Below are positions 1-64,000 of a stretch of DNA of 64,000 bases, one piece after another (position 1 is the stretch's first letter; each line of letters begins with the position of its first letter). A program made the translations under genes and the position numbers. The notes beneath the pieces are model-generated. The model did no database searches. It was not told the DNA's origin and was given only the letters and a program-made list of their open reading frames with translations. The stretch covers positions 1,591 to 65,590 of the forward strand of contig CDMY01000493.1 of NCBI GenBank assembly GCA_001179505.1, written 5' to 3'. Source of the stretch: Vitrella brassicaformis CCMP3155. Lineage: Eukaryota; Protista; Chromerida.

Positions 1-433
1 TAAAGCATTGGCTCAGCAAACCAGCTCACTCTGCGCGTGTCTTCCTCTCTCCCTCTCTCTCTCTCTCTCTCAGACACACACACACACACCCCACCACTAC
101 ATGCCTCTCTCCGCTTCCTTCTTGCCGTGTCTCGCATGCTGCTGCTGTGAATGACGACAGCCAGCTGACCCTTTTAATTATGGTCACCGCCATTTTGGCC
201 CATACCACCGCGACCTGTCGTTTCTGAAGCCGGTAATTGCAAAACCGCAAAATCGGCCCGACACACACCACACACACACACAGGACAGACCACCACACTC
301 ACATCGACACATCAGCAGCGCAAAAGCATCAAGCCCAAAAGTCAGCAGACATATACGGCACACCACAGACCATACCCAGACCCACCAAGGAACCGCTCGG
401 CCGACAGGTTCCCCCCTGTGGCTACCGAGACAC

Positions 434-1498
434 TCAGTTAGCGCTCCAGGTCTTGGTCTTGGGGGGAAGGTCGTTGAGGAAGTCGAACCTCGGCCCGATG
501 TAGCAGGGATCGTCCGCCGTGCCCCAGTTGCTGATGTAGGGCGCGTGCACGTCTGATATGAAGAGTGCCCGCTGGCAAGGGTCCGTCTCATCCTGTATGC
601 CGGTCTCGATGGACGGACCATGGCCACACTGGATGTCGTTGAACCTGATGCATGCATGCCGATCGCACCACGGACAACACAGGCAACGTGTAAGCAAGGT
701 GATGAGAGGCCTTGCTTGCTTACACGGCTTCCACTTGGAAGTCCTCGCCCTGTATGGCGGCGCGCTGTTCGCAGAGCTCCCGGATGCTCCACTCCCCCGG
801 ACCAGCAAAACCCCCCCTGAGCAGATACATACAAGGCAAGCGATACGGTTTCTCTGAGATGCCGTCGCTTCTTCTACGCTTCCATCCCACCATCCACGGT
901 GACCTACCGAAGGTTCAACTTGCCGACATCGTGATCGAAGGGCGTAGGATGATCCGTCGAGTAGCTGCAGATGCCTGCAATGAATGCACGACAAAACAGG
1001 CCCCGCTGCTGGCTGCAAGTGAGGGATTTGGTCTCTGGTGCATGCCTACGTACATCGGCCGTTGATGACGACGCTGACACAAACACACCATACACAGGGA
1101 GGGAGGGAGGGAGGGAGGATTGCTGCACTTTGGTTGCGCCACGTGTCGATCCTGTTCACCTGTCCACCATGAGCCACATGAAGTTGGTCACCACGCGCGG
1201 ATGTCGATAGCGATTCGGATCTTCGCCCGTCATGGCAGGGTCTTGCCACAGTGGTGGCAGCGACTTGATGTACCTGTCAGACATACGTTAACTCATAGCG
1301 CAACGGCAGGCAGAGTCTGTCGGTCTCTCATGAAACGAACTGCGTGATGTACCTGTCCACCGCTGTCCTCCCGGGATTTTGCCAGCCGGGATCCTCCCAG
1401 GGAGGCGGGGCGACGACAGCCCAGTGGGGTGGTTGTGGAGCGCTCACCGTGGCCAGCACGAGAAAGAACACGGATGTGGCAAAAGCGTGGACAGCCAT
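434..1498 (-). CDS. Secreted Cys-containing hypothetical protein (6 exons, about 215 aa)
   Basis: ATG at 1498 gives MAVHAFATSVFFLVLATVSA (signal-peptide-like). Phase-consistent GT-AG joins give ...YIKSLPPLWQDP...RYRHPRVVTNFMWLMVDSVVINGRCICSYSTDHPTPFDHDVGKLNLRGGFAGPGEWSIRELCEQR...VFNDIQCGHGPSIETGIQDETDPCQR...KTWSAN*. Confidence 0.7.
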
Positions 1499-1703
1499 GC
1501 TCTCGCCGGAAGCCGCCAGAAAGAAAAGGCCGTCACCCAAAAGAAAAACGAATGAAGAAAAGAAAACACCAAAGTCGACAGAGGAGCCCTGCGCGGCGGC
1601 CGGAAGAGCAAATTCCGTACCCGCATGCAACGGTTGAGGGTCAACGGCTTGGCCCCCAGTCTCGAAATCGGGGGGTTCGGATCGCTCAAGAGTGTTGACG
1701 TTG

Positions 1704-3850
1704 ATGGCTGACGTATCAGCGCGGCCGACCCCCGCCGCTGCTTGTGCCGAGCCGGTTCAAACCATCACGTTTGAGTCCCCCGTGCATGAGCCGCACGAGG
1801 CCGCCACCTTCCGCCTCGGGTCTTCCCGGAGTCACCACCACGCAGACGATGTGCTGGAGGCGATTGCCGAGGAGGCTGCTGACGTGCCGACCTTACATGC
1901 AGTGACGTCTTCATTGCAAGAGAATCATGGAGACGCGGAGAAGAAGACTGGCGGTGCCTCTGGTCACGACTCTAGTGGTGTTGTTGTCAATGCCGATTCG
2001 GATGAGCCTGTGGTGACGAAACTCATTCCTGATTCAGCCAGTGGCACGCACTCATCCCTGCCGATGATGTTCTGCCAGCCTCATGATTATTGCGACGAGG
2101 AACTTGTGGGAGAAGTGGCTGCTGCTGAGAAAGAGGCGGCAGAGGTGGAGGTGCGGCTGGACTCGCCTCGAAAGGATGATGTCCTCGACGCCAAGCAGGG
2201 ACACAGTCGACCCCTTGCCCAGCCCCATGCTGTCGCTGCTGCTGCCGCGTCCGTGAGCGTGCGCGGGCCGCCTGTGCAGCAGTCTGATGTGTTGCAGAAC
2301 CTGCTGGATGCCTATTCTCGTGAGGAGGGCGACAAGTGGGGCAAGGGAGGATGGCAGGCCTCAGCGCCAAGGTGGGTGAGATCTGTCAGCAGCACGACAC
2401 TCTTCTGCATTCATCGATATGTGTGCGCGTACTCCCTCTCGTCCACTCAGGGTGCCGACGAATCGCCGCCTTTCCTTCGTCGACCTTCGCTCAGCGGTCC
2501 ATCGAGAGGTGATCCATGAGATGGAAGAAGCGGCCAACAAAGAAGACGCGACGACCAAGAAGAAGCCTCCCGCCACCCGGCGCTTCCTCAATCCTCGAGG
2601 CCTCACACCCAAGCTGACCAAGCAGGAGGACCTTCTCCCAGCCCGCACACGGTCTCTCCACAGCCCTCCTCCACCCAGGTCCGCCACCAGACCAGCGCCA
2701 AAGAAGCCGCCTGTGCGTCGTTTGTTCGGGACGGTAATAGAGCAGCGCACGAGTGTGCTGGAAACCAGGGAGAAAGAGGACAACCGGAGGAGCGCACGGG
2801 AGAGGGGCAGGAGCAGTGTGGGTAGGAAGAGGAGTCCCACCGCTCCCCTACCGTCACCTCAGGCGACTGGGCGCCGACTCACCTTGAAGGACGAAGCAGG
2901 AAAGGTAAGGAGACCGATAAGGACATCATGTCGCTTTCATGGCTATGTCTCTCTGTTCTCAGACCGCAGCGACCGTAGCGAGCACGTCCGTCACGCTGCG
3001 ATGGCCTGTCAAGAACTCTCCCGAAGGCTTCCGCTGGCCCAATCGCATCGAGCCCATCTCCCTCGACGACCTGACCAGCCCACGGTCCGAGGACGTCGCC
3101 ACGCAGAAGCTGCCCCCGACTCGCGAGAAGAAGCCATCCTTTTTCGGGCCGCTCAGGACGGTGGTGCTGGACACACCTGCAGTGAAGGACGCTGTTCCCA
3201 AGGAAGCCAGCCAGACCCCGCCGAAGGCTCCCATCCCCAACAGCAACGAGGCCCCAGCCAACACAGAAAAGGCAGAAGGAGAGGGAGAGGGAGGGATGGC
3301 GGAAGGGGTGGTCTCCACCCCCGTGCCGCCCATCCACTACCCATATGTGTGTCCGCCTTTCCCTGGTGTGCCCCGCCACTCGTTTGCTGCACCCCGCAAC
3401 GTGTCAACGCCCCACCTACACAAGGCTGTCCCCGTCGCCGTCCCGCCTGCTGCGGCTCACGCGATTGTCCCCCCGAGACGGTCGGAGACGGGCACGAGAG
3501 TTGTGCGGATGCCGTCCCATGGGCCGCCAATGCGCCGCCCACTCAGTCAAGGAACTTCAATGCGGCGGGCGCCCAGCCTGCCTCGGTCTGGCTCTCTTGG
3601 TGGCTTCTTCCAGATGCCTGTGTCTCGACCCCCGTCTCGCCACCACCATTTGCCGCTCCCCCTGCCTCGGCCTCACTCGCCGCGTGTCAAGAGCAAGCCC
3701 CAGGCTGGAGTGCGGACGTGGGTGGTGATGGGGCAGCCCCGTGTGCTTGGAGTGCGTCGTCTGCCGGCGGTGTGGGCCAACGGCGGCTGGCAGGCAGCAC
3801 CCACAGAGGCGTCCTTGGTGCAGAAGCAGGGCAAAGGCGGCCAGGAGTGA
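1704..3850 (+). CDS. Low-complexity S/P/R-rich hypothetical protein (multi-exon, probably disordered)
   Basis: Overlapping long ORFs 1692-2519, 2419-3924 and 2939-3850 can be joined by short introns. First ATG is at 1704 (MADVSARP). No recognisable domain. Confidence 0.55.
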
Positions 3851-4249
3851 TGGAGGACAACTTCGGAAGGGCCACCTGGTTGCATGTCGCAGGGACGCCC
3901 AGCCTCATGCATGCCACCTTCTGAATGGATGATGCGTGAGATTTTGTTTGGACGGATCCCGTGACTGACAGAGGATGAGACAGAACGTGCAGCGAATCAA
4001 ATGGATTGAACTAATCACCATTCGACGGGACATATCACCAACATCATCAGGGATGCCACCATGCAGGAAAACTGCTCGTGGCGGCCTTGACTTCTCGGGG
4101 TCCGGGACAGCAGGAGCTCTGAGCTCGCACATCGTTTACCGGTCTTCTTGGTTTTCCCGCCGCTTGGAAGGCACTGAGGGACAGAAATTGAGCAGAGCTG
4201 ATCATGAATCATTTGGTAGGACACCAAACAGCCTGCATCAACGCTCGAT

Positions 4250-6235
4250 GTGTTCATTTTGGGGGTCTGCTTGTTGTTGACGTTTGTGCAGGTATCGTCC
4301 AGCAGGGCAATTGAGGGGCTCAAGGCAGCCATAGGTGACCCTTCCACCCTCACGCAACTGCCCCGGTGGGCCCTCACCAAGGCGGAGCCTCTCATCCGTC
4401 ATTGTATCGAGGTGCCAATTGGCCAAATCGCACAGTGGCCGGCCGACAGCATTGTTCAAGCCCTCAGGCTGACGCAGGTGAGGGGAACATGGCCAAGGGG
4501 AGTGCGGCAAGGAATGGCCTCTGTGCGAGTGTTGCAGCTATTGCTCGCCAAGTTGTTTGACGAACTGCTTCTTCTCAAGGTGAGACAAAGGGTCGGCTCG
4601 CGTCACCCTCGACTTCCTGATCCGTGGGTGGCTGTGTCAGAGATATTTCACAAAGTCTGGGCAGCAGATCAACAAAATACAGGTGTGGATGGATGGGCAC
4701 ACATCAATCACGCTCCCGTACCAACCTGCCTTCTTGCAACATGACGATGCAGGCTGACTTCCAGGGCGTCCGCGCCATCCACGAGCAGAACGAGCTCCTC
4801 CGCTCGTGCATCATCTATCTGGTGCCCCCGTCCGTCAAACACATCCTCGAGCACAGCAACATCCCAAACATGCCCAACCTGAGAGACAAACCGAGATGCA
4901 CCCACCCGGCCCTCCTGAAGCTGGTGCGGTACTCTCTCTCAGCGAACAAGAGCTCCGCTGCCGCGCGTATACAGGCTATATGGCGGGGGAAGGTCGGAAG
5001 GCGGAGGCATCGGGATCAACTGCGAGACATCGTTCACAAGGCCGAGGCCAAGCTGAGAGTCAGTGAGAGTGCATTGATGTCAGGAGAGCGCCGTTCGATG
5101 AGTCTCTTTGTGTTGTCTTCAGGCAATGGTGCAGGAGTCCGGCTCCCCAACCGCGAGCCCCTCTCGCGCCATCATGGGCACTCCCACATCAGCTTCCACA
5201 GACCGAGACGACAGCCAGCTGTCGCAGCAGCAGTCGGCCCTCATGCTCATTCAGCACATCACACCCAGACTCACCAAGATCGGGCTCACCATTGAGGGCG
5301 TGTTCCGCGCTGCTGACGTCAACTGCGGGGGTGAGGTGTGGCTGTCGGCCTTGATCGCTTTCATGAGGCAGTCGTGCCGAGTGCCGCTCACACTGGGTGA
5401 TGCTCTGAAGCTGCTGGGGCTGTTTCGATCGCCGACGGGCCGCAACGTTGCTGCCAAGAGGGACTCAGCGACTTACGCAGAGTTTGCCGGTGAGTTGACA
5501 TCGATGGTGGAAAATGCCGTTAGTTACATCTGTATGTCTGTGTGTCTTGCCATTGCTCACTCAGGCAGCTTCCGTCTGCTGCTGACTGAGACAGCATGCC
5601 AATACACCGTGACCCACCTGAACATCCAGCAGCTGGCGTACGCATGCGGCATCGCCGAGTGCGAGACCACATCCACCGCCAGAGGCCCATCAACACCATC
5701 ACCACACCATGCAGGGGCCCCCTCCCCTTCCCACAGCACCCTCGGTCTCCCGGACCGGAGGAAGTCGCTCACTAAGATAGCTATCCCGTCTCTGTGGGAT
5801 GTGACTACATGCCTCAAGGCCCGCTATGGCAGCGGCTTCACCTGGGGCAGCCTGGTGGACAGTGCAGAGAGGGCCAGGTTGCAGCGGCGGATTGAGCACC
5901 TCCGGGGTGTGAGGCGGGGGGAGGCCTGGGGGGGAGAGAGTGGGGCGGGGGAGGAGATGGCCATGCTGAGACAGCAGCAGAGCAGCCCTGCGCCACTTAC
6001 ACAGGTGGGGAGGGCCACGGCGGACCCATGTGTGTGAATGTTGGTCGATGTGGGTGTGTTGGTGGGTGTGATGATGTGTGCAGGTGCCGAAAGATTGGTT
6101 GACGTACCACTTGATGAGTCTGCGGTTGCCTGCGCCGCCCGTGGTCATATTGGCGGCGATGGAGGGGCTGGCAAAGGGAGATCAGGACTTAATCAGTGTG
6201 GATGCCATCAAGCATCTGCTGACCATCAATGTTGA
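4250..6235 (+). CDS. IQ-motif protein with an EF-hand-like segment (multi-exon, ends approximate)
   Basis: IQAIWRGKVGRRRHR (about 4970-5015) fits the IQ calmodulin-binding consensus. VFRAADVNCGGEVWLSALIAFM resembles a degenerate EF-hand. Confidence 0.6.
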
Positions 6236-6444
6236 CCCCACGTAGACAGACATAGAGATATATATTGTATAATAGGCACATGGAAATGTGAACACATACA
6301 CACACACACGTGTCTCGCGTCTTTCTTGCACATCCACATATACGAGACACCACACGAAAATGGATGGATGGACTCTTGTACACTCACTCACTCGTCACAT
6401 CTGTGTGTATCTATATGAATATACATGTCTGTTGTGTGTCACAT

Positions 6445-8703
6445 CTATGCACTGCTGCTGCCGCCCTTGCCTCGCTTGAGCAGGTAGTTGTAGCTCTCAA
6501 CGGCACGCTTGAAGCGCTCAGATGAGGCGTCCTTCTTTTTGGGGTCCGACACCTATATACACAGACACATACACATACACATACACACGTATATACGCAA
6601 ACACCAACGTGGCGCGCAGCCACGTGTGTACCTTACCTTGTCAGGGTGGTGTTTGAGTGCGTATCGCCTGAAGGCATCTTTGACCTCCTTGGCATTGTGG
6701 GAGCGGGAGGGATCCAAACCTGACCCGCACCACACACCATGCATGCACGACACACACCATTAATGCATGACCTGGGCACACGCGGACATACACACAACAC
6801 AGGGAGGGAGTGTGCACCTACCGAGGTTGCGGTAGTGCTGCGACAGATCGTCCTCATCAGTACCAAACCTGACAAGACATCGAGGGATGGCGGGAGGGAG
6901 GGATGAATGGATGGGTGGGTGGATGTGTTCAACACACCAGTAGTTTTGGTCGGCTCTCTCCTGCTCGAATGCTCTCTGATGCTCGGCCTCCTCGAACGCT
7001 TGAGCACGCTCACGACCGCGGGCAAACGACTCTGCACACAATGAACACACACGGTGGCTCGGTTCTCCGGTGCATCCATGCCATGTGTACCCGAGTCAGA
7101 GTGTTCATAGCTCGCGTAGCCAGCGGGGTTCTCACGGAGAAAGTCGGCGTGCCGCCGCATCTGCAGGCAGGCAACACACCAGCCACAACAGACAGACACC
7201 CGTCTGTATGCCTGTCCCCTCCCTCCGTCAATTCATGGACACACCCACCTCCTGTTTGCGAAAGAAGTCACCGATGTCGCTCTGAATGGACGGCAGGTAG
7301 TGGGTGAAGACCCCCGCAACCACCGAGATCAGCAGCGACATCGGCGAAGACAGCACCGTAAGCAGCCGAAGCCGTGACAGCAGCATCAAGGTGCCAAACA
7401 GCAGGAATGAGATCTTGGTCCCAGAGAGGTGGTAAATGCCCGCCGGTTTAGCCGTGAAGCCATGCACCAGGGTGGTGAACTTCCTGTCGAACCTCGAGTA
7501 CTCGAACACGTAATAGGGGCACCACACGTTGTGCCGACGGATGTTGTGAATCTGCAACGACTGAACCGCAGTGCGCATGTCGGGCTGAAACCCTGTCAGG
7601 GCACCTACACACACACACACACACACACACACAGAGAGAGAGAGAAACGTTATCCACCTGTCTCTGCGTGTCGTCCTCTGTTTGTTTTGTCCCACTCACT
7701 TTCCAGTTTGCTCTTTGCTGTCAGTCGTGCGTATTCCTTGAGCTTGTCAGGGAGCGCGAAGTGGATGGCATAGTCTGGCGACACGCTGAATGGTAATACA
7801 GTCTCATCATCCTACTATGTGTGTTACCACACACACAGCCACACCCACAGATGCGACAAGAGCAGTTCTGGGTGGGGTGGTGGATGGTGGGTCTGCGTCT
7901 GTAACTTACGTCTGTCACTCACTCACTCACCTGCAGGATTTCATCGATCGGCACGGTCTGCACCACAAAGTCCCCTGCCAGCCTCTCGGCTACGGACCGA
8001 CCTGATGGATGAGCAGGTGCACAGACAGACAAGGGCAGATATAATCGTGTAGCTGTGTGTGTGTGTGCTTACTTACGGTGGTCGAAGGTGGCCAAGATCT
8101 GCGTGTATGGCGACGAGAAGTCGACACTGTGGTTCCGTAGGTGCACAAACTCGCTCACACGACGCCTACATATATCCAGACCCAGCCAACAGAGAAGAGC
8201 CAAATGCATTGGTTTGGCTTGTGTGAATGAACGCATCCGGGTGCTCTGCTTACGGTTTGCCGAGCGGCGGCGTGTAAGTGAATTCGCACTCGACAATCGC
8301 ACTCATGACCACATCGAACGCATAAAACGGCAAGAACTCCTTCCGTACAGCGGGGGGAAACAGCCTGCACACCAAGCGTTACATCCACACAAGCATGCAT
8401 CTGCGTTTCGTACGTCACTCACTCGGTGAAGTTGGACACACTGAACATGCCGCCGATTCCCTTCAACATGGCCGCCTGGGCCTCCTTGTCGCTCACTGCA
8501 AACGGCACCGCAAGCCGCGGGCGGCCTCTCGACTGCCACCGTATGAACGTCGTCTGATGGCATGGGCGCCGCTGCAGCTGCGGTAGATGCCGCGTGAGCC
8601 GGATGAGTGCTGCGCACGATGAGTGGAGCGCCCGTGAGTGGATGGCTATGGCGGTGAGGCACCGGTGGACGGGGTGGACTGCTGCTGCTGTCGACAGCTG
8701 CAT
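6445..8703 (-). CDS. Membrane protein with a C-terminal DnaJ (J) domain and a probable mitochondrial presequence
   Basis: J-domain core EVKDAFRRYALKHHPDK|KKDASSERFKRAVESYNYLL (HPD motif) ends at TAG 6445. There is a hydrophobic segment ISFLLFGTLMLL...LLISVVAGV. The ATG at 8703 starts an R/H/A-rich, acid-poor leader. Confidence 0.8.
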
Positions 8704-9427
8704 TCTGTTGGTGCCTCATTCATCCGTGTCAATCACCACGCCGCCTCATAAGCGACAAGTGGCAAGAGATCCGTGTTCATAAGCAGCGAAATGCCGGAGA
8801 TCTACCACAATCGTCCTCTTCCCCTGCGAGCTTATCAGCAGCGGTTTCAGGGAGCACCCTAGGCGCTCACGATTTGCGAGCGCCCCAGACCCATGTACTG
8901 CTGCAGTTGGGTTGGTGCTGCCCTGCCCTGCCCGCTGTGTATGTGATGTATTGACTGACACATATGAATGGCTTCAACCACCGACACACCGCATGTGATA
9001 TATGTGATGTCTGCCAGTCACCGCTGGCTGCGTTCCCCCACCCGCTCCCTCCCAAGTTGATCGATTGACCTGCACTGCACATGACCGACACGGCCGGCCG
9101 CCATAAAAGCGGCTACACCTACCTTCTGCATCAGCACACACATATATAAACATACACACATACGTACGAATGGCCTATACTGTATAGATAAGTAAAGAGA
9201 GGGCGGACGCCTACACACAACTGGACAAACTTTTTCAAGTAGCACCTGGACTCCTTCCTACTCACTCAGCCGCATGAGTCACACAAGCTAGTCAATCTAC
9301 CTTCGCGGCTCCTCACTATGACTAAGACTAAGAAGGCGTCATGTATAACATACGTCGTCTGACTCGTCTGCATCAGAATCAGACGCCAGAGGGTCGTCTT
9401 CAAGGGCCTCCAGGGCCTCCATGGCGC

Positions 9428-11079
9428 TCATGCTGATGCGTCGCTGACAATGGGGTCCTCAGCGGCCTCCTCGATCCACTCTTTGCACCCGCCCTGCATA
9501 CATGGATGGCATTCACACATACAGCAACCAGAGCCAGCCACACACATTACCTTGCGGCGGCTGCTTATGTGTGTGTGGTGAGTGCACTGCACTGGGACCG
9601 ACCGTTCTGAGGATGGTGGCCTTTGCTTGCTGCCGCAAATTGCCACTGATCGATTAAGACGCAGCAAGACAGCATCCCATCCACAGCGACACGTTTTTTG
9701 TGGAGCGTGTCCGTATGAGTGCACGTGTGCACACCTGAGGAGGGATGTGAAGGAGTCTGCGATGAGAGTGTCCAAGAAAGAGCCTCTAGAAGGCAGCCCA
9801 CGCGCGAACATACACAACGTCTCAGTGCACTCCTGGTCAGCTGCGTAGATTTGCTGCATTGCATCCCACACACACGTACACACAGAGTTGCTCAGCACTG
9901 CCGTGCTTGCGGTCCCGCTTTTCCCTGCCCACCTGTGTCTCATTTCCCTCGCGAATCAGCAGGGCGCACCCACTAAGATGTGTTAGCATATACTCGGCAG
10001 TCATGTCGACGCCTTCGCTGCCCGAGCACGGCAGTACGGGAGCACGGGCGTTCGGAAGTATGCCTGCATCGATGATGGTCTCGAGAATGGCTGGCTGCGA
10101 CTCGGGCACCGTGTCTGATCACGCACACGGGAGGCATCACGTGGTTCGGTGGGTGGGTGGGTGGGTGGGTGGGAGGGTGGGCGTGTGGGTGTGTCCGTCC
10201 GTCTTACGAATGGTGCTAGATATGGAAAGCAATGTCGATGCAAGCACGTTGGCCGCGTTCTCACGCGTCTCCTCGTCGGGCGATATCAACAATGGTGAGA
10301 GCTTGGACAGCAAGCCGTCTTCGAAGAAGGTATAGGCGAGCCGCGACGGGATGACTTCGGCCGGCTCCTTGGGCGCTGCAATCAAAGCAAACGAGACGTC
10401 CAGATCTATTGGTGTCAAGATGAAGATCCTCCTGGGCGTACCGTAAAAAAACTTTCTGAGGATGGTGGTTGCGGCTCTCTTGACCATCAGCTGCTGGTGG
10501 TCCAGCAGCTGCACGAGCGGAGGCAGCCCGTCAGCCTGGATCAATTCGCCCGCCCACAGCAAGCCGTTCTCATCGGCCGCAGCACAACTTGATGCAGCGG
10601 CACAAAAGGAGCCGAGGCAAGATCTATATCAGGCAGCTCTATGGCACGCTTGAGCGCCTCTATCAGGGAAGATATGGCACCCACCCTGACATAGACACAC
10701 ACACACACAATGCTCACGGCGGTCAGTCAGCTGGCATGCCTTCTTCCATCTGTATCAACACTTACCGTATGAGTGCCTCCACTGCCTTCGTGTCCATTCT
10801 CCCGATTGACGTCAGCAGCTTCGATGCCTCCTGCTGCACAGCCCACTCAACATGCTCGCCCAGCAGAGAAATGACAGCCGCCCCGAAACGGTCAGCAATG
10901 ACAGCAGCAGCGTCACCCGGCCGTGTGCTGTTGGCGATGAATGCAGACATTGCCCGCAGAGCACTCAGCTGCTGCCACTTGTTGCTGCTCTCCAGCTGCG
11001 TTGTAAGGCTCGACGCCTCAGTGTCTTGCGAAGCCACTGCCGCCAAGCACAGGAACGCGAATAGGACAGCCGACAACAT
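9428..11079 (-). CDS. Armadillo/HEAT-repeat protein with an N-terminal signal peptide
   Basis: MLSAVLFAFLCLAAVASQ leader at ATG 11079. ARM-like repeats GLPPLVQLLDHQQLMVKRAATTIL, GLLSKLSPLLISPDEETRENAANVL and GAAVISLLGEHVEWAVQQEASKLL. The C-terminal exon frame is uncertain. Confidence 0.7.
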
Positions 11080-11316
11080 CAGACGACTCGTGAAATGAAA
11101 TACGCGTAGATCTGAACCAGTGACGCTTTCAGGGACTCGCGAGTATGACACTTCCGGTGAGTCGTCCTCCGGAAGGCGATCGTCTGCACGTTTCACGAGG
11201 CAAAATTAGGGCACGGGTGGAGCAAAAGGGACGGCTGCGCCAAGCAACACTGTATGCCGGCTCTACGAAGAGGCCTACTACCGCAGAATATAGACAGATC
11301 TACCGATTGCTCTATC

Positions 11317-11904
11317 ATGACGTCCATCAGTGTCTTGCTGATGAGTCTGTTGGTGGTCATCAGCCCTGCCGAAGCAGTGATGGACGCCAAACAGGTCAGT
11401 CATACAGCGGAAGAACAAATGGGCAGCGCTTCTCATGTATGTGTGCCTGTCGTGCAGTCTGCCGGTTTCGTCCTCTTTCGCCGTCCCATCCCGCCCATCA
11501 GTGTGCCCTCGTCGGCCAACCGCATTGCGTATCGCCGCGACCCCAAAGTGACGGTGGCCAGCTCAACCATGGACCTCCTTCATGCCTTGACCGCCTCAGT
11601 AGACGTGAAGGTCTGGGTGAACATCACTACCAACAAGAGGAAGAGGGGCACGTACGGCGTCAAATGCACTCCCGACAAGCCTCTTGGCATCGTCCTGGAC
11701 CGGGCTTGTGAGGAGGAGATTACCTCGTCAATCCTCAAAGGTCTCGACAGCTATGCCTTCGTGTACAACGGGACGCAGCTGGCTGTGAGCGACACTGTGG
11801 CCGAGGTGCTGGAGAGGGCCGGCAACAACGCAGCCAACGCCATCACACTCGAAGTCACCAAAGCACCGAGTAAGCCAACCAGCGAGGCAGCCAGACAGCC
11901 GTAG
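11317..11904 (+). CDS. Signal/transit-peptide protein with a C-terminal ubiquitin-like (beta-grasp) domain
   Basis: MTSISVLLMSLLVVISPAEA signal, an in-frame 63-nt intron at 11395-11457, then SAGF plus an R/P/S-rich transit-like stretch, then VKVWVNIT..YGVKCTPDKPLGIVLDRACEE..YAFVYNGTQLAVSDTVAEVL..ITLEV. Confidence 0.65.
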   Translation: MTSISVLLMSLLVVISPAEAVMDAKQVSHTAEEQMGSASHVCVPVVQSAGFVLFRRPIPPISVPSSANRIAYRRDPKVTVASSTMDLLHALTASVDVKVWVNITTNKRKRGTYGVKCTPDKPLGIVLDRACEEEITSSILKGLDSYAFVYNGTQLAVSDTVAEVLERAGNNAANAITLEVTKAPSKPTSEAARQP

Positions 11905-12056
11905 GATGATGCAGGGAGGTGGCGGGAGGGGTCATGGGAAGAGCGGGAAGGAGACAGAGGACGGGTAAGTAACATACGGACACGTGTGTGTCTGTGTGTG
12001 CGTTCGTGTCAGCGAAGGCACGTGTGAACAGACGACGCGCGAGGCGCCGCTTCAGG

Positions 12057-12152
12057 GGCTCGAGCGTCGATGAAGGGCTTTATGAGGCTCTCATAGATGA
12101 CAGAGGCTCGAGCGTCGATGAAGCGCTTTATTATGCTCTCATTTGTGATGAT
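12057..12152. repeat. Imperfect 48-bp tandem duplication
   Basis: ggctcgagcgtcgatgaagggctttatgaggctctcatagatgacaga is followed by ggctcgagcgtcgatgaagcgctttattatgctctcatt... Confidence 0.85.
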
Positions 12153-13321
12153 GATTGATCGCTTGGTACTGAATCTGCCCGGCTCCAGCTCTACGGCTAC
12201 AGGCTCGACCCGCAAACAATCGCCCCAATCCGGCCTTTCTGTCTGCTTGCTGACCACTCTGATGTCGGCTGCCATCTGTCTGTGTCTGCAGTGCCTGAGG
12301 CTTTACGCGGTAGCGATGCCGCCGGCGAGTTTGGCATTGAGTGCGCCAGGCCGCTGCTCATGGGGCCTTGACGACTACTGCAACCTGACGACTTGGGCGT
12401 CCGTCCATGTGTTGCTTCGGGTGTGAACTGAGGAGGACAGCTCGCCAGACAACTACCACCTCAGCCTGATCTGGTTGATGGCTTCACACACACGCAGGCC
12501 GCCTGACTATTTCACATGTGCGGATCTGCCATCAAGTAGGGGCGGGAAAGGAACGGATGTGTAGTGTAGTGTGAAACACGAAGGTTTTTCGTTTGTATAT
12601 TATGTGCGGCCCATCCTGCCTCTCTGTGTGTGACTGACTCTCTCGACTGATGGGTGTTCTTAGTTTGTCGACCAGTGAGCCGGTCTTCCTTGGTTGGTGT
12701 GGTGTGTGGTGTGTGTGGGACTCGGCGAGTGAATGAGTGCACACATGGCATCCGGCGGCCGGCCGTGACGACAAAGTGAAGGATGTCTGTGGGGTGTGAT
12801 TGACGTCTGTGTGATGTGAGGGTGAGGTCAAGTGACAGACAGACAGACGGGCAGCCCTACACGTGTGGACATCGTCGAATGGAATGGGTGAAGGCATGCA
12901 TCATTATTGTGCAAGCTTGACTGATATTGAGTCGGTTGACACACATGTCAAGAGTCACGCACATGCACCACACACACGCGCCACTCTGTCTGTATTTCTG
13001 CCGACTCAACCAACCACTCATTCATTCACTCATTCACTCAGTCCACCGTTGTGTCAATGAAGGCGTCCCACACCAACCACACAACGAGGGAGAGAGAGCA
13101 CCAAACCGTCTCGCATCCATCCATCCGTCCATCACAATCAAACCATTACCCATACCATTCCCATACACACATCAACGTCGACAACCAAAGCGAGACGGAT
13201 GGCGGCCGTCGCGAAAACATCCGCGGAAGCCTCCAATCGCCTGTCTGTGGCTGTCTGTGTCGGTGTGCTGTGTGGTGCATGGCATCGATCCATGGGTGTC
13301 TGTTTGTCTGTGTGTGTCAGG

Positions 13322-13569
13322 TCATCTGAACTGCGGCCTCTGCTGGTAGCCGCCGCCGGGTCTGGGGCCCTGGCCCTGCTGAGTGGTCGAGATGATGTGG
13401 ATGTTGGGCAGATCCATCTTCAACTCCCTAGCGAGGGACGGACAGAGGGACGGAGGGACACACCAAGAAGACCGTCACCATGTGGATGAATGGATGGATG
13501 GATGGAAGGATTGCCCTATCGGCGGATCTGTCTGCCTGTCTGTCTGTCTGTCTGTGGGCCTGTGTGTGC

Positions 13570-13601
<32 letters not shown>

Positions 13602-14175
13602 CCCTTCCTCCCTCTCTACATACTTGAGCATTTCCTTGGTGTCTGCGTCGACGTGGATGGAGTCGGTCTCGACCTCTGACCGCTCGGGGATGAACTCCAT
13701 CCGCCGCTCCCGCTCCTCCTCCTGGAGCTTCAAAGAGATGCCTCGCACGGGTCCCTTCTGGATGCGCTTCATCAAATGCTAACACACACACACACACATG
13801 GCAGATATCAGCAAAGCGAGGCTCTCGTATGGTGTGGCGGCTGGATTGGGTGTGGTCGTTCGTACAGTGACGAAGCCGGCGATTTTGTTCCTGAGTCGCT
13901 TGGAGGGGATGATGCCCACCTCCTCCGAGATCTTCTTGTTGATCTGGAAGTCCAGCGTCAGCCTACACACACGCACACGGTAGATCTGTCATCTGCGGCG
14001 GCGGGTGCGTGTCTGTGTGTGTGCTCACTTGGAGTAGTACTTCTCCACTATCATCCGCGCGGCCCTCTTGACCGTCTTGGTGCGCACACGACCCTGACAC
14101 ACACAACCAACACACAGCAGACGACAAACGGCGAGATTCGGACTCGCTGCAGGCTGCGTGCCTGTGGCTCACCAT
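13322..14175 (-). CDS. RPS17: 40S ribosomal protein S17
   Basis: M|[22 protein letters not shown]|[32 protein letters not shown]|[27 protein letters not shown]...; the first coding exon is ATG only. Confidence 0.98.
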
Positions 14176-14222
14176 GGTGGTTCACACACAGGCGTTGCTG
14201 CGTTGGCGCGTCGATGCCAAAT

Positions 14223-14253
14223 TGCGAGCTCAGCCGCGCCTCAGTTGCGAGCT
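14223..14253. promoter_or_regulatory. Two copies of the candidate upstream element TGCGAGCT in the RPS17/App1-like divergent promoter
   Basis: Exact 8-mers at 14223 and 14246. The same motif recurs upstream of other genes (see findings). Confidence 0.45.
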
Positions 14254-14378
14254 AAAGCTCAGAGGGAGATCTGCAAGCGAAGAAAGAAAAGGAAAATAGA
14301 ACAGCTGGAGCGTTTGTAGACGACGTGATTTGATAAGATGGAGGTGAACTTGAGTTGATCGGAGATTGCCCTTCCGCG

Positions 14379-16186
14379 ATGGTGCACTGCTCATCGTCGA
14401 GCCTCAGGCTGACCCTGTCGACAGGCATGTCCTTCATGCACTCGTTCGTGCTGCTGCTGGCCCAGGTGCCCGCCACCAACGTGCCCCGGTGCCCGCCGGC
14501 CTTTCTGGTGCCCTGGTGGGAGAAGGGCGCTCTGCGGCAGAATGGCAGCGCTTCGCGGCAGTGGAACAACGTGCAGGTGGCACACACACATGACATAACC
14601 ATACACACAAACATACATACAAAGAGGAAACGGTGTTGTTGTTTGGTGTGTATTGACTGTGTGTGTGTGGCTGTGCAGGTGGTGGTGGATGTTGACGACA
14701 CCATCAAGTCCAGCGGCGGATGGCGGATTCTCAACATTCCCATCGGCGGCATCGACACACAGTGAGAGAGGAGAGGACCCACAAGGAGATCTCGAGGGCA
14801 GAGGGAAGGAAATGATGCCTGCCTGTCTGTCTGCCTGTAGGTATGACCGTGGCGTCTTCTACCCCGGTGCATCCCAGTTTGTGTTTGAGCTGGCGACCCA
14901 CCAGCCGCGGCCGTCCAGCCCGCCTCGAAAAATCGGCAACAGTGTCAAGCCCCTGCCCCTCGCTGTCCTCACCGCCCGCATTCCCCAGGTGCCCATCAAG
15001 CGCACCTCCACTGTCTTCCGGCGGTTCAGGGAGATTGCCAATGAAAACAACTATGCCGAGTGGGGAATCGACCTCAGAAATGGGTGCGTGACGGAGTGGT
15101 GGGACAGACTGATGGGCGATGGATGGATGGATGGATTGTGTGTCAGTGTGTTGTATTCGACGCTGAAGCAGTGGGTGTTTCAGTGGACCAAGGGGGACCG
15201 TAAGTTTGAGAACTTCGAGCTCCTCAAACAGAGACGGAGGCGGCAGTTTGGACACGACAAAGTCAAGTGAGTCAGGATTGACCCATTGCAGCATGGAGCA
15301 GACACACGGATATTCAGACAGACAACCCCTTTTCTCTCTCTGTGCGCTGTGGTTTGGTGTGGTGTGGTGTAGGTATGTGTGGGTGGGCGACACGGGCGAG
15401 ATGGACAGAGAGGCCGGCGAGATGATGGCCAGGAAGCACCCCGAGAGCATCCTGTAAGCATTTCAATGACAGCAAACATCCATCCATCCATCCACCCACC
15501 ACCCATCCATCCATCCAATCAATGAATGAGTGTGTGTTCGCCTGTCGCCGCGCTGTTCAGTGCCGTTTTTCTGCATTATGTGTCCGAGCGACACCATCTG
15601 CCCGCCGAGCTGCCCGAAGACTACTCAGTCAACGGCACTCCCATCTACTTCTTCAGGTGCCCTCCCACCACACACACACACATATCCCATCCACCCCTCC
15701 CCATGTGTGTGTATGTGTGTGTGTAGGACTTACATCGGTGCGGCCAGCAAGGCGGCTGCCAGCAGCCTGATCAGCGGCGACTCCTTGGTGCGTGTGGTCA
15801 ACCGTGCGGTCAAGGACCTCGACCGCATGAACGTCAGGGCCACCTCTTCCAAGTGGAGGGACCTCAGAATGGACTTCGAGGTAAGCACACACCATTCCCT
15901 TCCTCCCACCCTGTCTGTGTGTGTGTGTGTGTGTGTGTGTCAGGAGGCCGAGCGGTTGCTGGGCCCGTGGCGGAAGTTCAGAGACCCCGCATGGCTGGAA
16001 GCCAAGAAGGCGCTTGAAGACAAGTTCAACCCCACAGTGCTCGCAGACAAGCAGCGGAAAGGCAGCAGCAGTGGGTCAAGGACTTATCGACCTGTGTCAG
16101 CACAGCAACCGCCCCCACCCCCTCCCCCTCAGCAGCCGCCACGGCCACAGCAGCAAGGCGCTGCCTTCGCCTTCGTGTTCGAGTGA
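14379..16186 (+). CDS. HAD-superfamily App1-like (DUF2183-type) phosphatidate phosphatase homolog with an N-terminal targeting leader
   Basis: VVVDVDDTIKSSGG (DxDxT motif), FYPGASQF, LTAR and YVWVGDTGEMD (App1-type GDxGExD motif). The hydrophobic leader is followed by PAFLVP. Confidence 0.75.
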
Positions 16187-17066
16187 TGATTCGTATCTTG
16201 ATGGTTGATGTGCGGCCGAATGTGTCTGAGTGATGTGCTGTTGTGTTGGGAGGCTTTTTGGTCAGCCAGTCAAGTCTGGTGTGTGTTACTTAGTCAGTTA
16301 GCCCTTCCTTCTCGCTCGCAAAGATGGCCTTTTTGTGTCTGGTGGGCGGTGGGCGGCGGGGCGGCTGGTGGCAAGAGGTATTTGTTTGTTGTCCCGGCCG
16401 TGCGAGGAGGGAAAAGAAGAGAGCGGCTGTGTGAATGAATGGAGAGCCTGAGAGGCTCAGTTTTGCCTTCTTGGTTGCAGATACCTGCCGGTGGGTACCT
16501 AGATTGACTGATTGGCGAGAATGAGATGGATGGATGGATGCGTGTGGGTTCACGTGGGTTTTGGCATATCCACTGTTAGAAGAATGCACGATTGCCGTGG
16601 CTGATCGATCGATCGGTTCAAAACAGGCCGGTCTGTCTGTCTGCACCGCGACACGAATGCACTCACGCGTTACCACCTACCTACCGAGAGCACCTCACTC
16701 ACACAACACTCACGCTCACGCCACACACACACACACCACACACATGGTTCGATTCAGGCACGCTTTGCGCGTGGATGCGTAGCAGATGGATCCGGCCGGC
16801 CGGCCAGCCAGCCACACTAAAAAGATAACAGACAGGCACATTGATTCGTTCATTCTTTCCGTCCCATGGCCACAGCGTCCGTCCGTCTAGGCAGTCCGCC
16901 CCGCCCCGCCCGCCGCCCATTGGGGCATCACTCAATCAACCGACCAACCAAGCAGCCCACCGGAGAGAACAGGCAGATAGATAAAGTCCCCTCCCTCCCT
17001 CCTCCCTCGGCGTGTCTGTCTGAGTGAGTGTGCCTTGATCGGTCTGATCTGATCGGTCTATCTAGA

Positions 17067-17904
<838 letters not shown>

Positions 17905-17927
17905 TCAAGGATCGTTAGGGCAGGGTC

Positions 17928-20900
17928 GATGACAGAAATCGCCTTTGGCAGTCCCCTCTCGGTGATCCGTCGTCGGCTTCTGGTCACCCATAGCAGCCTG
18001 AAGAGTGTGGAGGACGACTGTGACACCCGGCTGTCACGTTAGGTGGCAGGGACGGGCGCTCTGGAGCCGTCGACGCCTCAAGGTGGTGAAATGGGTGACG
18101 GCGAGAGCGGTGGGGGCTCAGCAGACGACGACCCCTCCGCCGTATGTCACTTCGAGCGCCTGGGGCAGCCGGCCGATTGCCTGTGCTTGGTCTTCCTCAC
18201 TGCAAGGTGCGCGCGATATTGACGAATAACAACTCCACACACAAAGGAAAGGCCCCAATATGGGTGTAATTGCGTGTGTGTGCGTGTGTGTGTATGAGTG
18301 TGTTCAGGGAGTTGGGTCGGATGTGCCGGACGTCACGCGCCTTCTGCCATGGGATAGTCCCCGGTGCGTCGGAGCTCATCATCAGCCTCAAGTACGGCTA
18401 CGCAGCGGCCGACCTTCCCTCCCCTGAGGCACTCCGCACCACTCGGGCCGCGACCACGATCCTCCCCCTCTCATTTGCGTTTCCCTGCCCATCGCCCTCT
18501 CGCCAGTCGCTGCTGACACTGCTGCCGGCGTCGTTGCGTGGGGCTGGAGGTGGTTCGGTGTGTGTGGATGGCACCAGCAGCACCAGCAGCAGCAGCGGCA
18601 ACGGGAATAGCAATAGCACTGGTCGGCCGGCTGTGGCTGAGGCGGCGGTATCTTTGTGTCGGCTGAGATTTTTGGAGTACTGCCACACAAGGCAGCCCAC
18701 ACTGCAGGGTCAGTCAGTGACAGTGACTTTTAGCTTAGCTAGCTGAGCTGGTGTGATTGAGTGGCAACGGTCCGTTCCGTGTGCCGTTGATTGTATGTCC
18801 GTGTGTGTGTGTGTGTCTGTGTGTGCAGGGGGGTTGAACTATTCGGTGTTGGTTGACGGCAGCCGAGGTCGTGTGCTGAGTTTCGGCGACGGTGCGTGCG
18901 GCAAGCTGGGGCTGGGCGACAGAGTCGACCGCACAAGACCCACACACATCGGTATGTGCACACACACGTAGCCAACCGACCAACCAACCAAGGGCAGCAT
19001 TGTCAACGAGTGTCATGACGCTCTCTCTCTCTCTCTCTCTGTCTTTCCGCTTGTCCAGAGAGGTTTGGTTCTCGTACTGATGGTGGTGCCGGTGACGGTA
19101 GTGTTGGTGTCGGTGTCGTCGACGAGTGTGTGGGCATCAGCTGCGGCGACTTCAACACGGCAGCCCTCACAAAGGACGGACGGCTGTTCACCTGGGGATA
19201 CGACTGCACAGAGAAAAGTACACACACACACACACACAGAGGCACACCAAAGACAAAACCGACCATGCCATCTGTGACAGCAGATCGTGCAAGCGGCCCC
19301 TTGTACGCCGACCACCTTGCCCCAGTGCCTGTATCGCTCCCCCGCCCCCAGCCTGGCATGATGACCACCGCCACCATTACCCAGGTGGCGTGTGGCGGCG
19401 GGCACACCCTCATGGTGTCGGCCGACGGGCGGGCCTGGAGTTTCGGGTGCGGCGTGGACGGACAGCTGGGGCTCAACGAGCGGGCCGACAAGCTCACACC
19501 ACAGCTCGTACACGTACCCGCTGCTGCAGATGCCGCTGCTGCTGCCGCCGGTGATGAGAGTGGCGAAGTGCAGCAGGGGAATGGGCGGCAGAGAGTGGTG
19601 CAGGTGAGTGACTGAGTGAGTGAATGGGGCAGAGAGCGCAACACAGAGACGGGCGGATGTGTCGGTGTGTCATGCATGTGTGTGGTGTGTGTCGTGTGTG
19701 CATGTTTTTGTGTGTGGGTGACAGGTTGCGGCCGGTCGTCGGCACAGTTTGCTGCTGACGCTGGTTGGTGAGGTGTACAGCTTCGGCGAGGGGTCGCACG
19801 GCCGACTCGGACTGGGACACAGGCGAGACGCACTCATTCCCACGCGCATTCGACACATACGCGGTGCGCACTCACTCCCAAGCCCGGCCAGACACACGAA
19901 CACCCATTCAATGTGTGTGATGTGTGTCTGCTGCATCAGACACCAGTGGCACCTCGACCCCCAGCAGTGCGTCAGCGTCGAGTGTGCCGACGTCGGCCCT
20001 GTCGCCCTTTGTGTCCATCGCAGCCGGCGGTTTCCACAGCGCCTTCATCGACTACGAGGGCCACATGTACACATGCGGCAGGGGCAACTATGGCTGCCTC
20101 GGACACGGAGGCGCCGAAGAGGTCAGTCCAGTCAGTGACCAACCCCCCATACACACAACACACGTGTCCTCCTTGTGTGTGTGTGTGTCAGGATGAGCTG
20201 TGTCCGCGGCATGTGGTCTCCCTGCGGCACACCCCCATTGCCACAGCGGCCCTGGGCGCCCACCACACGTTGGCCCTCACACGTGCCCGGCAGGTCTTTG
20301 CGTGGGGTCAGGGCGGCTTCGGGCGGCTGGGGCTCGGCGAGGGCGCCACCGACACTGTGCTGCCGCAATTGATTCGGGCGCTGCGGGGAACGGTACATAT
20401 ACCGTGGGAAGTGCGTGTGTGGGCGCCATCACGATTGTGTGTTGTGTTGGGTGCAGCGTGTGGTTGAGATAGCCGCTGGGGACTATCACTCCCTGGCCAA
20501 GACGGAGCAAGGCCGGGTGAGCAAGCGAGATGTTATGACACTTAACACACAGATAGGCGCCTTGTGTTGCTTCATCTCATCTGGTATGGTATGGTGTGGG
20601 TCGTGTGTCAGGTGTACACGTGGGGTAGGGGCTCTGAGGGCGAGCTCGGCCACAACGACGCCAACAACGAAGACCAGTATACACCCAGGTACACACAAAC
20701 AACACAACACAACACAGCCGCAAAACCGCACATGCCATTCATTCCCTCTCATTCATTCACAATAATCATCCTCAGGCTCCTGCGTCTGTCCGCCCCCGCC
20801 CCCTCCCAGCACCACCCCCGCTCCCGACGCAAATCGTCATCGGCCACCACCACCAGCGAGCCATCCAGCAACAGCAAGCAGGCCCCCGTCTCCCCACCCA

Positions 20901-21460
20901 CCCCCCTCTACCCCCTCATCTCTCCCAACGGCGAGCCCTCCACAGCCATGCGGCTGCCGCAGTCGCCCTCACTGATAATGGGCTCGCCGCTGACGTGTAA
21001 GAAGCGCATGCCCAGAGACCCTCAGAGCAGCGACCACGATGGCGCATCCGAGGGCCCATCCCGTCCCTTCTTCTCGCCGCCATGGAAGCGGCCAGAGAGG
21101 GAGGCGGTGCCGCCACCGGCCTCGCCATTGCCGGCGCTGCAGCAGGAAGCGCCAGACTCCCCGGGTGTGGGTGTGGGTGGGGATGAGGGCGGGCAGCCGT
21201 GGAAGCTGCCCCCGCACCCCCACGCTGCTGCTGGCGCCTCTGGGTCGTCTTATTTTGGTATCAGTAGTCTCTTTGCGGGGGTGCTGGGGCGGGGGTTTGG
21301 GAAGAGAGAGAGTGAGGGTGACAGTGGTGCCAGGGAGGGAGAGGTGGGGAGGGACGTTGTCCTTGTAGAGGGGAACGGTATCGGTGAGAGGGCAGGGGAC
21401 GATGGTGACGGTGAGGGTGACCTTGATCGCAGCCCGCGAGTGTGTCTGTGTCACCACTAG
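17928..21460 (+). CDS. RCC1-repeat protein with a possible N-terminal F-box-like motif (start approximate)
   Basis: About 7 RCC1 repeats, e.g. VACGGGHTLMVSADGRAWSFGCGVDGQLGL, FGEGSHGRLGLG, IAAGGFHSAFI..TCGRGNYGCLGHG and WGRGSEGELGH. CLVFLTAR|ELGRMCRTSRAF is F-box-like. Confidence 0.88.
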
Positions 21461-22907
21461 CTCGTTGTTGCCGGACAGACGGACAGACGGACAGACGGAC
21501 GGGCGATACGTGAGTGACTAGTCAGATAGGCAGTCAGGTAATTGTATTGTCATTGGTGTTGGTGCTGGTCTTTTTAACACACACACACACACATCCACTC
21601 AGTCGTGGCATGTTCGTGTTGTGCCAATAATACAACAAGCGTAGATACAGCATAGCATACACAGTCGTGGATACTTTCTTCTCTCTCGACACACATCCAT
21701 TCACACACACACTATCGGTGTGTTGTGTTGTTTGCTGTGTACATAGTAGCCGTGTGCATATTACAGGGAGGGAGGCGCGGGGGGAGGGATGGGGGGGCAC
21801 AATGGCAGAATGGCTGGCACACACATGTGTGTCCTGTGTAAGCACTCGAGGCACTCGCTGAGAGCTCTGTCTCACTGGACGATGGATGCTCGATCCCACT
21901 CTTTTGGGTCGCCTGTGATGATTTCTTGCCCGTCTCACGGTGTCTTTTGATCCCAGAGCATCTCCTCCATTCTTGCCGCTTGTGCAACTGAGCGGCGAGG
22001 ACCGAGAGGTGGCTGTGGACCAAAAGGACACCGTGACGGCAAGGATACATCAGGCAATTGTGAGATGAGGACGGGGGAAGAACTGTCGACGGTAATGTCA
22101 TTGGATGGATGGATGCGGGACCTCCTGGATGCATGATCTGTTTCACTGCTGTCTGTCCGTCTCTCTGCGTGTCGTCCGGGTGGATGAGATGCGCTGCCTG
22201 TTCCCGTTGACAGGGGAATGGGCAGTCCCTCGACGCCAGCCGGGCTACACGCCGAGAGACAGACAGCAGGGAAGAGCTGACGATGATGTGTGCTATGCCC
22301 CTCTCAAGCCACCACATGAGTGTGCTGTTGCTGCCTGTCTGGGTAAGTATTACGTGTAGCGAGTGCGTAATCGTATATACTCACACAAAGACCAACACAT
22401 GCATGTGTAACATGCTGCTGCAACTATTACACAGTAGGGGGTCGATCCAACCAATCGGTGCATATTTTCCTCGCGAGACCGAGTTGGATCGACCCCTCCC
22501 CCCTCCCACACACACCTTCTCTTCGCCTGAGTCAGACAGACAGAATTCGTAAGTCAGGGGCCGGGGGCCTTCCCTGCCCGTGTGCCCTGTGCTGTGCTGT
22601 GTTCGGTGTACAGTCAAAGCCACCCATACATTCACTCTAAGATTCATTCAGTCAAGGGCCGATCTCGCATACGTGTGTATGCGTGTGTGTGTGTCGTGTG
22701 TGGATGCGACCACTTTTTCAACTGACGGTGGGTGAGGTGGGCACATTACACATGTGTTTGTATGTGTGTGTGGGTGCCCCGAGTACGTGTGTGGACAAAC
22801 ACATTGACTAGATGGCTGAAACCCTCCAGTGCCAAAAAACAGTAACGTACACAGAACAGCAAATGCCTCAACACACACACATCACACACAGATACCTCAA
22901 GGAATAG

Positions 22908-25765
22908 CTAGTGTAGTACATGCAGGTCATGCTGCTGCCTGAGCCTTCTCAGGTAGTGTAGCAGCAGCTGCCCCACCCTCTCTAGCGAGTACCTCTCCAC
23001 CATCACCGCACGACCCCTCTCGCCCATGCGCCCGTAGCCAACCACATCGCTCTCAGACAATGACAGCATCTCCTGCACACATATCAACCCACACACACGA
23101 CCTCACATAAGTACATGTCTCTCTCTCCCTATTTCTCTGTTGCTCACCCTCAGTCGTGTCTTGAGGCTTTCCCTGTCGACCTCAGCCCATCTGTGTTCCT
23201 TGTAGGGCCCACTGTTGATCTGGCTAAGACCGCTGAGGGCCACCTCCATGGCACACTCACTGGTGAGGTACGCCGAGGGGCCGCCCCAGAAGTGCGTTAT
23301 CACCCGCCGCTGCATCGACAGCGACTCAACCAGTGGGCGGCCCCACCCCTCCCCCCTGCACACACACACACACAGAGAGAGAGAGGACGAGAGACAGAGA
23401 TACCATGCACCAGAAACCATTCACACGGCCTTCTCGTCTGTGGGTTAGCCACCGTGCCGTATGGACAAGGGCGGTGCTGATTGTGCCATAGAGCGCCCTC
23501 AGCTGCCGGTCGCTGACGCGGTTGACAAACACTACCGACGGCAGCCATGCGGACAAATCGCCCGAAGACGACTGCGCCGTCAGCTTCCTCTCAATCAGCG
23601 GCTGGTAGGCCGCATAGTGCTGGTCGACGGCACGCAGAGGCTCGCTGTCGGGGTGGTTGCCGAATAGGTTGGCGACCACCACCAGACAGATGTCGCCGGG
23701 CCTGATGGCGGCCGTGGTGTTGCCTGTGGTGTTTGCTGATGCGAAGGCGAAGGCCTCGATAAAGGCGGGGATCATCAGGTCGTAGGCCTTTCTCGGCTCC
23801 CACTTGCCCACAGCCAGGAAAACCTTCCTGCAGCTGCCAGAACTCATGGGCACGCGAGCGCCCTCGCCCTCAGTCTGCACCTCCTCCCTCTCCACCAAGC
23901 TCTCTCCCTTGTCCTCGCGCACGACGCCATTTTCCTGTCCACGCCCGCCGAAGGCAGTCTCCTTCTCTGCATGGTACTCGACATAGGTGTCTTCGTCCTC
24001 GCTGAACGGCGACACAGGCGATGGTGGCTGACGAGAGATGGAGCCGTTGGCGTGCACCAGGAGAGACATGACGTCCACCAGGCTCTGCTGTGTGTGGTTG
24101 GCGGAGGGGCGGACTGTCTGGGAAAGGGAAATAAGAGAGGGGGCGGATCCTCCTGCTGCTGCTGCTCCTGCTGCTGCTGGGGGGTGGCGGGGGGTAAGAG
24201 GGAGAGGAAGCGCCACTTGCCGGCTCTTCCTGGCATCCTGTTCTGCTCGCAGCCTGACCAACAAAAGATACACAGGAGTGAGCGTAACAGATGCAAGAGA
24301 TGGAATCCCGCCTGCTCACCTTTCTACCAGTTTCCGCGTATCTGCAATGTCATCATCAGTGACTCTCCCCGGGTCCCAGAAGGTGGTGTCCACCTGCTTC
24401 AACAAATGGACACTCTGGCGGCTGCAGCTCCACGAGCGACGCGCAAAAGCAGCGCGACCACATCGCGCTTACCCCCTCGGGAAGGACCTGTATGCGGGAC
24501 AGTGGCACCCCCGCCGCCGCAAACACACTCGCACTCCAGTTGGTCGGCACCCACAGCTCTTGCAGGTCACGGAGACGGTCCAGCCAGTCGATGGGCACAC
24601 GATCAGTCTCAAACATGGTCCTGCAGGCGCACACACAGAGAAGAAGAGACGGATTGCGTGCACGCGTCGTGTTCGTATGGACCGGCCGACAATGATGGTG
24701 TCGGGATCAGAGGTCGAGTGGGCTCGGTGGGCATGGTGCGAGAGGGAAAAGGCGCTTCAGAGCCACTGGGCTGTCTCGCCGGGACACCCATGCGGGCGGC
24801 TGAGAGTGGCAGATAACAATGGCAGGGATTGAGAGATCAGTCACGGACGTCACGGGGGAGCCGCCTGGCCCGTCCCTCTGTGTCTGCAAGTGCCAGCCGC
24901 CGTCATAGCTCCATGGCCGATGGGCGAACGGGCCGCCACCCACTAGACGGACGAACACCACAACATACACAACATGCAGACGGATCTAGTGTCTGTCTCA
25001 CACCGAGTGTTCTCCAGACGTCGTCAATAGTGGTGGGAGTTGTGTCCCGTCTCCTCTCCTCCCTCATCTGCAGGTCGCCTGGCCGCAGCACCAGGGGCGC
25101 CAGCCGTGTGAGCGACGATTTGAGGCTCTCGACGTAAGCTCGGTCGACGGCGCCGCCGTGCTGCAGGATGGAGAGGTCGAACTCTTGTGTGAAGGCTGGC
25201 TGGTACAGCAGGGACAGCACGTAGGAAGTGGCCTCTGTGCAATAGCCTCCCCCTGAACACATCCATGACCAGAATGAATGAATGAATGACTCCCTCCCTC
25301 CCTCCCTCTATATAAGTAGGCGTCATTTGTTTTCTAACCTGTGAAGAACGGTGCGTGCCAGTAGACCTGGCACTTCGTCGACGCCGTGCCGCCCCTGCCG
25401 CGAGCGTCCAATGACATCCGATGGCCTCTCGCCCTGTCCAAAGCCACCATCAGCACTGCAAAGTGTGCCACGTTCTGCCACTTTCTGCCACGTGGTGGGT
25501 CCTCTCTTTTCCTTCGTCGTGGTGGGCCTGGTGGTGTTGGGGCAGTAGCATCAGGTTCTGCTTCCAGTGTGTGTGCAGAGGAGCATGGCGGCGGATGTGT
25601 GGCTTGGCACTGTGCGGTAACGCACACAGAAGAGGGTTTGCAGTGGTGCAAGGAAGAGGGGATGTGGGCCTCTCTTCTTGACGCCATGTCGGGGCTGCTT
25701 CTGCTGAAGTTCAGCGCATGCATCGCTCCGAGTCTTAACGCTGGGGGTGACATGGGGGCTCGCAT
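22908..25765 (-). CDS. GT-B fold family 4 (Glyco_trans_1) glycosyltransferase (start approximate)
   Basis: VYWHAPFFT|GGGYCTEA, TMFETDRVP..ELWVPT, FLAVGKWEPRKAYDLMIPAF and RGEGWGRPLVESLSM (GT4 E-x7-E motif). Confidence 0.88.
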
Positions 25766-25869
25766 GCATGCCAGTTGAGACTGCCAGTGGCCATGTCCAC
25801 GTCTTTTGCTTGTTTGCCCAGTTGGGCCTCGTCGTTCTTGTCTCTTCCCTCCTCACGAAGCTCGCTAGA

Positions 25870-28100
25870 CAGATCCAAGTAGATAGAGCAGGTCGTTGAC
25901 TGGTCGATTGACTTCCCTTTCGATCGGCATTGTGCAGCTGCAGCCAGCCAGGCCTCCTGACTCTCCATGGCATATATATGATTGGGTGCGTGAGTGAGTG
26001 CGTTGTGTGAGTGCGCGTGTGTTCTCTTGGCGGTGCATAGCTGTGAGGCGCGTTTGTGTAGTGCCTGCAGCTGAGATGAGACACGGACCCGCCCCCGCGT
26101 GTGTCACGTGAACCAATCGTTCTTGAATGAATCTGTGAGCTTCACCAGACAGCATCGAAGTCACTTGCCGGATAGCATTGCGTGCACGCAGGACCTTAGG
26201 GCTTTCCTGTCTGTCTTCTCTGTGTGTGCTCGTGCGCAGAACGGTCCCCGCCGCATTCATGTCATGCAATCCCAGCGACGACCTGTAGGAAACAAGAAAG
26301 GTCACACTCAGTCTCAGACATGACGAGGAATCAAAAACTGGACACAGTCTGCAGCGAAAGGCTACACACAGAAAAAATGGGCATGCAAGCCGGCTCATCT
26401 GGGGCGACGCCGGTTGGCCCACGCGGAAAAAACCCTCCGGACGACACACACACACACAAAGTTACAGACCATTCCCACCCCCCTGGCGCCCACCCATGCA
26501 AGTGCTGTCAGGAGATGGACTCAGGCCATCTGTCTAGGACACTGTCTCTCTGTTTGTGCGTCAAAACCCCCTTGCAAGTGTCTGTATACGCAATGCATAT
26601 GGGGGAAAAGAAATCATGTAAGTAAGTACGAGGTGTCCCGCTGCGAACTGGGAGGCGGGATCGGTGTCCATGCTGATTTGCTGGTCATTGGGTGGAATGG
26701 CTTCAGCTGCAGGGGCTCCACTGTTGCCGAGCGGGTGCGCTTACGGCTGCATGTAAGGAGCGGAGACACAAACCAGTGGGAGCTATCTTCGTGTCTCTGG
26801 CTGCATATGTGTCTGTATCGCGCACTCGTATTCGAGAAAACTCCCCGTCCGCACCAGACCCCACCATTGTATATATCTGGCACACACACGTGTGTCGAGA
26901 GGGAGGCCCGTATGACGGTTGTATGTCTCCTAGTTGAGTCTGGCTGACCGGATGATGGCGTTGTTGAGATGGGTGAGATCGTCTTTGCTGAACAATGGCC
27001 GCAGCACTGAGAGCCTTTTGGAAGGAGATACAGGCGGCAAACCTACAAGCAACACTGAAAGAGCAGACAGAAGAGACAAGGACGTGTTCACATTCAAACC
27101 CCAGTCACTCACCATCCATGCTGGCCAGCTTCTGCATCATCTTCCTGCTATGCCCCGCAACCGGCGCCCCCTTCTTGGGGTCCTTGATCGTCCGCGATAG
27201 GTCCATTTTCATTCGCTCAGCGACAGGAAACCTTCTTCTGTGGTCGTCTTCCTCGTCGATACATGGGGACTGTCGGGGATCGAGGTTGAACCGCAGGGCA
27301 GGCGGGGTGGTGCTTTCGACGACGCGAAGCTTCGACAGACACGAGCAGATGAGCTCCACCAAAATCACAAACACCTCCACTGCAGGTAGGGGAAAGGGTA
27401 AGCACCACGCCTAAATGAACCCTACTGAGGGGGTTGGCCGAGTGCTGCGCATACTTGATAGCTTCTCTTGCGGTTCTATCTTCCGGAGCACGTCGATTTC
27501 CTCGAAAGCTAAAGAGAAGTTGGATATCGGATACGCCAACAGCTGCACATCGGAACAACACAACACAACACGCCGCCTTCACGTGTTTCGTGTGGCTCTC
27601 TCTTTGCCTTTCCGATGAAAACCACTGCGTTGACGTGAATCTGGTAAGAGGGGGGAAACAAGACAATCAGCAAACCGTGCAGTGCTGCTTTCATTGTCTT
27701 ACCTGGTCACAGAGCCTCCCAAAATCAGGCAGCGAAAGGCGGACCTTAACACCACCCAACCACACACAAACATTGACACACGAAGGACCCTCTCTTCTCC
27801 GCTCCCTCCCACACGCACCTGGCACTCAAGAGCGATAAGGAATCTCCCACACGCTTCGTACTGTTCGCAAAAGTGCAACAATCCTTCTCTCAGCGACGCT
27901 GGGGGAGGCGGGGGTGAGAGCAGGTGCCACCGACACACATTGGACCGTATGTGCTCCTTCTCCACCACAGCCACAGGCGCCGCCCCACCAGAGGCCGACT
28001 CATCTGTCGACAAGGAATCAAGACTGAGTGTGCCGCTTATTCCTCGCGAGGACCTCCCCGCTGGTCGGGCCCCCAGATCGGTGCCCGCCGCGGTTGGGGT
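25870..28100 (-). CDS. Multi-exon hypothetical protein (ends uncertain)
   Basis: Joinable coding-like exons: LLHFCEQYEACGRFLIALECQ|VRLSLPDFGRLCDQ|LLAYPISNFSLAFEEIDVLRKIEPQ..|VEVFVILVELICSCLSKLRVVE..|LSVLRPLFSKDDLTHLNNAII.. Confidence 0.5.
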
Positions 28101-28144
28101 TTCTCCCTTCCCTCCCTTCTGAAGTTTTCTGTCCCGAGAGAAAG

Positions 28145-28516
28145 ATGAAGAGGGCCTCCACGTCAACACAAGTCGGCGTCAAAAGCCTAGCCGAGCTCTT
28201 CGCCGAAGCCAAGTGCGTCGGCAGCGCTCACGAGTACGAGGCCGAGTGCGTCGCTGGCGGCCTGACGCTGGATTATTTGCTCGCTTCGAAGGTGCTGATA
28301 GAGGACTTCCCCAGGGTTGTGTGCCACAGTGATCGGATGGCAATATTGGCGGCACTAGAGGGCACCAAGCGGATCAAACGGGGAGAGACCAATGTGGCGC
28401 TGGGGGAGAGTGGTGGGTCTGCTGCTGCTGGGAAGGGGGAGGGGCCAATCAAGCTGAGGTCTGCTGACATGGTTGATGTTAAGCCGGTCAGTCGACACTG
28501 GGCCTACCCTCGATGA
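28145..28516 (+). CDS. Small single-exon protein, possibly SAM-domain-like
   Basis: 123-aa ORF. SLAELFAEAKCVGSAHEYEAECVAGGLTLDYLLASKVLIEDFPRVVCHSDRMAILAALE loosely follows the SAM helix pattern. Confidence 0.45.
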   Translation: MKRASTSTQVGVKSLAELFAEAKCVGSAHEYEAECVAGGLTLDYLLASKVLIEDFPRVVCHSDRMAILAALEGTKRIKRGETNVALGESGGSAAAGKGEGPIKLRSADMVDVKPVSRHWAYPR

Positions 28517-28751
28517 AAGATGAGCCAAGGGATCGTGGTGGGTATGGTGAATGGACTCACAGACATGATGTGTTCGGTTCGTGTCGCCTGACCTTACTGA
28601 AGTTTCTACGGCCGGATGAGACGCATAATGCTGCAGCCCAGCCCCATCAATCTGATCTATACAGAGAGAGGCAGGGCAGGGCAGGGCAGGGCAGGGCGTG
28701 GCAGGGCACTGCACTGCACTGCACACATGCACCCAATAATTGACTGAGACG

Positions 28752-30910
28752 TCAGCCGGTCGCTGAACTGTACATCTCCCTTGTCGCCTCTGAAGTCACA
28801 CCATGATCGAGACCCCTACCATCCTCCCAAGCATCACGCAGTGCACCCTCATCCCCGGGCTCATCTCCCTGCCCGTTGTCGGGCACGGCCTCCATCTGTG
28901 TCGGCTCTCCTTCTTGTGTTCGTGTCTCTGTCATGGCAGCTTTCTCGGCATCTGCATCTGGCTGTGGTGGGTGGGTGTGTTGTTGTCGTTCTGGAGGGTG
29001 TATGTTGTCGTTGTTAAGCACCGAACGAATGGCCGCGATCAGCTCATCTTCGGTCGGCACATCTGACAATGAAATGAGTGAACGGACAGGGTGGGGACAT
29101 GGATGTGCAGGAAAAGTTCCAAAAGTTACCAATCAAAGGACAGATGTCGTGCAGGCGGCCAACGATCTGCACTCAGGCAGACAGACGCATTCCCATGATG
29201 GATGCGATGCGCGTGAGTGGAAGCTGGGCAGATGAGTGCCTCTGTCTGTCTCACCTACCTCTCTGAACAGCGGCACGTACTTCGACCCCATCGCTGCCAG
29301 GTCGCAGGCCACCCGGGCGATGTCGGCCTGGGGGAAGGCATCAACGAGGCTCTCAGCACGCAGGGCCAATGCCTGACGCTCACACATACACAGATAAAGA
29401 GAGATAAAATGTTGGCTCATTCGGAAGAAAATGTGTGTGTCCATCCACTCACTCACCTGTGTGACATCGTCGTTGGCCATGTGCAGCTGCCGGAGCGACC
29501 TGGCGATGCGAACAACAGCGCGATGCCTGGTTGGACACCCGAAGAGACACATAGGGGCACCCGGCAACACACAAAGACATGCATGTGTGGCTGGTCAGTC
29601 TTTCGATGTCAAGATTACGTGAGATAGGGGCATCTGGGCAGGACGCCTTGGGTCAGCACGGCATCCAACAGCTCCCCCGGCTGCACAGTACATGCATACA
29701 CACCCACACACATATGCCATCGACCAGACCAGTGTGTCTCCCCCCTTGCTCTCCTCACCGCAATGCCGATGATGGGGAGGGCTTCCAGCAGATCGACCGT
29801 CTCCCACAGCGTCAACAAGCCGCCCTAGATGAACCGAACACACACATCCATGTCGATATGATGCGGCCCAGGTCTATGTCATCTGTTCACCTTTGCGCAA
29901 CTGTTGAGTGCCCCCACGGCCGCTTGCAGCATCTCCACTGCCAGCCGCTCAGCATCGGTATCGCCGTCCACTGCGTCAGCCTCTGTGCCCCCATGTTGCT
30001 CCTTCCTCGCGTAATGCAGCTGCAGGAGAGCGAGGCTCGACCCACGCAGCAACGTAATCGCCCCTGCAGTGCACCGGCACGCCCACACAACACATCACAT
30101 GCATGACAAAAGATTGCGTGCTTGTTGGGGCGCGTGCATCACACTGACTGACTGACTGGCTGACTGACCTCTGGGTGTGAGCTCATTGCACCTCTCCCTG
30201 AAGCTCTCGGCAACCACTCGCAACAAGCCCCCCATAGGCAGCCCACAAGACGCGCCGGCGTGCAGCCACCCCACCAGCACATCATACTCACACCTCTGCG
30301 GATCCAGCGCCGTCAGCGCATTGTCCAGCCGTGCCGACAACGCCTCAGTGAAGAACGCCAGCATCGCCGGAGAAAGCCCTTGGAGCCGCTGAAACATGTT
30401 CAGACACCCGGCCAGCCTCGTCCAGGAGCACCATTCCACCTGGTCGAATATCGAGCGGTACAGACACTGCAGCACATCGGGGTCGTCCATGACGGCCTCA
30501 CTGCCCTCCTTGCTGTCCGCCAGAGCCCGCAGCAGCTTGTGGATCTCATCGGGGCGGAAGTCGGCGGCCTTGGCCTGCGCCTGGAAGAGGATGTCTTTCC
30601 AAATGGACGCGCCGGCTCGCTTCTGCATGTCCGTGTGTCGGCTGAGCTTGTGTGCGTAGTGGGCGAGAACTCGAGGGCGCATGTCGAACACGGAGAGATC
30701 AAACGCTGATCTCCTGTGTGCAGGGGGATGGAGAGGGGGAGCAGGTACGGCCTCATTGGGGAACGGGGCGCCCGTAGCAGCCGTTGTGAGAGGGCGATGG
30801 TAAGCGTGACATGTTGAAGGGAGGAGAGCAGGAAGCAGCGTCAGGTCAGACGGAGCCCAGATCTTGGTCAATCCCCAACATGCCCTCTTCGCCGGTCGCA
30901 GTGATGTCAT
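28752..30910 (-). CDS. Alpha-helical repeat protein with an organellar-type presequence (OPR/HPR-like candidate)
   Basis: ATG 30910 starts a basic, acid-free leader, followed by an L/A-rich helical body with motifs such as DLAAMGSKYVPLF and LLRVVAESF. Confidence 0.55.
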
Positions 30911-31477
30911 TAGATCTTCTCTTTGTCAGAGCTAAGCTCGCAGCCGGATCGGCGTCACCGTTGTCCTCCTCCCCCCCTCTTTCCTCCTCAGAGGAGCTTG
31001 TGCGATGCGCAAAGCAGCTAGACGGCCAAGAATATCATGAATTGATTCATTCATTAGCTTTCTTTTTCTGACACACTGTGCTCGTTGTCCTCGGCGACAT
31101 CCGTGACGCATTGATCCATGGCAGACAGACACGCAGACATCGAAGCGTCCTTTGTCGTCTGCACTTGTCTGATGACGACTTCATTTCCCATACGCGGCCA
31201 CAGAAAAATGGCCTAGAAACTCAATCAATGTACGAATTGCATCCCACGCACACCGGCCCTCCACCCATCCTCCCACCCCAGACGGATAGCACAGTACAGG
31301 AACCGCCGGCAGCATGTGTGTGCGCGTCTCAAAACACCAAAAACAGACAGCGAATCGACCGATTGACTTACCGCAAACGAGGCAGCGACACGCGACGTGC
31401 ATTGCAAATAAAGAGCAGATGATGAAAAACATCCCAGCCCTCCCCCCTTCTCCCCCCTCCCCTCCCCTCGGCTCTGC

Positions 31478-34313
31478 TCAGGTTGACGGCACAGTGACTC
31501 CGAGGATGTCTGAAGCAATCTCGCTGATGTCTTCGATGCCCAGGATGGCGGCAAAGTCGGGGACGAGGATGTTGTCAGGAAGAATCTCACTCTCCCACAC
31601 GTAGGTGAACTTGCCCACGGTGATGGAGTAGAGGAACAGCCGGTCGCCCCCGTCGTCGATGAAGTCCACACCCACACCCACACTGCTCGTCTCCACCTCG
31701 GCGGACCCCTGCGGGACGCCGTCGTCGCCCACACCGGCACCGATCTGGGCGTAGACCTTGCCCAGCCGGCCGAAGCCTACTTGGCCGAATATCTCCTGAC
31801 TTCCCTCGGGGTCATCGTCGGGGAAATCGCCGTTGAGCACCAGCTGCCAACCGTCACCCCAGTTGCCTGAGTGAGTGGAGAAATGCAGCAACGAGTTAAC
31901 AATGTCTTGTCTAAATGCGTTGATGTCTGTCTGTCACTGTTCGTTCACCTTGAAAGTCAGTCTCTCTTTCGTCAAAGTCTCTGAGGACGGAGAACTGCCT
32001 CCCCAGTGTGCCGACGCTGACGGCGTACTCGGTGTCGTTGACGTCGGCACCGACGGCGACTGAGACGCTCCTCCAGCCCACAAACACCTCGGTGGCCAGC
32101 TCCTCATCGTCGTCGGTCGACGGGTCCTGCACGTCGTCGAAGTCATGCCGCACGGCCACCTCCACGTCGCGCACCTTGACCCGCTGGCCGTAGTCTCTGT
32201 CGGAGAAGTCGATGTTCGTCCCGGACTCCACCCCCCGCGCGACCACCTCCACAGCTGTCTGGGCATCGTCGAAGTCACGGTCGACTCTCACACCGTACGC
32301 GCCGTAGGAGACGCCCACACCGCCTTCAATGTCCGATTCGTCGGTCGACACGGACACCTGGGCCTTTCCGAAGCCGACGTTGGTCGATGTCGCTCGGTCT
32401 TCGAGGCCGACACCCACACCCACGTAGCCGTAGTCATTCCCCACCTGCACGGCCGTCTCTCTGTCCTCGAAGTCGCGGCCCCACGTGACCGCCCAGTTGT
32501 CGTACACAATCTCGTTCGACACCTCTTTAATCGGCTTGCCGCCCAACTCTTTGTCGGAATCGTATCGGAGCGTGTTGCTCCCCAGGAAGGCCGCGGCGAG
32601 GAGTGCCGCGGACACGGCCGCGCGGTCCTTCTCGTCCACTGTGTTGAGGAAGGTGCTGATCTGGCTGACGTCGCCGTTGGCCACCGCGAGGGCGGTCAGG
32701 ATTTGCTGTCGCTCCTCTGGGGGGATCTGGTTCAGAAACGCCGCGATGTCCTCGGCCGCGGCGTCGTCCTGCAGCATCTTTGTGACGACGTCGAGGGGGT
32801 CTTCTGTCACGCTTTTCGACGTTGACAACATCCGCTTCGCTGCGAGCACCGAGCCGGGCTTGAGGGGGCTGAAAGGGTTCTCCCTCTCCACTGTTCGCGT
32901 GGCTCCCAGTTTTCGCATTGATCCGAACTGCGCGAAGGCCGTGGGGCCCATCGCTGCTGCTTGGGCGAAGTGCGATTTCGGCTGTCGGCCCCAGGCACAG
33001 ATGCTCTCGACAGACGGCTTGGTGACGAAGGTGGCCATCATGCACGAGATTGTGTAGCGGTCGTAGTCCTTGAACATCATCGGACGCAAACTGAAGACAA
33101 TCTCAGCTTCTGCCAGGAAGACACAACACACAGAGAGAGTGGAATGCACATATCATATGGACGATCTGTGTGTGCGTGCGGGCTGGTGTCGATCAGCGCA
33201 CCTGAGTCCTCCGTCCCCCCGCCACTCTGCAGCTTGATGACTTTGAAATGCACGTCCTTGTTGATGGGACACCCATTGAGAATCAGATGGTACACGCAAC
33301 GCGGGTTGCTCGACTGTCGGCCCTCCGGACACACCGCCGTGCACTCCATCGGCCACGGCCAGACGTCCTCTCCCGCACCGTTGACCGTCGATTCGAAAAT
33401 CATCCCACTGACACGAGACGGAGAGACACAGACAGAGAGACGGGACAGATGAGGGGAGAGTGGCGGGCGGTCGCGTCGTCTGTCTCGCTCACTCGTCGTC
33501 ATTGGTGGTGGCAGTGTTGAATTCAGTGCCGCCGATCACCCCGGCAGAGAGCATGTGTCCCGTCACGGCGGCCTTGACGAACTTGGGCATCTTCTTGCTG
33601 CCCTCGTACGCCTCCTTCGACGTCGTCTTGTGCTCCCACTTGGCCGTCGCCAGACATCCGCCCGAGCCATCGCCCACCGGATCCGGCCGGTTGTCGTTGG
33701 TGCTCTGCAGCCGCCTTCTGTCCCCTTGAGCATTGGTGGTGCGTGGGCATGCGCATGTGATAATGGCGTTGTTCTCAGGGCCATGGACGCGGAGAACGTT
33801 GACATAGTACACGTACCTGTCCGTGACCGTCTTCTTGGTCTTGCACCCGTCGTACGTGGTCGAGGCCGCCAGTGCGTGTCGGCCCGGCCCGTAGAAGTCC
33901 TCCACCCAGTGGGCCACGCACCTCTTGTCGCTGATGGCGTCGTGGAAGCCTCCAGGGAACTTGCCCTCAAACGCGGGGTTGCGCGCCATGGGGACGGCCG
34001 CCGTCATCTTCTCGTCGGAGCACCACGCGCCTGGCGGCACCTTCTTGGGCAGGCCAGTCCTTTCCAGCCTCTCGCGATGGGAGATGTACTGGCTGGGGTC
34101 GAATTTGGCTTTCTGTGGCCCGCGCAGCTTCGGCCCATCTGGCTCGGGGACGCCTTTGATGGGTGGCGGTGGCGGTGGTGGCGGTGGTTGATATGGGCGG
34201 TCGGGGGGTGGAGGCGGCATGAAAGGACCGAGGAACGAGCCCCTGCCGGGGTCTGCACGGGCGATGATGGGCAGCAGGAGAGGCACGAGGACGCTGACAC
34301 GGAGACGGCCCAT
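31478..34313 (-). CDS. Secreted ZP (zona pellucida) module-like protein with a poly-Pro N-terminus and an acidic beta-repeat C-terminus; exons 34313-33493, 33407-33202, 33109-31949, 31866-31478 (2577 nt, 858 aa)
   Basis: Signal peptide MGRLRVSVLVPLLLPIIARA. Three phase-consistent GT-AG introns. ZP-N motifs CSDEKMTAAVP, ISDKRC, YDGCKTKKTVTDRYVYYVNVL and IITCAC. ZP-C motifs PMECTAV, YHLILNGCP and IVFSLRPMMFKDYDRYTISC. Confidence 0.85.
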
Positions 34314-35021
34314 GGCTGCCGGCGGGAGAAAGAAAGAAATTTTCAAAGTTGAACATACCACAATTGTCCCCCAAGTTGAGCTCGCAGTCCCTCCAGCGGA
34401 TTCTCCGAGAGCCGTTCAAGCAGTGCGTCGGTCCTTCCCCTTCTTCTCCCGTTCCCCCAACTGTTTTCCTGCTGCATGCAGTCACTTCCACCAAGTCACG
34501 TGCCAAGAGAAAGTGACAGCAACGAGCCAGCCAGCCAGCCAGCCACTTAGTCACACTATGACACGCACCAAGTGGATGGATGGACGGATGGATGGACATA
34601 CAGACAGACAGCAGGATTACAAACAAATACACACACACACATACACATAGACACCCTTCCCCGAGTCACGTTACGGTATCGACATGAAGACGCATGCATG
34701 AGCTACCTACATACACGGGAACGCATCCACAGACACCCACTCATACAGACAGACAGACAGACAGACAGACAGAAAACACGACAGGCAGGCAGGTAGAGAG
34801 ACACGCAGAGTCGGCTGACGTGACAGACGACGCAGAGACAGACGGGCGCTTTACCTCGCCCTTCCACCCTCACGCCTACCGCCACGTCTGCCGTCTGCGT
34901 GTCAGCCTCACTCGTTGGTCGGTTAGTTGAAAAAGAGCAAAAAGACGCCACACCCACACAAGACACCAGCACCAGCAGCAGCAGATCCATGTCCCTCACC
35001 CACCCCCAACATAGATAGCAT

Positions 35022-35664
35022 CTACACGATCACCCCCTCAACGCATTTCTTGGCCTCCGCCACGACCGTGTCGGCATTGCCTGCACAGCTGGCCCGCACA
35101 AAGGCCTCCGTCTTCTGCGCCACCAGCTCCCATATGGCCTTCTGGTCGGCCAGCCGGGTGTGCAGGTACGCCACGACCAGTGCTGACAGCAGCACGGCGT
35201 CGTCCACACACCCACCCACGCCGGCCTTGAGCTCATCGTACTTGGCCGCAGACACGCCCATGACCGACAGCAACTGAGGGGACAACCGGGCAGAGAGGGA
35301 GAGAAAGTGAGAGTCATCTGTGGGCGTGTGCTGTGGGGAGGTACCTTGTCTTTGTCGTTGAGGCTGTATGAGCCGTTGAACTGCTGCATGTCGACCAGCA
35401 GAGTGAGCGCATCGGTCTCCTTGGCCTTGGCCTTGTCTTGGGGGCGGTCGGCTTTTTTCTGCTCCACCGAATCCATCATGATGTGGTCGGTGTCATCGTC
35501 TGCCAACTCCTCCTCCTCGTCTCTGTCGACCATCGCGCCCTCCGCCCTAACAACATCAATCTCATCGGCCTCAGCAGCCTTGGCCCGCTCGCCGAAGCCT
35601 GCGAAGCCAAAGATCTCCCTGACAAACACAGGCCAAAGCGTCAATCAGTCTCTCCGCACATGTG

Positions 35665-35697
<33 letters not shown>

Positions 35698-38600
35698 ACC
35701 CTCTCGCGTCCATCTTCTTGTGTTTCCCCTTCCGCGCGCCGCCACCCCCGATCCCGAGCGCCATGCCTCGCGGCGGCCCGGCCATCAAACGTCTCGGAGC
35801 GGCGCCCCTGAGGAGAGAACGCGCCACGGGCATACCGCCAGGGGCCATGGGGGCCGCCGCCATGGCACACATCGCCATGGGCATCGCCATCCCGCCATAC
35901 TCGTACTCGCCAGCCTGCATGAGAAGCACACAGACAGATGCAGACAGGAGTGGATGAATGAATGGACGGATGGATGGATGGATGGCAGTCGGGGCGATGC
36001 AGGGAGGGAGGACTTACTTGTGGCACCACAACTGTCTCGGGTGGTGGCTGCAGGACGGTGTGGGTGCGTTTCTCGATGGCCAGGTAGGACGTCCACTTGG
36101 AGGCCAGACCGAACGTCACACCGAGGGCGATCGCCTCAGCCTTCACCTGACACACATCCACACACACATAAACACAGACACACACACAAGTGTACCCACA
36201 ACACCACCATGGGCATCCTGGTCTTCCCGTACGTGGCTCTCGAGTTCGGGGCTAGGCGGTCTGCGGCCATAGCGGTGTCTCTGGCTCGGCTGCTCCATCG
36301 CCTCAGCCTTGTCGTGCAGCAGCGAGGTGCCCTCCTCCAGATCACGCAGCATCACACGGGCAGCTAGACGATGCAGCTGCACACACCATACAAACACATC
36401 ACAGAGAGAAAGAAAGAGAGAGAGTGTGGCTGTGTAACGTGGATGGGCACGTTTGTTTCTACCATGCCGTCTTGCTGCTGTTCGTTGCCGTCGTCCAGCG
36501 GCAACCGCAGCTCGATCGGCCCCTCTGGCGAACTCGCCTTCAGCAACACATGGGTCTGACACACACGCACCCACACAAACACATGCACATACATTCGCAC
36601 CACATGTGTGTGTGTGCATCTCTCTCCCGTACCGGTTTGGTGGTGTCGTGGAAGAGTGCGTAGGCCACGTAGTGCGACCCCGAGAACACAGGCGGGTTGT
36701 GGAAGGGCGCGCGCCACACGGGGAGGTCGGACGTCGACAGAGTTGTGGCGGGGGCGTGTGTGCCGTGTGTGGCCTCGAGGGCCTTGTCCTTCTCGCCAGC
36801 CTGCTTGGGCGCGAAGAACGACAACGCACCCTGTTGGCACAAAAGAGAGTGAGTGAAGTTGACATCTATCTATCTATCGTGGGTTGGGCGACGTACCAGT
36901 ATGCCGGTCTTTTTGGGCTGCTCTGGCTGTGGCTGTTGCTGCTGCTGCGTGTCGGTGCCCGTGGTTGTGGGTGTGGGTGTGGGCGCAGGTGCAGGTGAGG
37001 GCTTGGGTCCCTCCCACTCGATGGTGAGGTTGGCTAGAGCCGGCTGCAGGGCTCGTTTGAGCTGACCGATCACCGCCTCACGCAAATCCTCAGTGTCCGT
37101 CACAAACTACACACACACACACACACACGTATACACACATGATGCAGAGAGAGATGTTGTTTATGTGCGTCCCTTCCCAACCATATACACGTACCTGTGC
37201 GTCGCCGTTGCCGTTTCTGGCGATGCCCTTGACGAGGTAGGTGCTGACGCCGCTCCCGATGCCCAACGAGAACACACGGGGCGGCTGGTGCTCGCCAGCC
37301 GATGGCGACGATGGGTTGGCCTCCGTCTTGACGAGCTGCACCACCTCCGCCTCGTTGCTCACCTGACCGTCCGTCAGCACAAACACCTGCCTGCAACCAA
37401 CACACATACACACAGAGAGGGAGAGATGCAAGAGATCAGCGCAGATGAGTGTGTGTGCGTGTGCGTGTGTGTGTGTGTGTGTTGGGGCCACCCACCCGAT
37501 GGCTCACCGTGCGTATCCCTGAGTGGGCTTCATCTTCTTGAAGAGGTGCTCCAGTGGCTTGAGGATCTCGGTGCCGCCCATGTCGGCATCGACCGTCGAC
37601 ACGAAGGCCAGCGCCTCGGCGACAGTGGCCTCGCTGGACTTCACCGATGAAGGCTTCCACACACTGATTGATTGCACCACACACCCACAAGCATCCACAG
37701 CGCACAGAAAGCCAGTGTGTCTTGGGAACGCTTACCTGAAGGAAGATCCGAAGGAGATGAAGCTGAAGTAGCAGTCCATTGGCAGCGACTTGAGGAAGAT
37801 GGTCATGGCCTTCTTGCTCTGCTCGATACGCGAGCCGCCCATCGACCCCGAGCGGTCCAGCACAAACACCAACTCGCACTTCTGCTCATCCAGCGTGAAC
37901 TGAGACACACACACACACACACACACCACACAGAGATGGTCTCTCCCCGTTCTCATGTGTGTGTGGTGTGTGTCTGCTCTGCTCACCTTGGGGACGATGC
38001 TCATCATGGCCGCGCCGCGGTAAGGGCAGCACGCCTTGACATCGACCTTGTCTCCCTCTTTGTCCTTGTCGACCTCCATTTTGTCGTCCTTCTTGCCCCC
38101 GCCCTCTGTCTGGTCGGCCAACGCCAGGCGCTTCTCTCTCTGCTCTTCGAAGTATCGCTCGGGCAGCAGCTGCCAGAAGACACGCGGCGTGTGCAGGTCA
38201 ACCACGTGCACCTGGATGATGATGTCGGCCGCTAGGAAGACTTCCGGCAACGCCAGGGTGACCTCAGCCGACCTGACAACACACGGCATCCATCAGTGTG
38301 TGTGCGTCTTTCTTCCCACCTCTCTCTCTCTCTCTCTGTGCCGCGTGTGCGTGCTCACGTTCCCTCCATTTTGGAGACTTTGATGGGGTGCGACGGCGAC
38401 TCGATGCTGTCGATCTTGCTGGGCATGGCCATCTTGGCGGTTAGAGAGAGCTTGGCGGCGTTGGCGCCCATGTCAGGGGTGGTGCCGGGCGTGACGTAGG
38501 TGACGTTTTGCGGCACCTCGGACGCCGGCTGGTGCTCGGGTGTGTAGCGGGGGGCGATGTGCGTCGGCAGGGTGAAGCGGATGCGCTTGTCGAATATCGA

Positions 38601-39648
38601 CAACTCATGGCAGTACTGACACACAGATAAGGAATATGGGTGGATGTGCGCAAATCTTCCCTCCCTCCCTCCCTCCCTGTGTGTGTGAGGGTCACCTTGA
38701 CGAAGACCTTGACGGTCTTGCCTGGGAGTATGTTGCCGACGGAAGCCTGGAAGATGTCGGGCCGCTCCTGCTCCATGAGGTAGGCGCCGTGTCCGGCCGA
38801 TATGGCCTCGTCGTACTCCTTCTTGGCCTGCACCTTCTCCTTGACGATGCCCATGATCTCTTTACCCTCACTCTCGGCCCAGAAACCTGTCACGTAGCCA
38901 GATGGACACACACAGGGGAGAGGACACATTGTGTGTGCCCGTGTGTCTGTGTGGGGGTGGGTGCGTACCAGTGACGGCAGAGCTCTCGACCAATGGGAAG
39001 CAGTACTTGGCCTCGATGGGCTTGTCGCGGTCATTCATGTAGGTCTGGCAGAGCACCGTCTCGGCCACAGTGTCCAGCACGTTCGCCTCGGCGTGAACAC
39101 TCACCTACACACACACACACACAGGGGGGGGGNNNNNNNNNNNNNNNNNNNNNNNNNNNNNNNNNNNNNNNNNNNNNNNNNNNNNNNNNNNNNNNNNNNN
39201 NNNNNNNNNNNNNNNNNNNNNNNNNNNNNNNNNNNNNNNNNNNNNNNNNNNNNNNNNNNNNNNNNNNNNNNNNNNNNNNNNNNNNNNNNNNNNNNNNNNN
39301 NNNNNNNNNNNNNNNNNNNNNNNNNNNNNNNNNNNNNNNNNNNNNNNNNNNNNNNNNNNNNNNNNNNNNNNNNNNNNNNNNNNNNNNNNNNNNNNNNNNN
39401 NNNNNNNNNNNNNNNNNNNNNNNNNNNNNNNNGGGGGGGGGGGGGGGGAGGGGCACGACAAAACACCGTGTTTGTGCGGCCAGCAAGACATAAGAGTGTG
39501 TGTGTTGGTGTCCACTCACCAGTGGCACACGCGTGGGTGGCGGGGCTGGCTTGTCGTCACCCTTGCTGATGACGGTGTCGGTGATGACGCCAACCGGGTG
39601 GACGACGAACAGTCCGCAGTGGGAGGCATAGTCGAATTTCTTGACCAT
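35022..39648 (-). CDS. VIT + vWA domain protein (VWA5A/PARP4-like), spanning an assembly gap
   Basis: VIT: VHAEANVLDTVAETVLCQTYMND..PIEAKYCFPL..AKKEYDEAISAGHGAYLMEQERPDIFQASVGNILPG. vWA MIDAS: FVLDRSGSMGG and VFVLTDGQVSN; also RVFSLGIGSGVSTYLVKGIAR. Confidence 0.92.
39133..39431. other. Assembly gap (299 N) inside an intronic poly-G tract
   Basis: N-run flanked by G homopolymers on both sides. Confidence 0.99.
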
Positions 39649-40469
39649 GGTGGCAGCTGTTGTTGTTGTTGTTGTTGCTGATCCCGATGGATGACAGGTA
39701 GGGACAGGCGATGAGTAGCAAAGATGCTCAGAAGCAAACACTGGAATAAGAACAAACACGCTTGTGTCACGAGACTATTCGAAGGTATGCGGAACGCACA
39801 GAACTAGGAAAAACAGAAGTGGTTGGGGAAGTTGACGCGATGCCGAGTGGACGTCCACTTCCACATCCACTTCTCGGGTTTCAGGGTTAGGGTTTGGATG
39901 AGGGTGGCGAGAAAAGGGAGACTTGAAACGGCATCCCAAAACTTGGCTGCGGCCGAGGAGGCTGGCTGGGACATCGACACGGCCACACACTAATGGCACG
40001 GCAGCGGTGACATGTGTTGGCACAGTAGCTGACCAGCAGACGAGAAGGCCCTCAAAAAGGTCAGCACAGGGTGGGCGGGCACACGTTAGATTTGTTGACG
40101 TGTTGCTTAACGCAGGTCGGGTCCGAATGTGTAGTCGGCATGGTGGCCCATCCTGGCTCCAAGCAGTACAACGGCGGTGTGCTGCGTGCGCCCAAATCGT
40201 GCCCCGGCCTCCAGTGTGACCAGCATCTCGCGGGGTTTGCGGCGCTCTGCATTGCCACGTTTGCCGCCCTCACCTCGGAGCTACTCGTCTACCCCATCCA
40301 CGACCGCCCTCATCCACCATCGCCCGAGGAGCTCAGCATACGGGCGCAGAAGGGGGTCGCCACCCGTCGCGCCCGCTACGGCACTGCCTCGACATACGCC
40401 ACCCGTCTCGCCAACCATGGCCCCGCCCGCATTCGTGAGCAGCAGCTGCATATCCTGCAGGGCTGTAGC

Positions 40470-43400
40470 GGGTGATGCAGCATCTTGGTATCGCAATGCA
40501 CATCACGGACGACACATGTATTTGTGTTGCACTTGTGGAGGAAGAGGAGGGCGACGGTGAGCGGACAACACGAGACATCCGCAGCTGTCAGGGCATTCCA
40601 TCTCTGTACCGATGCAGGAAGTGATCGACCGTTTAAAGGAGAAGGCAGTGCTTGAGGAGGCGAAAAGACTGGTATTCAACAGGGCCCGAGAGGTATCCAG
40701 CTGGAGAAGGACATGCCGAAACCAGCACCTGATTCTTCTATGCAGCCCCCTGACACCGAATCTTCTCATCGGAGACCCCCGGGCAGCCCGAGATCGAGAG
40801 GTCCTCCTTGAGAACAAAGTATGCATGAATCAACCGTGTACGTAGGTGTGCAGAATACTCTGTTGAGCTGCTGTTGAGCTGCTCTCCTTGGTGCTGATAA
40901 TGGGTCGCCACGGCATGCCTAATACACAAGTAAGTGTGTGCACGTGATGTCTCCTTCGTTCTTTGCCGTGCAGAAGAGATCGGTGAAGAGAGCGACCGGG
41001 CCTGGGGGAGCGACCAAGCAGCATTTGAGGAGTGTCGACGACATGACGCAGACGCATCTGGTGCACCGGTTGTCGGATTCGGCGGGGTGTCGGGCATGAG
41101 AGGGTGTGTCTGGTGGACCCCTCACATGCCCGTGTCAACAGGCCGGGTGTGTGCGAGGTGCTCCAGCTCCGTGACCAGGGCGGGAAAATGAAGATAATGA
41201 AATGGATGAAGGACGACGGCCTTGAGCCCTGGCAGGAGCCCTTTCAGGACAGGAGCTGGCGCAGGCCAATGGTGTGGGTCACGAACGAAGGTATGAAACG
41301 AAAGAAGTGAGAGCGACTTTTGTCTTTCCCTCTGTGTGTTTGCATCAGCGATCAATTTGTCCAGGCTAAGCCATCCCAACATCAGCGGCTGCGAGGGCAT
41401 CATGCTGAACAACGGCGTTACTGCCGTCTTCAGGGCCGCAGCCTGGACAAAACGGTGACAAAGCACCTGCCCACTTCCTTCTACCTGCATATCACCAGGC
41501 AGCTCCAGTCGGCCCTTGTCTACATGCACTCACGCGAATGCCTGCATCAAGACATCAACCCAGGTAGGTGTGAGGCGCATCCAGCAGGTGCATAAGAGGC
41601 ATGCATACACACACTCTCTGTGTATGCATGCATGTATCCATCCGTCAGATAACATACTCCTGGAAGACGGTACGAACAAGGTGCGTGTGCCCACTGGACT
41701 GCCTCAAGAGGCCCGAGCTGTTTCACATGGTTCCGCCAGCCATCCTACCGCTTCTAGAGCAACTCGAATCGTTCCCGTCGACCTTATTCGATGCCAACTG
41801 GTCGGCTTGACGATTGGCGGTTGGCTCACGGAGTTCAAGGAGAAAGAGAAGGTAGCAGCATTCATCGGTGGGGCGAGGGGCGTGGAGCGGGAGACAGGAT
41901 ACACAACGGAGTACGTGCCGCCCGACACCAACCTCTTGCCACCTGCACAGGCCGGCTTTCCAAATGTCCCCCGGCAGCCGCCTCAGCACCAGGGTGGCCC
42001 TGTGCAGAGAAAGCGAAAGGATGGATCCATCCATCGCTGCTTGCATTTTATATTTGGAGTCTCTGCAACGGTGGCATTGTCCAGATCAACGACCTAGTAG
42101 TGGTCATCTACTTTGCGGTGTTTGGCATGACCTACTTCACCATAAGAGCTATGGGAGAAGATGGAATCAGCGTCGAGCCCTATTGCTCACAGCTAGACGT
42201 GGTTCATGGTGTGGCCAATGGTGTTGTGCTTTGGCTGCCAATGGTGCGGCCAATCGGCTGATCTGGCTTCAGCTGATGGGCACCAGTTCGCAAGAAGGAG
42301 ACTCGGAAAGCTATTTGGTGCTGGCACGGGGTGGAACAAGTGGCGGCTGTCTGGATTGGCCTCACGCCTCCCCGAGCGCAACCCAGACATGCAAGTCGAG
42401 TACCAGCACATCATCCACGCCCTGAAATCGATCAGTAGGCATGTTCTACACGACTGACATACAGACACAGCCCGTCAATGTCTCTCTTCCCTCTTCCACG
42501 CGTAGCACGGGAAACTGCAGAAAATCTTCGCAAGACAATCTCCCAACTCAAAGAGAAGCTCGAGAATACCCAAGTAGACCCGTGGGGCTGCCTCTATGAG
42601 GACGCACAGGAAGAGATGGATCGCTGGGAGTTTGTTGCTCAGCTCGTCCGAAATTTGCAGCGCGCGGGGCTGCAGAAGCTTATGCGTGAGGTCGGAGAGG
42701 AGGCAAATATCAATAACAACACACACATGAGACACGTCTTTGCATTGCACGAGGTAAGCAGAGAGATAAGGTACGCGCAGCCTTTTGTCTGTACTGACTG
42801 GAATAGGAGGTTATTGAGAGGCTGAGGAGGGAAGCCATATCAGAGGAGGCAAGTGATTAGTCTGGAATCGGTCGAGAGAGGTAAGTAGGCGAAAGAGGAA
42901 GATGAGACTATCTTGGCTGAAGACATCCGTGCAACCCATGACTGGGAAGTCATCAAGTGCTGCTCGATGTACAACCAGTTCATCCACGTGCTCTTCTCTT
43001 GGGCCCGCCTCACCGCGTTCACCGTCGCCTACTTCATCCATCAGGGGAATGACAAGACCAAAGCTTTCCTTAAGCTAGAGAAGACCAAAGCAGAAGGTGA
43101 GAGACATGCAGGCAAGCTACAGGGAGACACAGGCTGCAGAGAAACATGCAGACACACCATACTTGTGTGTGCATCTCTCCCATGTGCGTCTCTCGTAAAA
43201 AGAGATTGCCACACACTTAGACATCCAGGTAAAAATGCCTCAAAGCGCTTGCAGCATACCGTATACTTTGCGAGTGTCGATGTATGCTCAGCTCACGGAA
43301 CTCATTGAGTTGCACGATTTCGAAGAATGCAGCTCCAAGATTCGGCGGGCCGCCTTGACACATATCGGTAGGCCCCGCAAAAGATGAGACGCATCACTAG

Positions 43401-43830
43401 TAGGCCTGCAATCAGTATGGCGTGTCTCCCTCCTCTTCCATTATGAGTCTGTAGGGCATTTCATAGACTGCAGAACCAGCTCGAGGCCTTTCAAGTCGAC
43501 GAATGGCTGCCCATCTGGCAAGACGCAGATGAGGAGACCGAAAATTGGATGTTCGTCAGCGAGACTATAAGAAATCTCAAGCGGGAAGGGCTGCAGAGGG
43601 TGATGCAGCATCTCGGTATCGTAATGAACATCACCAATGACACAATGATGACGCATATATTCGCGTTGCATTTGTGGAGGAAGAGGAGGGCGACGGTGAG
43701 CAGACAACACGCAGCTGTCAGGGCATTCTCTCTGTACGGATGCAGGAAATGATCGACCATTTGAAGGAGGAGGCAGTGCCTGAGGAGGCGAGAAGACTGG
43801 TGAGGGACATGCCGAAACCAGAACTGTTTG
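40470..43830 (+). repeat. Dispersed direct repeat of about 250 bp: 40470-40730 and 43598-43830
   Basis: Both copies share gggtgatgcagcatct..., ttgtggaggaagaggagggcgacggtgagc.gacaacacg, gatgcaggaa.tgatcgacc.ttt.aaggag.aggcagtgc.tgaggaggcga.aagactggt and ggacatgccgaaaccag. Confidence 0.85.
40934..42460 (+). pseudogene. Degenerate or frameshifted protein kinase
   Basis: HPNI (41372) is out of frame with the downstream LQSALVYMHSRECLHQDINP|DNILL (altered HRDxKxxN motif). No DFG is visible. GYTTEYVPPD stands in for GTxxYxxPE, and the segment ends in LPERNP. Confidence 0.7.
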
Positions 43831-44813
43831 TTCTATGCTGATGTGCGATCTGCAGGAAGATGGGTTGCGAAAGCTGGTGCACCATTCGCCACGAGAAGAC
43901 ACGGGTCAGACACATCTTTCAATGACACTATGGCAAAGGAGGAACAACAGGGTAGGTGGGAAGGATACACATACTCACTAAAGGCACACACTCGTGCGCT
44001 GATACAGGAGAGGATAGAGCAGCTGCGAAAGGACTCACTTGAGCAGGACGCGAAATCTTTAGTGTTGAGTCGCGCAAGAGAGGTAAACAGGGAAACAGAA
44101 ATATGATGAAAGGCGGCACATCATATGTCGTGCCAATGCATGTAGGCACCGGGGCCGTATACGGTTGTCACGGATTGTTTGCTGGTTGTCATTTGAGTCA
44201 GGTATGGCAGCTAGACAGAAGAGGGCAGACAGACACATGGAGAGACGCATGGACAGACAGATAGAAATTTGTCTCTTCTCTTTCAGAACCGAGTGAGGAT
44301 AAGCTCCTGGCTGACGACGCTGCGAGAAATCAAAGTGGATCACATGAGGAGCCAGGTATGTCACATGAATTGGAAGGAGTGGCGAGCGGGATGTGTGAGT
44401 ATATGGCTGGGAAGAGAGGCGATGACGTGTCATGTCATGTGACGTGTTCATGTAGCTGAAGAATCGCTGCCTATATTTTATATTGCGACTGAGTGTGGTG
44501 GCTTAGGAATGGCTGAGAGCACCTGTCTTGAGTGATGCCCGGGTTTGCTGGGTGCGCTGGGCTGTGACTCTGGCTATGTGTATGGGTACGACAGTAAAGT
44601 GACAGTAATGCGATTGACGGATTCATGTATTCACGTACTCAACATATAATCATCCTGGCCATCCAACTGTGGCGCGTCCATTTGAATGCACTGTCCATCC
44701 AGCCCACTGAAGCATGCAATCCGCACCCACACACACACTATCACAACAGCACCGCCCAAATGACACTGGGGAAGGCCCGGCCCAAACGGCTGGCGCCACA
44801 GCCAAATCGCAGC

Positions 44814-46266
44814 CTACGCATTCAGCACATCCTTGACCACACCACGGACGAGTGCCACTGTGCGTGGGTAAAGCGCTGCGCCCCTCTTGCCGCGAGCGGA
44901 TCGCTCCGTTGTGAAGACAGAAAAGCACGTGCTGCCGTACACCGTCAAGTAGACAGCGAAGTCGTCGATGGACTTGTCTCCACACAGAATCACAATCGTC
45001 TTCTTCCTTTCCTCGATCTCGGCCGCCTTGTGATAGCCTCGCCAGGTGGGGCTCGGCGGCGCGCCCACCTCCGCAGCCAGCTGCTCCTCGGCACCTCTCG
45101 TCATGAGGACGTCCCCATCCAGCAGGTTGATCATGACGCGCCCGTCGTGCCGGTCACGGTAAGCTGAGTGGACTATGAGGTCGGTGAACGATGAGTACGC
45201 TCTGTTTCCAGCTGCAGGCAGACAGGCAGACAGACAGGCAGGCACACAGACCAACACGTCGAAGACCAGGAAGATCACATCGCCTTTATGTGCTGACTGG
45301 CTTACATTTGGTGGGCGGGTCACATGCGGCAGAAGGCACCACACCGGGCGTGTGGTATGTCATAGGCTGTGAGCTCGACCCCAGGCAGTCTTGATTGTCA
45401 TCACGGCCCACTCGGAAGGTGGAGATCAACCGACGGCTGAAGAGTGAGTACTGCCGCACCGCTCCCGGCCGCGCGTCAAACACGGCCCGGCTGCCCACCG
45501 CCTTCAAGTCATCGGCAGTAACGGCGATTGGCAGAGACGCCATCATCCCGCAGTTCTTCATGAAGTGGATGAGCGGCACGATGGGCTCCCAGCAGCCTCC
45601 CTCCTCGATGACGTACAGCAGCCGCATAAGGTACTCGATGTGGCTCATCCCCTTGTCAAGCCCGATTGCCAGCCGCAGGCCACCCCACACGAGGCGAGCG
45701 ACCCACACGAAGGCGTCCTCAAAATACATCATCTTCTCCATCACCGTGTCCACATCTCGCCGTGCCCACTCCGTAATGAATACCCGCCAATGAAGGATCA
45801 TGCCCACAGGAAGCCCGACAAAAAACGGAACAACCCACTTGGACGTGGCAGTGACCAGCCAGTGATCCGCTACGAAGATGGCAAGGATATTTCGTACCAG
45901 CCACTGCATCGGCAACAGAATGACAGCTATCAGGATGCCGACAACGATGAAGAAGCCAATGATCATCGCAGCGAGGGTGCCGAGATGGCCGATGGCAGTT
46001 GAAAGGGCGCTGCAGGCGGCCTTGACAGAGTGCCGGAGGAACGCCTGAGCCGTCTTGTGTCGCTTGCGGTAAGACAGCACGGAGTCCAGGCCGTTGGTGC
46101 GGATGGCGGCGTCGAGGCGGCCCGTGAGGAAGTCCTCACTGACGAGATGCCAGCCGACGCTTCTGGACGTGGCGCGGAGGGCGCCGAAGCTGTCGGCTTT
46201 GAGATACCTCAGCAGCTGGAGGGAAACATCGTCAGGAAGGCCAAGCAGATAGCTCCGGTCGCCCAT
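44814..46266 (-). CDS. Lineage-specific F-box-like family protein with internal hydrophobic helices (copy 1, 2 exons, apparently intact)
   Basis: MGDRSYLLGLPDDVSLQLLRYLKADSFGALRATSR (F-box-like), then a TM-like stretch IIGFFIVVGILIAVILLPM. One GT-AG intron lies after PTK. Confidence 0.75.
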
Positions 46267-46668
46267 TGCTCGACAAGGAAACACCCAGTGGAGGCCTTTG
46301 CTCTATAATCCGTCCGAAGCCATCCCCAGGTGCGAGCTTCGGGCCTCTCCTGCGAGCTAAGCTTGAGAGCGTAGGTTTTTCCTCCGCGGAGAGGACGAAG
46401 AGTGAGCTGACTTTCTGGCTGTATGTGAGCCTTCCTGTTCGCTCCTCGATAAGCGAGATCTCCAGGTCAGTCAGAAATCTCGGCGGAAGGAGAAGCCGCG
46501 ATACCTGAGGGAAGGAATACCCTGCTGTGTTGTGTTGTGTTGTGTTGTGTGACTTCAGGTTGACGCTGGGCATCAGATAGCCCACAGCGGATAAGAAGGA
46601 AGGGTGACAGATCTCCTGAGTCGAGTCAGTCTGGCGTGTGTTGTATCCTCTGATGTGACGTCACGACG

Positions 46669-48825
46669 ATGATTGACCTCTGCCACACAACACTGGTACC
46701 ACACCGCGGACCAACCTGAACACACACAGCCTATCGGAGTGTGATGTGTGTGTGTGCGTGTGTGTGTATGTGTGTGCAGGTGTGCCTCTTCGGGGTGCAC
46801 GCGGCTTCGGCCTTAATTTTCTTTTTCCCCATCAACTTGGCGCCCAAGCGGCTGCTGATCCGGCTGGTCTCCAAGTCACATTTTCCCATCAAGGCCCTCA
46901 CAGTGGCCGTCGTGGCGTCCTTGTCGCTGCTGGTATGGTGCATCGGCCGCCTCAACCACTGGGTGCCGACTCTGGTCACACCTGACAAAACAACACTGGT
47001 ACACACACACACACACACACACTCACACACAGACACAGACACAGAGAGAGAGAGAGAGAGCGCTCTTGTGTTGCTGTGCTGGCTGTTTGTCCGCTCAGGT
47101 GGTGGATATGTGGCTGAGTGCATCGAATGTGTTTGCGTTCGGGGTGCTGCGTCAGCTGTGTTACCTGTGCTATCACAACGAGGAGGCCGTCATGCAGATG
47201 GAGCAGCTGGCGGCCTCCCGCGACATCCTCGAGTGGCAGCCGCCCACATTCGAGACGCTCGCACCCATACTCGTCCCCTACAAGTGGCTCGTGTCGCCCA
47301 AGGTCAGTCAGGCTGCAGACACACACACAGACCGACACACACACCAGTCAGACAGTGAGTGCATTTCTTTGTCGGTGTGTTGGTGTGTTGGAAGTTCTAT
47401 GGGCTGGATCGCATTCCTGACGAGAAGACGCACCGGCTGCTGTTTGTGAGCAACCACGCCCTGTGGGGCCTGGAGATGCCACTGCTCATCGAGGGCGTCT
47501 ACAGGCTCAAGAACATGTTCCTCAGAGGCCTTGGCGGTCAGCCCACTCCACACACACACACACTGTGACATCCAGACATCACATGCATGTTTGTGTGTGT
47601 GTGTGGGCACATACAGACCGGGTGCATTTCTATCTGCCGGGCCATCGTCACCTGTTCGAGATGATGGGTGCGGTGGAGGGCACCCGCCCCAACTGCCGCC
47701 TGATGCTGCGCCACGGTTTCAACGTTCTGGTGTACCCTGGGGGCGCTCGTGAGGTGTGGAAGAATAAGAAGAACCGCAAGTACGAGCTGCTGTGGGGCAA
47801 CAGGGTGGGGTTCGCCAAGATCGCCATCGAGGAGGGGTGCACTATTGTGCCGACCTGCTCGGTGGGGACCGAGGATATGCTCGAGATACTCCGGGTGGGG
47901 GAGAATGAATGGATGGACCAGAGGAGAGAGGGGGGGGAAGCGCTGCTGGATGGATGGATGCTGTGGATGGGCATGTGTGTGTGTGCAGGACATCCCGATC
48001 GACTGGCTGATAGGCCGGTCGGGGCTGAGCATTCCCATCTTGAAAGTACCCACGCCAGCAGAGACACAACGGGTCTACTTCTGGTCAGTCAGCGTGACAG
48101 CCAGCACGCACACAACAGGCACCCTGCCTGTCTGTCGGTCTGTCTGTCTGCCTGCTTAACGCATGTGGTGGTGTTGTGTGGTGTGGTGTGTTGTGTTGTG
48201 TTGCGCGTGTGATCAGGTTTGGTGATCCGATCAGCACTCATGAGTACAAGCGTGAGCTGGGCGAGTGCTCCATTAAGGCGTCATTCGCCAACGACGAATA
48301 CGACGAGGTGTGCACCACACCACACCACACCCCGACAGACACACACACGCTTATCCATCCAAACAGACACACACATATGCCGCCCGTCCGTCTCTCTGTC
48401 TGTGTGTGGTTTGTCTACAGAAGCTGCAGCGCTTCGCAGAGGCCCTCCGTGACAAGACAAAAGCAGCCGTCGAATCAGGTACGCATAGAATGTCCCCCGC
48501 CCCCCCTCAGCCCCGCCACCTCTCACCCTCCCTCCCTCCCTCCCGTCACACAGGCATCAGCTACCTACAGAAGGTGCAAGCGGAAGATTGCGAGCGGCTC
48601 CTCCCCGACCGTGTCAAGCTCACAGCCGAGGCTATCAAGGCGGCCATCACCGCCCAAGTGGAGCGGTCTCTGAAGCCCTTCACCAACAACGACGGCACTG
48701 GGGGCGGCACTCCTTTGCGATCGAGGTCACCTCTGCACTCGTTCCTCTCGAGCCTGTCGGGGCGGTCGGGCTCCTCTCCCGGCAAGATGTCGCCTGCATC
48801 GTCCTTTCCGCACATGTACGCATAG
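46669..48825 (+). CDS. MGAT/DGAT2-like (LPLAT/PlsC superfamily) acyltransferase
   Basis: LLFVSNHALWGLEMP, LRGLG|DRVHF, GAVEGTRPNC, VLVYPGGAREV, LLWGNRVGFAKIAIEEGCTIVP and FGDPIST. N-terminal hydrophobic helices. Start inferred. Confidence 0.88.
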
Positions 48826-50905
48826 CCCCCCCCCCCTCCCTCCCTGACATGACAGCACTGATCGATTGCGAGAATTCTCTCTGTGCTCTGTGTTTGTCGG
48901 GCGGTCAGTGATGAGGCGGATGACGGTCGTGAGGATTATGAGTGCGGTCATGATGATGACACCGAGGAGGGCGGGTGGGAGGGCGGGCCGCAGAGGGCGT
49001 CAGTCGACAGCGGAAGTGGGGCCACCGACACCGACACAGAGGCAGCAGCAGCCGCGAGGAGGCGGTCCTCACCACCCAAGGGGCGAGACGACTCATAGTG
49101 CGTCTGTCTGCCTGTCTGTCTGTCTGTGCGCGGGCGCATTGACGCGTGTGTGTGTATGCTATGTATGCATGTGTGTGATGTCTTTCATTTCTTCCTTGCT
49201 TCCTTCATCTGTGTGCGACCGAATCGGTTCTCGCGCGAGCGGGGCCGCATGAAGTTGTCCATCCATATACATCCATCCAGCAACGTTTCCTTCATGCTTC
49301 GGGGAGGGGAGGGGAGGGGAGCGGGATGATTTCGTTTTTCTTTCACATATGGATGCATGGCATGGTTGCGGCTAGGGTGGGTGTTTTGTGTATGTGTCTT
49401 TGTGAGGGTGTGTGCAGGTAGGAGGTGTGTACTTAGGTCGGATTGAGTGATGTATTGATTGGTGTTTGTGTTGCTGTTGGTGTTGGCCATGGCTTTGGTG
49501 CTGTTAATTTAATTAGATAGAGCGAGAGGGAGAGGCAGGGAGGGAGGGTGGGCGGGAGGGGCAGATAGCCCCAGGATGACTGACCATTTTCTACGCCATA
49601 TGGGCGCCCCTGCCTGCCTCTTTGTCTGTCTGAGTGTATGTCTGTGTGTGTGTGTGTCTTTGTACGGTTAAAGATAATCCCTGCTCGCCCATAGGCACCC
49701 ACTCATCCCCTCTGTCCCTCACACAACACTGGTTCTGTATAGGTTTCCCTCTCCTCCTTGCTGCACACATACACACACAACACAACACACCATTATGCCA
49801 ATCCTTTCTTTCCGTTTCTTTGATGCGTTTCCTTCATACTGTTCATTGAATGCAATGCAGCTGCAGACTTTTGGGCCAGCCAGCCAGCTCAGCCAGCCCG
49901 CCAGCCGACCAGCAGCGGCCGTGAGGCCCTGCACTCTGGTCCACCCTGCCATGTCTGCCATGTCTGCCTGCCTGGCAATGATATCTGAGTGCCTGTTGGT
50001 TGGTTGGGTGAGTCAACCAAGTAAGTACGAGTAGAGGAAACAAGATAGCACGGAAGACAGGAAGGAAGGTGGTAAGGGAAGAAGAGGTAGTGAGTGGGTG
50101 TGGATCGATGTTGCTGCCCTTGGTCTGCTGCCGCTGGTGTGGAGACGGTGGCGGGGTGCTGTGCGACAGACAGGGCCAGAACGAGTCACCTTTCGGTTCG
50201 TTTCGTTCCCTGTAGCAGAGCGCTGCGCCACCCCCTTTACCAAGGGGGCCGCGGCAGACAGGCAGCAGATGACGGCATGGTTTGTAAGAAGTGTTGGTGG
50301 AGAGAGAGGGGTCTGCACACATACATGCCTCCTCTTTTGTCGCATCAATCAGTCGCCCATCGAGGGAGGTAACGGCCATCTGTGTGTTGCATTGCCCCTA
50401 CGCAACTAGATGTCTGTGCAGCCGACGAGCTGGCGCAGGTGTGCAGCTGCATGAGGGCGTCGCGAACACAGACAGCCGACATGGGATGATCGCACTGCTG
50501 ACCGACCGACGGGCGACCGGACCAGCAAGGGCACTTTTCCAGCACTCACTCTGTGGGAGTGCGATGTGTGTGAGTATGAGGGTGAGAGTGTGAGTGTGAG
50601 TGTGCGGCTATCGCAATATGTCGATGCGGTATCTGGTGATGTCGTCTCTGTGGGGGTGTGTTTGTCTGCTCGTGTCTGTCTGTGTGTCCATTTGATCATC
50701 GTGATGTGCAGACGCGTCCATGTGTGCGTGTGTGTGTGCTCACATGGCGTTTTTGGTCAAACAACGTCCCTCCCTCCTCACTCACACGCAGACGCTTTCA
50801 CGGAAGGATCGTATCGGTGGCGCACAGCACACCCAGTCAGCACGTTCACACCACACATACGCCGCCACGGGTGTCTGTCTGTCCGTTTGTCTGTCTGGAC
50901 GTCTC

Positions 50906-52671
50906 TCACCCATCGTCCATCCCACAACACTCTCTCAAGAAGTCGTCCAAATCCTGCTGATCTGCAGTCTGCTGTGCCGGCGCAGCAGCCTGGCCGCCCC
51001 CACCCTCACCACCCCCACTGCTGCTCATCCCACCACCGGCAGCCATCGACACCTCACCACCGCACTCATTGACACCAGCAGCATACGGTCGACTCACCAT
51101 GTGGGAGGGGGGCGGAGGGGGTCTCCTCACACCACCAGCACCCAACTGCGGTCGAAATGGGGGTCTCTGTGGGGGTCTCTGTGGGGGTCTTTGGTGCGGT
51201 CGGAAGGGGCGAGGAGGACCGTGGCGGGCCGCGACGTGACGGAAAGGGCCTGGCCCCCCACGCACCACCGGCATCGCCATACCAACAGCAGCAGGGGCGG
51301 GCGCATCGAATGGGTTCGGTTCCGCATCAGCACCGTCGAAAGTCACCCTCTTCCTCTTGGCCTCCTGCTCGTGCTCGTCCGCAGCCTCCATCATCCCATC
51401 GCCGCCCTCATCTCTGCTCCTCCCGGCCTTCATCGCACTCTTCAGGGGACGAACGCTGCCACCTGCTGCAGCAGGGGGAGGTGGGAAGCGATGCTGGTGC
51501 TGCGTGGGCCCGTTGGGATTGCGATTTGGGGGAGAGGGGAAACGATGCTGCTGGTGCTGGTGGATGGGGCCGCTGGCATTGACATTGAGGTGAGGGCGAG
51601 GGGGGAATCGGTTCGGCTGCGGCCGCTGGATGCGGGGGCGTGGGGGATTGGGCGGCATCGTCATCTGTTGCTGGTGGTGGAATGGCCGGTGGGGCTGTCC
51701 ATTGTGCCGAGGGGCTGGTCTGGGTGGTGCCGGGGGTCTGCGGTAGACAGGCACAGCTGCCGCCGCAGCAGCAGGAGGTGGTGGTGGTCCGAATTCGGGG
51801 TAGTGGCCAGAGATGCCCGGCGGCCGGGGGGAGGGATCCATGCCGTCAGCAAACATGTCACCATCACCGTCACCGTCCTCTGCGTCTGCTGCCGCTGCTG
51901 CTGCCGCTGCGTTGGCGCCCTCTGGCGACTCGATGAAGCCAGCTGCAGACAGACAGACAGACAGAGAGGAAGATATGCATGTGTGACTGACTGATGGGCG
52001 GGGGGATGGAGAGAGGGGGAGGGGGGAGGGGGGAGGGAGGGGGCTCCCTCCTACCTTCTTGTGCGAATCGTGAGGGCATCAGTTGGCCCATGCCCTCCTT
52101 GAGACAGCACGTCACCACCAGACGCATCTTGGCACGGGTGAACGCCTGCACGCCACAGAGAGATGGGCGCGTGGCGTGGAGGGCGCGTGGCGTGGAGGGG
52201 GAAGCGGTCTGTCTGTCTGTGTCAGGTGTCTGTCCTTCATACGCACGCACCACGTATGCGACTCTCCTCTCCTCGTCTATTTTCTCGTGGGAGTCTATCA
52301 TGCCCGACGGCAGCACACCCTGATTGACCGTATATCGATAAAAGGGCAGAGACCATTCCTTTCTGCCTTCACGAAGGTGGGTGTCTGTGCGTATGTCTTT
52401 CTCTCCCTATGTCTGTGCGGGCCGACCTCATTGAAGCGCGCCAGGAAGACTGTGTGCCACTGATCCGCACACCCAAAGAGACAGAGAGCAGAGACAGAGA
52501 GATCAGGCGTATGCGTCTGTGGTGGGGGCAGGTGAGGTTGGCTGACCTCCAGGCCTTTCGCCTGGTGCACAGTGCTGAGAGTGACGACGTTCTTTTTCTT
52601 CCCCTGCTCAAACAAACCGGATGTCACATCCCGGAGGAAGCACACCAGACAGTCACGGCCAGTCGGCTATG

Positions 52672-52720
<49 letters not shown>

Positions 52721-53175
52721 GGACAGAGGGATAGAGAGAGAGGTGTAGAGGGAGGCGCTTGTTTGGTTGGCTCTTCTTGTTTCTTACTTGTGTGTCGTTG
52801 GGTTTGTATTGGTCAGCGAATGAGAGGACGGAGAGGATGGCGTCAAGGGCCTCCATCTCCTTCTCCTCCTTGGTGGCCCTCTGCTGCTGCTGATCGCTCA
52901 TCGACGCAGCCGCACTGGCGCTGCTGCTGCTCGCCCCACCTACAACAGACAGACAAACAGACAGACAGACAGAGAGAGAGATGGGTGTGTGTGTGTTTGC
53001 ATGCGTCTCGCAGCACTCACCACGGGCGTGTCTGGTGCCTGTGGCGCTGAACAGCTGTGCTGCGAGGGGCAGCTGCATTGCGATGTAGTCTGTGTCCTCT
53101 ATGATCTTCAGCAACACGCCACGCACACTCATTCTCTGCACACAATGCCACACACACACACACACACACACACAA

Positions 53176-53208
<33 letters not shown>

Positions 53209-56200
53209 TGCACACACATATATGCCACAGACGCACTTGTCTGTAAAAGCTATCTTACAGCCTGAAGGCTCTCCTGAATGTCGTCGATGAGGTTGATGAA
53301 CTCGCGCAGCCCCCGAGTGGCTGTGCGCATGGCCTGCCTGCTCACGCCATCCACCTCCATCTCATTGTCGCCACCCACACCACCACCAGCACACAGTGAA
53401 CGCGCAGCAGACATCAATGATACACCCTTCACACAACACACACACACCAGAAGGCATATGTGTTGCTGATCGTCTTACGTGTTTTGTGTTTTGTGGTCCG
53501 TTTACCTTCGTCTGTTTCTGCTGGCCGCCGGCCCAAGCAGCAGCTGCCGCAGCCGCTGCTGGCTGTTGTTGCTCCTCCTCCTCCTCGTCCTGCTGCTGCT
53601 GCTGCTGCTGTGTCTGTGTGGCAGCGATGGCCTGCTCGAGCAGCCACTCGGCGAAGCCGTCCGTGGGCTTCTTGCCGCCACCACCCTTGTTCGTGTCGAC
53701 ACACGCGCCATACAAACCTATATTGGAAACACACACACATACACAGTGGATTGTGGGTGTATTGTGTTGTGTTGACTGGATGGTTACTTACTGAGTGCTT
53801 TGAGGGCAGCCTTCCCGAGTTGGCGAGAGGGTCTGTTGAAGACACGCAGGAATGAAGGGTCGTGGTCCTCGTCGAGCAACAGACGGCAGTAGCCCAGGAT
53901 GTCCAGCACCTGCATACCCATACCGATACACACACAAAGAGACAGACAGACAGACAGGCCATCCAATCCACGGGCGGGGTGCGTATTCGGTGTGTTGTGT
54001 TGTGTTGTATGTCACCTCAGCTCTGTTGAATGCGCTCATGTGTCTCCGTTTGCTCGACTTCTCCAGCGGGATGCTGCCCTGCCCGCCACTGATGGGTGCG
54101 TTCTCGAGCACACGCTCGATCTCGTCCAACACGGCGTTGGTGCGCGCCAGGATGGCAAAGTCGCTCCACGCCTGTAGACACCCACACACTCCACACACAC
54201 ACACACACGCACACATTGGCCCAACTTACGAGTTGTTCATCCCGCTTGATGGTGAGTATCTTGTCGGCAATGTATTTGGCCTCGGTGGTGGCGTGGCTGA
54301 GGATGTCCCACTCGACGGGCGGGCCGCTGTCGTTGGTCGTGTGCAGGTCCTTGGGGCTACGCTCCTCCGACATGGTGTGGGAAATGAGAGTAGACGAGGT
54401 GTGCACGATCTCGGGTGTGGACCGCCAGTTGCCTGGGTGTTAGTTACAGGTGCAGGCATAAGGAGAGGGAGGGGAGGGGAGGGCGAGAGACAGAGAGGTA
54501 TTTATGGGGCAGGTGTGGTGTGTGTTCTGGAGTGTCTCTTTCTCGCTGTCCCTCTCTCCCATCCTCTCCTCTCTGAGCGGTTTAGCTGGGTGTGGTTTGT
54601 TGCGTGGGCGTACACACATGATAGGTTGAGTGTGATGTGGTTCTCAAACCGTTCTTTGAACTTCTGAAACACCTGCACACAGCCGTTCCAACACACAGAC
54701 ACCCATGGCGGTTGGTTATGTGTGGGGTGTGTGTGTGTGTGTGGCCCCCCGCCCCCCCACCTACCCGTCCCTCAGCGCCCCGCCAGGCGTAGATGGCCTG
54801 GTCGTCGTCGCCAACCACACTCACACTGCCACACTGGGGGTTGAACACCTAGAGAGAGAGGCCAAGCACACGGACAGACGACACACATAGAGACGGACAT
54901 ACACACACACACACATATACATATATATATATATATACACAGACAGACAGACAGGCAGGCAGGCAGGTGTTGTTCGTTACGTTTGCGATGATGCTGAACT
55001 GGGCAAGGCTTGTGTCTTGCCACTGAATCGATTCGACGCACACATCACATCACATGGGGTGGGGGATATGAATGCACACGCCCATCGATCGACAACTGTG
55101 CATATGTGCCTGTCGAGCTGACCTCGTCGCAGAAGACGAAGGGGAACTCGCGCTGCACCTGGCCACGCACGTCCGCCCTCTCCAGCAATTTCTCCGTATA
55201 CCTACACACACCACACCCTCTCTCTCTCTCTGGGGGGTGTCTCGTCTTGTGGATGTCACACACATGATGAGGTCGGTCTGGTCAAGCAGCCTCGGGAGGT
55301 TCTCCCTGCACACACACACACACACACACACCATCCGTGCAGTGCAGCCCATTGTCAAGCTGCAAGTGTGCCCATTGCTCGAGCGCGCACTTGAGCTTCT
55401 TGTTGTATTGCTGAAATATCTTTAACTCGGTGCTCTTGCTATCCCTGGCCTGGGCGCGCCGCTGCGGATCAGTCTTGAGCCGCTTCACGATCGCCTGATT
55501 GAGACACACACACACACACACCACCTCACTCACATGTGTGTGCACAACACGCACAGCCTCTTCCTCTCTCTCTGTGTGTGGGGGGGGGGGGGGGGGGGGG
55601 GGNNNNNNNNNNNNNNNNNNNNNNNNNNNNNNNNNNNNNNNNNNNNNNNNNNNNNNNNNNNNNNNNNNNNNNNNNNNNNNNNNNNNNNNNNNNNNNNNNN
55701 NNNNNNNNNNNNNNNNNNNNNNNNNNNNNNNNNNNNNNNNNNNNNNNNNNNNNNNNNNNNNNNNNNNNNNNNNNNNNNNNNNNNNNNNNNNNNNNNNNNN
55801 NNNNNNNNNNNNNNNNNNNNNNNNNNNNNNNNNNNNNNNNNNNNNNNNNNNNNNNNNNNNNNNNNNNNNNNNNNNNNNNNNNNNNNNNNNNNNNNNNNNN
55901 NNGGGGGGGGGATGGCGTTATGTATACCAGGACGGCGTTGATTTCCTTGGCGGTGACCTTGCCGCTGTCGCGACGGGGGCGTGACTCTGCCACGATGTTG
56001 CCGTCATGGTCGTCATCGATGAGCTCCTCCTCTTGCAAATCATCTGCAGAGATGCACAACAGACATGCGCACAAATGGAGTGTGGGTGTATACGACACGA
56101 TGGCATTACATAATACCGTTTTCGGCTTGTGTGAGTGCACGTCTGACGTCGCCTTGTTGGACGTCGCCCATGGCCCGCACCTCTGTGTGCACCTCCTTGG

Positions 56201-57474
56201 CGTACTGACGCGCCTGCCAATTTGGAATGATCTGCATCGAACGAACGCAGCCGCCCAGCCACATCACACCACACACAGAGAGACAGACAAGGAGAGATCG
56301 GATGGATGGATGGAGGTGTGTGTGTGTGCAGACGCGGAAGTTGGGTTGCACGTCGATGCGCGAGCCGTGTTGGCGGAGGAGCTTCATCGAGAAGGCATGG
56401 ATGGTGTCTGACGTGATGGATGCGTCCACACACACATACACACACACACACACATCTGCGTAGGTGGGGCGGTGTGTCGGCTGGGGTGTATTGACTGACG
56501 TACTGATGTAGAGTTTGTCCTGTATGGTGAGGACCGCCTCCCGCTGCGACGTGGCGTCAGACAGACCTCCGATGCAGTTGCCTGCAGGACCGATGTGGAT
56601 GCGCACGCGTGTGTGTGCATGTGTGAGGCCCCGACTGACCTATCTCCACCATCAGACGAGCCTTCACTGCACAAACCCACACAGACAGACACAAGATGAC
56701 GATCGCCGCTCTAAAAGTCTCTCTCTGTGTGTGTGCCATGTGTGTGTGTCATATGTACTTTCGTCCGCAGCCTTTCGTGTGAAGGTCAGGGCGGCGATGG
56801 GATACGACCCCTCTCGCTGCGCACACAAACACACAGACATACGCACATTCACAGAGAGAGATCACATGGCATCCCTTCCCTCTCTCCCCCTCTCCTCCCT
56901 CTCTTTGCAGGCCCACCAGGAACCGTATGATTCGGCACAGCATGGTGATGGTCTTGCCGCTGCCCGGCCCGGCCACCACCAGCAGCGGCCTGTCCATCGG
57001 CGCATCCACAACCTGCACACACACACACACACACACGAGCGCATAGATGTGTATATGGCGTGTGGATGGGGCATGCCATGCCCACGCGGGTTCCCACACG
57101 CACACCGGTACCTGCTTCTGTTCGTCCGACAGTCGTCCGAAGAGCATGGAGGTCTCGAGCGCCAGCCCCTCCATCTGCTGCTGCGATGACATGTTCGACA
57201 TACGCCGGGCTCCTACAGACGGATGCAACGCGCCAACACGACCACGGCGAGCGCCTCCGTTGCTGGCTGCTGCTGCCGCCGCTGCTGCTCCCGATGCTGC
57301 CGGGGCGTAGTGGTGGTTGTGGCCATCATAGCCATCATCCTCTTGCCAGTCGTCGCGTTGGTTGTGAAGGTATTGGTCGGGTGCCTGCTCTACGGGCGGC
57401 AGCTGCTCGTCCGAGTTGAATGGGTCATGAGATGGGTCAATGCCATCCGTAGCGTCCCACGGGTTCCCATCCAT
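50906..57474 (-). CDS. UvrD/PcrA/Srs2-family SF1A DNA helicase with a P/Q-rich C-terminal tail, spanning an assembly gap
   Basis: LLVVAGPGSGKT, ALTFTRKAA, TIHAF, FCDE|WQDTS, VVGDDDQAIYAWRGA, NWRSTPEIV, AILARTN, VTLSTVHQAKGLEW and EERRVAYV|AFTRAK. Confidence 0.95.
55603..55901. other. Assembly gap (299 N) inside an intronic poly-G tract
   Basis: N-run flanked by G homopolymers. Confidence 0.99.
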
Positions 57475-57582
57475 GGCCAGCTGTTAACTCACACAACTCA
57501 GAGCAGCTGTCATCCGTAAACTCTGACGAATGTTGAGCTCGCGGCCGCGACAAAGGACCTTCCGGTGTTTCCTTCTCGACCA

Positions 57583-59069
57583 ATGGGTGAGCGGAGCTAT
57601 CTGCTCGGCCTCCCTGACGACGTTTCCCTCCACCTGCGGAGGTATCTCAAAGCCGACGGCTGCGGCGCCCTCCGCGCCACGTCCAGGAGCGTCGGCTGTC
57701 ATCTCGTCAATGAGGACTTCCTCACGGGCCGCCTCGACGCCGCCATCCGCACCAACGGCCTGAGCTCCGTGCTGGCTTATCGCAAGCGACACAAGACGGC
57801 CAAGGCCTTCCTCCTTCACACCCTCAAGGCCGCCTGCAGCGCCCTTCCAACCGCCATCGGCCACCTCGGCAGCCTCGCTGCGATGATTGGCTTCGCCGTC
57901 ATCGTTCTTGGCATCCTGTATGCTGTCGTTCTGTTGCCGATGCAGTGGCTGGTACGAAAGATTCTTGCCGTCTTCTTAGCGGATCACTGGCTCGCCACGT
58001 TCAAGTGGTTTGTTCCAGTGTTTGTCGGGGCTCTTCCTGGGAGCGAAATCCTTCGTATGGTCTTGCATGCGGCGCTCAAGGCGGAGTGGGCACGGCGAGA
58101 TGTGGACACGGTGACGGACATGAGTGTGTTCTTTGAGGACGCCTTCGTGTGGCTTGCTCGCCTCGTGTGGGGTGGCCTGCGGCTGGCAATCGGGATCGAC
58201 AAGCGGATGAGCCAAATCGAGTACCTTATGCGGCTGCTGTACGTCATCGAGGAGGGAGGCTGCTGGGAGCCCATCGTGCCGCTCATCCACTTCGTGAGGA
58301 ACTGCGGCATGATGCCCCTAAAGTACTGCGGCATGATGCCCTCACTGCCCATTGTTGTCACTGCGACTTGAAGGCGGTGGGCAGCAGGGCCCTCTTTGAC
58401 GCGCGGCCGGGAGCTGTGCGGCAGTACTCACCCTTCAGCCGTCGATTAGTCTCCAGCCTCCGAGTGGGCCGTGTTGGCAATCAAGACTGCCTGGGGTCGA
58501 GCGCACAGCCTATGACATACCACACGCCCAGTGTGTTGCCTTCTGCCGCATTCGACCCGCCCACCAAGTGTAAGCCAGTCAGCACATCAAGGCGATGTTG
58601 TCTTCCTGGTCTTCAACGTGTTGGTCTGTGTGCTGCCTGGCTGTCTGCCTGTCTGCCTGCAGGTGGAAACAGAGCGTACTCATCGTTCACCGACCTCATA
58701 GTCCACACAGCTGACCGTAACTGGCACGACGGACGCGTCATGATCCGACATCTGGGTGCGGATGTCCTCATGACGAGAGATGCCGAGGAGCAGCTGGCCG
58801 CGGAGGTGGGCGCCCAGCCGAGCCCCATCTGGGGGGGCTATCGCAGGGCGGCTGACATCGGTGAAGAGGAGCCTGAGAGAGAGACGATTGTGATTCTGTC
58901 TGGAGACAAGTCCATCGACGACTTTGCTGTCTACTTGACGGTATTCGGCAGCACGTGCTTCCTTGTCTTCACAACGGAGCGCTCCGCTCGCGGCAAGAGG
59001 GGCGCAGCGCTTTACCCACGCACAGTGGCACTCGTCCGTGGTGTGGTCAAGGATGTGCTGAAGGCGTAG
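57583..59069 (+). pseudogene. F-box-like family paralog (copy 2, inverted relative to 44814-46266) with a frameshift
   Basis: Highly similar to copy 1 throughout, with the same intron. A 4-bp deletion (act gc|gac ttg versus act gcc gat gac ttg) creates a TGA ending at 58371. Confidence 0.75.
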
Positions 59070-59410
59070 GCTGCGATTTGGCCGTGGCGGCAGCCTTTTG
59101 GGCCGGGCCTTCCGCACTGCCATTTGGTTGATGCTGTTGTGATAGTGCGTGTGTTGGTGCGGATTGCATGCTTCAGTGGGCTGAATGGACAGTGCATTTG
59201 GACGCGTCAGTGCGTTTAAGAGAAGGCGACAGACGACGCCCAGGCAATGATTAGATATCAAGCGGTCAGTCAAGACGCCGAGATCAAAATCCCGCCATAA
59301 ACCAAAATCGAATCGACAGATCGTCGCGCACATCCACACACACCTCAGCACATGGACACACAGCCGGGGGAAAAAGCTCCCTGTCTGCTGCGCTGCTCTT
59401 CACTCGATGC

Positions 59411-60425
59411 TTACCCTCTCCTCTCATCCGGTTTGACATAAGAGCCGTCGTCATGGTAACACGCTATCATCTCCTGCTTCTCTATCACGCCACGCTGAGG
59501 GTTCAACTGCACCCACACACGCCACACATGATGCCATGCGATGCGCACACCCCTTCATTATACACACACACAGATGTCTTCCTCCGAATAGAATACGCAC
59601 CCGTGAGCACACATAGACGTTGGCCACGATGCGCAGCAAAAGGGTGACGGTGGCTGGGCCGGTCTCCATCGGAGGGGGCGTGATGCAGGGGGTCGGGGTG
59701 GGTGTGGGGGAGCTCTCGCTGTCACGCGAGGCGTCATGTGTCGGTTGCTGGGCGGCCTTCATCCGCTGCTCGAGAGTGTCGATCAGGTCAATGGTGTCCG
59801 TCAGGCCCTCCTCATCTCGCAGCACCTGGCGCAGTGAGTCCACGGCAGCCCCGTCGCACATATTCACCACGCCGCCAGTCTCCATTCTCAGTCTTGACGG
59901 CTCTCTGAGAGTGACGGGTGCCTCCAGCAAGACACTGACCTGCTCCCTCTCGTACATCTTCGGCACACCTGCATCCATCACAGCACATGGGGGAGGGGCA
60001 CCACACACAGTCTGCAAGGAAGGGCATCAACGTGATTGGGGTTGGTGTGAGTGAGTGTGTCACCCTCAAAGTGGTCCTGACACATCAACCACATCAATCA
60101 CACCGACCAATCGCCAGGTAGCACATCAGAGATCGAAGCATGACACCCCCCCCTCTCTCCGACTGTCTGCCCATGCACTTACCAGGAATGCCATGGCGGC
60201 ATCGTCACACAGGTACACCTCGCCATGGACGTGGTGCCCCTCCTCTTTCTCCGTCGGCATGAACAGGTAGGGAATGCCGTACCGCTCGTCCAGCGACAGC
60301 CGCTGCTTGAGTGCCGTCCGCCCCGTGCCGATGAACGTGGCCTTGATGTCATCCATCACTCGGTGGTTGGGCTCCTTTCTCTTCAGCGTCCCGAACACAA
60401 ACACCACATGCTGGCGCTGCACCAT
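59411..60425 (-). CDS. GGACT: Gamma-glutamylcyclotransferase (AIG2/GGACT family)
   Basis: VFVFGTLKRKEPNH, YGIPYL, HVHGEVY and FL|DHFEG|VPKMYER, with the DHFEG part on a micro-exon at 60064-60076. The C-terminal exon frame is inferred. Confidence 0.88.
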
Positions 60426-60680
60426 GGATGGATGGTGCTCGCTTCGCTGGTCGAGTCCTCTGTTGTTTGATTGGTGCCAGTGAACAGCAGACGTCAGATC
60501 TGCAAGAGGAGAAAGGTCTTAAGCAATGAAAGGCACAGCAAAAAGGGAAAGCAGATGTAAGCTCGCAATTCCAACGATCGCATTCGGCGTTTCTGCGGCG
60601 TCTGGGCTTCCACTCCAGCAGGATCATCCGTGTGTGAAGAGGTCGTCAGTGATCTAGGTTTGTTTAAGGAAGATCTGGTG

Positions 60681-61157
60681 ATGGCGTCATCTCTGAGTGG
60701 CAAGATGCCGGCGTTTCTGCTGGACAAGGAGAACCCCATCGGGTGGGCCTTCCAGGGCATGAAGGAGTTCACGCAAGACAGCGTGAGACTGGTCAGACGA
60801 TGTACCAAACCTGACGCCAAGGGTAACTCAACACGACGCGACTCACAAGGACAGAGGAAGCCATAAGAAGGCAGCCAGCCACGTGTGTGTGTGTGTGTGT
60901 GTCTGGTGGCTATACATATACTTCAGAGTTCCGCAAGATAGCGCTAGCGTGTGCGATTGGGTTCGCCATCATGGGGTTCATCGGGTTCTTTGTCAAGCTC
61001 ATCTTCATCCCCATCAACAACATCATCATGTATGTGTGCTGCAGTGCACCACAACCCAATCCAACCACGCTCGAGTGTCTGACCTTCATTTGCTGCTTGC
61101 CTTGTCCTGTCCTGTCCTGTCCTGTTTGTTTGTCGTGGGTGCAGGGGAGGCGCGTAG
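60681..61157 (+). CDS. SEC61G: Protein translocon subunit Sec61 gamma
   Basis: [20 protein letters not shown]|[35 protein letters not shown]|GGA*. Confidence 0.97.
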
Positions 61158-61934
61158 CCACAACGACCACTGTGAAGGCGTCAGTCACATCTCCATCCAT
61201 CTATAGGCAGGGAGGGAGGGAGGGACACATCTGAGGGCCTTGACACGGCCGGCCATCAATGGCCGGTCCTTCCTGGCTTCGTCTATGCATCCCTTGGTGG
61301 GAGGGCGGAGGGGCGGGGGCGCGGGTCGGTGGGTGCGTGTGCGTGAGGTAATTTGAGAGGGGTCTTCTCTTTGATATCAGCAGACTCAGGTGGGCCGGGG
61401 ATTCTGTAGAGAGGCAGGGAGGGAGGCAGGGAGCGATGGAGGGGGGAAGGGCAACACTGCGTGTGCTGGTTGCGTGGCGTGTTGCCTTCAATGCTGCACG
61501 GTGCGTGTCGAATATGTGCATGGCTGAGAAGATGGCTGGGCTGGATGGGCTCTCGTAAGAGAGGGACCCAGACGGACGTCTGTATGTCTGTGTGGACGCT
61601 GAGTGGATGAATTAGCGGACTGATGGCTGATTTAAGCGATGCAGCGGCAGGGAGAGATGGATCGATCAGTCATCAGTCACACACAGACACACTCAAATCA
61701 TCGCCAGAGCAAGAACTCATCGCAAAAATGCACAGCACATGACATGCTCTGTTCGAGCAATTCATCCACATACCCACCACACGAAGAGAAAGAACAGACA
61801 GACATGCACACAACACACGCACGCCACACAAGACTGACTCACAGACAGAAAACACATGGACAGGACACCCTACCCTACAGGCCTCTCTGGTCTGAGCTGA
61901 ACCTTTCTTTGCAAACGTTTTGACTGCCTGCAGG

Positions 61935-63700
61935 TCATCCCGCGGCCACAACTGCACCCACTGGCTGAGTCTCCACCGAAGCATCATCGTCTTCCTCGGG
62001 CCGGCTCACGCTGCTGCTGCCCTTGTGGTCGCCATCGCCTTCTGCCGCCTGCCACTCGCCTCTCGCCGCCTGGCCTGCTATCTCGAGCTCCTTCAAATAG
62101 AGACCTGCCATCTCGTCCAGCTGCAAAGCGCCTTTCCCCCTGCACAACTCCAGCAAAGGCAGCTGCAGACAACAAGAGAGAGAGACAATGGCATGGCACA
62201 CACGGATCCGATCGTCACGGCTGTGTATCCATGCATCCATGCATCCTTTCACACCTGTAATGCCTGGCTCCATGAGAAGGACAGGTTCCACGGCCCGCTC
62301 CCTTTGGCCTTTTTCAGCCGATTGATCGCGTTCAGCCTCGCCGCGGCCGCCGTCAGGTCTTGCCCGCCGCTCAGGTAATTGGCCCCCTTCATGGCAACCG
62401 GGAAGGACTGTTCGAGGACGAACAGGTTGGCCTCAGCGATCTCGTCCACTGTGTAGGGCTTCGGACAGTCTCTGCCAGGGTTGACGATGTTGGGCTTCAG
62501 AGTGGAGCCTTGCAGATAGACGCCGTGGTCGACCATGGCTTTGAACAACCCACTCTGCACTCTGATATTGACCTCGACGGCAATCTCCAGGCCGTGAGAG
62601 CCGGAAAGGGATATATCAGGCTCTACGATCGGCATCAGGCCCTCCGACTGGCAGATCAACGCATAACGCGCCAGGTCCTGCATGTTGGCTCGAATGGCCA
62701 GGTCGGTGGGGCAGCCCTTCGCCACATCAATCACCAAAGGGCTCCGCCACCTGCACGCCACGCACCACAGCAGCAGCCACGTGACGTGTCGAGAGGCCAC
62801 ATCCACGAGAAGAGAAGCACACATTCACTGCACTGATGAGATGCAGTCTTCTCTTCTGCTTTTCTTTTGCTCACTTGGCGAATCTGGCACCCATTTTGTA
62901 GTATTCGCGACATCGGACGGCCAGCGAGTCAAGGCCTTGCATGACAGTGTCACCATTGGTGCCAGGCAATGTGTAGACCTTCAGGTGGGGCTTCACGCCG
63001 GGACAGATCCCGCGAGACGCCAAGACGTCGGCGAACAGACGGCCGTCGGTACTGCTCTTCTGATAAAGCGTCTCGGGATCCTGCAGAAGAACGAGAAATC
63101 GGTAAGCCGAGCCCCTGATGCTTTTCCGTCTTTTCTTGACCAGTATGGCTGCGGAGAGGTACTCGTCCGCCCCTGGCGCTTCGAAGAGCATCTGTCTGTA
63201 TGCTCGCCGGGTCTCCTCATCGTTGGCGATGCCCACCGCATCAAAGCGAGCCTGCGTTCATTCATCACACGGTCACACCCACAAAGTCACACGGTGTTGA
63301 TAACTGCTTGGTGTGTGTGTGGCTGCTCATCAGTACACCGATTGTGGCCGGTCCCTCATCACATGCAGTTATCCCTTTGCCTGGCGTGGCCACGGCCGCA
63401 GCAGTCCGCTGAAGCTCGGCCCTCTCCTGCACACCACACACCACACACCACACACCACGCACTTGGCAAGCGTCGTACCAGAGATGCGATGAATGAATGA
63501 ACGCCTACAGATTCAGACAGATGAGTGCCGCCGATGGCCATCCGGAGAGGCGACTGTCCACGCAAGGCGTTGTTTGTCAATGTGCCGTCCCTGGCGTGGG
63601 AGATCAGTGGTCCGCGCCTCCCATGGTGACGGATGAAAGCCTCACTGGTCGAGAGAAGTATCGCCAGCGAAGCAAAAGAGATTAGCAAAGCAGCATCCAT
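61935..63700 (-). CDS. FBA: Class I fructose-bisphosphate aldolase, divergent, with a bipartite plastid leader
   Basis: PGKGITACDEG, RRAYRQML, QGLDSL, FAK|WR, PIVEPD, TLKPN (Schiff-base Lys) and LSGGQ. Leader MDAALLISFASLAILLSTSEAF. Confidence 0.93.
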
Positions 63701-64000
63701 GTTCCTCTAACGCCCTTGGGCCCTTCTGCGGGTCCTTTGTTCACGGCGAGATTTTCGCGACGATGAGACGCCGAGAAACCCGCAAACCCTGATTTTAGAT
63801 TTTGAAAGTTTCGGCAATTTCCTCCCGCGTTCGGCTGTGCAGCCTTGTTTCAGCCACGGATCCTCCGTTTCTTGTTCTTTTGGGCTGATTTTCGGCTGAT
63901 GTTGTCCGCCTCGCCTCGTTCCACCCCTCCCAACTCGTCCGGATGTCATGGGCCACCTTTCTCCTCCACCGCCGTGCCCCGGGTGAGACCTCACCTGGCG

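Follow-up and report, generated by a model that had tools for sequence, protein, structure and literature searches.

Animals use the zona pellucida (ZP) module to build egg coats, the uromodulin filaments of urine, the inner-ear tectorial membrane and, in nematodes, the cuticlins. In the canonical ZP-N domain, cysteines are placed on strands A, C, E' and G, and animal ZP precursors carry a cleavage site just after the ZP-C domain. According to a 2026 review, the canonical ZP module is a metazoan synapomorphy (PMC13361971), in agreement with the initial annotation of the locus described here, which considered ZP modules generally metazoan and nevertheless claimed an apparently complete ZP-N + ZP-C module in a non-animal, alga-like genome. 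The same review notes that ZP-like domains have been reported in choanoflagellates (Salpingoeca rosetta) (PMC13361971). These are likewise non-animal ZP-like sequences, whereas the Vitrella protein is predicted to have both halves of the module and belongs to a lineage, the Myzozoa, that is only distantly related to animals. We found no literature linking ZP modules to chromerids or apicomplexans, and ZP is not listed in the extracellular-domain table of the chromerid genome paper.

The gene was analyzed within a stretch of 64,000 nucleotides of DNA (contig CDMY01000493.1), hereafter the window, from Vitrella brassicaformis, a unicellular chromerid alga and relative of the malaria parasites; its features are collected in Table 1. 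Rebuilding the gene model yielded a four-exon spliced protein of 858 aa, the length given in the initial annotation, and all motifs quoted there (WCSDEKMTAAVP, ISDKRC, YDGCKTKKTVTDRYVYYVNVL, IITCACP, MIFESTV..PMECTAV, YHLILNGCPIN, IVFSLRPMMF..RYTISC and ESIC) are present in the translation. The module is interrupted by canonical introns, as had been stated: all three are GT..AG, and two of the three split the ZP-C part. Each has RNA support, introns 1 and 3 as joints in contigs of the RNA-type run X1 and intron 2 as a 16-nt loose end in X1 with exon 2 sequence beyond it. The X1 splice joints and loose end demonstrate that the gene is transcribed. The locus is evenly covered by DNA runs, with contigs of up to 225 kb. 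The gene had also been said to share a local promoter motif; TGCATGCA, the sole candidate examined, showed no enrichment. A Pfam search of eight further long ORFs in the window gave no match.

Table 1. Features of the candidate ZP-module gene and of its product, in window coordinates
Feature	Position	Strand	Details and basis
Whole CDS, 858-aa protein	31478..34313	-	exons 34313-33493, 33407-33202, 33109-31949, 31866-31478 (stop included)
Intron 1, 85 nt, GT..AG	33408..33492	-	joint 33407/33493 in contigs of RNA-type run X1
Intron 2, 92 nt, GT..AG	33110..33201	-	X1 contig loose end at 33112 runs on into exon 2
Intron 3, 82 nt, GT..AG	31867..31948	-	joint in RNA-type run X1
Predicted signal peptide, aa 1-20 (MGRLRVSVLVPLLLPIIARA/DPG)	34254..34313	-	by eye, from translation
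Proline-rich tract, aa 32-52	34158..34220	-	translation
ZP-N-like domain, aa 95-226	33636..34031	-	strands from P0006 model; fold matches
Interdomain linker, aa 227-273, with conserved GH.LS strand	33493..33635	-	family alignment; low pLDDT in P0006 model
Exon 2, ZP-C-like core, aa 274-343 (MIFESTV, PWPMECTAVC, PRCVYHLILNGCPIN)	33202..33407	-	weak PF00100 match and fold matches
ZP-C-like end, aa 344-380 (EIVFSLRPMMF, YTISCMMATF, ESIC)	32997..33109	-	alignment, strand mapping
Spacer, aa 381-535, no polybasic site	32535..32996	-	translation, family alignment
Acidic beta-hairpin repeat domain, C-terminal, aa 536-858, contains intron 3	31478..32534	-	paralog identity and P0006 model

The first 20 residues resemble a signal peptide on inspection, with a basic n-region, VSVLVPLLLPII and ARA/D. 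The spacer that follows the putative ZP module includes a copy-specific, helical-looking stretch at about aa 445-520, and its only Pfam match was a weak one to MgtE_N. The C-terminal domain comprises about 26 antiparallel strands in the model of the paralog P0006; fold searches with this domain retrieved only generic beta-meander structures (outer-membrane barrels, OspA, the TCP10 G-box and MORN).

The protein belongs to a gene family with at least six paralogs in the V. brassicaformis genome, window copy included; the other paralogs compared here are CEM19602.1, CEM09749.1 (UniRef name "ZP domain-containing protein"), CEM06835.1, CEL95635.1 and CEL94078.1. A phmmer search with aa 60-273 against 1.8 billion representatives retrieved no more than three proteins, two from Vitrella and one from Selenidium (E values of 1e-31 and 1e-24), with no animal protein among the matches. 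The annotated window protein was itself absent from the database matches. In BLASTP comparisons with P0002, P0001 and P0006, E values ranged from 1e-44 to 6e-76 over the module and from 1e-127 to 1e-154 over the C-terminal domain. The module is 31-35% identical to its counterparts in the Vitrella/Rhytidocystis family. The C-terminal domain is more strongly conserved, with 65-76% identity to the Vitrella paralogs and 39-45% to proteins of Rhytidocystis, Eleutheroschizon and Cystoisospora (45% for Rhytidocystis GHVS01066643), and outside Vitrella it was detected in apicomplexans only. The Rhytidocystis protein P0008 contains the full module and the C-terminal domain, and GHVS01066643 and the Vitrella paralogs have the same architecture and 12 cysteines as the window copy. 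Homology is clear over both parts and delineates a chromerid/apicomplexan family that combines the putative ZP module with an acidic beta-hairpin domain. Given that this architecture is common to Vitrella and Rhytidocystis, the family most likely predates the chromerid/apicomplexan split, as judged from sequence comparison.

Animals are otherwise the typical bearers of ZP modules, and certain apicomplexan transcriptomes were obtained from parasites that had been dissected from their animal hosts, so that an origin of the contig or the gene by metazoan contamination, or by transfer from an animal in the very recent past, has to be weighed. This explanation is effectively refuted, and we assign it a negligible probability. 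Besides the lack of any animal protein among the 1.8 billion representatives, the published V. brassicaformis assembly places five paralogs on contigs of 60-396 kb, and the window has the same GC content, about 58%, as has been published for the genome, in line with the alga-like, non-animal host that had been proposed. The short GT-AG introns of a transcribed gene, the even coverage by DNA runs and the restriction of the C-terminal domain to apicomplexans outside Vitrella argue in the same direction, and the relatives in Rhytidocystis and Selenidium indicate that the gene is not animal contamination.

At the sequence level, a ZP module has weak yet consistent support. The Pfam ZP-C profile PF00100 matched exon 2 of the window gene at E 0.083 (13.4 bits, profile positions 59-91 of 133) and the ZP-C segment of P0005 at E 0.0012 (19.4 bits). 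The gathering score of this profile is 24.6, and it was not reached by any family member, in searches with the four exon pieces and with nine homologs, the latter both at full length and split into their domains; the ZP-N profile PF23344 matched none of the exon pieces or nine homologs. In a search of PDB sequences with the ZP-C family profile, the EIVFSLRPMMF..YTISC region aligned in register with ZPD (28yj_A, E 0.42). Galectin-5, which outranked ZPD in this search, was judged spurious. The whole-module family profile retrieved no ZP protein from among PDB sequences, and a phmmer search with the ZP-C segment of P0005 retrieved nothing. Feature searches of the ESM Atlas gave only low-score leads for exon 1, with a ZP-N cluster at rank 17 and a GP2-like cluster at rank 53, and nothing useful for exon 2. 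The module has been partly noticed before: the UniRef name of P0001 and P0006 is "ZP domain-containing protein," so some automatic rule, presumably PROSITE-based, fires on these two paralogs.

The predicted fold is more telling. The fold was modeled for the paralog P0006, to which the window protein is 50% identical over ZP-N and 44% over ZP-C. The first AlphaFold2 model (P0006:75-365), built on a shallow alignment of 10-13 rows, had a pLDDT of 66.7 overall, 80-90 in ZP-N and 64-77 in ZP-C. In a Foldseek search of the PDB with this model, the best 23 matches were all ZP-module proteins (E 1e-8 to 1e-3), and 17 alignments spanned two domains, both in order (E 1e-8 to 1e-6). The best 30 matches in the Swiss-Prot part of the AlphaFold database were likewise all ZP proteins, and the best 30 among its clusters were mostly named ZP proteins, the others being seven unnamed entries and one "Transmembrane protein." The named matches include ZPD, ZP3, uromodulin, GP2, endoglin and betaglycan, among them the three comparisons suggested in the initial annotation (ZP3, uromodulin and betaglycan). 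With VIA-align, ZP-C matches had Z scores of 7.1-9.3 (rmsd about 3 A over 99-122 residues) and the ZP-N match 8rki_C had a Z score of 8.3 (rmsd 2.6 A over 90 residues), with ZP2 N-domains also matching, whereas generic Ig V-set domains did not exceed 5.2. A second, full-length AlphaFold2 model of P0006, and a search by a method other than Foldseek, again led from the N-terminal half to UMOD, ZPD and ZP3. Whole-module TM-scores were about 0.3 because the orientation of the two domains differs. The 6-Cys/SRS and oocyst-wall-protein folds were also considered and are absent from the fold matches. At the predicted-fold level, a bipartite arrangement of ZP-N, linker and ZP-C is supported, and the similarity is ZP-specific, well above that to generic Ig domains; for the window protein, this fold evidence is strong but indirect, coming by way of a paralog. 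The claimed ZP-N + ZP-C module thus holds for the predicted fold of P0006 but not for the curated sequence models, all matches to which are sub-threshold.

The cysteines point in the same direction. The protein contains exactly 12, at positions 98, 132, 157, 187, 189, 220, 296, 300, 311, 320, 365 and 380, all within aa 98-380 (nt 34022-32997), as the initial annotation had counted for 32990-34025; six belong to the ZP-N region and six to ZP-C. The ZP-N cysteines include C98 on strand A, C132, C157, and C187/C189 on strand G, and C220 is borne by an extra ZP-N strand (CLATAKW). By the strand map of P0006, four of the six lie on predicted strands A, C, E' and G, and the remaining two make up an extra pair. 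Five paralogs from Vitrella and a homolog from Rhytidocystis keep all 12 cysteines and their flanking motifs, with the sole exception of C3 of P0002, and this family-wide conservation indicates that the pattern is not due to chance.

These observations bear on whether the two domains are Cys-rich Ig-like sandwiches that resemble ZP by convergence, or through a prediction pulled toward a known fold, with no ancestry shared with animal ZP proteins. The 10-18% identity to animal ZP proteins in the fold alignments, the curated HMMs that all fall below threshold, the spurious galectin that outranks ZPD in the profile search and the shallow alignment behind the model are all compatible with such a scenario. 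It is nonetheless improbable, in our assessment, considering that the two domains occur in the right order, that matches across four libraries are almost exclusively ZP proteins, some 3 Z units above generic Ig domains, and that the non-Foldseek search agrees. Furthermore, independent sub-threshold PF00100 matches on two family members share the same register (LI.nGCP / F.F..F...C), and the ZP-N cysteines lie on strands A, C, E' and G. Homology with animal ZP modules therefore appears the better explanation of the resemblance.

Uromodulin, GP2, ZP1-4, ZPD and the tectorins are organized in the order ZP-N, linker, ZP-C, as predicted for the presumably secreted Vitrella protein, whose best matches by predicted fold are these polymerizing animal ZP proteins (Foldseek E 1e-8 to 1e-7; Z 8-9.3). 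Also as in these proteins, ZP-N contains at least four cysteines and ZP-C contains six, the motifs LI.nGCP.d and F.F..F....C are recognizable, and, in Vitrella paralogs, a polybasic site is found just past ZP-C. Specifically, four of the five paralogs carry (K/R)RRRR 8-10 residues past the last ZP-C cysteine. Unlike polymerizing animal ZP proteins, the window protein lacks a polybasic site past ZP-C, an evident EHP and a TM or GPI anchor; its ZP-N domain contains an additional pair of cysteines and, past strand G, an additional strand; the protein further includes a large fused acidic beta-hairpin domain, and its host is a unicellular chromerid alga. The last ZP-C cysteine is followed by WGRQPKSHF, with no furin-type site, and the only polybasic run in the window protein is RRR at aa 199-201. 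No C-terminal hydrophobic anchor was found in the window protein or in seven family proteins scanned (19-residue window with a mean Kyte-Doolittle value of at least 1.5 near the C-terminus). As for the EHP, no strand past ZP-C docks onto ZP-C in the full-length P0006 model, in a region of low confidence. Describing the module as complete was thus an overstatement for the window copy. This copy also differs from its Vitrella paralogs, which share neither its D-RRR-LQ loop in ZP-N (aa 191-219, between C189 and C220) nor its helical-looking spacer insert; it also lacks the RRRR that follows ZP-C in four of the five.

A ZP fold without the CFCS/EHP polymerization logic is also found in endoglin and betaglycan, which do not form filaments. 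The Vitrella module could likewise be a true one that does not polymerize: an ectodomain for binding or adhesion, or a subunit with a capping or accessory role. We regard this as somewhat unlikely. The absence of a post-ZP-C polybasic site, an EHP-like strand and a membrane anchor from the window copy fits this role, as does the presence of the ZP-C domains of endoglin and betaglycan among the fold matches (Z 7.1-7.9). However, (K/R)RRRR occurs in four of the five Vitrella paralogs where animal precursors are cleaved, the top fold matches are the filament-form ZP-C domains of GP2 and UMOD, and the existence of several paralogs is consistent with a hetero-polymeric matrix. Endoglin and betaglycan are vertebrate membrane co-receptors of TGF-beta ligands, whereas the window protein has no TM segment; TGF-beta ligands are not known from alveolates.

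The explanation that we favor, as a probable one, is that the gene encodes a secreted, Cys-rich Vitrella protein with a divergent but genuine ZP-N/linker/ZP-C module. The module would mediate self-assembly, or co-assembly with the paralogs, into an extracellular matrix, for example a layer of the cell, sporangium or cyst wall, in keeping with the wall or coat polymer proposed in the initial annotation, and the C-terminal beta domain would act as a spacer or wall-binding part. If the window copy polymerizes, the control of its polymerization must differ from that of animal ZP precursors because it has no polybasic site, evident EHP or anchor. Alternatively, this particular copy might be a non-cleaved accessory subunit.

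The presence of the module in this lineage may reflect horizontal gene transfer or a pre-metazoan origin, the two possibilities raised in the initial annotation. A bolder proposal, which we advance only tentatively, is that bona fide polymerizing ZP-N/ZP-C modules were already present in the chromerid/apicomplexan ancestor, by descent from early eukaryotes or by ancient transfer, and built wall or cyst layers without an anchor or EHP, in which case the module would not be an animal invention. A family of such predicted modules, shared by a free-living alga and several apicomplexan lineages, would place the origin of the ZP module, or an ancient transfer, outside animals, and would provide a minimal, anchor-free system for studying the control of ZP polymerization. 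The family would also supply candidates for structural proteins in the scarcely characterized walls of chromerids and in the cyst or oocyst walls of apicomplexan parasites.

The rebuilt four-exon, minus-strand gene model reproduced the 858-aa product of the initial annotation. Every motif quoted there was found in the translation, the count of 12 cysteines was exact (aa 98 to 380 only, nt 34022-32997), and the introns were indeed canonical, numbering three (85, 92, and 82 nt), each GT..AG. In contigs from a public RNA-type run, introns 1 and 3 appeared as clean joints and intron 2 as a loose end, its 16 letters running on into exon 2; these data confirm a real gene that is transcribed and whose splicing agrees with the model. 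A tblastn search with family proteins as queries found only this copy of the family in the window. Contigs from the DNA runs were interrupted at window 31557-32557, with clusters of variant bases, which probably arise from cross-assembly between this locus and the C-terminal domains of paralogs (65-76% identical), not from allelic variation.

Features of the gene, its product, and the adjacent sequence
Feature	Protein (aa)	Window (nt)	Strand	Basis
Exon 1		34313-33493	minus	rebuilt gene model
Exon 2		33407-33202	minus	rebuilt gene model
Exon 3		33109-31949	minus	rebuilt gene model
Exon 4		31866-31478	minus	rebuilt gene model
Putative signal peptide	1-20		minus	by inspection
Pro-rich tract	32-52		minus	mapped onto window
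ZP-N	95-190		minus	mapped onto window
Polybasic run D-RRR-LQ	198-203	about 33705-33722	minus	
Extra strand CLATAKW with C220	220-226		minus	mapped onto window
Linker including conserved GH.LS strand	227-273		minus	mapped onto window
ZP-C, six Cys	about 276-380		minus	mapped onto window
Spacer	381-535		minus	mapped onto window
Helical-looking stretch in spacer	about 445-520	about 32580-32810	minus	
Acidic beta-hairpin domain	536-858	31478-32534	minus	
Microsatellite-like tracts		34560-34800 and 35660-35700		
Upstream neighbor, multi-exon gene		about 35020-37100	minus	

The microsatellite-like tracts are (GGAT)n and (CAGA)n upstream of the gene start and (GT)n within the neighboring gene. A peptide of this neighbor, ..KWTSYLAIEKR.., is reminiscent of VIT/vWA-type proteins; the one exon-sized ORF searched there had no Pfam match.

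At the sequence level, evidence for a zona pellucida (ZP) module is weak. The sole Pfam ZP match of the window's protein was PF00100 (ZP-C) on exon 2 (E = 0.083, profile positions 59-91), and the isolated ZP-C segment of the Vitrella paralog P0005 matched the same profile at positions 64-132 (E = 0.0012, 19.4 bits; gathering score 24.6). ZP-N had no Pfam match, nor did whole homologs match any Pfam ZP model. A family ZP-C profile searched against PDB sequences aligned its LI..GCP.D and F.F..F....C motifs with those of ZPD (28yj_A, E = 0.42); a galectin match ranking above it was spurious. Each of these sub-threshold ZP-C signals is insignificant alone, and their register is concordant. Two Vitrella paralogs (CEM19602.1 and CEM09749.1) bear the UniRef name “ZP domain-containing protein,” so some automatic rule, presumably a PROSITE profile, fires on both.

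The predicted fold offers strong but indirect evidence. Modeling was performed on P0006, the most compact Vitrella paralog, and not on the window's own spliced protein (50% identical to it in ZP-N and 44% in ZP-C), with a family alignment to which the exon pieces of the window contributed. The model of the module alone (pLDDT 66.7, pTM 0.64; ZP-N 80-90, ZP-C 64-77) retrieved exclusively ZP-module structures as its best 23 Foldseek matches in PDB (ZPD, ZP3, uromodulin, ZP3/ZP1, and endoglin): 17 spanned both domains in order over about 270-290 columns (E = 1.7e-8 to 1.8e-6), and the next 6 were single ZP-C chains (E = 5e-4 to 2e-3). The best 30 matches in AFDB Swiss-Prot were all ZP proteins (DMBT1, CUZD1, ZPLD1, tectorin, UMOD, GP2, ZP3, and ZP4), and the best 30 rows from AFDB clusters were in the majority named ZP proteins, along with 7 unnamed proteins, one EGF/discoidin protein, and one “Transmembrane protein,” A0A023B6M6. 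Over the whole module the TM-score was about 0.3, a consequence of the differing orientation of the two domains relative to each other; the TM by target for single domains was 0.5-0.6. A second, full-length P0006 model again ranked ZP filaments first, and a Foldseek-independent search gave UMOD, ZPD, and ZP3 as best matches of the N-terminal half (Z = 8.1-8.7).

The initial annotation had set a generic Ig-like fold against its ZP reading. In VIA-align comparisons of the paralog model, ZP-C matched GP2, UMOD, ZP1, ZP2, betaglycan, and endoglin (Z = 7.1-9.3, rmsd 2.9-3.7 Å, 99-122 residues) and ZP-N matched 8rki_C, a ZP3/ZP1 egg-coat filament entry (Z = 8.3, rmsd 2.6 Å, 90 residues), as well as ZP2 N-domains, whereas generic Ig V-set domains reached at most Z = 5.2. 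The canonical ZP-N disulfides are C1-C4 and C2-C3; in the model-based assignment, C98 lies in strand A and C187 in strand G, with C132 and C157 in between, a placement that fits this pattern, and the extra strand CLATAKW probably pairs with C189. The refuting outcome of a generic Ig-like fold only was thus not observed, and the interpretation of the initial annotation is supported in part: a ZP module is very probably the correct identification, although the curated Pfam models remain sub-threshold, whereas the wall-polymer function is a proposal, as is the origin scenario.

In the full-length P0006 model, the C-terminal domain comprises about 26 antiparallel strands (pLDDT 80-88) and matches generic beta-meanders only (outer-membrane barrels, OspA, TCP10 G-box, and MORN). 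It is hydrophilic and acidic and therefore not a membrane barrel. The helical-looking, Ala/Asp/Glu-rich stretch of the spacer is absent from paralogs; its sole match was a weak one to Pfam MgtE_N (E = 0.12).

When aa 60-273 were searched exhaustively with phmmer against 1.8 billion representative proteins, only three matches were obtained: V. brassicaformis CCMP3155 CEM19602.1 and CEM06835.1, and a partial protein of the archigregarine Selenidium serpulae. Two word-indexed searches seeded by these added three Vitrella paralogs (CEL95635.1, CEL94078.1, and CEM09749.1). The window's protein is a distinct paralog: compared with the other paralogs, it is 31-35% identical in the module and 65-76% in the C-terminal domain, where conservation within the family is highest. 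The 12 cysteines and flanking motifs are kept across the family, except for the third cysteine, absent in the Vitrella paralog P0002. Word-indexed searches showed the C-terminal domain to be common to GHVS01066643 (Rhytidocystis sp. ex Travisia forbesii; PMC10304595, PMC7522995), GHVT01005048 (Eleutheroschizon duboscqi; PMC10304595), and Cystoisospora suis CSUI_000903; the C. suis protein and the E. duboscqi transcript have it without the ZP module. The Rhytidocystis sequence has the full module and the C-terminal domain (hmmsearch E = 2e-98, the sequence itself being in the profile's training set). At aa 102-120 and 340-800 it also carries a strongly hydrophobic segment upstream of the module, long insertions in ZP-N and the linker, and, about 120-190 residues past ZP-C, several polybasic sites. 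The simplest reading of these hits is that the family predates the split between chromerids and apicomplexans. The GC content of the window (about 58%) equals that published for V. brassicaformis (supplement of PMC4501334), and phmmer matched no animal protein among the 1.8 billion representatives; contamination from an animal is in practice excluded.

Animal polymerizing precursors, as established for UMOD and ZP3, have a furin-type site directly past ZP-C, followed by an external hydrophobic patch (EHP) and a transmembrane or GPI anchor. Four of the five Vitrella paralogs resemble them in having (K/R)RRRR 8-10 residues past the last cysteine, whereas the window copy has WGRQPKSHF there. Its sole polybasic run, D-RRR-LQ, falls between C189 and C220 in a loop specific to this copy. 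The run shares the RRR(R)LQ motif found past ZP-C in paralogs and may be a relocated processing site, in a loop that a disulfide could close. No C-terminal hydrophobic segment was found in any family member scanned, and no EHP-like docking strand in the full-length P0006 model, where this region is of low confidence. A nonpolymerizing or accessory role for the window's protein is a serious rival; polymerization is plausible because of the predicted fold, the paralog set, and the filament form of the best matches. Its control would have to differ from that of the animal precursors.

A0A023B6M6, at rank 17 among the AFDB clusters, has 713 aa, of which residues 24-249 match the ZP model (E = 1.2e-7). 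Its accession series may be that of Gregarina niphandrodes, in which case gregarines have an anchored protein with a ZP fold.

At 10-18% identity to animal ZP proteins, either horizontal gene transfer or an ancient origin may account for the family. A 2026 review regards the canonical ZP module as a synapomorphy of metazoans and, outside animals, gives ZP-like domains in choanoflagellates only, and incomplete (PMC13361971); ZP is not among the entries in the extracellular-domain table of the chromerid genome paper, and our literature searches found no paper linking a ZP module with chromerids or apicomplexans. Already known is the automatic UniRef label on two paralogs. What is new is a copy devoid of the canonical processing elements, a novel fusion partner, and a probable ZP module in a lineage far from animals.
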